This document shows, one piece after another, positions 1 to 53,265 of a stretch of DNA of 53,265 nucleotides (position 1 is the first letter of the stretch; each line of letters starts with the position of its first letter). Made by a program: the position numbers and the translations under genes. Source of the stretch: Myxococcota bacterium (lineage in GTDB: Bacteria; Myxococcota_A; UBA796; CAJQPC01); assembly GCA_036012755.1 (NCBI GenBank), contig DASCPX010000245.1, positions 1 to 53,265 of the forward strand, written 5' to 3'. The notes under the pieces are model-generated. The model saw nothing but the letters and a program-made list of their open reading frames with translations, made no database searches and had not been told where the DNA came from.

Positions 1-297
1 CGGGCTCGAACTCCTTGGAGAGCTCCTCCGGTGAGCGGCCCTTTCGGGCCAGCTCAACCAGGCGCTGCCGGTATTCGAGGGGGTACACGACTCGGGGCAT
101 GGGACATCCTCCTTCGGACGTTCGGGGATGTCCACGAAAGCGGGTCAACTCCAAGACTCAACGACTTCCTGGCTCGGGTCCGCGCCCTGGTCGAGGCCCG
201 AGGCGGGAGCTGGCGTCTCTGGGTTCCCGACGAGAACGAGCCCTGGCACTCTGAGATGCTCACGGAAGGTGGCATCGACCTGGACGGGCAGCCCTAG
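1..297 (+). CDS. Hypothetical protein, 3' part (open from the window edge)
   Basis: Frame +1 is open from base 1 to TAG at 295-297 and converges on the next gene with a 4-bp overlap; no family motif recognised. Confidence 0.5.
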   Translation, partial: RARTPWRAPPVSGPFGPAQPGAAGIRGGTRLGAWDILLRTFGDVHESGSTPRLNDFLARVRALVEARGGSWRLWVPDENEPWHSEMLTEGGIDLDGQP

Positions 298-830
298 AGT
301 TCGTCCAGCTTCGCCTGCAGCTCCGCGAGCTGGGCGACGGCGTCGCGGAGCTCCTCGGGGCCCTCGGCCGCTGCCTTCTGGAGGCGCTCTATCGGTCGGG
401 AGTTCGGCTCCGGCTTCGGGAGGTTCTCCAGGAGCTGCTCGACGTGACGCAGCTCGGGTCGTCGGCGCGTCTCGGGAGGCAGCGAGTCCAGCATCTCCTT
501 GGTCGTCGCCCGGAGCTCCTCGAAGGAGGCGACGTCGTCGAGGTCACGACCGCGGAGGACACCCAGCTGCCCTGGCAGGGCTCGGATGTGGGTCAGCGCC
601 TCCTGCATCTGGAGACGGACGGCCTCGAGCTCGTCGCCCATCGCCGCCATGTGTTTGTCAGCCCAGGCCTTCGCGACGGCCTCTGGCACCTCGAAGGCTG
701 CGGCGCGCTCCGGGTCCGCCTGCACCTTCGTGCCATCCGGGGCGGAGAGCTCGAGCGATCCCGACCCGAGCGACTCCACGTCCGGGATCAGGAAGAAGCG
801 GTTCTTCTCGGCGTCGGCGAGGAGGATCAT
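294..830 (-). CDS. Hypothetical protein (178 aa, helical C-terminal half)
   Basis: ATG at 830 gives MILLADAEKNRFFLIPDVESLGSG...; the longer ORF in the track overlaps the DUF420 gene and is unlikely. Confidence 0.7.
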   Translation of the reverse strand: MILLADAEKNRFFLIPDVESLGSGSLELSAPDGTKVQADPERAAAFEVPEAVAKAWADKHMAAMGDELEAVRLQMQEALTHIRALPGQLGVLRGRDLDDVASFEELRATTKEMLDSLPPETRRRPELRHVEQLLENLPKPEPNSRPIERLQKAAAEGPEELRDAVAQLAELQAKLDEL

Positions 831-865
831 GAGGTGGCCTGTTGTCCGAGATCCTCTAGCATGAC

Positions 866-1285
866 TCAGGAGAAGGAGGAGGGGAACAACCGGTGGACGA
901 CCAGGTAGAGGGCCACGCCCGTGACCGAGACGTAGAGCCAGGTCGAGAGCGTCACCTTCGCCAGCCTCGGGTGCCTCTCGGGGCTGCGGAAGCCACGCCA
1001 CATCGTCGCCGCGATGAGCGGCAGCAGCACGGCGGCGAGGACGACGTGTGGCCACAACAAGAGGGAGTAGGCGACGTATGCCGGGCCGGTGGCGAGGCAG
1101 TAGGTCGTCCCCGCCTGGGCGTGGTGGACCACGTATGAGCCCAGGAAGAGCGCGGAGGTGCCCACGGCGGTGAGCATCAGCCGCTGGTGCAGCCTCTTGC
1201 GGTCGGATCGCACCGCGAACCACGCCGCGACGAGCAACAAGGCGCTGGTGGCGTTGAGGCAGGCGTTGAGGGTGGGCAGGTGCAT
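866..1285 (-). CDS. DUF420 family membrane protein (CtaM/YozB-like oxidase accessory factor)
   Basis: LPTLNACLNATSALLL...HQRLML...SALFLGSY...HVVLA...HPRLAK...WLYVSVTGV: four TM helices with the family His pattern; divergent from the cox operon. Confidence 0.9.
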   Translation of the reverse strand: MHLPTLNACLNATSALLLVAAWFAVRSDRKRLHQRLMLTAVGTSALFLGSYVVHHAQAGTTYCLATGPAYVAYSLLLWPHVVLAAVLLPLIAATMWRGFRSPERHPRLAKVTLSTWLYVSVTGVALYLVVHRLFPSSFS

Positions 1286-1346
1286 CACAGGCCCAGATAA
1301 CTGGCGCTGGCCCTGAGGCCCCCCATGCAATAGACTCCTCACCACG

Positions 1347-1374
1347 TAGGAGGCGACATCTTGTCGGCCTCCTA
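1347..1374. promoter_or_regulatory. Imperfect palindrome in the divergent DUF420/cox promoter; core resembles a RegA/RegR/PrrA box
   Basis: TAGGAGGCGACA-TCT-TGTCGGCCTCCTA (12-bp arms, one bulged G); core GCGAC-N5-GTCGG. Confidence 0.5.
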
Positions 1375-1389
1375 AATTTGACCGTGCCG

Positions 1390-2004
1390 ATGGGAATGAT
1401 GATGCTGGCTGCGCTGCTGACCGTCCTCGGGTGCGGCGAGACCCCGACGCCGGGCCTGTCCTATGGGGAGGAGTTGTTCGAGACTTGCGTGCCTTGTCAC
1501 GGGCCTGCGGGCCTCGGCAAGCCCTCCCTGGAGGCTCCCGCGATCGCGGGGCTGGAGCAGTGGTACATCGAACGGCAGCTCCTCAAATTTCAGGATGGCA
1601 GGAGAGGATCGCACCCCAACGATCTGGAGGGCCTTCGCATGCGTTCCATGGCGCGGACCCTCGAGCACGAGGGGGACATCGAGTCGGTCGCCGAGTACGC
1701 GAGCAAGCTCCCCCACGTCGATGCCGGGACGACCATCGCTGGCGACGCGGAGCGCGGCGAGTCCACCTTCATCGCTTGCGCTGCCTGTCACGCTGCAGAC
1801 GGGACGGGGAACGAAGCGCTCGGTGCTCCCTCGCTGGTGGGGCTGGACGACTGGTACGTCGTCGCCCAGCTCGAGAAGTTCGCCAGCGGTGTCCGGGGCG
1901 GAAACCCAGATGACCTCCAGGGCGTGCAGATGCGCCCGATGGCCATCGCCCTCGACGAGCAGGCCAGGCACGACCTCGCCGCCCACCTCCAGACCCTTCG
2001 CTAG
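1390..2004 (+). CDS. Dihaem cytochrome c4-like lipoprotein
   Basis: Two CxxCH motifs (CVPCH, CAACH); each domain has P.LAG...Y...QL.KF..G.RG and a distal Met; lipobox VLGC. Start may be 1390 or 1396. Confidence 0.9.
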   Translation: MGMMMLAALLTVLGCGETPTPGLSYGEELFETCVPCHGPAGLGKPSLEAPAIAGLEQWYIERQLLKFQDGRRGSHPNDLEGLRMRSMARTLEHEGDIESVAEYASKLPHVDAGTTIAGDAERGESTFIACAACHAADGTGNEALGAPSLVGLDDWYVVAQLEKFASGVRGGNPDDLQGVQMRPMAIALDEQARHDLAAHLQTLR

Positions 2005-2012
2005 GAGACGCC

Positions 2013-2120
2013 GTGCCGGACTCGAAGCAGGCCCTCGCCGACGCGCGGACGACCTACATCATCACCCTCGCGATGGCAGCTGCGTTCATCGGGGTGGTGG
2101 TCACCTTCATCCTCCTCTGA
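2013..2120 (+). CDS. 35-aa single-TM microprotein in the oxidase operon (not in the ORF track)
   Basis: GGAG at 2004-2007, GTG at 2013, MPDSKQALADARTTYIITLAMAAAFIGVVVTFILL, TGA at 2118-2120; fills the gap between cyt c4 and subunit II. Confidence 0.75.
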   Translation: MPDSKQALADARTTYIITLAMAAAFIGVVVTFILL

Positions 2121-2130
2121 GGGGCCCCAG

Positions 2131-2820
2131 ATGAACGTCATGCCGGAGCTCGCTTCGTCCTTTGCAGGCGACGTCGACTCCCTCATCTACCTCATCGCCG
2201 CCTTCGTTGGCTTCTGGTTCCTCGTCGCCCAGGGCTTCCTCTTCGGCTTCATCTTCAAGTACCGGGCCGAAGAGGGTGTCTCGGCCTCCTACATCGACGG
2301 CACCGAGAAGCACCTCAAGAAGTGGATCAACATCCCGCATGGGCTGATCATCCTCTGCGACGTCATCCTCATCGTGGGGTCCATTCGGGTCTGGTACCTC
2401 ATCAAGCAGGACCTGCCTGCCTACCCCGACTACGTCGTGCGGGTCACGGGCCAGCAGTGGGCCTGGATCTTCACGCACCCTGGCGCCGACGGGAAGCTCG
2501 ACACCGCAGACGACATCGAGATCGTCGACGAGCTGCATGTCGAGCTCGGCAAGACCTACCACTTCCAGCTCGAGTCCCGCGACGTCATCCACAGCTTCTC
2601 TGTGCCGGTCTTCCGGTTGAAGCAGGACGCAGTCCCGGGGCGCACCATCACCGGCTGGTTCGAGCCGACGAAGGTCGGCACCTACGACATCCAGTGCGCG
2701 GAGATGTGCGGCATCGGCCACGGCATCATGTGGGCGACTCTCTACGTCGAGGACGCCGAGCAGCACGCCGCCTGGGTCGCCGAGAACACCCCGACCACCG
2801 CGACGGCTCGAGCCGACTAG
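2131..2820 (+). CDS. coxB: Cytochrome c oxidase subunit II (CuA)
   Basis: Two TM helices, GQQWAW, SRDVIHSF..P...KQDAVPGR and the CuA motif CAEMCGIGHGIM. Confidence 0.95.
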   Translation: MNVMPELASSFAGDVDSLIYLIAAFVGFWFLVAQGFLFGFIFKYRAEEGVSASYIDGTEKHLKKWINIPHGLIILCDVILIVGSIRVWYLIKQDLPAYPDYVVRVTGQQWAWIFTHPGADGKLDTADDIEIVDELHVELGKTYHFQLESRDVIHSFSVPVFRLKQDAVPGRTITGWFEPTKVGTYDIQCAEMCGIGHGIMWATLYVEDAEQHAAWVAENTPTTATARAD

Positions 2821-2830
2821 GGAGGCAGAG

Positions 2831-4516
2831 ATGGCCGAAGCGGCCGAGACCAACGGGATCATGAAGTACCTGTGGTCGACCGACCACAAGGTCATCGCGT
2901 TGCAGTACCTGTTCACGGGCATGGCGATGGCCCTGGTGGGCGGCTTCATGGCCTACGCCTTCCGCATGCAGCTCGCCTTCCCGGGGTCGGACGTGCCGGG
3001 CTTCGGCGTGGTCTCTCCCGGCGAGTACAACGCCCTGGTCACCAACCACGGCACCATCATGATCTTCTGGGTCGCGATGCCCGTGCTCATCGCGGCCTTC
3101 GGGAACTTCCTCATCCCGCTGATGATCGGCGCGGACGACATGGTGTTCCCGCGCATCAACCGCCTGTCGTTCCACATCTTCTTCATCTCCGCCCTCGTCA
3201 TCCTGCTCTCCCTGTTCGTCGCTGGGGGTGGCTTCGGAGGCGCCTGGACCGCCTACCCCCCGCTGTCGTCGATGGCGGAGTACAGCCTGACGCCGCTGGG
3301 CTCGACCCTCTGGCTCCTCGGGGTGGCGCTGGAGTTCGTGGCTTTCTTGCTAGGAGGCATCAACTTCATCACCACGCTGATGAACTCCCGCGCCCCCGGG
3401 ATGAAGGCCTACGACATCCCCATCGTGGTCTGGATGATCGTCATCGCGAGCGTCCTCTTCATGCTCTCGGTCGGCCCGCTCATCGCCGGCGCGGTGATGC
3501 TGCTCTTCGACCAGGTCCTGGGCACGGGCTTCTACGACCCGACCCGCGGCGGTGATCCGATCCTCTGGCAGCACCTCTTCTGGTTCTTCGGTCACCCAGA
3601 GGTCTACGTCGTCCTGCTACCGGCGACAGGCATCGTCGCCGACATCATCACGGTCTTCGCTCGCAAGAAGCTCTTCGGGTACAAGATCGTGCTCTACACG
3701 GCGGTGGCGACGGGGGTGCTGAGCTTCTTCGTCTGGGCCCACCACCAGTTCGTCGCCGGGATCGACCCGCGGATGGCGAACGTCTTCACCGTCACGACGC
3801 TGTTGATCTCGATCCCGATCGCGGAGCTGCTCTTCGTCTACATCGCCACCCTCTACAAGGGCTCGATCCGCCTGACGACACCGATGCTCTGGGCGCTTGC
3901 CTTCATCGCCGAGTTCCTCATCGGCGGCGTCACCGGGATCTTCCTCGGCTCGTCCGGCTCGGACATCTACTTCCACGACACCTACTTCGTGCTGTCCCAC
4001 TTCCACTACACGTTCTTCCCGATCGCCATCATCGCGACCTTCGCTGGGATCACGATGTGGTTCCCGAAGATGTTCGGCCGGATGATGAACGAGACCCTGG
4101 GCAAGGTCCATTTCTGGATCACGATCGTCGCCTTCAACGGCACCTTCATCCCCCTGTTCATCCTAGGCGCGGCTGGACAGCACCGCCGGATCTACAACTA
4201 CAACCACTTCGAGGAGCTGGCCCGCCCCGAGTTCCAGGACCTCCGAGTAATCGCCACCGTCTGCACGCTCGTGATGCTCCTGGCGCAGGTCATCTTCCTC
4301 TACAACTTCTTCAAGAGCCTCGTGTCCGGGCCGGCTGCTTCGAGGAACCCCTGGGCCTCGAACACGCTCGAGTGGACGACTCCCTCTCCGCCGCCGCACG
4401 GCAACTGGCCGCGTGACGACATGCCCGTGGTCTACAGGGGTCCCTACGAGTACAGCGTGCCGGATCGCGACGCGGACTTCTGGCCACAGAACGAGCCCCC
4501 CGAGGAGGCCGCATGA
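2831..4516 (+). CDS. coxA: Heme-copper oxidase subunit I, A1-type motif, K-channel residues absent
   Basis: STDHK, TNHGTIMIF, WFFGHPEVY, WAHH, HDTYFVLSHFHY and the RR pair; all six His ligands and the cross-link Tyr are present. Confidence 0.97.
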   Translation: MAEAAETNGIMKYLWSTDHKVIALQYLFTGMAMALVGGFMAYAFRMQLAFPGSDVPGFGVVSPGEYNALVTNHGTIMIFWVAMPVLIAAFGNFLIPLMIGADDMVFPRINRLSFHIFFISALVILLSLFVAGGGFGGAWTAYPPLSSMAEYSLTPLGSTLWLLGVALEFVAFLLGGINFITTLMNSRAPGMKAYDIPIVVWMIVIASVLFMLSVGPLIAGAVMLLFDQVLGTGFYDPTRGGDPILWQHLFWFFGHPEVYVVLLPATGIVADIITVFARKKLFGYKIVLYTAVATGVLSFFVWAHHQFVAGIDPRMANVFTVTTLLISIPIAELLFVYIATLYKGSIRLTTPMLWALAFIAEFLIGGVTGIFLGSSGSDIYFHDTYFVLSHFHYTFFPIAIIATFAGITMWFPKMFGRMMNETLGKVHFWITIVAFNGTFIPLFILGAAGQHRRIYNYNHFEELARPEFQDLRVIATVCTLVMLLAQVIFLYNFFKSLVSGPAASRNPWASNTLEWTTPSPPPHGNWPRDDMPVVYRGPYEYSVPDRDADFWPQNEPPEEAA

Positions 4517-5082
4517 AGCCGCTCGCGACGACCCGCAGCGCCACTGGCATCCCCACCGGCCGCCTGGCCGTCTGGTGGGTGGTCGCCTCGGAGATCGTGA
4601 TCTTCGGTGGCCTGTTGGGCAGCTACCTCATGCATCGCCTGGGCCACCCCGAGTGGGCCGAGGCCTCCGTCCACACGAACACCTGGATCGGTGCCTTCAA
4701 CACCTTCGTCCTGTTGACGTCCAGCCTCTCGGCTGTCCTCGGTCACAAGGCGGCGGAGGCCGGAGACGGCAAGAAGGCCGCCAAGATGCTGCTGTTCACG
4801 ATGCTCGGGGGCGCCACCTTCATCTGCGTGAAGGCCTTCGAGTGGCACACCGAGATCAGCCACGGCTACACGATCACGGCCAACGCCTTCTGGTCCTTCT
4901 ACTACACGGCGGCTGGGCTCCACGCGCTCCACGTCATCGCCGGCTGCGTGATCATGGGCTTCATCGCCAGGGACGCCTGGCGGGGCAAGGAGCTCCAGCG
5001 GGTCGAGCTCATCGGCATCTACTGGCACTTCGTAGATGTCGTCTGGATCTTCCTCTTCCCCCTCCTCTACATCGCGAAGTAG
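4513..5082 (+). CDS. coxC: Cytochrome c oxidase subunit III-like (short form), copy 1
   Basis: ASEIVIFGGL, NTFVLLTSS, KAFEW, GLHALHV, YWHFVDVVWIFLFPLLY; ATGA overlap with coxA. Confidence 0.93.
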   Translation: MKPLATTRSATGIPTGRLAVWWVVASEIVIFGGLLGSYLMHRLGHPEWAEASVHTNTWIGAFNTFVLLTSSLSAVLGHKAAEAGDGKKAAKMLLFTMLGGATFICVKAFEWHTEISHGYTITANAFWSFYYTAAGLHALHVIAGCVIMGFIARDAWRGKELQRVELIGIYWHFVDVVWIFLFPLLYIAK

Positions 5083-5085
5083 GTC

Positions 5086-5808
5086 ATGTCCGGAACGCAC
5101 CACACCAACTACGTGAAGATCTGGGCCATCCTGCTCGCGCTGCTGGTCGTCAGCGTGGCGGGGCCGTTCCTCGGCATCACCATCGTCACGCTGATCACCG
5201 CCTTCGGCATCGCGGGGATCAAGGCCTACCTGGTCTGCAAGCACTTCATGCACCTGGACGTCGAGAAGCCCATCATCAAGTGGCTCCTGGCGACCTGTCT
5301 CGTGCTGATGGCGCTCTTCTTCTTCGGGACGGCCCCGGACGTGCTGCGGCACGACGGAACGAACTGGGAAAACACCGCGGCGAAGGCTGCCGTGGAGCGC
5401 GGCATCGAGGAGCCTCACCACGAGGCCCCCGCCGAGACCCCCGGTGCCGCCGAGACCCACGATGCCGTCGATACCCACGAGGCCGTCGAGGCCGTCGCTG
5501 GTGTCGACGAGGCACCGGCCGCGTTCGATCCCGCGACCGCCTACGCGACCTCCTGCAGTGCGTGCCACGGGGTGGCTGGAGCCGGCGATGGCGCCGCTGC
5601 CGTCGCGCTTCAGCCCCCGCCCGCGAACTTCGTCGATCCCGCCTTCTGGGAGACCCGCACGGACGAGCAGGTCTTCACCGCCATTCGTGACGGCGGCCCT
5701 GCGGTGGGCGGCTCTCCGCTGATGGCGCCCTGGGCCGCGAGCTTCTCCGACGAGCAGATCACCGCCCTCGTCGAGCACCTCAAGACCTTCGGTGGCCAGG
5801 ATGGCTGA
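5086..5808 (+). CDS. Oxidase subunit IV (COX4_pro-like) fused to a C-terminal monohaem cytochrome c
   Basis: YVKIWAILLALL...IKAYLVCKHFMHL with three TM helices, an acidic His-rich linker, then CSACHG..G.GDG...P.PANF...SPLMAPW. Confidence 0.88.
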   Translation: MSGTHHTNYVKIWAILLALLVVSVAGPFLGITIVTLITAFGIAGIKAYLVCKHFMHLDVEKPIIKWLLATCLVLMALFFFGTAPDVLRHDGTNWENTAAKAAVERGIEEPHHEAPAETPGAAETHDAVDTHEAVEAVAGVDEAPAAFDPATAYATSCSACHGVAGAGDGAAAVALQPPPANFVDPAFWETRTDEQVFTAIRDGGPAVGGSPLMAPWAASFSDEQITALVEHLKTFGGQDG

Positions 5809-6376
5809 GGCGATCCTCCCCGCTCCCACGCGCAAGCTGGCCCCCGATGGCGTCATCGGCATGCTGATCTTCATCTTCGCAGAGGTCATGTTCTTCGCCG
5901 GGCTCATCAGCGCCCACGTCATCGTCGAGAGCCGCGCGCTCGGAGGTGCCTGGCCCCCGGTCGGACAGCCCCGGCTCCCCTTGGAGGAGACGGCGATCAA
6001 CACGGCCCTGTTGCTGGCCAGCGGTGCGCTCGTCTTCCTCGCTCACCGCGCCCGGAGACGAAAGCTGCGGAGCGCCCCCGCCATCCTCCTCGGCGCCCTG
6101 GTCCTCGGCGTCGCCTTCGTGTCCCTGCAGGGGCGGGAGTGGGTGGCGCTCATCTCCGAGGGGCTGAGCCTCACCTCGAGCACCTACGGCGGCTTCTTCT
6201 ACCTGATCGTCGGCTCCCATGCGCTCCACGCCGTCGCCGCGATCTCGGCCCTGGGCTGGGCGACCTTCGAACTCTGGAAGGGACGGCTGCCCGACTCGGC
6301 CTTCGCGACTGTGCAGCTGTTCTGGTACTTCGTCGTGCTCGTGTGGCCGGCGATCTACGTGCAGGTGTACCTCTGA
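5801..6376 (+). CDS. Cytochrome c oxidase subunit III-like (short form), copy 2
   Basis: FAEVMFFAGLISA, WPP.GQPRLP, NTALLLASG, QGREW, GSHALHA, FWYFVVLVWP; ATG at 5801 overlaps the upstream gene end. Confidence 0.9.
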   Translation: MAEAILPAPTRKLAPDGVIGMLIFIFAEVMFFAGLISAHVIVESRALGGAWPPVGQPRLPLEETAINTALLLASGALVFLAHRARRRKLRSAPAILLGALVLGVAFVSLQGREWVALISEGLSLTSSTYGGFFYLIVGSHALHAVAAISALGWATFELWKGRLPDSAFATVQLFWYFVVLVWPAIYVQVYL

Positions 6377-6588
6377 GGCTGCACCTCCTCGTGGAGCTGG
6401 CCCAGGCCTGCTCGGTCTGCTTCGACCCCAGCGAGGAGAACCGGCTCGCCTTCCTCGGCACGACCGCGCTGCTGTCGCTCCTGCCACTGCTGCTCCTCGC
6501 CGGCTCCGGGCTGTGGATCTGGAGACGAGTGCGCCAGGGCAACGACGCGGGCGCGGGATACCCTCCACCAGATGCCGCAGTCGAATGA
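6373..6588 (+). CDS. Small CxxC + single-TM protein ending the oxidase operon
   Basis: (L)RLHLLVELAQACSVCFDPSEENRLAFLGTTALLSLLPLLLLAGSGLWIWRRVRQ...; start is CTG at 6373 (CTGA overlap with the upstream stop) or GTG at 6391. Confidence 0.65.
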   Translation: MRLHLLVELAQACSVCFDPSEENRLAFLGTTALLSLLPLLLLAGSGLWIWRRVRQGNDAGAGYPPPDAAVE

Positions 6589-9160
6589 TGATGTCGCGCG
6601 CAGCTTCGCCGACCAACACGGGCTGAAGGATTCGGTCCACCAGGCGCTGTCGAAGCTCCTGAAGCAGCTGGATGCGGATGACGCGCCCCCTCCCCGGCGC
6701 AGGCGACGACGGATAGCCCTCCCCGAGCCGGATCCGGGCGCGCGGGATCGCTACGAGGACCTCGGCGTCATCGGGCAGGGCGGCATGGGCGAGGTCCGGC
6801 GGGTTCGCGACCGTGATCTGGGCCGTGTCTGCGCCATGAAGATCATCAGGGAGGAGTTCCTGGTCAACGAGGAGTTCGTCGCCCGCTTCATCGAGGAGGC
6901 CCAGGCCACCGCCCAGCTCGACCATCCCGGCATCGTCCCGGTCCTGGAACTCGGGCGCCTGCCGGACGGACGCCTCTACTTCACGATGCAGGAGGTGCGG
7001 GGCGACACCTTCGGCACCGTGATCAAGGCGCTCCACATCAGCTCCGACCAGGGCGGCTGGGGGAGCATCCAGGGTTGGACCTTCCGGCGGGCGGTCGACG
7101 CCTTCCACACCGCCTGCGAAGCCGTCGCCTACGCCCACTCCAGAGGCGTGATCCACCGGGACATCAAGCCCGCCAACATCATGGTCGGTGCCTTCGGCGA
7201 GGTGCAGGTGATGGACTGGGGCCTCGCCAAGGTGATCGATCGCCACGGCAAGGCCGAGGAGGGTCGGCTGGGTCCGGTCTCCACCGCACGCTCGGTGGAC
7301 CTCACGCGGGCGACGCTCGTGGGGACCGTCGCCGGGACGCCCTGGTACATGTCGCCGGAGCAGGCCAGCGGGCAGGTCTACAAGCTCGGTCCGCCAGCCG
7401 ACGTCTATTCCCTCGGGGCCGTGCTGTATTCCCTCCTGTGCGGTCGCCCGCCCTACGAGGGCAAGGTGGGCAGCGAGGTCCTGGAGAAGGTCAAGACCGA
7501 GCCCTGCATCCCGCTGTCGATCCGCCAGACGCCGCCGCTTCCAGAGGGTCTCGTCGAGATCTGCGAGCGCGCCATGAGGCTCGACGACCAGGCGCGCTAC
7601 CCGACCGCCCAGGGGCTCGCCCAGGCTGTCGCCGCCTGGCTCGACGGCGAGCGCAAGCTGGCTCAGGCACAAGGCGTCGTCGAGCGCGCGGAGGGCCTTG
7701 GACCCCGGGTGGACCAGTGGAAGGGGATGGCCGCTGACCTTCGAGGAGAAGCAGACCGTATCCTCGCCGGCGTGGAGCCCTGGCGCCCGGCAGAGGACAA
7801 GCAGCGAGCCTGGCGCCTCCAGGACGAAGCGGAGGAGCTGGAGCGCCAGATCGAGCGGGAGAAGCTGGAGGTCACCCAGACACTCCACGCGGCCCTCACG
7901 ATCGCGCCCGACCTCGCCACCGCCCACGCGCTGTTGGCCGAGCGCTATCGCGAGGAGCACGAGCTGGCTGAGCGCCAGCGGGACTCGAGGGACGCCGCCA
8001 GGGCGGAGGCCAACCTGCGCGCCCACGCCCTCGCGCTCCCCGAGAGTCACGCGGCCCGCCGGGACCACCTCGAGTACCTGCGGGGTGATGGCCGCCTCAC
8101 CCTGTTGACCGATCCCCCTGCGGCGCGAGTCACGCTCTATGCCTTCGACCGGCGCGCCAGGCACCTGACGCCGAAGCTGTGCTCCGATCCCGGCGAGACA
8201 CCGCTGGTGGACGTCAGCCTCCCGATGGGCTCCTATCTATGTGAGATCGTTCGGGACGGACGACCTGTTGTGCTCTATCCCTTCGCCCTCGGTCGCCAGG
8301 AGCACCACGACGCGGTGCCACCAGGATGCAGCGACACCCACCGAGTGCACCTCCCGGCGGCGCTGTCCGAGGACGACTGCTACGTGCCAGCGGGTTGGTT
8401 CTGGTCCGGCGGGGACGACGAGGCCCTCGACCCGCTGCCCCGACGCCGCCTCTGGTGCGAGGGCTTCGTGATGAAGCGCGATCCGGTCACCAATCGCCAG
8501 TATCTCGAGTTCCTCAATGCCCTGCTGTCGGCCGGACAACGGCAGCGAGCTGTGGGCTACGCGCCACACGAGATGGGCAAGGACGACGAGGCTGGCCTGC
8601 TCATCTATGGGCTCGGCCCCCGGGGATTCGAGCTCGTCCCAGACAAGGACGGCGACATCTGGGACCTCGACTGGCCCGTGTTCAACGTCGACGCGGAGGG
8701 CGCTCGGGCCTACGCGAGCTGGCTCGCCGCCAGGGACGACCTCCCCTGGCGCCTTCCGGCGGAGCTCGAGTGGGAGAAGGCAGCCCGTGGGGTCGATGGT
8801 CGCTTCTTCCCCTGGGGCGACCAGCTCGATCCCAGCTGGTGTTGCATGCGCGAGTCCCACGCCCAGCGCCCCCTGCCTGCGAAGGTCGACGCCTTCCCGG
8901 CGGACCTCTCGCCCTACGGTGTGCGCGGTCTCGGCGGCAACGTGCGGGACCTCTGCGGGGACGTCTTCTTGAAGGAGGGGCCGCCCGTGGACCAGCGCGT
9001 CGGAGCTCCGGTGGCCCCTGGCTCGGGTGACCGTCTCGTCGCTCGCGGCGGGCGGTGGAGCGGGCACGCCCGCTCGGCGAGGACCTGCAGCAGGAGCGGC
9101 GTCGCGCCCTCGGCTCGGCTCTCCAACCTCGGCTTCCGCCTCGCCAGGAGCGAGCCATGA
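6572..9160 (+). CDS. Hanks-type Ser/Thr protein kinase with a C-terminal FGE-sulfatase (SUMF1-like) domain
   Basis: GQGGMGEV, AMK, HRDIKPAN, DWGLAK, GTPWYMSPEQ; C-terminal PVTNRQY, RLPAELEWEKAARG, SPYGVRGLGGNV, LGFRLAR. Confidence 0.95.
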   Translation: MPQSNDDVARSFADQHGLKDSVHQALSKLLKQLDADDAPPPRRRRRRIALPEPDPGARDRYEDLGVIGQGGMGEVRRVRDRDLGRVCAMKIIREEFLVNEEFVARFIEEAQATAQLDHPGIVPVLELGRLPDGRLYFTMQEVRGDTFGTVIKALHISSDQGGWGSIQGWTFRRAVDAFHTACEAVAYAHSRGVIHRDIKPANIMVGAFGEVQVMDWGLAKVIDRHGKAEEGRLGPVSTARSVDLTRATLVGTVAGTPWYMSPEQASGQVYKLGPPADVYSLGAVLYSLLCGRPPYEGKVGSEVLEKVKTEPCIPLSIRQTPPLPEGLVEICERAMRLDDQARYPTAQGLAQAVAAWLDGERKLAQAQGVVERAEGLGPRVDQWKGMAADLRGEADRILAGVEPWRPAEDKQRAWRLQDEAEELERQIEREKLEVTQTLHAALTIAPDLATAHALLAERYREEHELAERQRDSRDAARAEANLRAHALALPESHAARRDHLEYLRGDGRLTLLTDPPAARVTLYAFDRRARHLTPKLCSDPGETPLVDVSLPMGSYLCEIVRDGRPVVLYPFALGRQEHHDAVPPGCSDTHRVHLPAALSEDDCYVPAGWFWSGGDDEALDPLPRRRLWCEGFVMKRDPVTNRQYLEFLNALLSAGQRQRAVGYAPHEMGKDDEAGLLIYGLGPRGFELVPDKDGDIWDLDWPVFNVDAEGARAYASWLAARDDLPWRLPAELEWEKAARGVDGRFFPWGDQLDPSWCCMRESHAQRPLPAKVDAFPADLSPYGVRGLGGNVRDLCGDVFLKEGPPVDQRVGAPVAPGSGDRLVARGGRWSGHARSARTCSRSGVAPSARLSNLGFRLARSEP

Positions 9161-10842
9161 TCTGGCTCGTCGCCTGCACGCAGCAGGTCGTAGAGGAGCC
9201 CAGCGCCCTCAACGACACCCTGGTCATCGCGATGCAGGCGGACATCTCCAGCCTGAACCCGGTCACCGCCCAGGCGGCCTCCGATCACAACGTGATCGAC
9301 ACCATGAACCGGCACCTGGTCCGCTCCGGCTTCGACTGCGGTCTGAGCTTCCACCCCGATCTCGCCGAGAGCTGGGAGTTCAACGAGGACAGCACCCAGC
9401 TGCGCATGCGACTGCGGACCGACGCGCTGTGGTCTGACGGCGTGCCCATCACCGCCCGCGACGTCGCCTTCACCTACGAGCTGGTCGCGGATGACCTCGT
9501 CGCCAGCCCGCGACGCCCCAACATCGAGCGCATGGTGCCCGAGAGTCGCGTCGAGATCCTGGGCGATCACGAGCTCGTGTTCCACTTCGTCAGCGGCTAC
9601 GACCAGACGACGATGCTGGCTCACGCCGGCGATGTCCAGCTCGTTCCCGAGCACGTCCTGCGAGACGCCGATCGCGCGACCCTGCGCGGGCACGCCTTCA
9701 GCCGGGAACCTGTCGTCAGCGGTCCCTGGCGGATCGAGCGCTGGGATCCCAACGATCGCCTGGTCATCGAGCCCGTCCAGGAGTGGTGGGGCCCCTCTGA
9801 GCAGAGACCCCACCTCCGCAGGGTCATCTTCAAGGTCCTCCCGGAGTACGCCACGCGCATCATGGAGCTGGAGAACGGCTCCTCGGACATGGTGGTGTCG
9901 CTCCAGGTCGCCGACGCGGACCGCATCGCCCGACAGCAGCCGGAGATCGACATCGTCCGGCGAGGCTGGCGCAGCACGGACTACCTCGCGTGGAACCGCT
10001 TCGACGCTGCCAGCTACTCGGCGGTCCTCGAGCGGATGGGCCCCGCCGAGATGGACTGGGGTCAGGTCGAACCCCACCCGCTGTTCTCCGAGGTCGAGGT
10101 CCGCCGGGCGCTGTCGATGGCGATCGACGTGGACAAGCTCATCGGCGATCTGCTGACCTCTTCAGAGACCGGCGAGGTCTACGGGAAGCGCGCGGTGTCG
10201 ACGGTCTCACCAGAGATCTGCGCGTACCACAACGCCGACATCGAGCCACTCCCGCATGATCCCGAAAAAGCCCGGCGGATCCTGGCGGGGCAGGGCTGGT
10301 CCGACACCGACGGCGACGGCGTCCTCGACAAGGCCGGGGTGCCCTTCCGCTTCACGCTGCTCACGAACTCCGGGAATCCCCGCAGGGCCAAGGCCTCGAT
10401 CATCATCCAGGCCAACCTCGCCGCCGTCGGCGTCGACGTGCAGATCGAGAAGCTCGAGTCGAACACCTTCTTCAGTCGCTTGCGAAAGAAGGACTTCGAG
10501 GTCGCGCTCTCGGGCTGGTCCGCTTCCACCTTCGTCGACATGTCCTCGCTGTGGCACTCGGGGCACCACAACGCCCAGAACTACACCAGCTACGACAACC
10601 CAGAGGTCGACGCGCTCATCGAGCAGGCGCTGTCCACCCCGGATCCCGTCGCTGCGCAGGCCCTGTGGAAGGAGGTCCAGGCGAAGGTCTACGCCGACCA
10701 GCCCTACACCTTCCTCTACTGGCGCGACGAGATCGTCGGCCTCCACGAGCGCTTCAGTGACGCAAAGGTCGACTTCCTCTACCCATACGGGGATCTGGAG
10801 ACCTGGTGGGTCCCTCCGGACGAGGTCAAGTACAAGCGATGA
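9157..10842 (+). CDS. ABC transporter substrate-binding lipoprotein, family 5 (OppA/DppA-like)
   Basis: PDLAESWE, LR....WSDGVPITARDVAFT, SGPWRIERW, VRRALSMAID, DQPYTFL; MIWLVAC start with ATGA overlap. Confidence 0.93.
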   Translation: MIWLVACTQQVVEEPSALNDTLVIAMQADISSLNPVTAQAASDHNVIDTMNRHLVRSGFDCGLSFHPDLAESWEFNEDSTQLRMRLRTDALWSDGVPITARDVAFTYELVADDLVASPRRPNIERMVPESRVEILGDHELVFHFVSGYDQTTMLAHAGDVQLVPEHVLRDADRATLRGHAFSREPVVSGPWRIERWDPNDRLVIEPVQEWWGPSEQRPHLRRVIFKVLPEYATRIMELENGSSDMVVSLQVADADRIARQQPEIDIVRRGWRSTDYLAWNRFDAASYSAVLERMGPAEMDWGQVEPHPLFSEVEVRRALSMAIDVDKLIGDLLTSSETGEVYGKRAVSTVSPEICAYHNADIEPLPHDPEKARRILAGQGWSDTDGDGVLDKAGVPFRFTLLTNSGNPRRAKASIIIQANLAAVGVDVQIEKLESNTFFSRLRKKDFEVALSGWSASTFVDMSSLWHSGHHNAQNYTSYDNPEVDALIEQALSTPDPVAAQALWKEVQAKVYADQPYTFLYWRDEIVGLHERFSDAKVDFLYPYGDLETWWVPPDEVKYKR

Positions 10843-11096
10843 CCTGGAGCGACTCGGAGCCGGAGGACGAGGCCTCGCGAGACCTCCTGTCGCACTTCGG
10901 TCAGCTCTACAGCCTGAGCGTGCTCACGCGTGAGAGGGGCTGGTTCCAGGAGCGCGGCTACCTCGCCGAGACGAAGTCCCGGGCGCTGGTCGAGCAGGCG
11001 GAGCTGATGCTCGCCGAGCTCCGGCCCGAGCTCTCGGCCGTCGTCGAGGCCTTCGGCATTCCCCGGCAGTCGCTGGGAGCCCCGATCGCCTTGTAG
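10839..11096 (+). CDS. Stand-alone acyl-CoA oxidase C-terminal domain fragment (possible remnant)
   Basis: LYSLSVL.RERGWFQERGYL...SRAL...L.AELRP....VVEAFGIP...LGAPIA matches the C-terminus of bacterial acyl-CoA oxidases; 85 aa only. Confidence 0.7.
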   Translation: MTWSDSEPEDEASRDLLSHFGQLYSLSVLTRERGWFQERGYLAETKSRALVEQAELMLAELRPELSAVVEAFGIPRQSLGAPIAL

Positions 11097-12062
11097 ATGC
11101 CAGAGAGCCCCGACTGCCTCCTGTGCGGAGAGAGCGCCTTCGAGGTCGTGCTCGACGACGTCCGCGACCTCGTGTGGCGCAAAGAGGGGCGCTTCACCCT
11201 CCAGCGCTGCTGTGAGTGCGGGCTGGTGATGACGCGGCCGCGACCGACGGCCGAGGAGCTCACCACCTACTACGAGGACGCCTATTCGGGTCGAGGTGAG
11301 CAGGCGGAGGCCAAGCGCAAGGGGGCGACATCGTTGATGGTTCGGCTGCTTGGCGCCTTCCGCATGACGGCGATCGGGCGGGGGCGATCCCTGCGGGCAG
11401 AGGACCACGTCCTGGACGTCGGTTGTTCCTACGGCGGCTTCCTCAAGGTGCTTCGAGACGAGGTCGGCTGCAGGACCTCGGGCATCGACTTCGACGCCGG
11501 GAGCATCGCCGGCGCCATCGAACCCGAGCGCTGCGACTACCGGAGCGGCACCCTGCTCGAGGCCGGCTACGAGGGCGGCAGCTTCAGCGTCGTCACCTTC
11601 ATCGAGTGCCTGGAGCACGACCCCCACCCGCTTGACAGCCTCGAGGAGGCCCATCGCGTGTTGGCGGACGAGGGCATCGTCGTGGTCGAGGTCCCGAGCT
11701 GGGACGGCGCCTGGCGCCAGGTCTTCGGCCGCTTCTGGCTTCCACTGTTGGTGCCGCAGCACCTCGTGCACTTCCGCCCTGCTTCGCTCCGGGCGGCCAT
11801 GGAGCAGGCCGGCTTCGAGGTCCTGCATCTCCAGTCGATGTTCTTCCCCCTGGAGGGCGTGGCTTCCCTCTGGCTCTGGCTCGTCGATCTGCTTGACATC
11901 CCGCCGCTCGGCGCCGAGCCGACGTGGCGCACGCCCCTGCACGTCCTCCTCTTTGCCTCCCTGATCGTGCCGCTGTGGTTCCTTGTCGAGGTGCCGAGTC
12001 AGCTCCTGCTGCGGCTCGTCGGTCGAAGCGGTCACGTCCTCGCGGTGGGGAAGAAGCAGTAG
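11097..12062 (+). CDS. Class I SAM-dependent methyltransferase with an N-terminal Zn ribbon
   Basis: CLLCG...CCECGL, VLDVGCSYGGFL, LEHDPHP, VVEVP, PQHLVHF. Confidence 0.9.
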   Translation: MPESPDCLLCGESAFEVVLDDVRDLVWRKEGRFTLQRCCECGLVMTRPRPTAEELTTYYEDAYSGRGEQAEAKRKGATSLMVRLLGAFRMTAIGRGRSLRAEDHVLDVGCSYGGFLKVLRDEVGCRTSGIDFDAGSIAGAIEPERCDYRSGTLLEAGYEGGSFSVVTFIECLEHDPHPLDSLEEAHRVLADEGIVVVEVPSWDGAWRQVFGRFWLPLLVPQHLVHFRPASLRAAMEQAGFEVLHLQSMFFPLEGVASLWLWLVDLLDIPPLGAEPTWRTPLHVLLFASLIVPLWFLVEVPSQLLLRLVGRSGHVLAVGKKQ

Positions 12063-12088
12063 ACTCTCGCCAACCTGGAGCACACCGA

Positions 12089-12886
12089 ATGCTGCCTCTG
12101 TTGACGCTGCCCGCTGGCCTCGAGCCCCCCCCTGCGCTCGCCGCCGAGTACGCCACCACCGCCGCGAAGAAGAGCTCGGGCGGGAAGAAGAGCAGCAAGC
12201 CCTACTGGAAGAAGGAGCCCTACCTGCAGGTCGGTGGCGGCGGCCAGGTCTTCGGCTCCAACGGCAACACCTTCAACGCGTGGATCGTCCACGGCGAGGC
12301 CGGCTACGAGTACGAGTACGTCGACAAGGGCAACTGGCCTCGCTGGGGGGGCTCGACCCGGATCGGCGGCGAGTACATCGTGCAGGCCGACAACGCAGAG
12401 GGGATGGACCTTCGCGTGGGCACCTTCTTCGGACCGCGCTGGAAGAACGCGGGACTCCAGATCGGGCCGGACGTCTTCTACAACACCTGGACCTATGGCC
12501 AGAACAAGCTGCCGGAGGCCTTCGGAGTCGAGGTGCCGGTGACGCTGAACGCAAGCCTAGGGCAGATCGCCCTGTTCGCCGGAGGCAGCGGCGCCATCAC
12601 CAACAACGCGCAGCGGGCCCGCGACTGGGATCTGCCCCTGCACGAGGCCGCGGCGTTCGCCGGAATCGGGGGCACCATCGAGGGCTTCGACATCGAGGCC
12701 TCCTACGAGTACCGCCTGACAGCAGCGGGGGAGCAGCAGACGATCCACCTGAACGCCAGGGTCGACGCCGAGACCTTCTGGCAGCTCCTCGGAGAGAGCG
12801 AGGATGACTCCGGTGGGGGTGGCAAGAAGAAGACCGACAGCGGCGGCGATGAGGAAGAAGAGGTCGGCGGGGCGGAGAAGAAGTAG
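12089..12886 (+). CDS. Putative secreted/outer-membrane beta-strand-rich protein
   Basis: GGAG RBS at 12077-12080; alternating aromatic/Gly strands (AGYEYEY, IEASYEYRL); low-complexity charged tail. Confidence 0.6.
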   Translation: MLPLLTLPAGLEPPPALAAEYATTAAKKSSGGKKSSKPYWKKEPYLQVGGGGQVFGSNGNTFNAWIVHGEAGYEYEYVDKGNWPRWGGSTRIGGEYIVQADNAEGMDLRVGTFFGPRWKNAGLQIGPDVFYNTWTYGQNKLPEAFGVEVPVTLNASLGQIALFAGGSGAITNNAQRARDWDLPLHEAAAFAGIGGTIEGFDIEASYEYRLTAAGEQQTIHLNARVDAETFWQLLGESEDDSGGGGKKKTDSGGDEEEEVGGAEKK

Positions 12887-13054
12887 CCTCTCGCGACCTG
12901 ATAATGGTGAACGATCATAGCCTGTTGGAGGCATCATTGGCAGCTCGATAGGGTGCTTTGCCTCGGCCGGATAGTCCGAATAGTCCTTACATTTTCGCGC
13001 GCGCGTGTGACAGATCGCGCGCACGTATCGATCCCGCCTGCCCAGGTGACCCCC

Positions 13055-13306
13055 ATGCTCATCGCCCTCCTCGCCACCGCCTTCCTCCGTGCGGAGCGCG
13101 ACACCGCCGGCAGCGGTCGCACCTACACCCTCGAGCTGCGTGTCTACGACGACGACGGCGCAGTGATCGACGCCCTGTATCCAGAGGTCTACGTGCCGCT
13201 CGGCAAGGGCTGCGGTGCCTGCTCCACGGGTGTCGGCACCTCTGGTGGTCTCGCCGGACTGGCGCTGCTCGGCGGCCTGGTCCTGCTCCGGCGTCGCGAG
13301 GGCTAG
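13055..13306 (+). CDS. 83-aa protein with a MYXO-CTERM-like C-terminal sorting signal
   Basis: Ends KGCGACSTG...LAGLALLGGLVLLRRREG (GCG/C motif, TM helix, Arg cluster); internal LRAER..GSGRTYT motif. Confidence 0.65.
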   Translation: MLIALLATAFLRAERDTAGSGRTYTLELRVYDDDGAVIDALYPEVYVPLGKGCGACSTGVGTSGGLAGLALLGGLVLLRRREG

Positions 13307-14142
13307 AAGCTCTCCGCTGCCTCGGCGATGGTCTGGTTGCTGCCCCAGCACACCAGGCGGTTGTCGCTCTGTTGGAGCCCGCAGTGGTAGCCCTCGCCCG
13401 AGGCCAGGCTGTGCATGACCTCGCCGGTGGGGCCGTCGTAGAGCGCGCAGCTGCCCCAGCAGTCCAGCCCGTCGCTGCCGATGGCGCAGCTGTGGCAGAT
13501 CACGCTCTGGTCGCCGAGGCCGATGCTCACCTGCTCCCAGCCGCTTCCATCCGGCGGGTCGGGGTCAGGCAGGGCGCCGGAGTGGTTCCAGCAGGTGAGC
13601 TCCCCAGCGTTCGTGACAGCGCAGTCGGACTCGCTCCCGGCTGCGACGTACTGGAAGCTGCCCGAGGGGGGCTCTTCCTCGAGGTACCCCCAGCAGGCCA
13701 GTGAGCCGTCCTCCTTCACGCCGCAGGTCCGGTCATTGCCGGCGGACAGCTGTACGAAGGCGCCGGTGGGCGGTGTGCTCTGGCCACGCTCGTCGCTGCC
13801 CCAGCAGGACACGCTGGCGTCCTCGGCGGAGATGGCGCAGGCGTGGTCCCGGCCGGCCTCCACGTCGACGAACTCGCCCTTCGGCGGCAGGTGGCGCCCG
13901 TCCTCCTTGGCACCCCAACAGGCGAGCTCGCCCTCCTCGGCGCCGACGGCGCAGGTGTGCTTGTCGCCGGCGCTGACGTCGGACCAGACACCCTCTGGCA
14001 CCTGGCTCTGCTCGTGGTCGTCGTTCCCCCAGCAGTCGATGGAGCCATCGGTCCAGTTGACGCAGAGGTGGGAGAAGCCGGCACCCAGCACGGGCGCCGA
14101 GGGCAGGACGGGGCCGCCGCAGGCCAGCAGGGTGATCAGCAC
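13303..14142 (-). CDS. RCC1/BLIP-II-like beta-propeller lipoprotein
   Basis: Repeated (V)SAG..H.C......G.L.CWG units; N-terminus MLITLLAC. Confidence 0.9.
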   Translation of the reverse strand: MLITLLACGGPVLPSAPVLGAGFSHLCVNWTDGSIDCWGNDDHEQSQVPEGVWSDVSAGDKHTCAVGAEEGELACWGAKEDGRHLPPKGEFVDVEAGRDHACAISAEDASVSCWGSDERGQSTPPTGAFVQLSAGNDRTCGVKEDGSLACWGYLEEEPPSGSFQYVAAGSESDCAVTNAGELTCWNHSGALPDPDPPDGSGWEQVSIGLGDQSVICHSCAIGSDGLDCWGSCALYDGPTGEVMHSLASGEGYHCGLQQSDNRLVCWGSNQTIAEAAESF

Positions 14143-14369
14143 TCCTCGAACTCCTCGAGGTAGTCACCGAGACCCTCGTCCGGGCAGGCGTCATCGCAGG
14201 TCGAGTCGCAGTCTCCGCAGTCGGGGTTGCAGGTGACCTCGACCGTTCCGCTCGAGCAGGAGCAGGCGCAGCAGCTCGGGGGCTCTGGGGCCGTGTACCA
14301 GTAGAGCGAGCGGTCGCTGTCGTCGAAGTCGGCCTCGCCGCCAGTGCAGGCAAACAACAACCAGATCAT
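14136..14369 (-). CDS. Small Cys-rich acidic lipoprotein (77 aa)
   Basis: MIWLLFAC...SCCACSC...TCNPDCGDCDSTCDDAC...EEC; overlaps the start of the RCC1 gene. Confidence 0.7.
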   Translation of the reverse strand: MIWLLFACTGGEADFDDSDRSLYWYTAPEPPSCCACSCSSGTVEVTCNPDCGDCDSTCDDACPDEGLGDYLEEFEEC

Positions 14370-14583
14370 GTCGTGCCCCGTGGGTTGAAGTCGGCGGAGA
14401 AGTTCGCGTGGGGCCCCAGCCCTCGATGCTGATGCGCTCGAGCATGCGGACCTCGAGGGCCCCGGTATCATGCATCGGTACCTGGCGGAGACTCGGAGAG
14501 AGTCACATCCGAGCCTGCACCTCCCGAGGGAGCGGCTCACCGACGGCTCCCTGAGGCCGGCGCGTTGGCTGTAGAGTTGGACC

Positions 14584-15828
14584 ATGGCACGCAACCCCTT
14601 CAACCCCGAGTCCCTCGCCACGATCACCCATGCCTTCGCGAAGAAGCAGACCGGAATCGTCAGCTCTTCTGCCGTCATGGGTGGGGGCGTCATGTTCGAG
14701 GGCGAGCCCCTCACCGAAGAGGCCGGTGACTTCATCATCCAGTGCTTGATGGCCGAGATGAAGTTCATGGAGTCCGCCCTGCGGTTCCAACGCGGCGAGG
14801 GTGAGCGGACCTTCGGGCCCAAGCTCTGGAGCGAGCTCCAGGTCCTGAAGGACCCCTCCCGGCTCGCTGGCGAGGAGGTGGTGCTCGCGGACAACACCAA
14901 CTCCAGGTTCGCTGGTCGCTTTCCAGTCCACCCGGACACGCGCATCATCCTCAACTCACCTCGCGACGGACACAGCCCCCTGGCGTGGATGTTCGACACG
15001 GAGCAGATCGACGTCACCATCGTGCGCGACGAGCTGTCGATCCTGGCGGCGCTGGACTTCTTCGACGTGAAGCACATCAGCGAGGTCATGGACGACGGTG
15101 ACGCCCACCGCACGAACGAACACGTTGTCGCCCACAAGCAGCTGATGAGGGAGGTCTTCGCCGAGCTGACCGAGCTCCGGCGAGGGGGGGTCAACCGGAA
15201 CGTGTCGATCGCCCGGCTCGAGGAGGAGTGGACGCTCGTCCGACAGGCTGACGAGTGGGTCGCCGTGGGCGTGCGTGCGGACGCCCCGCCGGATGTGGCC
15301 GAGGCCGCCTGCGCGGAGATCGAGAGGCGCTACGCCAAGCTCCAGTACGACAACTCGCTGTCGTCGGAAGCACGTGAGATCATTCGAAAGATCCACCTGA
15401 AGAACACGGGATCCGTTGCGCTCGTGCGGCGTGCGCAGAAGAACCGGGGCTTTTTCATGCGAGCCAAGGAGGCCTACGACGAGGGTCTCCGCAACATCAC
15501 CGTTGGCGCCTGGTCCGCCGCGGTGCGCTCCTTGAACATGGCGCGCAAGGCCAACCCGATGAACCCGATGATCCTGGCCAACCTCGGCTGGGCCCTCTAC
15601 CACGACGACACGAAGCCGCCCGCGGAGCGTCGGGAGGCGGCGCGCCAGCTGCTCGTGGATGCAGAGGCCATCTCCGACAACCAGGCCGAGCCATCGCTCA
15701 TGCTCGCGCGGATCGACCGCATGGAGGGCTTCCGCAAGCAGGCGGAGGAAAGGCTGATGATGGTGCTGCGAAAGGACCGCGCGAACGAGGCTGCGCGGCA
15801 GCTCCTGCACGAGATCAGGTCGAGCTGA
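14584..15828 (+). CDS. Degenerate J-domain-like + TPR protein (paralogue of 29969-31147)
   Basis: ADEWVAVGVRADA...RRY (J-domain helix I-II pattern, no HPD) and C-terminal TPR-like helices (LANLGWALY). Confidence 0.7.
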   Translation: MARNPFNPESLATITHAFAKKQTGIVSSSAVMGGGVMFEGEPLTEEAGDFIIQCLMAEMKFMESALRFQRGEGERTFGPKLWSELQVLKDPSRLAGEEVVLADNTNSRFAGRFPVHPDTRIILNSPRDGHSPLAWMFDTEQIDVTIVRDELSILAALDFFDVKHISEVMDDGDAHRTNEHVVAHKQLMREVFAELTELRRGGVNRNVSIARLEEEWTLVRQADEWVAVGVRADAPPDVAEAACAEIERRYAKLQYDNSLSSEAREIIRKIHLKNTGSVALVRRAQKNRGFFMRAKEAYDEGLRNITVGAWSAAVRSLNMARKANPMNPMILANLGWALYHDDTKPPAERREAARQLLVDAEAISDNQAEPSLMLARIDRMEGFRKQAEERLMMVLRKDRANEAARQLLHEIRSS

Positions 15829-15927
15829 GCTGCCACGCTGCGATCGAGCATCACCTCGACGGTCCCTTCGATCTGGGCCTGGGGCCCAGGCGCCGACTGG
15901 CCAGGCGCCTCGCGAGTTGCCCAGAGG

Positions 15928-16527
15928 CTAGGCCTCGTCCAGCTTCGGCATGTTGGCGTGCTGTGCCAGGACTGCGAAATAGCTGGGCACCATCACGTTT
16001 CGGATCCGGGCCCGGTCGGCCTCGGTGAAGCCCCCGGTGCGCGCCTGGGTGTTCAGGACGAGCCCCTCCGCCCCGAGCAGGAGCGCGCGGTAGACGTAGG
16101 GGTCGAGCTTCACCGCGAGGACCGCCTCGACGTTGCTGTGCATCAGCTCCACCATGGCGTCGAGCGTCTTCTCTCGATCCGGAGCCATCGGCGAGTCCTG
16201 GGACATCGCCTTGGCCTGCATCGCTCGCTTCAGCGGGCCGCCGGCGACCTGGTAGGCCAGGTAGGTGTCGATGGCCGCCGTCACCCGCTGGATTGGGTCC
16301 GTGCGCTCATCGACCGACCGCCGCATGTCGTCGATGAGGCCCTCGACCCGCTCCTTGTAGAGCGCGTGGACGATGTCGTCCTTGCTGCGGAAGTACTGGT
16401 AGAAGGTGCGTCGGCTGACGCCAGCCTCCGCGAGGATCTGTTGGACGCTGCAGGCGTCGAGGCCATGCGCGATCAGGGCGCGTTCCGCCCCCCGCAGGAT
16501 GCGGTCTCTTGTAGATTGTGCGTTCAT
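15928..16527 (-). CDS. TetR/AcrR family transcriptional regulator
   Basis: TRDRILRGA...G...SVQQILAEAGVSRRTFYQYFRSKDDI helix-turn-helix; ATG at 16527. Confidence 0.93.
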   Translation of the reverse strand: MNAQSTRDRILRGAERALIAHGLDACSVQQILAEAGVSRRTFYQYFRSKDDIVHALYKERVEGLIDDMRRSVDERTDPIQRVTAAIDTYLAYQVAGGPLKRAMQAKAMSQDSPMAPDREKTLDAMVELMHSNVEAVLAVKLDPYVYRALLLGAEGLVLNTQARTGGFTEADRARIRNVMVPSYFAVLAQHANMPKLDEA

Positions 16528-16551
16528 CGGTGTCTTGAGCTCCCCGAAGGG

Positions 16552-16568
16552 GTATACAGATTGTATAC
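16552..16568. promoter_or_regulatory. Candidate TetR operator
   Basis: Perfect inverted repeat GTATACA-GAT-TGTATAC in the 61-bp gap between divergent tetR and the SGNH gene; AT-rich in a GC-rich background. Confidence 0.7.
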
Positions 16569-16588
16569 GCCTGCCGTCCGGATGACCC

Positions 16589-17695
16589 ATGTTTATTGCT
16601 CTTGTCGCGTGTACGCAGGACAGCGCCCTCGGCGCGCTCACCGAGCCGGATGACGAGGGCGGCCTCACCACGCCCATCTCAGAGGACACTGGCGACGACG
16701 AGGAGGAGGGGGGCGGAGACGATCCCGAAGACGATCCCGAAGACGATCCCGAGGACACAGGATCGGGCGGCCCTACCTTCGAGGCTTGCTTCGCCGACAT
16801 CGACGACGGGAGCGGGAGCGGTCCGAACTACGGCCAGTTCGACCACATCGTGGGCGACCACTGCTACGGCACGAATCACCAGGACATCTCGGGGGTCGAG
16901 CGGGTCGTGTTCCTGGGGGACTCGGTGACCGTCGGCACGCCGCCGAGCGCGGACGCCGAGTTCTATCGCAACGTCCTCGCCCTGGAGCTGGCCGAGGAGT
17001 TCGGGTTGGAGGCGCCGGACTGGTCGTGGCAGGGCGTGAACCTCTTCGAGGGCACGAGCTACGTCGTCGAGAGCGGGGGCTTCGCCCACTGCGCCGAGTG
17101 GGGGGCGCGCACGGACGACCTCATGCGCGACGGCGCCCAGGTCGAGACCTGCCTCCCCGAGGACCAGCGGGACAAGGTCACGCTGGTCGTGATGACGGTC
17201 GGAGGGAACGACCTGAGCAGCCTGACAGAGGGCTTCATGGAGGGGAAGTCCCACGAGGAGCTCTGGGCCGAGACCTACGAGTACATGCAGCTCATGCGTG
17301 AGACCGTCGAGTGGATCAAGGAGGACGGCCGCTTCCCCAACGGCGTCCACGTGGTGTTCACGAACCTCTACGAGTTCACGGACGCGACCGGCGACGTCAC
17401 CTCCTGTCCGGCGGCGGGGCTCGCCGGCTTCGGCGAGGCGGTCACCGATCCTCAGCTCGAGGCGATGGTGATCTGGTCGATGGAGGAGTTCATGTCCATC
17501 GCGGTCGACACCGACACCGACATGCTGTTCCTGCTCGAGACCTTCTGTGGCCACGGCTTCAACTTCGAGGACCCGGATGGCCGCTGCTACCGCGGCGCGG
17601 ACGCCGAGCTGTGGTTCGACCTGACCTGCATCCACCCGAACCCCGCCGGCCACCAGAAGATGGCCGAGATGTTCATGGCGGTGGTCGAAGAGTAG
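16589..17695 (+). CDS. SGNH/GDSL hydrolase family lipoprotein
   Basis: VFLGDSVT, GART, VGGNDL, DLTCIHPNPAGH; N-terminus MFIALVAC. Confidence 0.9.
   Translation: MFIALVACTQDSALGALTEPDDEGGLTTPISEDTGDDEEEGGGDDPEDDPEDDPEDTGSGGPTFEACFADIDDGSGSGPNYGQFDHIVGDHCYGTNHQDISGVERVVFLGDSVTVGTPPSADAEFYRNVLALELAEEFGLEAPDWSWQGVNLFEGTSYVVESGGFAHCAEWGARTDDLMRDGAQVETCLPEDQRDKVTLVVMTVGGNDLSSLTEGFMEGKSHEELWAETYEYMQLMRETVEWIKEDGRFPNGVHVVFTNLYEFTDATGDVTSCPAAGLAGFGEAVTDPQLEAMVIWSMEEFMSIAVDTDTDMLFLLETFCGHGFNFEDPDGRCYRGADAELWFDLTCIHPNPAGHQKMAEMFMAVVEE
16718..16753 (+). repeat. In-frame tandem repeat, 3 x 12 nt (DDPE)
   Basis: GACGATCCCGAA x2 followed by GACGATCCCGAG. Confidence 0.85.
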
Positions 17696-17700
17696 GCCGG

Positions 17701-18690
17701 CTATGAGCCCTGGTAGGTCTGCAGCAGCCCCTGGATCCTGTCGTAGTCGTCTGCGCGGGGCTGTCTGCCTTCCCGATCGAGTGCGGCCAGCTGGTCGTCT
17801 GCCGTGGCGAGCTGCACGCGCATCGCGCCGAGGAGGGTCTCGTTCCAGATCCTGCGCACCTCGTCATTCCGGGATTGGATCGCTGCTCGGGTGATCTCGA
17901 AGACCCAGGCGAACTCAGAGCCGACGATGCAGTTGGCGTTGCGGCGAGCTCCGAGGATGGCCGCGCCGGTGCCGAAGAGACCCCCTGGGCCGAGGGAGGC
18001 CAGGACGACCGCCTTGTTGCCGCGCACGTTCCGGAGCACCTCGATCCGACCGGCCGCGACGACGAAGACGCTGTCGCCTTCGTCGTCCTGGAGGAAGACC
18101 GCCTCTTTGTTCGCGTAGCTCTTGGGGGTCATCGCCTTCTTGAGGTCCAGCATGACCGGCGCCGGACAGCCCTTGAGCGAGCCGAGCATTCGAAGCGCGC
18201 TCTCGGGAGGGGGGGCGTCGCCTGCCTTGTCGCCACCCACGGTCGCGGCGAGCTTCTTCCACCACGGGGGCACGCCGCGATCGGGGCGGTCGAGCGAGCC
18301 CTCGGCCCGCTTGGCGATGTCCAGGTCGACGTCCCGGACCCGACGGGCCATCGCGTGGAGTCCAGCCGAGAGCAGCAGGTCGTACACGCCGCCGTGCCGC
18401 TCGCGGAGCGTGGACAGCGCCGTCCTTGGCATGATCAACAGGCGGGTCTGGGTCACCGCGGCGACCTCGGCCGTCCGCCGACCGCCGAACCAGGCGGCCG
18501 TTTCGCCGACCATCTCGCCAGCTCGAATGCGCCCGAGCTCGGCGCCGAGCACCCGGGCGACGAGTTCGCCCTCCACCACCAGGCCGAGCTCGAGGGCGTC
18601 GTCACCGTCCCCCCAGAGCTGGATACCCCCCTGGATGACGCGCTCCCGCGCGAGCCCGGTGCTTCGAAGTGCTCGGATGATGTTGTCCAT
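17701..18690 (-). CDS. Tandem cyclic-nucleotide-binding domain protein
   Basis: Two cNMP folds: LVVEG...GEMVGE...RRTAEV.A and VFLQDDEGDSVFVV..G.IEV...GGLFG...RRNANC; no output domain. Confidence 0.85.
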   Translation of the reverse strand: MDNIIRALRSTGLARERVIQGGIQLWGDGDDALELGLVVEGELVARVLGAELGRIRAGEMVGETAAWFGGRRTAEVAAVTQTRLLIMPRTALSTLRERHGGVYDLLLSAGLHAMARRVRDVDLDIAKRAEGSLDRPDRGVPPWWKKLAATVGGDKAGDAPPPESALRMLGSLKGCPAPVMLDLKKAMTPKSYANKEAVFLQDDEGDSVFVVAAGRIEVLRNVRGNKAVVLASLGPGGLFGTGAAILGARRNANCIVGSEFAWVFEITRAAIQSRNDEVRRIWNETLLGAMRVQLATADDQLAALDREGRQPRADDYDRIQGLLQTYQGS

Positions 18691-18723
18691 GGGGGCATCC
18701 TACCGGAGGGCGATGCGGCGTCC

Positions 18724-19815
18724 TCAGACCGGTCGCAGCCCCACCGCTTCGTCCACCGGCTCCCCACGCGCCGCCAGCCAGCGACGGAAGGCATCCTTGT
18801 CATCTGCCCTCTTCAGCGCGTCGGTGCCAGACACCACCTTGTCCTCGACGAGCTGCTCCAGGCTCTTGTCCATCGCGACCATGCCCTGGGCCCGCCCAGA
18901 GGTGAGGAAGCCCTTGATCTGGTGGGTCTTGCCTTGGCGGATGACCGCGGCGAGTGCCGGCGTGCCGAGCAGCAGCTCCACCGCGGCGATCCGCCCGCCT
19001 GCGATGCGCGGGACGAGCTGCTGGGCCACCACCGCCTCGAGCAGACCGCCGACCATCGCGCGGATGCCGTCCTGCCGCTCGGCGGGGAAGACGTTGACGA
19101 TGCGGTCCACCGTCTTGGCCGCGGAGTTCGTGTGGAGGGTGCCGAGCACGAGCACTCCTGTCTCGGCGGCCTCCAGCGCCAGCTCGATGGTCTCCAGGTC
19201 GCGCAGCTCGCCGACGAGGACGACGTCCGGGTCCTCTCTGAGTGCAGCTCGCAAGGCGTCGGAGAAGGAGCGGGTGTGGGCTCCGACCTCGCGCTGCGTG
19301 ATCAGCGAGCAAGCCGACTCGTGGACGAACTCGATGGGGTCCTCGATCGTCACGAGGTGCAGGGCTCGGGTCTGGTTCATCTCGTGGACCAGGGCGGCCA
19401 GCGTCGTGCTCTTGCCGCTCCCGGTGGGGCCGGTGATCAGCACCAGGCCGGAGTCCAGGTCGGCCAGTCCCCGCACCGCCGGCGGGAGGCCGAGGGCGTC
19501 CAGCTCGACGGCTTCGCCCGGGATGACGCGGAGGACCGCTGCCAGTCCCCTCTCGTGCTTGAAGAGGTTCACGCGGAAGCGGGCCACACCGGGGAGCGAG
19601 TAGGCGAAGTCGGCGGCGCCTCTCTCCTGGCAGAGCTCCCACGTCTCCTCCGGCACTATCGGACGCAGGAGCTGCTCGAAGCCCGCCGCGTCGAGTCGTT
19701 GTCGAGCCAGCCGCTCGATGCGCCCGCTCAGTCGCAGCATCGGTGGTCGCCCAGTGGACAGGTAGAGGTCGCTGGCGCCCCGGGAGTGGACAACTCGGAG
19801 CAGCTCGGTGATCAC
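18724..19815 (-). CDS. pilT: Type IV pilus retraction ATPase, PilT/PilU family
   Basis: GASDLYL, GPTGSGKSTT, TIEDPIE, ALREDPDVVLVGELRD, AAETG...TLHTNSA. Confidence 0.92.
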   Translation of the reverse strand: MITELLRVVHSRGASDLYLSTGRPPMLRLSGRIERLARQRLDAAGFEQLLRPIVPEETWELCQERGAADFAYSLPGVARFRVNLFKHERGLAAVLRVIPGEAVELDALGLPPAVRGLADLDSGLVLITGPTGSGKSTTLAALVHEMNQTRALHLVTIEDPIEFVHESACSLITQREVGAHTRSFSDALRAALREDPDVVLVGELRDLETIELALEAAETGVLVLGTLHTNSAAKTVDRIVNVFPAERQDGIRAMVGGLLEAVVAQQLVPRIAGGRIAAVELLLGTPALAAVIRQGKTHQIKGFLTSGRAQGMVAMDKSLEQLVEDKVVSGTDALKRADDKDAFRRWLAARGEPVDEAVGLRPV

Positions 19816-20858
19816 CGGGTCGCCACCCGGCGGCGGGAGCGCGCCTGGGCTGTCTCCGCCCGGACCAGCCCCGCGCGGACCAGCGCTTCCAGCGCCTGGT
19901 CACGCGTCTGCATGCCGAAGCGGCTGCCGATCTGCATCATGCTCGCCAGCTGCGTGGTCTTGCCGTCCCGCACGAGGGTCCGGACGCTCCCGGTTCCGCG
20001 GAGGATCTCGAAGGCCGCGACCCGTCCGCCCCTGGTGGCTGGCACGAGAGACTGGGAGACGATCCACTGGAGCGACTCCGAGAGGCTCATGCGGACCTGG
20101 GGGCGCTCCTCCGGTGGAAAGGCCTTCACGATGCGCTCGACCACCGTCGGCGCAGAGGTCGTGGGCATCGTGGCCATCACGAGGTGGCCCGTCTCGGCTG
20201 CCGTCAGCGCCATGCGGATGGTCTCCACGTCCCGAAGTTCGCCGACCACCACGACGTCCGGGTCCTCTCTCAGGGCCGAACGCAGAGCCTGGGAGAAGCT
20301 CTGCGCGTGGGTACCGACCTCTCGCTGGTGGATCAGGGCGGTCCGCTCGGGATGGACGAACTCGATCGGGTCTTCGACGGTGATCACGTGGCAGGGGCGC
20401 GTCTCGTTGAACTGGTTGACCAGGGCCGCCAGGGTGGTGCTCTTTCCGGAGCCAGCCGGACCGCTGATGACCACCAGGCCCTGGTGGTGCTCCACGATCC
20501 GACGGAGCTGCTCGGGCAGCCCCAGCTCCGAGAAGGACGGGGCCTCGTTCGGGATGATTCGGAAGGCGGCGCAGAGCCCGCGACGCTGGATGTATGCGTT
20601 CGCCCGGTAGCGACCGACGTCCGGGATCTCGTGGCAGAAGTCGACCTGCCCGTGCTGGGCGAGCTGGGCCCTTCGGCCCTCGTCGAGGAGGCTCTCTATC
20701 GGGCCGCGGATCTGGGCGGCGTTGAGCGTGCGCAGGCCCACCATGCGCTTCAGCTCTCCACCCACCCGCAGGACCGGCGGCTCGTCGATCGTCAGGTGGA
20801 CGTCGCTCGCACCTTGCTCCCGGGCTGCGACGAGCAGACGATCGATGGGCGAGGCCAT
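19812..20858 (-). CDS. pilT: Type IV pilus retraction ATPase, PilT/PilU family (His-box variant)
   Basis: GASDVHL, GPAGSGKSTT, TVEDPIE, LREDPDVVVVGELRD, ETGHLVMATMPT, GMQT.DQ.L. Confidence 0.92.
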   Translation of the reverse strand: MASPIDRLLVAAREQGASDVHLTIDEPPVLRVGGELKRMVGLRTLNAAQIRGPIESLLDEGRRAQLAQHGQVDFCHEIPDVGRYRANAYIQRRGLCAAFRIIPNEAPSFSELGLPEQLRRIVEHHQGLVVISGPAGSGKSTTLAALVNQFNETRPCHVITVEDPIEFVHPERTALIHQREVGTHAQSFSQALRSALREDPDVVVVGELRDVETIRMALTAAETGHLVMATMPTTSAPTVVERIVKAFPPEERPQVRMSLSESLQWIVSQSLVPATRGGRVAAFEILRGTGSVRTLVRDGKTTQLASMMQIGSRFGMQTRDQALEALVRAGLVRAETAQARSRRRVATR

Positions 20859-20890
20859 GACGTGCTCTTCGGCACATCAGGGCCAGCGTT

Positions 20891-22006
20891 TCACTTCGCG
20901 ATCGGGTTCCCGCGCAGGATCTGGCCCTGCATCGAGCTGAAGTCCGCCGAGGTGGCGTCGGAGTTGTTCGTCCACCACATCACGTTCTCGGACCCGCTGC
21001 CGGAGCACTCGCTCGAGTTCATCTGTCCGTTGCCGTTGGTGTCCGCGCTCGCGGGGCACTCCGGCGTGTCGGAGATCGGGTCGTGGGTGTCGTTCGCGTC
21101 ACGCTCTGTCGTGTGGAACAGGCCGAGGAAGTGACCGGCCTCGTGGGCGGCGATGCGCCCGACGTAGACGGGGTCCGAGGCCATGTCGGAGGCCACCACG
21201 ACCATGCCCGACTTCGAGGTGCCGCCGACGGCCGCGGTACCTGGAGGTCCGCCTGCCTTGCCGAGGATCGTCGCGCCCTCGTCGGTCTGGAAGTCCTGCA
21301 CCATGAAGACGACCAGGGTGCGGGGGTCCGTCGGGTCGGCCAGCTTCAGCAGGTTGTTGAACTCGGAGTAGTCGTCGGCGCTGACGTCGACCACGCTGTA
21401 GGTCGCCACGTCGCCGCCGAAGTCCGAGTAGCTCGCCGTGATGCTCACGTTCTCCGTCGCGAAGGCGCGATCGATCTCCGCGAGCACGTCCTGCATCCCG
21501 GCATCGTCCGGCGCTGTCGAGGCGTCCAGGCCGTCGACTCCGACGAACACGAACTCCAAGGTCACGTCGGCGGAGTTGCCCAGCGGGCTCTTCCGGATCA
21601 CGGCGCCGCAGTCCAGGGTCACCGCCGCGCCGCCGTCGACGTAGATCGAGGCGAGGTAGCTGCCCGACTGGAGCGGGGCGTCCGGCGTCAGCGGGATGAG
21701 GATCGGCACCAGGTCGTCGTGCGAAGAGGACTTGAAGTGCGGGTTGGAGCCAGCGGCGCCGTCGTAGAGCGCGGACCCGTCGGGGTTGGTGAGGGTCCAG
21801 ACGAGACCCAGCTTCGAGGACCCGAAGTCCCCGCAGTGCACCAGCACGCTGGTCGCGTCTTCGGGCACGTCGATGGCGAACTCGTCGGTCGTGAAGCCGG
21901 TGTCGCCGGTGGTCTGGGGGCCCAGATCCACGAACTCGAGATCGTTGCCGGTGGATCCGGAGTCGTCCGGGAGGTCCTTGTTGCAGGCCAGGAGCAGGAG
22001 GACCAT
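20891..22006 (-). CDS. Metzincin zinc metalloprotease lipoprotein (M43/pappalysin-like)
   Basis: HEAGHFLGLFH (HExxHxxGxxH), Met-turn NVM; N-terminus MVLLLLAC at 22006. Confidence 0.88.
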   Translation of the reverse strand: MVLLLLACNKDLPDDSGSTGNDLEFVDLGPQTTGDTGFTTDEFAIDVPEDATSVLVHCGDFGSSKLGLVWTLTNPDGSALYDGAAGSNPHFKSSSHDDLVPILIPLTPDAPLQSGSYLASIYVDGGAAVTLDCGAVIRKSPLGNSADVTLEFVFVGVDGLDASTAPDDAGMQDVLAEIDRAFATENVSITASYSDFGGDVATYSVVDVSADDYSEFNNLLKLADPTDPRTLVVFMVQDFQTDEGATILGKAGGPPGTAAVGGTSKSGMVVVASDMASDPVYVGRIAAHEAGHFLGLFHTTERDANDTHDPISDTPECPASADTNGNGQMNSSECSGSGSENVMWWTNNSDATSADFSSMQGQILRGNPIAK

Positions 22007-22007
22007 G

Positions 22008-22502
22008 TCAGTTCCCCAAGCTCTTCTGGATGGCATTCTTGACGGCGTCCTCGGTCTCGACCTCGAGCCGGGCCGTGAGCATCGTGTCCGCGGCGTCGCC
22101 CTCGATCATCGCCAGCGCCTTGGCCGTGCTGATGCGGACCTGGACGTCCTCGTCGGCGAGGGCCGGCTCCACCAGCGGGAGGGCGGCGTCCCCCCAGCCG
22201 ATGCAGAGGGCGAAGACGGCCTTGCGCTTGAGCGTGCTGTCGCTGCTGGCGAGCAGGGCTGTCAGGGTCTCCTGGCTCTGGTCGCTGGGGAAGTAGCCGA
22301 GGGCCTGGATCGCCCGTCCACGCTTCGTCTTCGGCTGCGAGTCGTCGTTGGCGACCTCGATGAGGACAGCGTCGACCCCTTCGCCGAGCGCCTGGTAGTC
22401 CTCGGCGGTCGCCGGGCTGTCCATCTGCCCGAGCAGGTCCATCACCTGCGGCTTCAGATCGGGGTCCTGGGCCAGTGCGAGGCCGATGAGCAAGCTGAGC
22501 AT
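22008..22502 (-). CDS. Secreted HEAT-repeat protein
   Basis: Signal MLSLLIGLALA; HEAT-like units RAIQALG, RKAVFAL, L.DEDVQVRISTAKAL; GGAGG RBS. Confidence 0.85.
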   Translation of the reverse strand: MLSLLIGLALAQDPDLKPQVMDLLGQMDSPATAEDYQALGEGVDAVLIEVANDDSQPKTKRGRAIQALGYFPSDQSQETLTALLASSDSTLKRKAVFALCIGWGDAALPLVEPALADEDVQVRISTAKALAMIEGDAADTMLTARLEVETEDAVKNAIQKSLGN

Positions 22503-22668
22503 GTTTCCTCCGGAAGCTCAGAAGCTAACTCAGGGATCGCGCACCGCCAGTGCGAGGCCGGAGACTCCGAACTGCGCCACCCAGTGGCTCCGCCGGCTCG
22601 CTGTCGAGGCCACCCACGGGCGGATCGACGAGATCGGCGGCTGGCGGGGTGCATCCGATGAGGGATAG

Positions 22669-22701
22669 ATGCTCTTGACACGACAAGAGCATTGCGAGAA
22701 T
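22669..22701 (+). promoter_or_regulatory. Putative parA promoter overlapped by a perfect 9-bp inverted repeat
   Basis: ATGCTCTTG-ACACGA-CAAGAGCAT (22669-22692) contains TTGACA (22675-22680); TG-c-GAGAAT at 22693-22701 (spacer only 15 bp). Confidence 0.55.
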
Positions 22702-22721
22702 CTACCTTAGAGGATGAACGC

Positions 22722-23573
22722 ATGCGAATGACTCTGTCCAGCTTCAACCGGCCAACTCGTCAACAGCCGGAAAAGGCGCTCCAACGCGGGGAGTGCCAGG
22801 CCACGGTCATCGCCGTGGCAGCTCAGAAGGGGGGGGTCGGCAAGACGACCACCACCGTAGCGCTCGCCGCTGCGTGGGCACGGTTCCATGGCAAGAAGGT
22901 GCTCGTGGTGGACCTCGATCCGCAGGCGCACGTGAACGTCGCCCTCGGCGACATGGTCCACCTCGGAGGCGGCAACCTGAGCGAGGTGCTGCTCGACGGG
23001 GACTGCACGGAGATCGCCGAGATCGCGACGAAGACCAGCATCGAGAACCTCGACGTCACCCCCGTCGATCCTGAGCTGATCAGGACCGAGCAGAACCTCA
23101 CGAGCAAGATCGGCAAGGAGCTCGTGCTGAAGAACGCGCTGGAGATCACCCGCAGTCACTACGACCTGATCCTGCTCGACTGCCCGCCGAACATCGGCAG
23201 CTTGACGGTCAACGCGCTCGTCGCCGCCGACCACGTGCTGATCCCGTGCAACCCGACGGCCCTGGCGGTCTCCGGAGTCAGCGGGCTCTTCGAGGTCATC
23301 GAGGAGGTGGCTCAGCAGCTCAACCCCTGGCTCGGCGTGCTCGGCGTGGTGCTCACCCGGGTGGATGGCCGCAACGTGCGCACCAACACGGCGGTCATGG
23401 ATCTCCTGGAGGACAGCTGGGGCGAGATGCTCCTGCCGGTTCGGGTCGGCACGAGCAACTCCCTCGCAGAGGCCCAACTCGCCGGGCGAGACGTGCACGA
23501 CTTCGCGCCCAGGAGCCGCGGAGCGACCCAGTACCAGGAACTCGCGAAGGTCATCCTCGACCGCATCGTCTAG
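22722..23573 (+). CDS. ParA/Soj family ATPase (orphan, no parB in the window)
   Basis: Deviant Walker A QKGGVGKTTT, DLDPQA, YDLILLDCPP, NALVAADHVLIP; GAGGA RBS before ATG at 22722. Confidence 0.93.
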   Translation: MRMTLSSFNRPTRQQPEKALQRGECQATVIAVAAQKGGVGKTTTTVALAAAWARFHGKKVLVVDLDPQAHVNVALGDMVHLGGGNLSEVLLDGDCTEIAEIATKTSIENLDVTPVDPELIRTEQNLTSKIGKELVLKNALEITRSHYDLILLDCPPNIGSLTVNALVAADHVLIPCNPTALAVSGVSGLFEVIEEVAQQLNPWLGVLGVVLTRVDGRNVRTNTAVMDLLEDSWGEMLLPVRVGTSNSLAEAQLAGRDVHDFAPRSRGATQYQELAKVILDRIV

Positions 23574-23601
23574 GCGTCTCGCGCGCGATAGGTCAACCCT
23601 C

Positions 23602-25461
23602 ATGGATCTCTCGGTCCCCACCTGCCAGTCGGCTCTTCGACCCCTCGTCAACGCACTCCCCGAGCGGATCGAGCTGGCGGAGCTGGCCGCCGGACGCAAG
23701 GCTGTCGAGTGGACCAACGGCGTGCTGCTGAGCCTCGCCGCCGGACGCGAGGTCGCCGCTGCGCTGCTCGTCAATGGCCTGTCGCTGCTGCCTGGCGCCG
23801 GGCTTGTGGCCGCGGTGGCCCCGCGGTGCTCCGGGGATGTCGGGGGCGCGCTCCTCGAAGCGGTCCGTGATGGCCGCCTGACGCCGCTGCACGCCGCGGT
23901 AGCCTTGCGTATCGCTGCCCGCACCAGGCGCGTCGAGGCCTGTGGGCTCGCCCGCTCGATGATCCGCCGCGAGCAGATCGCGGACGTCGAGGACATCGTC
24001 AGCGGCATGGCCAAGGAGCTCGACGACACCGGGCTCCTCGAGGTCCTTCAGCGCGAAGGTGTCCCCCTCCCGCCCGCGGACAACGCTCGCCGGCTCGAGA
24101 GCCTCGACGCCCTTGCCACCGGCGACGTGCTGGACGCGCTGCCGATGGACCCGCCACCGAGCTCGACGAGCGGCTTCACCGTCAAGCGTGCAGGCACGAA
24201 GATCGGCCGGAACGACGCCTGCCCCTGCGGCAGCGGCAAGAAGTTCAAGAAGTGCCACTCCGGGCGCGAGGACGAGCTCGAGGTCCTCTCCCAGGAGCGC
24301 CTCTTCTCGATGACCGGGCCGGAGCTCGCGAACCTCGAGGGGGTCCCCGCCGAGCTCCTCTCCGACCACGCTCGGGCCTTGATTCGTCGCCTGGAGCTGG
24401 AGCACGCCACGGAGCTGATCGAGCAGGGCGATCTCCCCGACGAGCTCGTCGACGAGGCCCTGGCACACGCCGCTTTCCTCGGGCGTGACGAGCTGATCCC
24501 ACGCCTCGCCTCCCGCACGGAGGCGCCCCTCCCGCTGGCGGTTCGGCTCCGCGTCGCCGAGGATCCCCTGGATGTCCTCGACGACGCCGCGCGCCGGGAG
24601 ACACCGCTGGAGGTGGCCTACGGCGCCCTCGACGGGGGCGCCCCGGCGCTCGCCATCGGGCTGCTGCGCGGCTTGATCCCCATCGCCGACAGGGAGCAGG
24701 CTCCGGAGCTCTTCTGCGCCTTGCTGGAGACGCGGGATCGCCTCGGGCTGGACCCCGTCGACCCGATCGAGGCTCACCTCGCGCGCTTCGAGGGTTGGGG
24801 CGGCAAGGTCGAGGACCTCGTCGCGAAGGAGCGCGCGGAGCGTGATCGCATCAAGAAGGAGCTGGACTCGCTGAGGGTGGAGGCCTCTCGGATGCGCGCT
24901 GCGCTCGGGAAGAAGCCCCGGGCAACCCAGCGCTCCGTCGTCGCCACTCCGTCCGCCGTGGACGACCGTGAGCTGGCGGATCTCCGCTCCAAGCTCGCCC
25001 TGCTCAAGAGCCAGCACAAGGCGGTGCACGAGGATCGCAACCGCCTGCGGCGCCACATCAAGGAGCTCCAAGCCGAGGTTCCCGAGACCGCTGTCGCGGA
25101 GGCGGAGGTCGCACCAGACGACGTCGATACGGAGATCGAAGACGCCACCGTCGGGAGACAGCCCCTCCGGATCCCGAGCTTCGACACGGCCTTCGAAAAA
25201 GCGCTCGGCGAGCTGCCCGAGCACGTGCAGCGAGGCGCCGTCGAGCTCATCGGACGCCTGTCGGCTGGGCGGGACGACGCCTTCCACAACGCCCGGCCCC
25301 TGCGCGGAATGCGCGAGGTCTGGCGGGTCCGGCTCATGCGCAGCTACCGCATCCTGTTCCTCCCAGAGGACGATCGCCTCCGCGTCCTGGACATCCTCCA
25401 CCGGCAGGATCTGGAGCGCCGGATCCGAGTTCTCTGGAAGCAGGGGGTCCCGCCCGGATAG
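23602..25461 (+). CDS. SEC-C motif protein with a coiled coil and a C-terminal RelE/ParE-like domain
   Basis: KIGRNDACPCGSGKKFKKCH; heptad-rich segment; C-terminal F...FEKAL..LP...VWRVRLMRSYRILF...LRVLDILHRQDL. Confidence 0.8.
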   Translation: MDLSVPTCQSALRPLVNALPERIELAELAAGRKAVEWTNGVLLSLAAGREVAAALLVNGLSLLPGAGLVAAVAPRCSGDVGGALLEAVRDGRLTPLHAAVALRIAARTRRVEACGLARSMIRREQIADVEDIVSGMAKELDDTGLLEVLQREGVPLPPADNARRLESLDALATGDVLDALPMDPPPSSTSGFTVKRAGTKIGRNDACPCGSGKKFKKCHSGREDELEVLSQERLFSMTGPELANLEGVPAELLSDHARALIRRLELEHATELIEQGDLPDELVDEALAHAAFLGRDELIPRLASRTEAPLPLAVRLRVAEDPLDVLDDAARRETPLEVAYGALDGGAPALAIGLLRGLIPIADREQAPELFCALLETRDRLGLDPVDPIEAHLARFEGWGGKVEDLVAKERAERDRIKKELDSLRVEASRMRAALGKKPRATQRSVVATPSAVDDRELADLRSKLALLKSQHKAVHEDRNRLRRHIKELQAEVPETAVAEAEVAPDDVDTEIEDATVGRQPLRIPSFDTAFEKALGELPEHVQRGAVELIGRLSAGRDDAFHNARPLRGMREVWRVRLMRSYRILFLPEDDRLRVLDILHRQDLERRIRVLWKQGVPPG

Positions 25462-25471
25462 TGTCGCCCTC

Positions 25472-26329
25472 ATGTGGCTGTTGGCCTGCGTCGCCCCCTC
25501 CGATGACATCCAGCACCCGATCCGCCGCGGACCGGGCGGCGAGCTCGACTCGGTGAGTGAACACCTCGACGACACTGGCGAGCCGCCCGACGACACTGGC
25601 GAGCCGCCCGACGACACGGGTGAGCCTCCTGACGACACGGGTGAGCCTCCGGAGGAGCAGGAGTGTCCGCCAGAGCCTGCGCACGACTCCCCTGATCCAC
25701 CCACAGAAGCGTGCTCGTACATGGACTGGGACCTGTCGCCGGATGGCTGGTACCTGGTCAGCAAGTTCGGCACGAGCTGGGACTCGACGACCTGGGGCGG
25801 GACCACGACCTGCGGGTGGTTGCAGGCGACCTACGACTACTACGACTGCCGCTACGACTCTGGAAGAGGCGAGTGTCTGGACGACGACATGGACATCGCC
25901 TGGGTCCAGGGGCACGTGGACCACGACTACGACGCCGTCATCGCTGACGCTCACGTCGGAAACCACCCCGAGTACTTCTACGTCGCCGACTCCCAACGCT
26001 TCGGGTGTGGGACGACGCTGCGGGTCCACTACGGCAGCAAGTGCCTCGTGGTCTTTACAGAGGACGGCGGTCCGAACACGACCTACGAGGGCGCCGGCTA
26101 CGGGGGGCGTCGCATCCTCGACTCCTCCCCGGCCGTCATCGAGGCGCTGGGCGTGGTCAACCACGGCTGGGGCAACAGCGACCTGGTCTTCGTCGAGTTC
26201 GGCAAGTCCACCGACGTGCCCGGTCAACGCTGCGAGGACGAGTGCTCCGCCCTGGCGGCGATGGCAGGGAACGAAGAGGGGCGGTCTCCGTGGGACCCTG
26301 ATCACATGACGGGCATCGACTGCCGCTGA
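25472..26329 (+). CDS. Lipoprotein with a C-terminal RlpA/expansin-like double-psi beta-barrel
   Basis: MWLLAC; FGCGTTLRV...CLVVFTEDGGP...RILDSSPAVIEALG fits the DPBB pattern. Confidence 0.7.
   Translation: MWLLACVAPSDDIQHPIRRGPGGELDSVSEHLDDTGEPPDDTGEPPDDTGEPPDDTGEPPEEQECPPEPAHDSPDPPTEACSYMDWDLSPDGWYLVSKFGTSWDSTTWGGTTTCGWLQATYDYYDCRYDSGRGECLDDDMDIAWVQGHVDHDYDAVIADAHVGNHPEYFYVADSQRFGCGTTLRVHYGSKCLVVFTEDGGPNTTYEGAGYGGRRILDSSPAVIEALGVVNHGWGNSDLVFVEFGKSTDVPGQRCEDECSALAAMAGNEEGRSPWDPDHMTGIDCR
25568..25651 (+). repeat. In-frame tandem repeat, 4 x 21 nt (DDTGEPP)
   Basis: GACGACACTGGCGAGCCGCCC x2, then GACGACACGGGTGAGCCTCC(T/G) x2. Confidence 0.9.
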
Positions 26330-26367
26330 GTCTGGGGTAGAGTCCTGCCAGGCACCGAGGAGAGCGC

Positions 26368-27414
26368 ATGCTGCTCCTGCTCGTCGCCTGCACGGACTAC
26401 CAGCTCGGGACCTCGATGGACGGGGTCGAGGGCTGGGACGACAGCTGGACCGACGAGCCGACGGACGGTGCGGCGAACATCCAGGTCCTTCCGGATCCCT
26501 TCGACTTCGGCACGGTCGCCACCCTGTGCGGGGAGTCGAGCTTCCCCTTCTTCATCCGCAACGTCGGGAACGAGCCGCTGCTCGTCGAGGTCGTCGAGCT
26601 GAGCGACGCCACCTGGGAGGTCACCTTCGACGTGCCCAAGCTGCCCGACACCCTCCAGGCCGGCGAGTGGGTCAGCGGCACGGCCACCTACGTGCCAGAG
26701 GTGCACGGCGGCCCCTCCGGCGTCTTCTCCGTGCTGTCCGACGATCCGGACGCTCCGGTGATCGATCGGCCGCTGGGAGGCGACTCCTGCGGAGACATCG
26801 ACGGAGACGGGCTCTGCGATGGCAGCGATCCGGACCGCGATGGAGACGGCATCGACGATGCAGACGATCCCTTCCCGGAGCACATCGTCGTCGACGACGT
26901 CCACGTCGGCTTCGACGGGCTCGCGGTGGGGACGCGCGTGCTCGAGCAGTACGCCGATCTCGGCGTCCACCTCCTGGGCGGCGGAGCCCCCGGTGAGGGC
27001 TACGACACGAACGTCGTCGAGCGAGGCGCCACCTGCACGACCGCCGTGCTGTCGTCCTCGCCGAACGTGCTCTGTACCTATGTCGCCGAGGGCTTCAACC
27101 ACGCCGGAGAGCCTGGCTTCGCCGGCTGGCTCGACGAGCGGGCCGATGCCATCATCGTGCGGCTGTACAACGCTGGCCTCAGCTATGCGGCGACCAACGG
27201 CGCAGACCGGGACCAGGCCACTTTGGTGACCTACGACGTCGACGGCACCGAGCTCGGTACACACACGGCGCTGGCGGACACGGACTCCGGTGAGGAGTAC
27301 CTCGACCTGGTGGTGATGGGGGAGGACGCGCTGTCCTTCGAGCTCTTCACCGGGGACTTCGACGCGGTGGACGACCTCTACGTCTTCCGTCTCGATCAGC
27401 CGGAGTGCAACTGA
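26368..27414 (+). CDS. Lipoprotein with an Ig-like (choice-of-anchor D/ASH-type) domain and TSP3-like Ca-binding repeats
   Basis: MLLLLVAC; P..FDFG.V...IRNVG..PL...SDDPD; DIDGDG.CD..DPDRDGDGIDD..DPFP. Confidence 0.8.
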   Translation: MLLLLVACTDYQLGTSMDGVEGWDDSWTDEPTDGAANIQVLPDPFDFGTVATLCGESSFPFFIRNVGNEPLLVEVVELSDATWEVTFDVPKLPDTLQAGEWVSGTATYVPEVHGGPSGVFSVLSDDPDAPVIDRPLGGDSCGDIDGDGLCDGSDPDRDGDGIDDADDPFPEHIVVDDVHVGFDGLAVGTRVLEQYADLGVHLLGGGAPGEGYDTNVVERGATCTTAVLSSSPNVLCTYVAEGFNHAGEPGFAGWLDERADAIIVRLYNAGLSYAATNGADRDQATLVTYDVDGTELGTHTALADTDSGEEYLDLVVMGEDALSFELFTGDFDAVDDLYVFRLDQPECN

Positions 27415-27959
27415 TGCTGGCCCTGATCCTGGCTTGCACCAGCCCCGACTCCGATGTCCAGCACCCCGAGAGGATGGACCGCCTCGTCGGAGAGGAGCGC
27501 CCCGAGGGCCTCGACAGCCAGCAGCAGCTCGAGGAAGAGGACAGCGACCCCGTCGAGCAGGTCGACACCTCGCCGCCGGAGCCGACGCTGGCCTGGGTCT
27601 GCTACGAGGAGATCCGCAACGGCTCGGAGATCTGCGACGACGCGAGCTTCGGAGTGCCCGACCCCTACGTGCCGCTCGCCATCAAGTGCGTCACCGGGGA
27701 AGGGGGTGTCGGCTACGTCAGCGCCAACACGGGCCCGACGATGAGCGACGGCATCGCGCGCTGCCAGGGGTGGGAGGAAAACGGCGACAACGCCTGGGAT
27801 CACCTGGACTACCTCGACCAGATCGTCTGCACCGCCACCGACCAGATCCATGAGATCGACCTCTCGTCCCGCGCTGGAGCCAACCTCTGGGTCGGCGTCC
27901 ACGACCTGCCCGCAGGAGGTGGACACTTCACCCACGTGTGCATCGCCCACTGGGAGTAG
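27414..27959 (+). CDS. Hypothetical Cys-containing lipoprotein
   Basis: TGATG coupling at 27412-27416; N-terminus MLALILAC. Confidence 0.75.
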   Translation: MLALILACTSPDSDVQHPERMDRLVGEERPEGLDSQQQLEEEDSDPVEQVDTSPPEPTLAWVCYEEIRNGSEICDDASFGVPDPYVPLAIKCVTGEGGVGYVSANTGPTMSDGIARCQGWEENGDNAWDHLDYLDQIVCTATDQIHEIDLSSRAGANLWVGVHDLPAGGGHFTHVCIAHWE

Positions 27960-27960
27960 C

Positions 27961-29442
27961 TCACCGCTCGTCGTGTTCCTGGCCCATGGACTTCAGCATG
28001 CAGACGATGTGCAGGAGCAGGATGATCGTGAAGGGCAGGGCGCCCACCAGCGCCAGGGCCTTGAGCACGGGGATGCCTCCGCCCGAGAGCAGGCCCACTG
28101 CTGCGATGCCGGTCAGGACGAGACCCCAGAGCAGCTTGCGCCGCACGGGGGGGTCGGGGTCGCCTCTGGTGGTCAGCATGCCCAGCACGTAGGAAGCGCT
28201 GTCTGCGCTCGTGACGAGGAAGACGAACAGCAGCACCAGCGCCGTGACGCTCAGGACGCCGCTGCCGGGCAGGTGGGAGAAGAGGGTGAACAGCGCGGTC
28301 GTGACGTCCTCGACGACGGCGTCTCCGAGTCCGCCCGGTCCAAAGAGCTCGATGTGGAGCCCGGTGCCGCCGAAGACCGCGAACCAGAGCATCGAGAAGA
28401 TGGTGGGGACGCAGACGACGGCGATGAGGAAGCCACGCACTGTCCTCCCCTTGCTGATCCGCGCGATGAAGATCCCGACGAATGGCACCCAGGCGATCCA
28501 CCACATCAGGTAGGTGAGGGTCCAGTCGTGTGACCACTTCTGCTCGCCTTCGAATGGGTAGAGGCGGGTCGAGAGCCCGACGAGCTGGCTGGCGTAGTCC
28601 CCGACGCTGCTCGTGAAGGTGCGCATCAGGAAGCTCGTCGGGCCGACGGCGACCACGTACAGCAGCATGCAGATGGCGATGCCGAGGTTCAGGTTCGAGA
28701 GGATGCGGATGCCCTTGTCCAGGCTCGTCGAGGCCGAGGCCATGTAGGCGGCGCACAGGGTGCACAGGATCGCCACCGCTATGGGGATGGACTCGGCAGA
28801 GGTGCCGAAGACCTCTGAGATCCCGGCTCGCATCTGCAGGGTGCCCATGCCCAGGGACGCCGCGACGCCGAAGACGACGCTCACGACCGCGATGACGTCC
28901 GCGACGGCGCCGAGCCACGAAAGGCGAGGAAACACCGTCGTGATCGGAGCGCTCGGAAGGAACCCTCGGCCCTTGGCGAAGCCGAACCAGGCGAGCACGA
29001 GCGCGCCGACGCCGTAGATCGCCCATGCGTGGAGTCCCCAGTGGAAGTTGGTGACGACCAGGGCCTGCCTCGCGGCTTCCGCCGTCCCGGCGGTCTGGCC
29101 TGGCGGAGGCGAAGTGAAGTGCCAGAGGGGCTCGGCGACTCCCCAGAACACGAGCCCGGATCCCATCCCCGCAGCGAAGAGCATCGACAGCCACGAGGCC
29201 GTGCTGAACTCGGGCTCGTCCTCTGGTCGGCCGAGCTTCAGGCTGCCCCAGGGGGACAAGGCCATGCCTGCAGCGAGGACCAGCAGTCCGGCGGTCACCA
29301 GCAGGTAGAACCAGTCGAAGCCATCGAAGGTGGCGCTGACCAGGGCCTGGATGGCTTCGGTGACCTGCTTGGGCATGGCGATGCCAGCGATGGCGACGAG
29401 CCCGCAGCACAGGAGGGAGACGATGAAGACCGAGGCTCGCAC
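27961..29442 (-). CDS. BCCT family (betaine/choline/carnitine) transporter
   Basis: SWLSMLFAAGMG.GLVFWGVAEP, FHWGLHAWAIY, WW.AW.PFVGIFIARIS.GRT, TSADSA. Confidence 0.95.
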   Translation of the reverse strand: MRASVFIVSLLCCGLVAIAGIAMPKQVTEAIQALVSATFDGFDWFYLLVTAGLLVLAAGMALSPWGSLKLGRPEDEPEFSTASWLSMLFAAGMGSGLVFWGVAEPLWHFTSPPPGQTAGTAEAARQALVVTNFHWGLHAWAIYGVGALVLAWFGFAKGRGFLPSAPITTVFPRLSWLGAVADVIAVVSVVFGVAASLGMGTLQMRAGISEVFGTSAESIPIAVAILCTLCAAYMASASTSLDKGIRILSNLNLGIAICMLLYVVAVGPTSFLMRTFTSSVGDYASQLVGLSTRLYPFEGEQKWSHDWTLTYLMWWIAWVPFVGIFIARISKGRTVRGFLIAVVCVPTIFSMLWFAVFGGTGLHIELFGPGGLGDAVVEDVTTALFTLFSHLPGSGVLSVTALVLLFVFLVTSADSASYVLGMLTTRGDPDPPVRRKLLWGLVLTGIAAVGLLSGGGIPVLKALALVGALPFTIILLLHIVCMLKSMGQEHDER

Positions 29443-29912
29443 TATCGGACGTCCATGACTTCGAGCTCGACCCTTCCACCAGGGCTGTCGAACTCGAAGG
29501 AGTCGCCTCGTCGGAGGTCGGCCATGGCCGACCCGATCGGAGAGCTCGGAGAGACGATCCGGATGCGTCTGCCGTCGACCTCGACGGCACCTCCACCGAC
29601 AGGCGCAAGGAAGATGAGCTCTTCACGCTCGCCGTCGAGCAGCACCAGGGCACCGAGCTGGACGTATTCGAGGTCCACGGCTCGGAGCGCGGCGTACCAC
29701 GCGGCGAGACGGCGCAGCTCGGCGACCCTCCAGGCCTGCCCGCGGGCGAGGTAGGAGGCCTCTGTCGCGCGGGTGTCGTACTTGCCCTCCTGCCGGGTCT
29801 CCGCCGAGCCGACCTCGTCGCGGGCGGCTCCGGCGCTGGCCTCGACGCCGGCCAGGGTGATCTCCGTCGCCGTTCTCAGGGCGGCGACGACAGCGGGCTT
29901 CGAGGGGAGCAT
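29442..29912 (-). CDS. GreA/GreB-like elongation factor
   Basis: E.KYDTR..EASYLARGQA and the C-terminal SP.SPIG.A...GD.F motif. Confidence 0.85.
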   Translation of the reverse strand: MLPSKPAVVAALRTATEITLAGVEASAGAARDEVGSAETRQEGKYDTRATEASYLARGQAWRVAELRRLAAWYAALRAVDLEYVQLGALVLLDGEREELIFLAPVGGGAVEVDGRRIRIVSPSSPIGSAMADLRRGDSFEFDSPGGRVELEVMDVR

Positions 29913-29968
29913 CGGCGCGCATCGTAGCGTTGACGCCATCCGGGGACCTTCGGTACGTTGTCCGACTG

Positions 29969-31147
29969 ATGCAGGCAAACAATCCATCCAGCCACATCCA
30001 CCACGCGGATCGGTCTCCGACGCCCTCTGCTGTTCGGGTGGTGGCGGAGGCCTGGGCCAGCTCGCGCTCGGGTGTGCTCCACGTTGGCCAGAACCGGATC
30101 GAGCTGCTCCACGGCGAACCACGAGACGACGCCGCGCTCCAGCTGGTCGTCGACGCGCTGTACGCGCACGAGCCACCGCGCTTCGAGGAAGGGGAGCACA
30201 CCGACGCGGTGGCGCCACGGCTGGCGACCGAGCTCTGGGTCGCTGCGAGCCGCCTCGCCGACCGCGGCGTGCTCAAGGGGCGTGCCCAGGCTGTGGTCAA
30301 GCCTCGACCCGCACTTCATCGCGCGGCGGCCTTCCCGCTCGGCCCGGACACCAGCGACGTGCTCGGTCGAATCGGCAGCGTGCGCTTCCGGCTCGCTGAC
30401 ACGGTGCGGATCGAGAAGGGCCGCCGCCGCGTGGTCCTCGACGACCTGGTGGCGCTGGAGATCCTCGACCTCGTCGTGATCGCCGACGGGGAAGCGAGCC
30501 GGCAGTCGAAGCCGCAGCACTCAGACGCGGAGCAACGGCTCCGGGTCGAGTGGAAGGCGATGCAGGGGGCTGACCCGTGGGCGGTGCTGGGCTGCAACCC
30601 TGGCATGGGACGGGGCCCCGTCGAGGACGCCACCCAGCGTCTTGCGGAGGGCTACCGCCGGCTGAGCTCCGATTCCCGACTGTCTCCCAAGGGGCGAGCG
30701 CTGGCGGCGCGAGTCCTGGCGAAGGTGCTCGACGCCCGGGCACAGGTCATCTCGGCCGCTGTCCAGGTCCAGCCCCTCGGTCCCCTCGAGCAGGGCCTCC
30801 AGGAGCTCGACGCCGGTCGTCACACGAACGCGATGAAGTGCTTCCAGGTCGCGAACCAGGAGCGCTACTCCCCCCGTTTCATCGCCTGGCTCGGCTTCGC
30901 CCTCTACTACGACCAGACCCGCGATCTCGCCCGCCGCCAGCGCAAGGGTCGGAAACTCATCGAGCAGGCGCTCGAAGAGGGCCAGCACCAGGGCGACGCG
31001 GGCTACCTGTTGGCCCACATCCTCTACGAGGAGCGCGAGCTCGTGCGAGCCTGGACCTACCTGGACCGCGTTCTCGGCCGGTTCCCTGATCACAGCAGGG
31101 CCACCGAGCTGCGAGAGACGGTCAAGCGCGAGCTGCCGCGGACCTAG
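29969..31147 (+). CDS. Degenerate J-domain-like + TPR protein (paralogue of 14584-15828)
   Basis: ADPWAVLGC...Y (no HPD) and TPR-like IAWLGFALYYD; collinear similarity to the 14584 protein. Confidence 0.7.
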   Translation: MQANNPSSHIHHADRSPTPSAVRVVAEAWASSRSGVLHVGQNRIELLHGEPRDDAALQLVVDALYAHEPPRFEEGEHTDAVAPRLATELWVAASRLADRGVLKGRAQAVVKPRPALHRAAAFPLGPDTSDVLGRIGSVRFRLADTVRIEKGRRRVVLDDLVALEILDLVVIADGEASRQSKPQHSDAEQRLRVEWKAMQGADPWAVLGCNPGMGRGPVEDATQRLAEGYRRLSSDSRLSPKGRALAARVLAKVLDARAQVISAAVQVQPLGPLEQGLQELDAGRHTNAMKCFQVANQERYSPRFIAWLGFALYYDQTRDLARRQRKGRKLIEQALEEGQHQGDAGYLLAHILYEERELVRAWTYLDRVLGRFPDHSRATELRETVKRELPRT

Positions 31148-31642
31148 ATGCGTCGCAGGGACCTCTTCACGGGCGGCTTTGCGCTGGCCGCCATCACCCT
31201 GCTGGCTCGGCCGGCCGAGGCCTCCCGCCGGGACCGCGTGCTGTTGGCTGCGGCGCTAGCGATGGTCGGCCCCGAAGGCGAGCGCACCTTCGAGGAGGGA
31301 CGCTGGGATCCCGTCGGTGACGCGGACCTGCTCCTCGGGCGCCTGGCTCCGGACCAGCGGCGTCTCCTGAACGTCGCGTTCCGTCTCCTGGATGGCTGGC
31401 CCAAGGGGTGGAGATCGTTCAGCAAGCTCTCTGTCGAGCAGCGCAGGCACTGGCTCGCTCTCTGGCGGGTATCGGACAACGCGCTCCAGCGCTCGGTCTG
31501 GGGTGTCCTCCACTCGATCGCCTGCAGTTCCTTTTCGTCGGGACCTGCGTGGGAGCTCATGGAGTACCCGGGCCCCAACGTCGGCACATCCCGACCGCTG
31601 GGCCAGACGGTGCTCTTCGAGTGGGACGAGGTGGTTCCTTGA
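31148..31642 (+). CDS. Tat-signal small partner of a GMC oxidoreductase (gluconate 2-dehydrogenase subunit 3-like)
   Basis: MRRRDLF twin-arginine motif; FSKLS.EQR...L..W...W..MEYPGP; directly upstream of the GMC gene. Confidence 0.7.
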   Translation: MRRRDLFTGGFALAAITLLARPAEASRRDRVLLAAALAMVGPEGERTFEEGRWDPVGDADLLLGRLAPDQRRLLNVAFRLLDGWPKGWRSFSKLSVEQRRHWLALWRVSDNALQRSVWGVLHSIACSSFSSGPAWELMEYPGPNVGTSRPLGQTVLFEWDEVVP

Positions 31643-33027
31643 CCTTCGAGGCCATCGTCGTCGGCTCCGGAGCAGGGGGCGCCCCCGCTGCCGCGCGGCT
31701 CGCCGCGAAGTGGGGCGATGGCGTGGCCCTGGTCGAGGCGGGACCGCACTTTTTGCACGGTGACTTCACCCAGCTGGAGCGGGAGATGATCCCGGCGCTC
31801 TACGCGAGAGCGGGCCTGCAGGGCACAGAGGACGGCGCGCTGAGCGTGCTCCAGGGCTCCTGCGTCGGCGGCTCCACCGTCGTGAACGACGCGGTCTGCT
31901 TCAGGCCCCCGCCCGAGGTCGAAGAGCGCTGGCGCGCCCACGGCATGGAGATCTCGCTGGAGGCGCTGGCGCCCTACGTCGACGAGGTCGAGCGGGTGAT
32001 GGGTGTGTCGCAGATCCCTCGCTCGATGGTGAACCGGGCGAACTACCTCGTGGGTCTGGGCGCCGCCCGGCTCGGCTGGCACGGGGAGCGCCTGCGACAC
32101 AACAGCCCGGGCTGCGTCCAGTGCGGCTTCCGCCACGTCGGCTGCGCCTACGATCTCAAGCGCTCGATGAACATCAGCTTCGTGCCTCTGGCCCTGGAAG
32201 CCGGCTGCGTGCTCCTCGCCGACACGAGGGTCTCCCACCTGGTCCGGCGTGACGGTCACTGGGAGGTCCACACCGACACGGACACCCTGCGCGCCAAGCG
32301 CGTGGTCCTCGCCGCTGGAGTGGTCCAGACCCCGGCGATCCTGCTGCGAAGCGGAATCGAAGCGGGGGAGGGGGTCCAGTTCCACGTGACCACGAACGTC
32401 TACGGCGAGTTCGAGGAGCGCGTCGACGGCTTCGCTGGAATCCCGATGTCGTACGGGGTCCTCGAGTTCTCCGACGTCTTCGGGCACACGGGACCGGGCT
32501 TCGCGATCGAGGCCTCGAACGTCCAGCCGCTTGCGTACTCGGTCCAGCCCCAGTTCGAGGGCATCGGTCACGAGGAGGCGCTGAGGCGCTACGCCCACAT
32601 GGCCGGAGCCATTGGCCTGGTGCGCAGCGCTGCTCGCGGGCGTGTCCGCTTGAAGGGCAGCCGCCCAGCCATCGACTACCCCCTGGTAGAGGCCGACACG
32701 ACCCGCCTGGTCGAGTTCCTACGCCGCATGACCGAGCTCTTCATCGCCGCCGGGGCCACCCGCGTCCTGCTGCCCCACCGCGGCACGCGCTGGGTCACGG
32801 AGCCGCCGGGGGACCTGCGGATGGAAGCCGGGTGGGCCGGGATCTACACGCCACACCCCTTCGGAGGTGCCAACCGTGGCTCGGTCACCGACGCCGTCGG
32901 GCGGGTCCGCGACGAGGACGATCTCTGGGTCCTGGACGGCTCGGCGATCCCAGAGGCCATCGGGGTGAACCCCCAGATCTCGATCGCCTCGCTTGCGCTC
33001 GAGGGCGCCGACCGGATCCTGGCTTAG
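31639..33027 (+). CDS. GMC family FAD oxidoreductase
   Basis: IVVGSGAGG, LVEAG, GGSTVVN, VLAAG...TP.ILLRSG, GVNPQISI; TTG start overlaps the upstream stop. Confidence 0.92.
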   Translation: MTFEAIVVGSGAGGAPAAARLAAKWGDGVALVEAGPHFLHGDFTQLEREMIPALYARAGLQGTEDGALSVLQGSCVGGSTVVNDAVCFRPPPEVEERWRAHGMEISLEALAPYVDEVERVMGVSQIPRSMVNRANYLVGLGAARLGWHGERLRHNSPGCVQCGFRHVGCAYDLKRSMNISFVPLALEAGCVLLADTRVSHLVRRDGHWEVHTDTDTLRAKRVVLAAGVVQTPAILLRSGIEAGEGVQFHVTTNVYGEFEERVDGFAGIPMSYGVLEFSDVFGHTGPGFAIEASNVQPLAYSVQPQFEGIGHEEALRRYAHMAGAIGLVRSAARGRVRLKGSRPAIDYPLVEADTTRLVEFLRRMTELFIAAGATRVLLPHRGTRWVTEPPGDLRMEAGWAGIYTPHPFGGANRGSVTDAVGRVRDEDDLWVLDGSAIPEAIGVNPQISIASLALEGADRILA

Positions 33028-34810
33028 CCCCCGGGCTCGACGAAGCCCGGCAGGAACTGCATCAGCTCCAGCGAGTCCCTCGGGCTGAAGCTGGAGGCAT
33101 AGTGCTCGGTGAGGAAGGCGCCGGCCTCGATGTCGGTCTCCTCGTCGAAGCTCCAGTGCCCGAGCAGCCCGGAGTCGTCGTCGAAGGTGCCCGCGTAGTG
33201 AGCTGCGACCTCCCCTGAGCTCAGGGCCCGGTCGTAGATGCGCAGTTCGTCCAGGCCCCCGACGTGGGGCGACCAGTGGCTGTTCCCGAACCAGGCGCCC
33301 GGACTCTGGAGGTGCCCCGTCCAGGCCCCGGTGCTGGTGCCCTGGAGCGGAACCTCGCTGCCGTCGAGGAAGACGTGTGGAGCGCTCCCGTCCTGGGTCA
33401 CGACCAGGTGGCGCCACGCCCCCTCCTCGACCAGCCCTGCGTCGGTCCCCACCGGACAACAGGGGCGCGTCCTCGTCCTCGATGTAGACCAGGACTCCGC
33501 CGTCCGCCAGGCGCCTGATCAGCAGGAAGTCGTAGTAGCCGTTTTCCCAGACGTTCAGAAGATCGCCGTCGCCTGTGGCCCCCTCGCCCTGGCTGAACCA
33601 CAGCTCGACGCTGCCCTCGCTGGAGGCCCAGGCCTCGTCAGCGCCCAGGTCGACCCGGCCGTCACCTTCGAGCAGGATCGCGCCACCGACCGCGCCCTCG
33701 CTGGTCCAGGTGCCGCCTGTCTGCGAGGCCACCCGGCCGTTGCCCGAGGCATCCTGGACCCAGGTCGCCTCGATCAGCTCCCAGAGCCGGTCCTCCAGCG
33801 CGCCGATGTCCGGGTTGTGAAGCGACCAGACGCCGTAGCCCCCGTCGACGAGCACGCGCGTGAGGTCGTTGGGGCCGTAGCCGGAGCCGGCTTCGAGGTT
33901 CACCCGGTACCAGCCGTTTGCACCGTCCATGAAGTTGTTGATCAGCGGCCACTCGGGGTCGGCCCGGTGGGCGGCGACGACCTCTGCGACCCTGGCGGCG
34001 ATCCACCAGTCCGTGTCCGTGACGGCGTTGACGTAGGAGTACCGGCCCGGCTCGTCCTCGCACAGCGTGCTGCCGATGCGGGCGCGCACGAACTCGTCGT
34101 GGTTCATCATGCCCGCGCTGCAGCCCCAGCCGGTCACCTGGAAGAGGCCCTGCTCCTGGAAGACCCAGCGCGCGTAGTGGTCATCGACGAGCACCGAGCC
34201 GTAGTCGGCCAACAGCTGGTCCATCGCCGGTGAGCGCTGCTCGGCGGCAGGTCTGCGACGGCGCTGGAGAGCGCCGCGACGCCGCAGAGGAACTGCGAGC
34301 TCTCCAGCACGATCTCGAACCCGGCGGCGTCCAGCCACATCCATGCAGGCTGCTCGAGGGTGTGCTCGGAGACGTAGTCCTCGCCGGGCACGTAGTAGTA
34401 CCTGTAGGTGCTCTGCTGGGACAGCAGCGGGTGGGCCTCCAGGTAGACCTCGCTGAGCCCGTCCAGGAAGTCCACGTCCTTCAGCATCGTGGCGGTTCGC
34501 AACAGCGGGGCTGTGTAGAGCTGCGCGTTGTAGAGCCAGGTGGGGTCGCCGGTCCCCCCGATCTCGACCCACTCGACCAGGTCGGGCTTGTGGCTCTCGA
34601 AGATGACCCTCAACAGCGCGAGCTTGTCCTCGTCGAGCACCCACTCCGGGTCTACGCCGGTGTCGCTCGTGTCGCTCGTGTCGCTCGTGTCCGCCGTGTC
34701 GGTGCTGTCCTGCGTGGGTGCGCTGTCGAGGACGCTGTCCAAGGCGCTGTCGACGACGGGTTCGTTGGCAGGAGGCGCCGTGCAGGACAGGAGGAACGCG
34801 GTGCCAGCAT
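33024..34810 (-). pseudogene. Frameshifted lipoprotein gene with a C-terminal LamG-like domain
   Basis: One protein reads across three frame changes (about 34800, 34245 and 33454); LamG-like SVELWF...WRHLVVT.DG....FLDG...GGLDELRIYDRALS..EV. Confidence 0.7.
34660..34691 (-). repeat. 9-nt tandem repeat encoding DTS units
   Basis: GTGTCGCTC x3 plus GTGTC on the + strand. Confidence 0.8.
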
Positions 34811-34815
34811 AGTGG

Positions 34816-35164
34816 CTAGCAACGTCTCCGGGAGACGCGCTCTGCGGGCTCGATATCGACCTCGAGGCGAGCGTCCCCGCGGCTCAGGAGCACCGTCAGG
34901 CTCTGCTCGACGTTCCTGGCGAGCACCGAGAAGAGGTCCTCGAGAGAGGACAGCTCCGCTCCGCCTGCTTCGTGCAGGATGTCACCGACCCGCAGTCCGC
35001 CGGCTTCGGCGAGGGAGGTTGTGGTTGGCGGTGACGAGCAGCCCGCCCTCGGCCCAGACGGTCGCGGTCGCGTTCACCCGGCGCCCGACGACGGTGAAGA
35101 GGGAAGGGGAGGTGGCTTCGACGAGTCCGGAGAGGGACTCTGAGAGTTCATGTAGTGCAGTCAT
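34816..35164 (-). pseudogene. Internally deleted S1C (trypsin-PDZ) serine protease remnant
   Basis: MTALHELSESLSGLVEATSPSL...LLVTANH (to the catalytic His) is joined out of frame near 35012 to a PDZ C-half AEAGGLRVGDIL...LEDL...LSRGD, ending TAG at 34816-34818. Confidence 0.75.
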
Positions 35165-35247
35165 GGGCAGATGATGCTCGCGCCACGGGATGCCGCGCAT
35201 CGCCCGATGGTGGAGGCTCCCCACTCTTTCGAGCAGGTCCCACCTCG

Positions 35248-35796
35248 CTACAGGGTCAGGAGTCCCATCCGCGTCGCACGCACGACCGCGTCGGTGCGGT
35301 TTCGGGCCTCGAGCTTCTGGAGCAGCGCGTTGACGTGGAACTTCACCGTGTGCTCCGAGACCCCGAGGCGCTTGGCGACGCTGCGGTTGCTCAGCCCTTG
35401 GGCCAGCTGCTGGAGCACCTCGTTCTCTCGCGAGGTCAATGGCTCCACCGGGTCGAGATCGTTGTCGTTCAGGCCGAGGATGGCGTCAAAGGCCGCGTCC
35501 ACGACCCGCATCCCCGCCGCCAGGGCCGCCAGCGCGTCACGGATCCTCTCGACCCGTCCGTCACGCATCAACACGCCATCCGCCCCTGCTCCCAGCGCCT
35601 CGCGGGCGCTCGAGAGGTTCGTGGCGAGGGCCAGGACGGGTAGATCCAGCGCGGGTGCAGGGCTGACCTCGCCCAGGCCGACATCCCAGATCACGCCGTC
35701 GGCGTCGTTGTCGGCGACGGTGATGTCGACGCGCTCGAGCAGGCTGCGCAGGCCGCCGAGGACGAGTGGGTCGGGACCGATGAGGCGAGCGCGCAC
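35248..35796 (-). CDS. LuxR/NarL-type regulator with a degenerate receiver domain
   Basis: LTSRENEVLQQLAQGLSNRSVAKRLGVSEHTVKFHV..LLQKL.ARNRTDAV; GTG start at 35796. Confidence 0.9.
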   Translation of the reverse strand: MRARLIGPDPLVLGGLRSLLERVDITVADNDADGVIWDVGLGEVSPAPALDLPVLALATNLSSAREALGAGADGVLMRDGRVERIRDALAALAAGMRVVDAAFDAILGLNDNDLDPVEPLTSRENEVLQQLAQGLSNRSVAKRLGVSEHTVKFHVNALLQKLEARNRTDAVVRATRMGLLTL

Positions 35797-35831
35797 CCCG
35801 CGACAGTAGGCACGGCTCGTTAGAGGTCTAC

Positions 35832-36374
35832 ATGCTGTTGTTCGCCATCGCCCTCGCCGCCCCACCTGCAGAACCTGTCGCGAAGGTCGGGAGCTGCCCC
35901 AGCGGCTACTCGACCAGCGGCGACTTCTGCAACCCGGGCAGCAGCGCCCGCTTTGCGGTGGCGAAGGTCGGGAGCTGCCCCAGCGGCTACAGCACCTCCG
36001 GCGACTACTGCCTCGCCGGGTCCTCGGCCCGTCACGCGGTGGCGAAGGTCGGGAGCTGCCCCAGCGGCTACAGCACCTCCGGCGACTACTGCCTCGCCGG
36101 CAGTTCCACCGACGAGGACATCACGACGGAGCTGTCGCCCCGGGCCCTGCCCAAGACCGGCAGCTGTCCCAGCGGCTACTCCTCCAGCGGCGACTACTGC
36201 AACCCCGGCAGCTCCGCCCGCTACGCCGTCGTCAAGGTGGGTTCCTGTCCGAGCGGCTACTCGACCAGCGGCGACTACTGCCTCGCCGGCTCCAGCGCGC
36301 GCTTGGCTGTCCCGAAGGGTGGGAGCTGTCCCTCCGGAATGTCCAGCAGCGGCGACTACTGCCTGGCGCACTAG
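35832..36374 (+). CDS. Secreted Cys-repeat protein (6 x KxGSCPSGYSxSGDYC)
   Basis: Signal MLLFAIALA; six ~27-aa two-Cys repeats arranged 3 + linker + 3. Confidence 0.85.
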   Translation: MLLFAIALAAPPAEPVAKVGSCPSGYSTSGDFCNPGSSARFAVAKVGSCPSGYSTSGDYCLAGSSARHAVAKVGSCPSGYSTSGDYCLAGSSTDEDITTELSPRALPKTGSCPSGYSSSGDYCNPGSSARYAVVKVGSCPSGYSTSGDYCLAGSSARLAVPKGGSCPSGMSSSGDYCLAH

Positions 36375-36386
36375 TTCTCTCCGGCG

Positions 36387-39300
36387 CTAGTCCACGAAGA
36401 CCCGGGCGTTCCGGAACAGGCGCAGCCAGGGGCCGTCATCGGGCCAGTCGGCTGGCGTCCAACTATTGGTTATCGTTCGGAAGACGCGCTCCGGGTGAGG
36501 CATGAGGATCGTGGCGCGGCCGTCTTCCGAGGACAAGGCGGTGATGCCCCCTGGCGAGCCGTTGGGGTTCGCAGGGTAGGTAGTCGCGACGCGGCCGTGG
36601 TTGTCGACGAAGCGCCCGGCCACCAGGGCATCGATGGGCCCGTCGAAGAGCGCTCGCCCCTCTCCATGGGCCACCGCGACCGGCAGGCGGCTGCCGGCCA
36701 TCGAGGCGAGCAGGACACTGGGTGACTCGAGGATCTCGACGGTCGAGACCCTGGCCTCGAACTGCTCGCTGCGGTTCTTGACGAAGCGCGGCCACCCCCC
36801 GGCGCCGGGGATGAGCTCCTTGAGCTGCGAGAGCATCTGGCAGCCGTTGCAGACACCCAGGGAGAAGGTCCCCGGGCGGTGGAAGAAGGCCTCGAAGGCG
36901 GCGCGAACCCGCGCCTCGAACAGGATGGTCTTGGCCCAGCCGCCCCCGGCGCCGAGCACGTCGCCGTAGGAAAACCCCCCGCAGGCGGCGAGGCCGACGT
37001 AGGCGCCGAGGTCATCCAGGCCGCGAGCGAGGTCGCTCATGTGGACATCGACGGCCTCGAAGCCCGCAGCGTGGAAGGCCGCTGCCATCTCGATCTGCCC
37101 GTTGACTCCCTGCTCACGGAGGATGGCCACCTTGGGCCGCGTGCCTCGGTAGCGTGCGGTCGTGTCCTCGCTCGGATCGAAGGTGAGGTGAGGGGAGATG
37201 CCAGGATCGTCTCGGTCCAGCAGGGCCTCGAAGGCCTCTGTCGCGCACACGGGATCGTCCCGGAGGGCCTGCATGCGGTAGCTCGTGTCGGCCCATGCGC
37301 GGTGGAGGTCGACGACGGCCTCGTCGAGCAGACCGTCGATGCGGAGGCGCGCCCCCACGGTGGCCCGACCCAGCACGCGGATCGGCAGGTCCAGCTGGCT
37401 CGCCGCGGCCAGCACCACCTCGACATCCTCTGAGGCGACCTGCAAGACACCGCCGGGCTCCTCGGCGAAGAGGGCACGCACCGGGTCGCCCTCGACCACC
37501 ACCTGGACACCGCAGCGGCCAGCAAAGGCCATCTCGCAGAGCGTCACGACGAGCCCGCCGTCGCTGATGTCGTGCCATGCCAGGCCGAGGTGCCGCACCT
37601 CGCGCATGAAGGTCGACAGCGCGACCAGCCGTCCCGCCGAGTCGAGGTCGGCGGGCACCGCCCCCAGCTGCCCGTGGACCTGGGCGAGGGCCGACGCGCC
37701 GAGGCGCCCAGCGCCAGCGGAGAGATCGACGTGCAGGAGCGCTCCCTCGGGCTGGAGCCGAGGAGTCAGCACCGTGCGCACGTCGGCCACGGTCGCGAAG
37801 GCGGTGACCACGAGCGACAGGGGGGCCGTGACCTGCTCGCCGTCCCAGGCGGCGCGCATCGACATCGAGTCCTTTCCGACCGGGATGCAGATCCCGAGGG
37901 CCGGGCAGAGCTCCAGGCCAAGGGCCTCGACGGTGGCGTAGAGGTTGGCGTCCTCTCCCGGGTGGCCGGCGGGGCACATCCAGTTCGCCGAGAGCACGAC
38001 GCGGTCGTCCTGCTCGAGGCCCACTCCCATCAGGTTCGTCAGCGCCTCTGCCACAGCGAGCCGGGCGGAGCTGGGGCCGCTCAACAGCGCCACCGGGGGC
38101 CGCTCACCCATTGCCATCGCCTCGCCGGTGAAGCCCGTGTAGTCGGTGGTCGTCACCGCGCAGTCGGCGACGGGGACCTGCCACGGGCCGACCATCTGGT
38201 CGCGCACCACGGTGCCGGTGATCGAGCGGTCCCCGATGGTGACGAGGAACTCCTTGCTTGCGACGGTGGGGAGGGCGAGCACCCGGTAGAGCGCCTCGCG
38301 GATGTCCACGCCGGCGGTGTCGAAGGCGGTGCGCTCGATCTGGACGCTCTCCACGTCCCGGTGCATCTTCGGCGGCTTGCCGAGCAGCACCTCCAGCGGC
38401 ATGTCGATGGGGCCCTCGCCGAGCAGCTCGTCGGAGAGCACCAGGCGCTGCTCCGCCGTGGCGTGACCGACGACAGCCCATGGGGCACGCTCGCGCTCGC
38501 AGATCGCCGCGAACCGTGGGACGTCCACTGCAGCGATGGCGAGGACGTAGCGCTCCTGGGCTTCGTTGCACCAGATCTCCATCGGCGAGAGCCCGGGCTC
38601 GTCGCAGGGGACCCGGCGCAGCTCGAAGCTGGCCCCCCGCGAGGCGTCGTGCACGAGCTCCGGGAGGGCGTTGGAGAGCCCGCCGGCGCCTACGTCGTGG
38701 ACCGAGGCGATGGGGTTGGCGTGCCCAAGTGCCCAGCAGCGGTCGAGGGCTTCCTGGCACCGGCGCTCGATCTCGGGGTTCGCCCGCTGCACGCTGGCGA
38801 AGTCGAGGTCCTCTGACTGGTCCCCGGTGGCCATGCTGCTGGCGGCCCCCCCGCCGAGGCCGATCAACAGGGCGGGACCTCCGAGCACCACGATGGCCGC
38901 CCCCACCGGGATGGGGTCCTTGAAGACATGCCCGGGGCGGACGTTCCCGTAGCCCCCGGCGATCATGATGGGCTTGTGGAAGCCCCGCCACTCGGGACCC
39001 TCCGCCCCCTGGACGCGCATGCAGAAGGTGCGGAAGTAGCCCGTGAGGTTCGGCCGCCCGAACTCGTTGTTGAAGGCGGCGCCGCCGATGGGCCCCTCCA
39101 GCATGATGTCCAGCGCCGAGGCCATGCGTGGGGAGGTGCCGACGTCCGCTTCCCAGGGCTTCGGCGAGCCGGGGATCTTCAGATCGCTCACGGTGAAGCC
39201 GCAGAGCCCCGCCTTCGGCTTGCCCCCGCGACCGGTCGCGCCCTCGTCGCGGATCTCGCCGCCGTTACCGGTCCCCGCCCCCGGGTCGGGCGAGATCCCC

Positions 39301-40160
39301 GTCGGGTGGTTGTGGGTCTCGACCTTCATGAGCATCGAGGCGCGCTCGCGGTGGCTTCGGTAGCTGCGGTCGCCGTCTGCGAAGAAGCGCTGCACCTCGT
39401 AGCCGCTCACCACCGCCGCGTTGTCCTCGTAGGCGGACTCGGTGAAGCCTGGAGCGCGAGCGTGGGTGTTCCGGATCATCGAGAACAGGCTGGGGCCCAT
39501 CGCGACCCCGTCGATGGTCCAGCTCGCGTTGAAGATCTTGTGACGACAGTGCTCCGAGTTGGCCTGGGCGAACATCATCAGCTCAGCGTCGCTCGGGTCG
39601 CGCCCAAGGTCCTCGAAGGCATCGACGAGGTAGTCGATCTCGTCGTCCGCGAGGGCCAGTCCCCAAGCGGTGTTCGCCTTCGAGAGCGCCTCGCGGCCCT
39701 CTGCCAAGACCGGGACGTGCCTCAGTCCTCGCGGCTCCGAGCGGCCGAACAGCGCCTCGGCCGCCCCCAGGTCCGGGAGCACCGCCTCCACCATGCGGTC
39801 GTGGATGAGGTGAGCGATAATCGCCACTTCGCACCCGTCGACGGTCCAGGCGACCCCCCGCTCGATGCGCCGGATGCCAGGGAGTCCGGCGTTGTGCGCG
39901 ATGTCCGTGGCCTTCGATGACCAGGGCGAGATCGTGCCCGGACGCGGGGTGACGAGGGCGTCGATCCGGGGCTCGAGGGCTGGGGCTGCCTCCGCCCCGT
40001 AGCGAAGCAGGGAGCGCAACAGCTCCGGGTCCTCGACCACACCGTCGACGAGGTGGACGTAGTGGGCTGCCAGCGCGGTGACGCCGGCCTCTGTTGTCGC
40101 GGCGAGGAGCTTGGCGAGACGGAAGTCCGAGCGGGCAGGTCCACCGATGAGCGCGAGCAT
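36387..40160 (-). CDS. purL: Phosphoribosylformylglycinamidine synthase, large single-chain form
   Basis: [75 protein letters not shown]. Confidence 0.98.
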
Positions 40161-40238
40161 GCTCGCGGCCTAACGCGCGTCGGGGGCCCGGTTTGGGACG
40201 TTGCGGCAACGGACGAGCGCTCTGCGTACACTGGGTCC

Positions 40239-41165
40239 ATGCTCCTGCTCTTGATCAGTTGTACGAAGCCCAGCGACAGCGGAACCCACGACAGCTACAC
40301 CTACGTTCCACCCGACGAGGTGGAACTCGACGGCGAGTGCGAGATGGCCGTCGACTTTGGTGGCTTCACCATCCGCGCGGCCTCTGGCAGCACTGACGTC
40401 GACGGCAGCGTCGCCGATGGCGTGGTGCCCATCAGCGTGCTCGAGGAGACCGTCACCGACGGGGACTGCCGGTTGCTGAAGCGGAACAACCCCTACTGCG
40501 ACCCGGGCTGCGATGCCGGCGAGACCTGCGACTTCGACGGGACCTGCCTTCCCTACCCACCCAGCCAGGATCTCGGCACCGTCAGCATCTACGGCCTGGC
40601 CCAGGCGGTAGAGATGGAGCCTGTCTTTCCGGGCAACACCTACTTCGACACCTCCTTGCCCCACCCGGCGTGGAGCCCTGGCGACGTGCTCGTGCTGGAG
40701 ATGCCCGGCGGCGTCTACGGTCCCGCCGAGCTCCACGGCGTCGGCGTCGACGAACTCACCGGCATCAACGAGCCCTGGGCGGTCGAGGGCGGCGAGGACT
40801 TCACTGTCACCTGGGACGCTCCCACCACCGACGAGGTCCACAGCCAGATCGAGTTCTTCCTCAACATCGATCTCCACGGCATCTCACCGAGCGTGATGCG
40901 CTGTAGCTTCGAGGACACCGGCAGCGCCACGGTGTCCGGGGCTGTCATCGAGGCCCTCGTCGACACCGGGGTCACGGGCTTCCCGAGCGCCTCGCTCGAG
41001 CGTCGCACCGTCGACAAGGCAGACGCTGGCGAGGGCTGCATGGACTTCCAGGTGAGCTCCAAGCAGTCGGTCGACATCGACGTTGTCGGCTTCACGCCCT
41101 GCGTCACCAACGCCGAGTGTCCCGAAGGTCAGGAGTGCAACGAGGAGTTCCAGATCTGCGAGTGA
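40239..41165 (+). CDS. Hypothetical Cys-rich lipoprotein
   Basis: MLLLLISC at 40239; CDPGC..GETCDFDG.C and C-terminal CVTNAECPEGQEC disulfide motifs. Confidence 0.8.
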   Translation: MLLLLISCTKPSDSGTHDSYTYVPPDEVELDGECEMAVDFGGFTIRAASGSTDVDGSVADGVVPISVLEETVTDGDCRLLKRNNPYCDPGCDAGETCDFDGTCLPYPPSQDLGTVSIYGLAQAVEMEPVFPGNTYFDTSLPHPAWSPGDVLVLEMPGGVYGPAELHGVGVDELTGINEPWAVEGGEDFTVTWDAPTTDEVHSQIEFFLNIDLHGISPSVMRCSFEDTGSATVSGAVIEALVDTGVTGFPSASLERRTVDKADAGEGCMDFQVSSKQSVDIDVVGFTPCVTNAECPEGQECNEEFQICE

Positions 41166-41166
41166 G

Positions 41167-42705
41167 CTACTCGGGGCACTCCGTCGCCATCAGGTAGTAG
41201 ACCCTCAGCGTCGTGCCGTTGGGCGGGTAGTCGGTGCTGTCGAAGATGATCTCGTTCTGGTCCACGTCATAGGTCCAGCCGGTCGTATGGGGCAGGCTGT
41301 CCCAGTAGATCTCGATCGTGCTCGCCGCCGGGCTGCCCTCGAGCTCGAACTGCTGGATGTCCCCGAGGAAGGCCTCTACCACCTGCTCCATGTAGGTGAT
41401 CCAGTCGGCGGCGCAGATGTCGAGGAAGAGGCCGTCGGTCATGGTGACGGCGTCCGCGAAGTTGTAGAAGGGCACCGAGCCGCAGGCTCCGGTCGTCGTC
41501 CCGCCGATGGCGTGGACCTGGACGTCATCGTCGTCGTCCTTGAGGTCCCGCCAGTCGGTGACGTAGGTGGTGGCGCTCCCCGAGCTGTTGTCCGCGTCGT
41601 CGTTGATCGCGAAGAGGTTGAGCTTCGAGTCCTCGAACTCCCCCTCGAGGAGCCAGTCGATGTTCTCGTTCACGGCGTTGTCGAGGGTGTACATGTTGGA
41701 GTCGTTGTCCCCGTAGTTCGACGAGCCCGAGAGCATGTCGTAGAAGACGTCGACGGAGTCCTCGGCCGTGTAGGTGTCGTCGATGTACAGGACGTCGGCG
41801 CGCTGGATGCCGTCCTCGTTCAGGAAGCAGGCCATGCGGAACTGGACGTCGAACTCGTCGAGGTAGGTGAAGAAGGTCTCGATGGAGTTCTCGAGCTTGC
41901 TCGCGTGGGTCTGGTAGATCGCGATCTCGTTGATGTTCATCAGGATCGTCAGCGACTGCCGCTCCGACACCTCCCAGTACATCGTGTTGTCGGCCTCGAT
42001 CCAGCCATTGGCCTGGGCCGCGACGGTCGTCATGGGGGCGAAGGGGTCGTTCGTCTCGATGTACAGCGTCGTGGAGGTCGGCTGCGTCGCGCTGGGTGTG
42101 TAGACGAGCTCGATCTCCGCAGCCTCGCTCGGTGCCACCGTGATCGGAAGCTCGTCCGAGACGATGGTGAACTCGGGGGCGTAGTCCAGCGTGAGGTCCT
42201 CGATGAGCAGATCGGTGGTCCCGGTGTTGAGCACCGTCAGGATCTCCGACTCGCTGCAGCCCACCGTCACGGTCCCCAGGTCCACCTCCTCGTGGCTGAT
42301 CTCGGAGGCCGGACCGTCCCCGGTGCCCGTCACGGGGATCGTCAGGTCCTCCAGGTCCGCGGGAGAGATGCCGACTCGTAGCCAGGCGTTCGTCGACAGG
42401 GACTCCGGTGCCGTCGGCGTCCACGAGATCTCCACCGTCGCGATGCGGTTCGACTCGACCGTCAGGATCCCCGGCGCGCCGACGTCGATGGTGTCGTCGT
42501 CGGCACCCAGCTCCGCCAAGAACAGCGTGCTCGCGCTCTTGTTGGTGATGCTGATCTCTTCGAGCGCAGAGGTCCCCAGCTCCACCGAGCCGAAGTCCAG
42601 CCTCTCGGGGCTGAGCACCACCACGACTCCATCGGGGGTGTCATCGACGATCGGAGGCTCTTCCTCTTCCGGGTCACCGCACGCAAACAGCAGGAGTGCC
42701 AACAT
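41167..42705 (-). CDS. Lipoprotein with two Ig-like (choice-of-anchor D) domains and a vWA-like domain
   Basis: MLALLLFAC at 42705; LDFGSV...ITN and VDLG.V.VGC...NTG...TNDP; vWA-like region ...INDDADNS...VHAIGG...DICAADW. Confidence 0.8.
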   Translation of the reverse strand: MLALLLFACGDPEEEEPPIVDDTPDGVVVVLSPERLDFGSVELGTSALEEISITNKSASTLFLAELGADDDTIDVGAPGILTVESNRIATVEISWTPTAPESLSTNAWLRVGISPADLEDLTIPVTGTGDGPASEISHEEVDLGTVTVGCSESEILTVLNTGTTDLLIEDLTLDYAPEFTIVSDELPITVAPSEAAEIELVYTPSATQPTSTTLYIETNDPFAPMTTVAAQANGWIEADNTMYWEVSERQSLTILMNINEIAIYQTHASKLENSIETFFTYLDEFDVQFRMACFLNEDGIQRADVLYIDDTYTAEDSVDVFYDMLSGSSNYGDNDSNMYTLDNAVNENIDWLLEGEFEDSKLNLFAINDDADNSSGSATTYVTDWRDLKDDDDDVQVHAIGGTTTGACGSVPFYNFADAVTMTDGLFLDICAADWITYMEQVVEAFLGDIQQFELEGSPAASTIEIYWDSLPHTTGWTYDVDQNEIIFDSTDYPPNGTTLRVYYLMATECPE

Positions 42706-42781
42706 GCCCCCAGTCTGACACAGGCGCGCCCGGCCCCGTCTGTGCTTCCGGTACCGTGGGCGCTGGACATCAGGGAGTTCC

Positions 42782-43864
42782 GTGGCCGCGCTCATTTTTG
42801 CTGTCATCGCGTGCATTCCCGACAACCCAGGGGAGTCCGGCCCCACCGAGAGCGCCGTCGAACACAGCGGTGAGACCGGAGAGACCGGTGACAGCGGGAA
42901 TCCCGAGGACTGCGGGGAGCCCGTCGTCACCTTCGTCGGCGAGGACGCCACCGAGACCGACCTCACGGCGCCGCTGTTGGCCGGCACCTACACCACCCTG
43001 GACGCTCCGGGCACGCTGCGGGTCTGTCCGGGCACCTGGTTCGCGCGGCTCTTGATCCGCGCCGACGTCCACGTCGAGGGTCTGGGCTCTGCGCCGGAGG
43101 ACACGGTGCTCTCCGCGGGCGAGCAGGGCACGATCCTGGACGTGATGGGTCCGGACGTGCTCCTCACCGTGCAGAACGTCACCCTGGATCGGGGCGCCGG
43201 GCTCGATGTCGAGCACAACTCCGGCGGAGGCGGCGTCTACTGCGAGTCAGAGGGCAGCGTGCTGGTCGAGGACGTCATCTTCTCCAACAACGTCGCCAAC
43301 GACGGCCCTGGCATGTACGTGACGCGGTGCACCATCGACCTCACGCGGGTCGTCTTCCGAGACAACTACGGCGAGGACGACGGCGGCGCGCTCACGATGT
43401 GGTTCTCCGAGGGCACCCTCACCGACGTGGTCTTCGAGAACAACGAGGCCCTCGAGGGCGGCGCGGTCGCCATGTTCGAGAGCACCTTCTCCGCCAGCGG
43501 ACTCGAGATCCGCGACAACCTCGCCCACAACTTCGGAGGCGGCATGTGGATCTTCCGCTCGCAGGCCGAGTTGACCGACACGGTCTTCGAGTCGAACGTC
43601 AATGACGGGACCAACGGGGCGGGCCTGCTGTTCAACGGCACCGGCGCGCTGACCCGCGTGGACTTCCACGACAACGTCGGCGTCAGGGGCGGCGGCATCT
43701 TCCTCTACTGGGAGAGCGTGCTCACCGGCGAAGACTGCGACTTCTCCGGAAACACGCCGAACGACATCTGGGTCGCCGACTACAGTGACGAAGAGGGGCA
43801 CGCCGTCGAGGCAGGCGAGGGTTACTCCTTCTCTTGCGCTGGCAACGAGTGCAGCGAGCAGTAG
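42782..43864 (+). CDS. Lipoprotein with a right-handed beta-helix (pectin-lyase/PMP-like GGA repeats)
   Basis: Repeated F..N.A..GG(A/G) units; N-terminus MAALIFAVIAC. Confidence 0.85.
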   Translation: MAALIFAVIACIPDNPGESGPTESAVEHSGETGETGDSGNPEDCGEPVVTFVGEDATETDLTAPLLAGTYTTLDAPGTLRVCPGTWFARLLIRADVHVEGLGSAPEDTVLSAGEQGTILDVMGPDVLLTVQNVTLDRGAGLDVEHNSGGGGVYCESEGSVLVEDVIFSNNVANDGPGMYVTRCTIDLTRVVFRDNYGEDDGGALTMWFSEGTLTDVVFENNEALEGGAVAMFESTFSASGLEIRDNLAHNFGGGMWIFRSQAELTDTVFESNVNDGTNGAGLLFNGTGALTRVDFHDNVGVRGGGIFLYWESVLTGEDCDFSGNTPNDIWVADYSDEEGHAVEAGEGYSFSCAGNECSEQ

Positions 43865-43874
43865 GAAGGTCGCC

Positions 43875-45473
43875 GTGAGGCGCAAGTTGGCAGTCTTGGA
43901 GAGCCGCGGGGTCATTGCGGCCATGCTCCTCTGCGGGGTCGCGTTGGTCCTCCACGCGGTGCTGAATCCACTGTGGCCGCGGGCTTGGATCCTGACTGGC
44001 ATCCCGGTCGTCTGCGCCCTTGGTTGCGCCGTCATTCCGTCGGTCCGAGGCATCGGCGTCTCGGCGCGGTGGAGCTGGCGGCGGGACGGAGCGATCCTGC
44101 TCGGCGTCGCCTTCGGCGGCGTGGCGCTCTGGACCCTCGCGCTGGCGCCGCCGCGGTTGCCGATCGGCCCGCTCACCGCCTCCGACTTCTACCAGTACTG
44201 CCAGGTGGTCATCGAGACACCACTGGCAAAGGGGCACCACAACCGCCCGGAGTCCTTCGCGTGGCTTCCGCGTCTCTTCCTCGACGACCTTGGCGTGGTC
44301 GGCAGTCTGGGGCTCGCCGCCCTGGTCTGGTCATTCGTGCTGTGCGCGGGTCTCTACATCTGGGGTCGCTCGCTGCATGGTCCCGTCGCCGGCGTGACGG
44401 TCGTCCTCATGGCCAGCGCCCTGGGGCCGGTCGTCGTCTTGTCACGGACGGTGACCGCGTACCCGCAGGGTGTCGCGACCTCTGTGCTGGCGATGGCCCT
44501 GGCCGTAGCCGCCTGGCGGTTCCGCCACCCCTTCGCCTTCCTGCTCGCCGGACTCGGGGTGCTCGCCTGCCTGTTGACCCAGCAGAGCGCGGTCTTCACC
44601 GCCGTGCCTGCCGTGAGCATCGCGCTGGTCGGGGTCGCTGGGATCCGCTCTTGGAGGGCGGGGTTGTCGAGCCTCGTGCTCTTGCTGGTGCCCGTGGGGG
44701 CCGCCTGGGCGCTGGGCACCGTGGCCTTCCCAGAGCCCTTCGTCAGCTTGGACGCCCAGCTCCACTCCTTCTACCGAGACGGTTTCCGCCTCGCCGGCGA
44801 GGAGCTCCTGGTGGAGTCGCCCGGCGCCCGGGGCTGGGTCTGGGGACGGCCGGCTGGCCTCGGGTCCATCCTCGAGACGCTCGCTCGCATCCAGGAGCTC
44901 GCGGGCGCCATTCCGTCGGGGGGTCTGGGGGGCCTGACTCGTCACGCGACCGGCCGGCAGCTGCTGCTCCAGCCCTGGTTCTTCCCGGCCTGCGTCGGGG
45001 CGGTGTTCGTGGCCCTTCGGATGCTCCTTCGTGGACGCGTCGTCGCGCTCACGGTGCTCGCTGTGAGCGTCTCGCCCTTCCTCACCTCCCTCAAGACGGT
45101 CCACGACGTCCTCCCCATGGTCCGCTTCATCGCCGGAGGCCTGCCGGCCATCGCCCTGATCCTGGGCCTGGCGTTCGCCCTGGTCATCGCCCCGGACGAG
45201 GATCTGTCCCGGCGCGTGGATCTGCGGTCCGGGCTGCGCGTCGTCACCGGCCTGGTAGTGCTGTTCGTGTGCGTGGACGGGCTCGTCGACAGCTGGCTCA
45301 ACCCCTACGCTTCGTGGCGCATGGCGAACCTGGGCAACGTCGATCCCACCGAGTCCATCGAGAAGGCGGTGACCGCGCCAGAGGACCCGTGTCAGCGTCA
45401 CATGGCCGAGGATCTCGACCGCCTCGGCTGGATCGAGCCTGCCTGGTACCCGCAGGTGGAGCGGGGCCGATAG
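43875..45473 (+). CDS. Polytopic membrane protein, possibly GT-C glycosyltransferase-like
   Basis: About a dozen hydrophobic segments and an acidic loop motif (SDFYQY) after the N-terminal helices; AGGAAGG RBS before GTG at 43875. Family assignment is weak. Confidence 0.55.
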   Translation: MRRKLAVLESRGVIAAMLLCGVALVLHAVLNPLWPRAWILTGIPVVCALGCAVIPSVRGIGVSARWSWRRDGAILLGVAFGGVALWTLALAPPRLPIGPLTASDFYQYCQVVIETPLAKGHHNRPESFAWLPRLFLDDLGVVGSLGLAALVWSFVLCAGLYIWGRSLHGPVAGVTVVLMASALGPVVVLSRTVTAYPQGVATSVLAMALAVAAWRFRHPFAFLLAGLGVLACLLTQQSAVFTAVPAVSIALVGVAGIRSWRAGLSSLVLLLVPVGAAWALGTVAFPEPFVSLDAQLHSFYRDGFRLAGEELLVESPGARGWVWGRPAGLGSILETLARIQELAGAIPSGGLGGLTRHATGRQLLLQPWFFPACVGAVFVALRMLLRGRVVALTVLAVSVSPFLTSLKTVHDVLPMVRFIAGGLPAIALILGLAFALVIAPDEDLSRRVDLRSGLRVVTGLVVLFVCVDGLVDSWLNPYASWRMANLGNVDPTESIEKAVTAPEDPCQRHMAEDLDRLGWIEPAWYPQVERGR

Positions 45474-45481
45474 TGGTACCC

Positions 45482-45886
45482 ATGCTGCTCGTCTCCATCT
45501 GGCACGTCGCCTGGGCCGGCTCTGCCGCTGACCGGGTCCCGACGCCCCGACCCGAGCCTTGCATCGTTTTCGCCGCGGACCCGTGCGAGGGCGAGGTCGC
45601 CCAGGCCGCCGGCCTCGGCTACGCGGAGGTCCGGCTGGCGCTCAACGGAGTGATCCAGCACGCGCTGTACTGCGAGCGACCCGAGGGGCAGAGCGAGGTC
45701 CATCTCACGTTCGAGCTGGTCGTCGGCTGTGACGGCCTCGTCTCGAGCATCGAGACCAGCGACGACGGGGGCGCCCCCGACGCGTACGTCTCCTGCGTCT
45801 CCTCGGTCATCGAGAAGGCCGACTTCCCCGCCCACGACATGCCGGACGGGATGCCCGTGACCTACCCGGTAGACGTGTCCTGGTAG
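45482..45886 (+). CDS. Secreted AgmX/PglI-C (TonB-C-like) domain protein
   Basis: L...EVR......C......TFELVVG.DG.V........CV...I....FP.....VTYPV. Confidence 0.7.
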   Translation: MLLVSIWHVAWAGSAADRVPTPRPEPCIVFAADPCEGEVAQAAGLGYAEVRLALNGVIQHALYCERPEGQSEVHLTFELVVGCDGLVSSIETSDDGGAPDAYVSCVSSVIEKADFPAHDMPDGMPVTYPVDVSW

Positions 45887-46276
45887 TCAGAAGACGAAGG
45901 GGTACTTCACGATGGCCTTGTCGCCCCGCTCCAAGGGGGGAAAGCGGGCCTCGGTGATCCTCGCCTCGAGACAGGCCTCGGTCTCCGGCTGGCGCAACGA
46001 GGTAGACACCGTCTCGCTCTTCGACACACTTCCGTCCATGGCGATGGTGAACTGGACGAGGACCTTCCCGGTGCCGAGCTGGTGGCAGCCGGCGTAGTCC
46101 ACGGCTGCCACACCGGACTCGACCGCCTCTGTGCTGATGCCGCCGAGCACGACGGGGCGGGGGAGGATGGGCTCGCCTCCGATGGAGCCGGCGACAGGGG
46201 CCTCGACGGGTTCCTCGGGCGCGGGTTCGACCACGGCTTCGGGTTCGGGTTCGCAGGAGAGGAGGAGGAGCAACAC
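45887..46276 (-). CDS. Lipoprotein with an AgmX/PglI-C (TonB-C-like) domain
   Basis: MLLLLLSC; GKVLVQFTI..DGSVS...SL.....EACL...I....FP......IVKYPFVF. Confidence 0.8.
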   Translation of the reverse strand: MLLLLLSCEPEPEAVVEPAPEEPVEAPVAGSIGGEPILPRPVVLGGISTEAVESGVAAVDYAGCHQLGTGKVLVQFTIAMDGSVSKSETVSTSLRQPETEACLEARITEARFPPLERGDKAIVKYPFVF

Positions 46277-46364
46277 GCGGAGAGCTTACGCCCACCACGC
46301 CACCAGGCGCCCCCCGAGTCCTGATGTGGAGTGGCTGGGCGTGGGTTACGGGGGTTCCGGTTCC

Positions 46365-48101
46365 ATGCGCCCTTCGCCCCAGACTCCCCTCGATGCTCGG
46401 GACTTCGCCGTCCTTGGTCGCGTCGCCTTGCTGAGCGGACTCAGGCCCTTTCCGGATGGCATCGACCACGCCCTCGATGTGCTGCGGGTCGGGGCCGAGG
46501 CGGACGCCTGCGAGCTCTTCCTGCTGGATCACACCGGAGAGGAGCTGCTCCTGGTCGGCTGCACGGGGCCGGACTCCCAGGCCTTCGCCACGCAGGAGCG
46601 CTTCGACGTCGGTCAGGGCTTCCCGGGGATCGTCGCGAACAAGCAGGAGCCGCTGACCTCTCGGGACCTGGCGAAGGACCCGCGGTTCCTGCGCTCGGTC
46701 GTCACCACCCTCGGGTACAAGGCCTTCGCCTGTGCGCCCGTCGTCCGCGGGGATCGGCTCCTCGGCACCATCCACCTTGCGTGGAAGAGAGACAAGCCCG
46801 CGGTCGACCGTGGTCTCCGGCTGCTAGACGCTGCCGGTCCGACGATCGCAACGAACCTGGTGGCCTCCTTCGCCGACCTGCTGCTGCCTCCCGAGTCTGG
46901 CGAGATCGTCTCCGCGGGCGGCCCGAGTCGGCTGGCGGAGCGCTTCCGGATCGCTGGTCGAGCGGACGCAGCGACGGTGATCCTGATCGGACCGGAGGGC
47001 GAGACCACCGGCATCGGCTCCAGCGGTACGGTCGAGCTGGGCTGCTCGCACGTGTCCACATGTGTCAGCACGCTGCAGGAGGGGCGCTGCGTGGTCCTGC
47101 GTGGTGACCGTTCGCAGTGGTCGGAGCACTGTCGGGAGCTGCCGGAGGGCTTCGCGCGAGTCATCGCCGTGCCCATGGTGCAGGACGACCGGGCCGTGGG
47201 GGTTGCCTTCATGGGCTACGAGCACGACTCGATCGCCCCCCACACGCGTCGGCTCGGGGCGCTGCGAACTGTCGCTGACGATGTCGCCCTCCACATCCGC
47301 CCGGCGCTGGCCGTGGTCCCGACTCGGAGCCCGGCGTCGGTTCGCCTCAGGCTGCGTTGCCTCGGACCCTTCGCCGCCTTCGTCGACGGCCGAGAGCTCG
47401 CCCGCAAGGACTTCGGCCGTGCCAAGGCCATCGAGCTGCTCAAGGTGCTCGTCATGATGCGGGGCTGCCCGATCTCCCGCGACGCCCTGGTGGAGCGGCT
47501 GTGGCCGGACAAGGACCTGAAGGCCGGCGCTCGGAACCTCCATGTGGCGATGCACGCCCTCCGGCGGGCTGTCGAGCCAGAGGTCGAGGGTCGGCAGTGG
47601 GTTCACATCCGGAACCGCGAGGACATGTTCTTCCTGGACCTCCGCTCCTCCTGCTTCGTCGACGTAGAGGAGGTCTGGCGCCTGCTCGCCCAGTCCCACC
47701 CAGCACCTGGAAGCCCGGTCCGAAAGGTCATTCGCGTCCTGGAGCGGATCCACGGGCTCTACCGCGGCCGCCTCTTCGCTGACGATCCGGAAGCCGAGTG
47801 GTGCGCGGTCGAGCGAGAGGCTCTCCACGGCGAGTACGTCGACGCCCTCGTCCGGCTGGCGGATCTCGGCGCTGGGGCGGACTCGGAGCGGGCGATCTCG
47901 CTGTTGCGCCAGGCGACTCTCCTGGAACCCCTGAGAGAGGACGTCCAGCGGGAGCTGATCCGCTCGCTCTGGACAGCTGGGCGGCGTCACGAAGCCCGGG
48001 ACCGCTACCAGCTGTGCATCCGGATCCTCCGCGAGGAGCTCGACGTGGCCCCGGCACCTGCCACCCTGCAGCTCGGTGAGCTGGTCTTCCAGGCGAGCTG
48101 A
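46365..48101 (+). CDS. GAF-GAF-wHTH-BTAD (SARP-type) transcriptional regulator, DnrS-like
   Basis: GAF (GQGFPGIVA...DPRF...CAPV...LGTI); second GAF-like region with four Cys; LRCLGPF...KA.ELLK.L...RD.LVE.LWP; LYRG.LF...EPLRED..RELI...EELDV.P. Confidence 0.9.
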   Translation: MRPSPQTPLDARDFAVLGRVALLSGLRPFPDGIDHALDVLRVGAEADACELFLLDHTGEELLLVGCTGPDSQAFATQERFDVGQGFPGIVANKQEPLTSRDLAKDPRFLRSVVTTLGYKAFACAPVVRGDRLLGTIHLAWKRDKPAVDRGLRLLDAAGPTIATNLVASFADLLLPPESGEIVSAGGPSRLAERFRIAGRADAATVILIGPEGETTGIGSSGTVELGCSHVSTCVSTLQEGRCVVLRGDRSQWSEHCRELPEGFARVIAVPMVQDDRAVGVAFMGYEHDSIAPHTRRLGALRTVADDVALHIRPALAVVPTRSPASVRLRLRCLGPFAAFVDGRELARKDFGRAKAIELLKVLVMMRGCPISRDALVERLWPDKDLKAGARNLHVAMHALRRAVEPEVEGRQWVHIRNREDMFFLDLRSSCFVDVEEVWRLLAQSHPAPGSPVRKVIRVLERIHGLYRGRLFADDPEAEWCAVEREALHGEYVDALVRLADLGAGADSERAISLLRQATLLEPLREDVQRELIRSLWTAGRRHEARDRYQLCIRILREELDVAPAPATLQLGELVFQAS

Positions 48102-48119
48102 GAGGGTGTCTCTCGACTT

Positions 48120-48151
48120 GTAAGTGGTCAGTAAGTGACCACTGGTATTAG
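48120..48151 (+). promoter_or_regulatory. Candidate SARP operator and -10 region of the nar operon
   Basis: GTAAGTG at 48120-48126 and 48131-48137 (11-bp period), 8 bp upstream of TATTAG (48146-48151); overlapping inverted repeat AGTGGTCA-N5-TGACCACT. Confidence 0.6.
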
Positions 48152-48181
48152 GACTTCCCCCGAAATAAGGGAGTCGGTTCC

Positions 48182-49063
48182 ATGGGCAAGCTCGAACGCC
48201 TCACCTTCGCTGGCGCCGTTCTGGGCTGCTGGTTCGTCGCAGGGCCTGCAGCGGCCGAGACGGGCGAGGAGATCTTCACGGCCACGTGCTCGGCCTGCCA
48301 CACGATCGGGGGTGGCCGACTGGTCGGTCCCGATCTCGCGGGGGTCTCGGAGCGTCGCGACGCCGAGTGGCTCGCCAAGTTCGTCAAGTCCCCTCAGACC
48401 GTGATCGACAGCGGCGATGCGGACGCCAAGGCGATGCTCGGCGAGTACGGGATGGTCATGCCGGCCCCGCCCATCGACGACGCCCAGATCAAGCTCGTCC
48501 TCACCTACCTCGAGACCGCGGGTGCGGACCCCGACGTGCAGGACCCCGACAACGGCACCGCCGAGCCCGACGAGCCCGTGGTTCCGGTCGAGCCGCAAGC
48601 CACGCCGGAGGAGATCGAGGCCCGGGTCGAGCTCGGCCAGAACCTCTTCCAGGGCACGACCCGCCTCGAAAACGGCGGCCCGCCCTGCAACTCCTGTCAC
48701 GACGTCGCCAACGACGCGATCATGGGCGGCGGTGTGCTCGCGAAGGAGCTCACCTCCGTCTTCAGCCGGCTGGGCGAGCCCGGTGTGCGGGCCATCCTGG
48801 GGTCGCCTCCCTTCCCGGTGATGGGGGCGGCGTACAAGGACCACCCCCTCACCGAGGACGAGGTGGTCGCCCTGGTGACCTTCCTCGAGGACACCGAGAA
48901 GCAGCGCGCGATGCCCAAGGACTACGGCGTCGGGCTCGCGGCCTCCGGGGGCGTCGGCGCCCTGGGCCTCCTCGTGCTCTACACGATGCTCTGGAGTCGC
49001 CGGAAGAAGGCCTCCGTCTACAGCAAGATCTACGACCGTCAGATCAAGTCTTCAGACCTCTGA
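48182..49063 (+). CDS. narC: Membrane-anchored dihaem cytochrome c of the nitrate reductase operon (NarC-like)
   Basis: Signal peptide, CSACHTIGGG..VGPDL and CNSCH, C-terminal TM helix plus basic tail; directly upstream of narG. Confidence 0.8.
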   Translation: MGKLERLTFAGAVLGCWFVAGPAAAETGEEIFTATCSACHTIGGGRLVGPDLAGVSERRDAEWLAKFVKSPQTVIDSGDADAKAMLGEYGMVMPAPPIDDAQIKLVLTYLETAGADPDVQDPDNGTAEPDEPVVPVEPQATPEEIEARVELGQNLFQGTTRLENGGPPCNSCHDVANDAIMGGGVLAKELTSVFSRLGEPGVRAILGSPPFPVMGAAYKDHPLTEDEVVALVTFLEDTEKQRAMPKDYGVGLAASGGVGALGLLVLYTMLWSRRKKASVYSKIYDRQIKSSDL

Positions 49064-49086
49064 TCAACTAGCAAGCGGGAAAAAAC

Positions 49087-52701
<3,615 letters not shown>

Positions 52702-52740
52702 TGACCGGTACTTCGCACGACTGCTGCAAGGAGACCTGAA

Positions 52741-53265
<525 letters not shown>

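Follow-up and report, generated by a model that had tools for sequence, protein, structure and literature searches.

The operon described here, from a Myxococcota bacterium, very likely encodes an intact, O2-reducing cytochrome c oxidase of a common bacterial lineage, in which the residues of the K-channel have been lost from both subunits. Comparison with homologous sequences confirms that this loss is a trait of a whole clade, real and derived, and the product of neither chance nor error. The need of the A-family oxidases for a second (K) channel is an old puzzle that has been studied with crippling mutants; the canonical role of the channel is treated in passages of PMC8361435 and PMC7196763, the latter presenting as debated whether its lysine is a proton carrier or a dielectric well. 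The clade amounts to a natural K362L/M and T359I enzyme that seems able to sustain aerobic life by itself, with sister lineages as graded intermediates and, as often no other terminal oxidase was found in the host, it puts to a natural test the question of why the lysine is normally essential.

It is possible, if doubtful, that in a widespread main respiratory oxidase the K-channel has been replaced by a relay across two subunits, running from E332 of subunit I and H70 of subunit II to S327 and the cross-linked tyrosine, and that buried acids at this contact were gained repeatedly upon the loss of K362. If true, the relay would be a proton-route architecture undescribed for the haem-copper oxidases, and the true purpose of the lysine would become apparent. 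Should the number of protons moved per electron differ from that of the canonical A enzymes, the energy yields deduced from an 'A-family' annotation would be wrong for many uncultured aerobes.

The oxidase operon and its subunit I

Domains were annotated in the oxidase neighbourhood of the window, by which we mean the whole stretch of 53,265 nucleotides that was analysed. The features of this neighbourhood are as follows.

866..1345, minus strand: DUF420 membrane protein (Pfam PF04238, E 4.8e-32), divergent to the operon; start codon uncertain
1378..2004, plus strand: di-haem cytochrome c with two PF00034 stretches; the start may lie a few codons downstream
2013..2120, plus strand: single-helix open reading frame of 35 amino acids, with a Shine-Dalgarno-like site
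2131..2820, plus strand: subunit II, 229 amino acids; CuA ligands H154, C189, E191, C193, H197 and M200
2831..4516, plus strand: subunit I, A1-derived, 561 amino acids; six His ligands, E257, Y259, D378/H382 and R452/R453
3332..3346, plus strand: remodelled upper D-channel, with E168 (3332) and with A171 and F172 replacing the serine pair
3698..3712, plus strand: helix VII T290 and T294, two polar residues peculiar to the clade and placed below S298; Lys-bearing relatives have Ala/Ser and Ile
3809..3841, plus strand: helix VIII without K-channel residues, reading S327 (3809), I330, E332 (3824), L333 and V336
3911..3913, plus strand: helix IX E361, a second buried Glu, absent from the list of residues at the modelled subunit II interface
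4513..5082, plus strand: subunit III, first short copy; NCBIfam CtaE/CyoC/QoxC matches below cut-off
5086..5808, plus strand: subunit IV with a C-terminal mono-haem cytochrome c fusion; TIGR02229 above cut-off, PF03626 and PF13442
5792..6376, plus strand: subunit III, second short copy, by profile match
6373..6588, plus strand: small Cys-x-x-Cys protein with one helix; start uncertain

The order cytochrome c, II, I, III, IV, III is kept across the clade and includes the two unannotated small reading frames. The di-haem cytochrome c, which is probably the electron donor to CuA, lies upstream of subunit II at all 15 of the loci L003-L017 and again at L157-L161, and a frame like that of 35 amino acids, probably a small oxidase subunit, stands between the two genes at 11 of the 12 clade loci examined. 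A Cys-x-x-Cys frame follows the second subunit III on its 3' side at 13 of 14 clade loci examined; the window's copy has no Pfam match over the residues tested and is possibly a copper or assembly factor. Judging by protein lengths, subunit IV is unfused in many members of the clade. Homologues of the DUF420 protein adjoin many related operons and are often found near A-family oxidase operons.

Residue positions were anchored on E. coli CyoB and CyoA (NC_000913), and those R. sphaeroides numbers that fall below 284 were positioned by offset. An earlier note, made from the DNA alone, had placed the two genes within 2131-4516, a helix VI His codon (that of H255) at 3593 and the start of the helix VIII stretch (the codon of S327) at 3809, all correctly, and had described K-channel residues as missing from subunit I and subunit II alike, which the alignments bear out. 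In subunit I, K362 is replaced by L333, T359 by I330 and S299 by A270, while CyoB N365, V361 and E300 correspond to V336, E332 and D271; in subunit II, the entry glutamate (CyoA E89) aligns with L62. The remaining active-site residues are kept, namely the haem and CuB ligands H73, H255, H304, H305, H390 and H392, together with E257 (E286), Y259 (Y288), R452/R453 (R481/R482) and the D378/H382 Mg-site. Subunit I matches the solved A-family chains with E ~1e-121 and ba3 chains only with E 1e-11, and a single-chain model (pLDDT 68.6) superposes on R. sphaeroides aa3 with Z 39.8 and rmsd 2.9 over 500 aligned residues. Misalignment was considered as the cause of the missing lysine and is ruled out by the homologue alignment and by helix VIII, which aligns to the solved A-family chains free of gaps.

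That homologue alignment was built from the best 120 homologues (78-100% identical) among 8000 candidates scored, and removal of four near-identical copies of the window's own protein left a set of 116 in which the catalytic residues are invariant. Position 333 is Leu in 85, Met in 29 and Val in 2, so that the lysine, whose presence would have overturned the earlier note, occurs in none of the 116; position 330 is Ile in 102, Val in 13 and Leu in one. The substitutions are likewise common to the homologues: E332, S327, T294, Q306, T394 and P397 occur in every one, T290 in 115 and E361 in 111. Co-conservation with subunit II, another check which that note had proposed, also holds, since H70 and D77 accompany the invariant E332 in 119 of 119 subunit II homologues. 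A wider alignment, in which 339 of 383 sequences passed coverage and ligand filters, supplied 141 Lys-bearing relatives outside the clade; an acid at positions 329-335 is found in none of these 141, and Ser at 327 in 2, against 36 of the 55 other Lys-less sequences. In helix VI the loss of S299 stands, but two further residues once thought new there were discarded as signatures: the threonine, T266, is present in only one of the 116 homologues, and D271 is ordinary, since Asp or Glu occupies position 300 in 85 of the 141 Lys-bearing relatives.

The D-channel, which had been called intact, is so only in its core. D103, N92 and N110 (CyoB D135, N124 and N142), N178 and E257 are present in all 116 homologues; so too, each in 116 of 116, are E168, A171, F172 and D102, of which the middle two take the place of a serine pair that is Ser in 108 and 128, respectively, of the 141 Lys-bearing relatives, fewer than 5% of which have Glu at 168. 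In bioRxiv 10.1101/040717 these serines, S200 and S201, form a proton-holding zone ahead of E286, so their replacement by Ala and Phe is a functional change and, with a new Glu one turn away, the channel is not simply intact.

Distribution and descent of the clade

Named carriers belong to the Gemmatimonadota, Myxococcota, Bdellovibrionota and Eisenbacteria, with one Verrucomicrobiota record, and members from several phyla share 71-80% identity. Rough estimates give pN of 0.12-0.15 against pS of 0.50-0.70, about a quarter, in four of four comparisons.

A quick IQ-TREE phylogeny (LG+G4, SH-aLRT support only) was made from 80 hand-picked rows of the 383, with 16 signature columns excluded. Here a 14-row clade (SH-aLRT 99) joins L124-L126 (98) and then L019 (100); next outward lies a Lys-less clade of Verrucomicrobia/Acidobacteria type (94), and all fall inside a larger group of 49 rows (99) that also holds Lys-bearing enzymes, the annotated CoxN among them, in a tree that was built with neither B nor C outgroup. 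The lysine changes at least five times on these 80 rows, and FastTree on 202 rows agrees. Under a root imposed on canonical alphaproteobacterial-type rows, the order of changes would be loss of the lysine with gain of S327 and loss of S299, then D77 of subunit II, then E168/A171/F172, and then E332 with H70. In the nearest sisters, L019 and L124-L126, K362 and the E332/H70 pair are both absent and D77 alone is retained, so a Lys-less enzyme can do without the pair; nor, having arisen after the lysine was lost, is E332 a one-step substitute for K362.

We sampled 151 genomes of the phylum, filtered at 90% completeness and including kin that are not independent. An A-type subunit I was matched in 118 and a member of the clade (at least 71% identity) in 42 (28%, two of them partial), the signature residues having been checked in the window's own genome and nine relatives and the other carriers assigned by identity. 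No other A-family subunit I was found in 34 of the 42 and, among 48 carriers, 12 show just one COX1-family match and lack a bd oxidase (G008, G010, G027, G055, G072, G086, G116, G129, G139, G162, G166 and G172); three of the twelve are rated 100% complete and one is in 2 contigs. G014 (96% complete) has CtaA and no strong COX1-family or bd match, which means that oxidase operons can drop out of assemblies.

The haem a synthase CtaA is present in 46 of the 48 carriers, and, of the 10 relatives that carry the clade's enzyme, 9 have a CtaB match above cut-off; in G023, ctaA and ctaB stand directly upstream of the oxidase operon. The CtaA count favours haem a as the haem type, and the two counts led us to reject the idea that T359 was lost because the enzyme uses haem b only (bb3). 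With sole-oxidase carriers and haem a synthase alike in view, we hold with high confidence, from gene content, that the enzyme reduces O2 to water as a haem a-containing cytochrome c oxidase. In the genome from which the window comes (96% complete), ctaA-ctaB are present along with ACIII-like genes, a bc1 cytochrome b and one CuA protein; neither a bd oxidase nor, in a search run without a positive control, an AOX was found in it. A candidate second O2 reductase there, L002, was set aside because, by eye, it has no recognisable helix VI His/Tyr motif and is missing one haem His.

Candidate routes for protons

H70 (2338) and D77 (2359) lie in the second transmembrane helix (TM2) of subunit II, which is some four residues longer than in Lys-bearing relatives. 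P69, like H70 and D77, is present in 119 of 119 homologues and E59 in 111, and the cytoplasmic end of the helix is basic (K63 in 110, R/K64 in 112). A model of the I-II complex scores 0.79, with a best control of 0.00, contact agreement of at least 98% and partner pLDDT of at least 82; the mark applied is reached by 116 of 157 solved pairs and 2 of 215 mismatched ones, although, as I and II are a textbook pair, the score probably comes from likeness to solved oxidases. The modelled interface involves residues 324-325, 327-328, 331-332 and 334-336 of subunit I and 62, 65-66, 69-70, 73-74, 77 and 80-81 of subunit II, with 320/321 of the former paired to 81 of the latter; E361, T290 and T294 are not named there. 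By helix register we infer that E332, which lies ~200 degrees from the T359 face of helix VIII, meets H70, a contact that is not among the 25 residue pairs printed for the model.

Across paired operons an ionisable residue at 331-332 of subunit I or 66-78 of subunit II accompanies 43 of 44 Lys-less enzymes and none of 65 Lys-bearing ones, the sole Lys-less exception having lost two His ligands. The residues differ by lineage: E332/H70/D77 in the window's clade, although L013, from Puniceicoccaceae bacterium K14, lacks E332 and has Glu at subunit II 67 instead; a mid-TM2 Glu in the Verrucomicrobia-type clade; and Glu at subunit I 331 with D77 of subunit II in a separate loss of the lysine (L127/L128).

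Tentatively, and a little short of an even prospect, we read these data as pointing to a replacement proton route at the contact between helix VIII and TM2. Electrons would be delivered by alternative complex III or bc1 to the di-haem cytochrome c of the operon, then to CuA, and on through the low-spin haem to the haem/CuB/His-Tyr site. With the lumen of the K-channel filled by L333, I330, A270 and V336, the protons that it usually supplies in the reductive half-cycle would enter from the cytoplasmic side, perhaps by E59 of subunit II, and would move from the E332-H70 pair to S327, the haem farnesyl hydroxyl and Y259, possibly assisted by T290 and T294, while the remodelled D-channel would carry the pumped and oxidative-phase protons. 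Each of these proton steps, and turnover with them, is something we infer, and the geometry of T359, farnesyl and Tyr is one which we take as given. Observations that count against the route are that the sisters without E332/H70 exist, that the correlation rests on two independent lysine losses with paired subunits, that E332 may be a structural ion pair and that the basic cytoplasmic end of TM2 is unfavourable for proton entry.

The earlier note had offered a rewired proton path or supply by the D-channel only, and both remain live. On the second reading, which we consider unlikely but would not neglect, all chemical and pumped protons would pass through the remodelled D-channel (entry at D102/D103, E168 near E257, A171/F172), E332-H70 and D77 would merely anchor subunit II, and pumping might be lower. 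Its strengths are the invariance of E168/A171/F172, their appearance after the loss of the lysine and before E332, the functional change in the serine zone and the existence of the sisters described above, one of which is the only COX1-family match above cut-off in G013. However, the Verrucomicrobia-type Lys-less clade retains the serine pair, so remodelling of the D-channel is not what initially allowed the lysine to be lost; buried charge turns up at the interface again and again in Lys-less operons and never in Lys-bearing ones; and, in the enzymes studied, K-channel mutations impair turnover, yeast T316K having 15% of wild-type activity according to PMC7196763. It is improbable that part of the chemical protons is taken up from the outer side through D77, H70 and E332, with charge separation forgone there. 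These residues do lie along one interface, D77 is older than the other two and sits on the outer half of TM2, and the inner end of that helix is basic, but such a chain risks a leak, and poor coupling is hard to square with an enzyme that, in most carriers, stands in for the main high-yield A-type oxidase.

A different chemistry or ion (NO reduction, peroxidase activity or a Na+-coupled pump using E332/E361) is more improbable again. Loss of the K-channel leaves mutants their peroxidase activity, which would count for it, and Q306 and two buried glutamates are new; yet the cross-linking Tyr and the three CuB histidines are invariant, and nirK or a nirS-like gene occurs in no more than 14 of the 48 carriers and in just one of the 12 sole-oxidase genomes, so that genome context argues against the altered chemistry, with NO or peroxide, once suggested for the enzyme. 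Scarcely credible is a degenerate or non-functional paralogue: subunit I does fall below the curated cut-offs of TIGR02891 (the CtaD_CoxA equivalog, 599.4 bits against 670.75) and TIGR02866, but identity is maintained over several phyla with a complete, conserved operon, the genes are under purifying selection, and in most carriers this is the sole A-type enzyme.

Comparison with known oxidases

The six His ligands and helix VI Tyr, the D-channel core and a CuA-type subunit II with subunit III place the enzyme in the A family, and the helix VI Glu (E257, 116 of 116), rather than a Tyr-Ser pair, in subtype A1. Because K362, T359, S299 and the subunit II entry Glu are missing, we class it as an A1-derived variant and not as a canonical member. 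The D-channel core separates it from the B family (ba3), and invariant Y259 from the NO reductases; in PMC11214002, family A is defined by two channels and the NORs (c/q/b/e/s/g/nNOR) by loss of the Tyr.

That A-family enzymes without the lysine exist was suspected when the operon was first noticed, and the caution about novelty was justified. Many A-family COX1 proteins of this kind are reported in bioRxiv 10.1101/2020.03.01.968255 and PMC8239418, among them A1 proteins from Elusimicrobia, HR19, Methylacidiphilum and Bacteriovorax, so loss of the lysine is already known in itself and a neighbouring lineage has apparently been catalogued from its sequence. The COX1 proteins that Degli Esposti et al. 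class as 'KC-channel', 'hybrid' and 'modified' (PMC8239418, Tables S1 and S7) have likewise lost the lysine and usually the subunit II Glu, and keep the D-channel core. When tables rather than alignments are compared, a neighbouring clade (L049, L054 and L070) shows the residue pattern of the Elusimicrobia rows, and the HR19 row resembles L124. The window's clade matches no row, as none combines this pattern with Ile at T351; E332, E361, E168, H70 and D77 are not among the positions tabulated. The Lys-less group of acidophiles is described as deep-branching, whereas the window's clade is nested among Lys-bearing enzymes. Our literature search, to which subscription journals were mostly closed, found no account of this clade. 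The old mechanistic question becomes directly testable through the E332/H70/D77 interface set and the D-channel with E168, together with the sisters that mark successive steps and the genomes in which no other oxidase was found.

The CoxMNOP or a-III enzymes belong to the same large A-family branch (46% identity to the annotated CoxN of AP024104). They too have subunit IV and two short subunit III genes, the doublet by which the a-III operon is defined in PMC6431628, but the window's gene order differs from theirs, and CoxN retains S299, T359, K362 and the entry Glu, the K-channel residues of PMC8239418 Table S1, which the window's enzyme does not. To the canonical A1 aa3 oxidases (R. sphaeroides 1M56/3OM3, P. 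denitrificans, mycobacterial) and E. coli bo3 it shows 36-41% identity, and it shares with canonical A1 the fold, the six His, E286, Y288, D132/N121/N139/N207, the Mg-site, the Arg pair and a CuA subunit II; it differs from them in lacking K362, T359, S299, the entry Glu and the serine pair, and in having E168, D102, T290, T294, Q306, S327, E332, E361, T394, P397 and subunit II H70 and D77. The closest laboratory counterpart is R. sphaeroides K362M (PDB 3OM3), in which residue 362 is likewise hydrophobic, Met being found at this position in 53 of 142 clade sequences; that mutant, however, is a single substitution and is inhibited, to go by a title cited in PMC8361435, whereas in the window's clade about a dozen changes have been fixed together.

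Variants of the clade and irregular records

The Lys-less A1-derived oxidases that form the clade of the window's enzyme include a variant in Puniceicoccaceae bacterium K14 (locus L013:6202-8662), in which E332 is replaced by Ile and T290 and T294 by Ser and Leu, respectively (numbering of the window's subunit I), and in which position 67 of subunit II is Glu. This residue set, found in a record with a strain title, is a candidate for natural compensation. Another clade operon (L026:6920-8640) contains several frameshifts, affecting subunits I and III, which are probably sequencing errors.

Two further records hold Lys-less operons: one of this clade stands under the title Klebsiella pneumoniae (L011) and one of the neighbouring clade under Enterobacteriaceae (L070). 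The titles or bins may be wrong.

Lys-less enzymes and other matches beyond the clade

Loci L127 and L128 (G009:C7 and G017:C94) represent a separate A1 lineage without the Lys, with Glu at the G360 position (R. sphaeroides aa3 numbering, as for K362 and E286) and an Asp in subunit II. Weak cytochrome bd-like matches also lie on the contig of the Lys-less A1 gene of genome G017, and on contig G006:C3 together with a second match that may share these residues. The representative search yielded further Lys-less A-family proteins with Trp at the E286 position (P0172 and P0256), as well as P0167, P0191, P0166 and their relatives, in which K362 is replaced by Gln or His and the D-channel Asn residues are altered. 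An A-family paralogue at L021:6929-8683 lacks K362 and has Gln in place of two CuB His ligands; it is probably not an oxygen reductase. The COX1 match on G098:C185 contains nine internal TGA codons, and this contig is probably an organellar one within the bin.

A second COX1-fold gene in the window's own genome

Contig C70 of the window's own genome (G000) carries:

L002:1282-2697, (-) strand, second COX1-fold gene
L164:8260-8667, (-) strand, upstream mono-haem cytochrome c

The layout of this pair resembles NorCB. As judged by eye, the COX1-fold sequence has no recognisable helix VI His and its second helix X His is replaced by Met. It may be a member of the putative N2O-reductase family described in PMC11214002. 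A search of the genome for nirK, nirS and nosZ found none of these genes.

Small reading frames and the operon neighbour

Window 6572-9160, (+) strand, Ser/Thr kinase with a C-terminal domain matching EgtB/GldK-type models, immediately 3' of the operon
Window 6373-6588, (+) strand, small Cys-x-x-Cys membrane protein, last in the operon
Window 2013-2120, (+) strand, 35-residue single-helix ORF, 5' of subunit II

Conservation of the kinase as an operon neighbour was not seen. The Cys-x-x-Cys protein, without a match in the family search, is present at 13 of 14 clade loci, and the single-helix ORF at 11 of 12. The latter is reminiscent of subunit IIa, a small component of the B-type oxidases, although the window operon's own subunit II has both helices.
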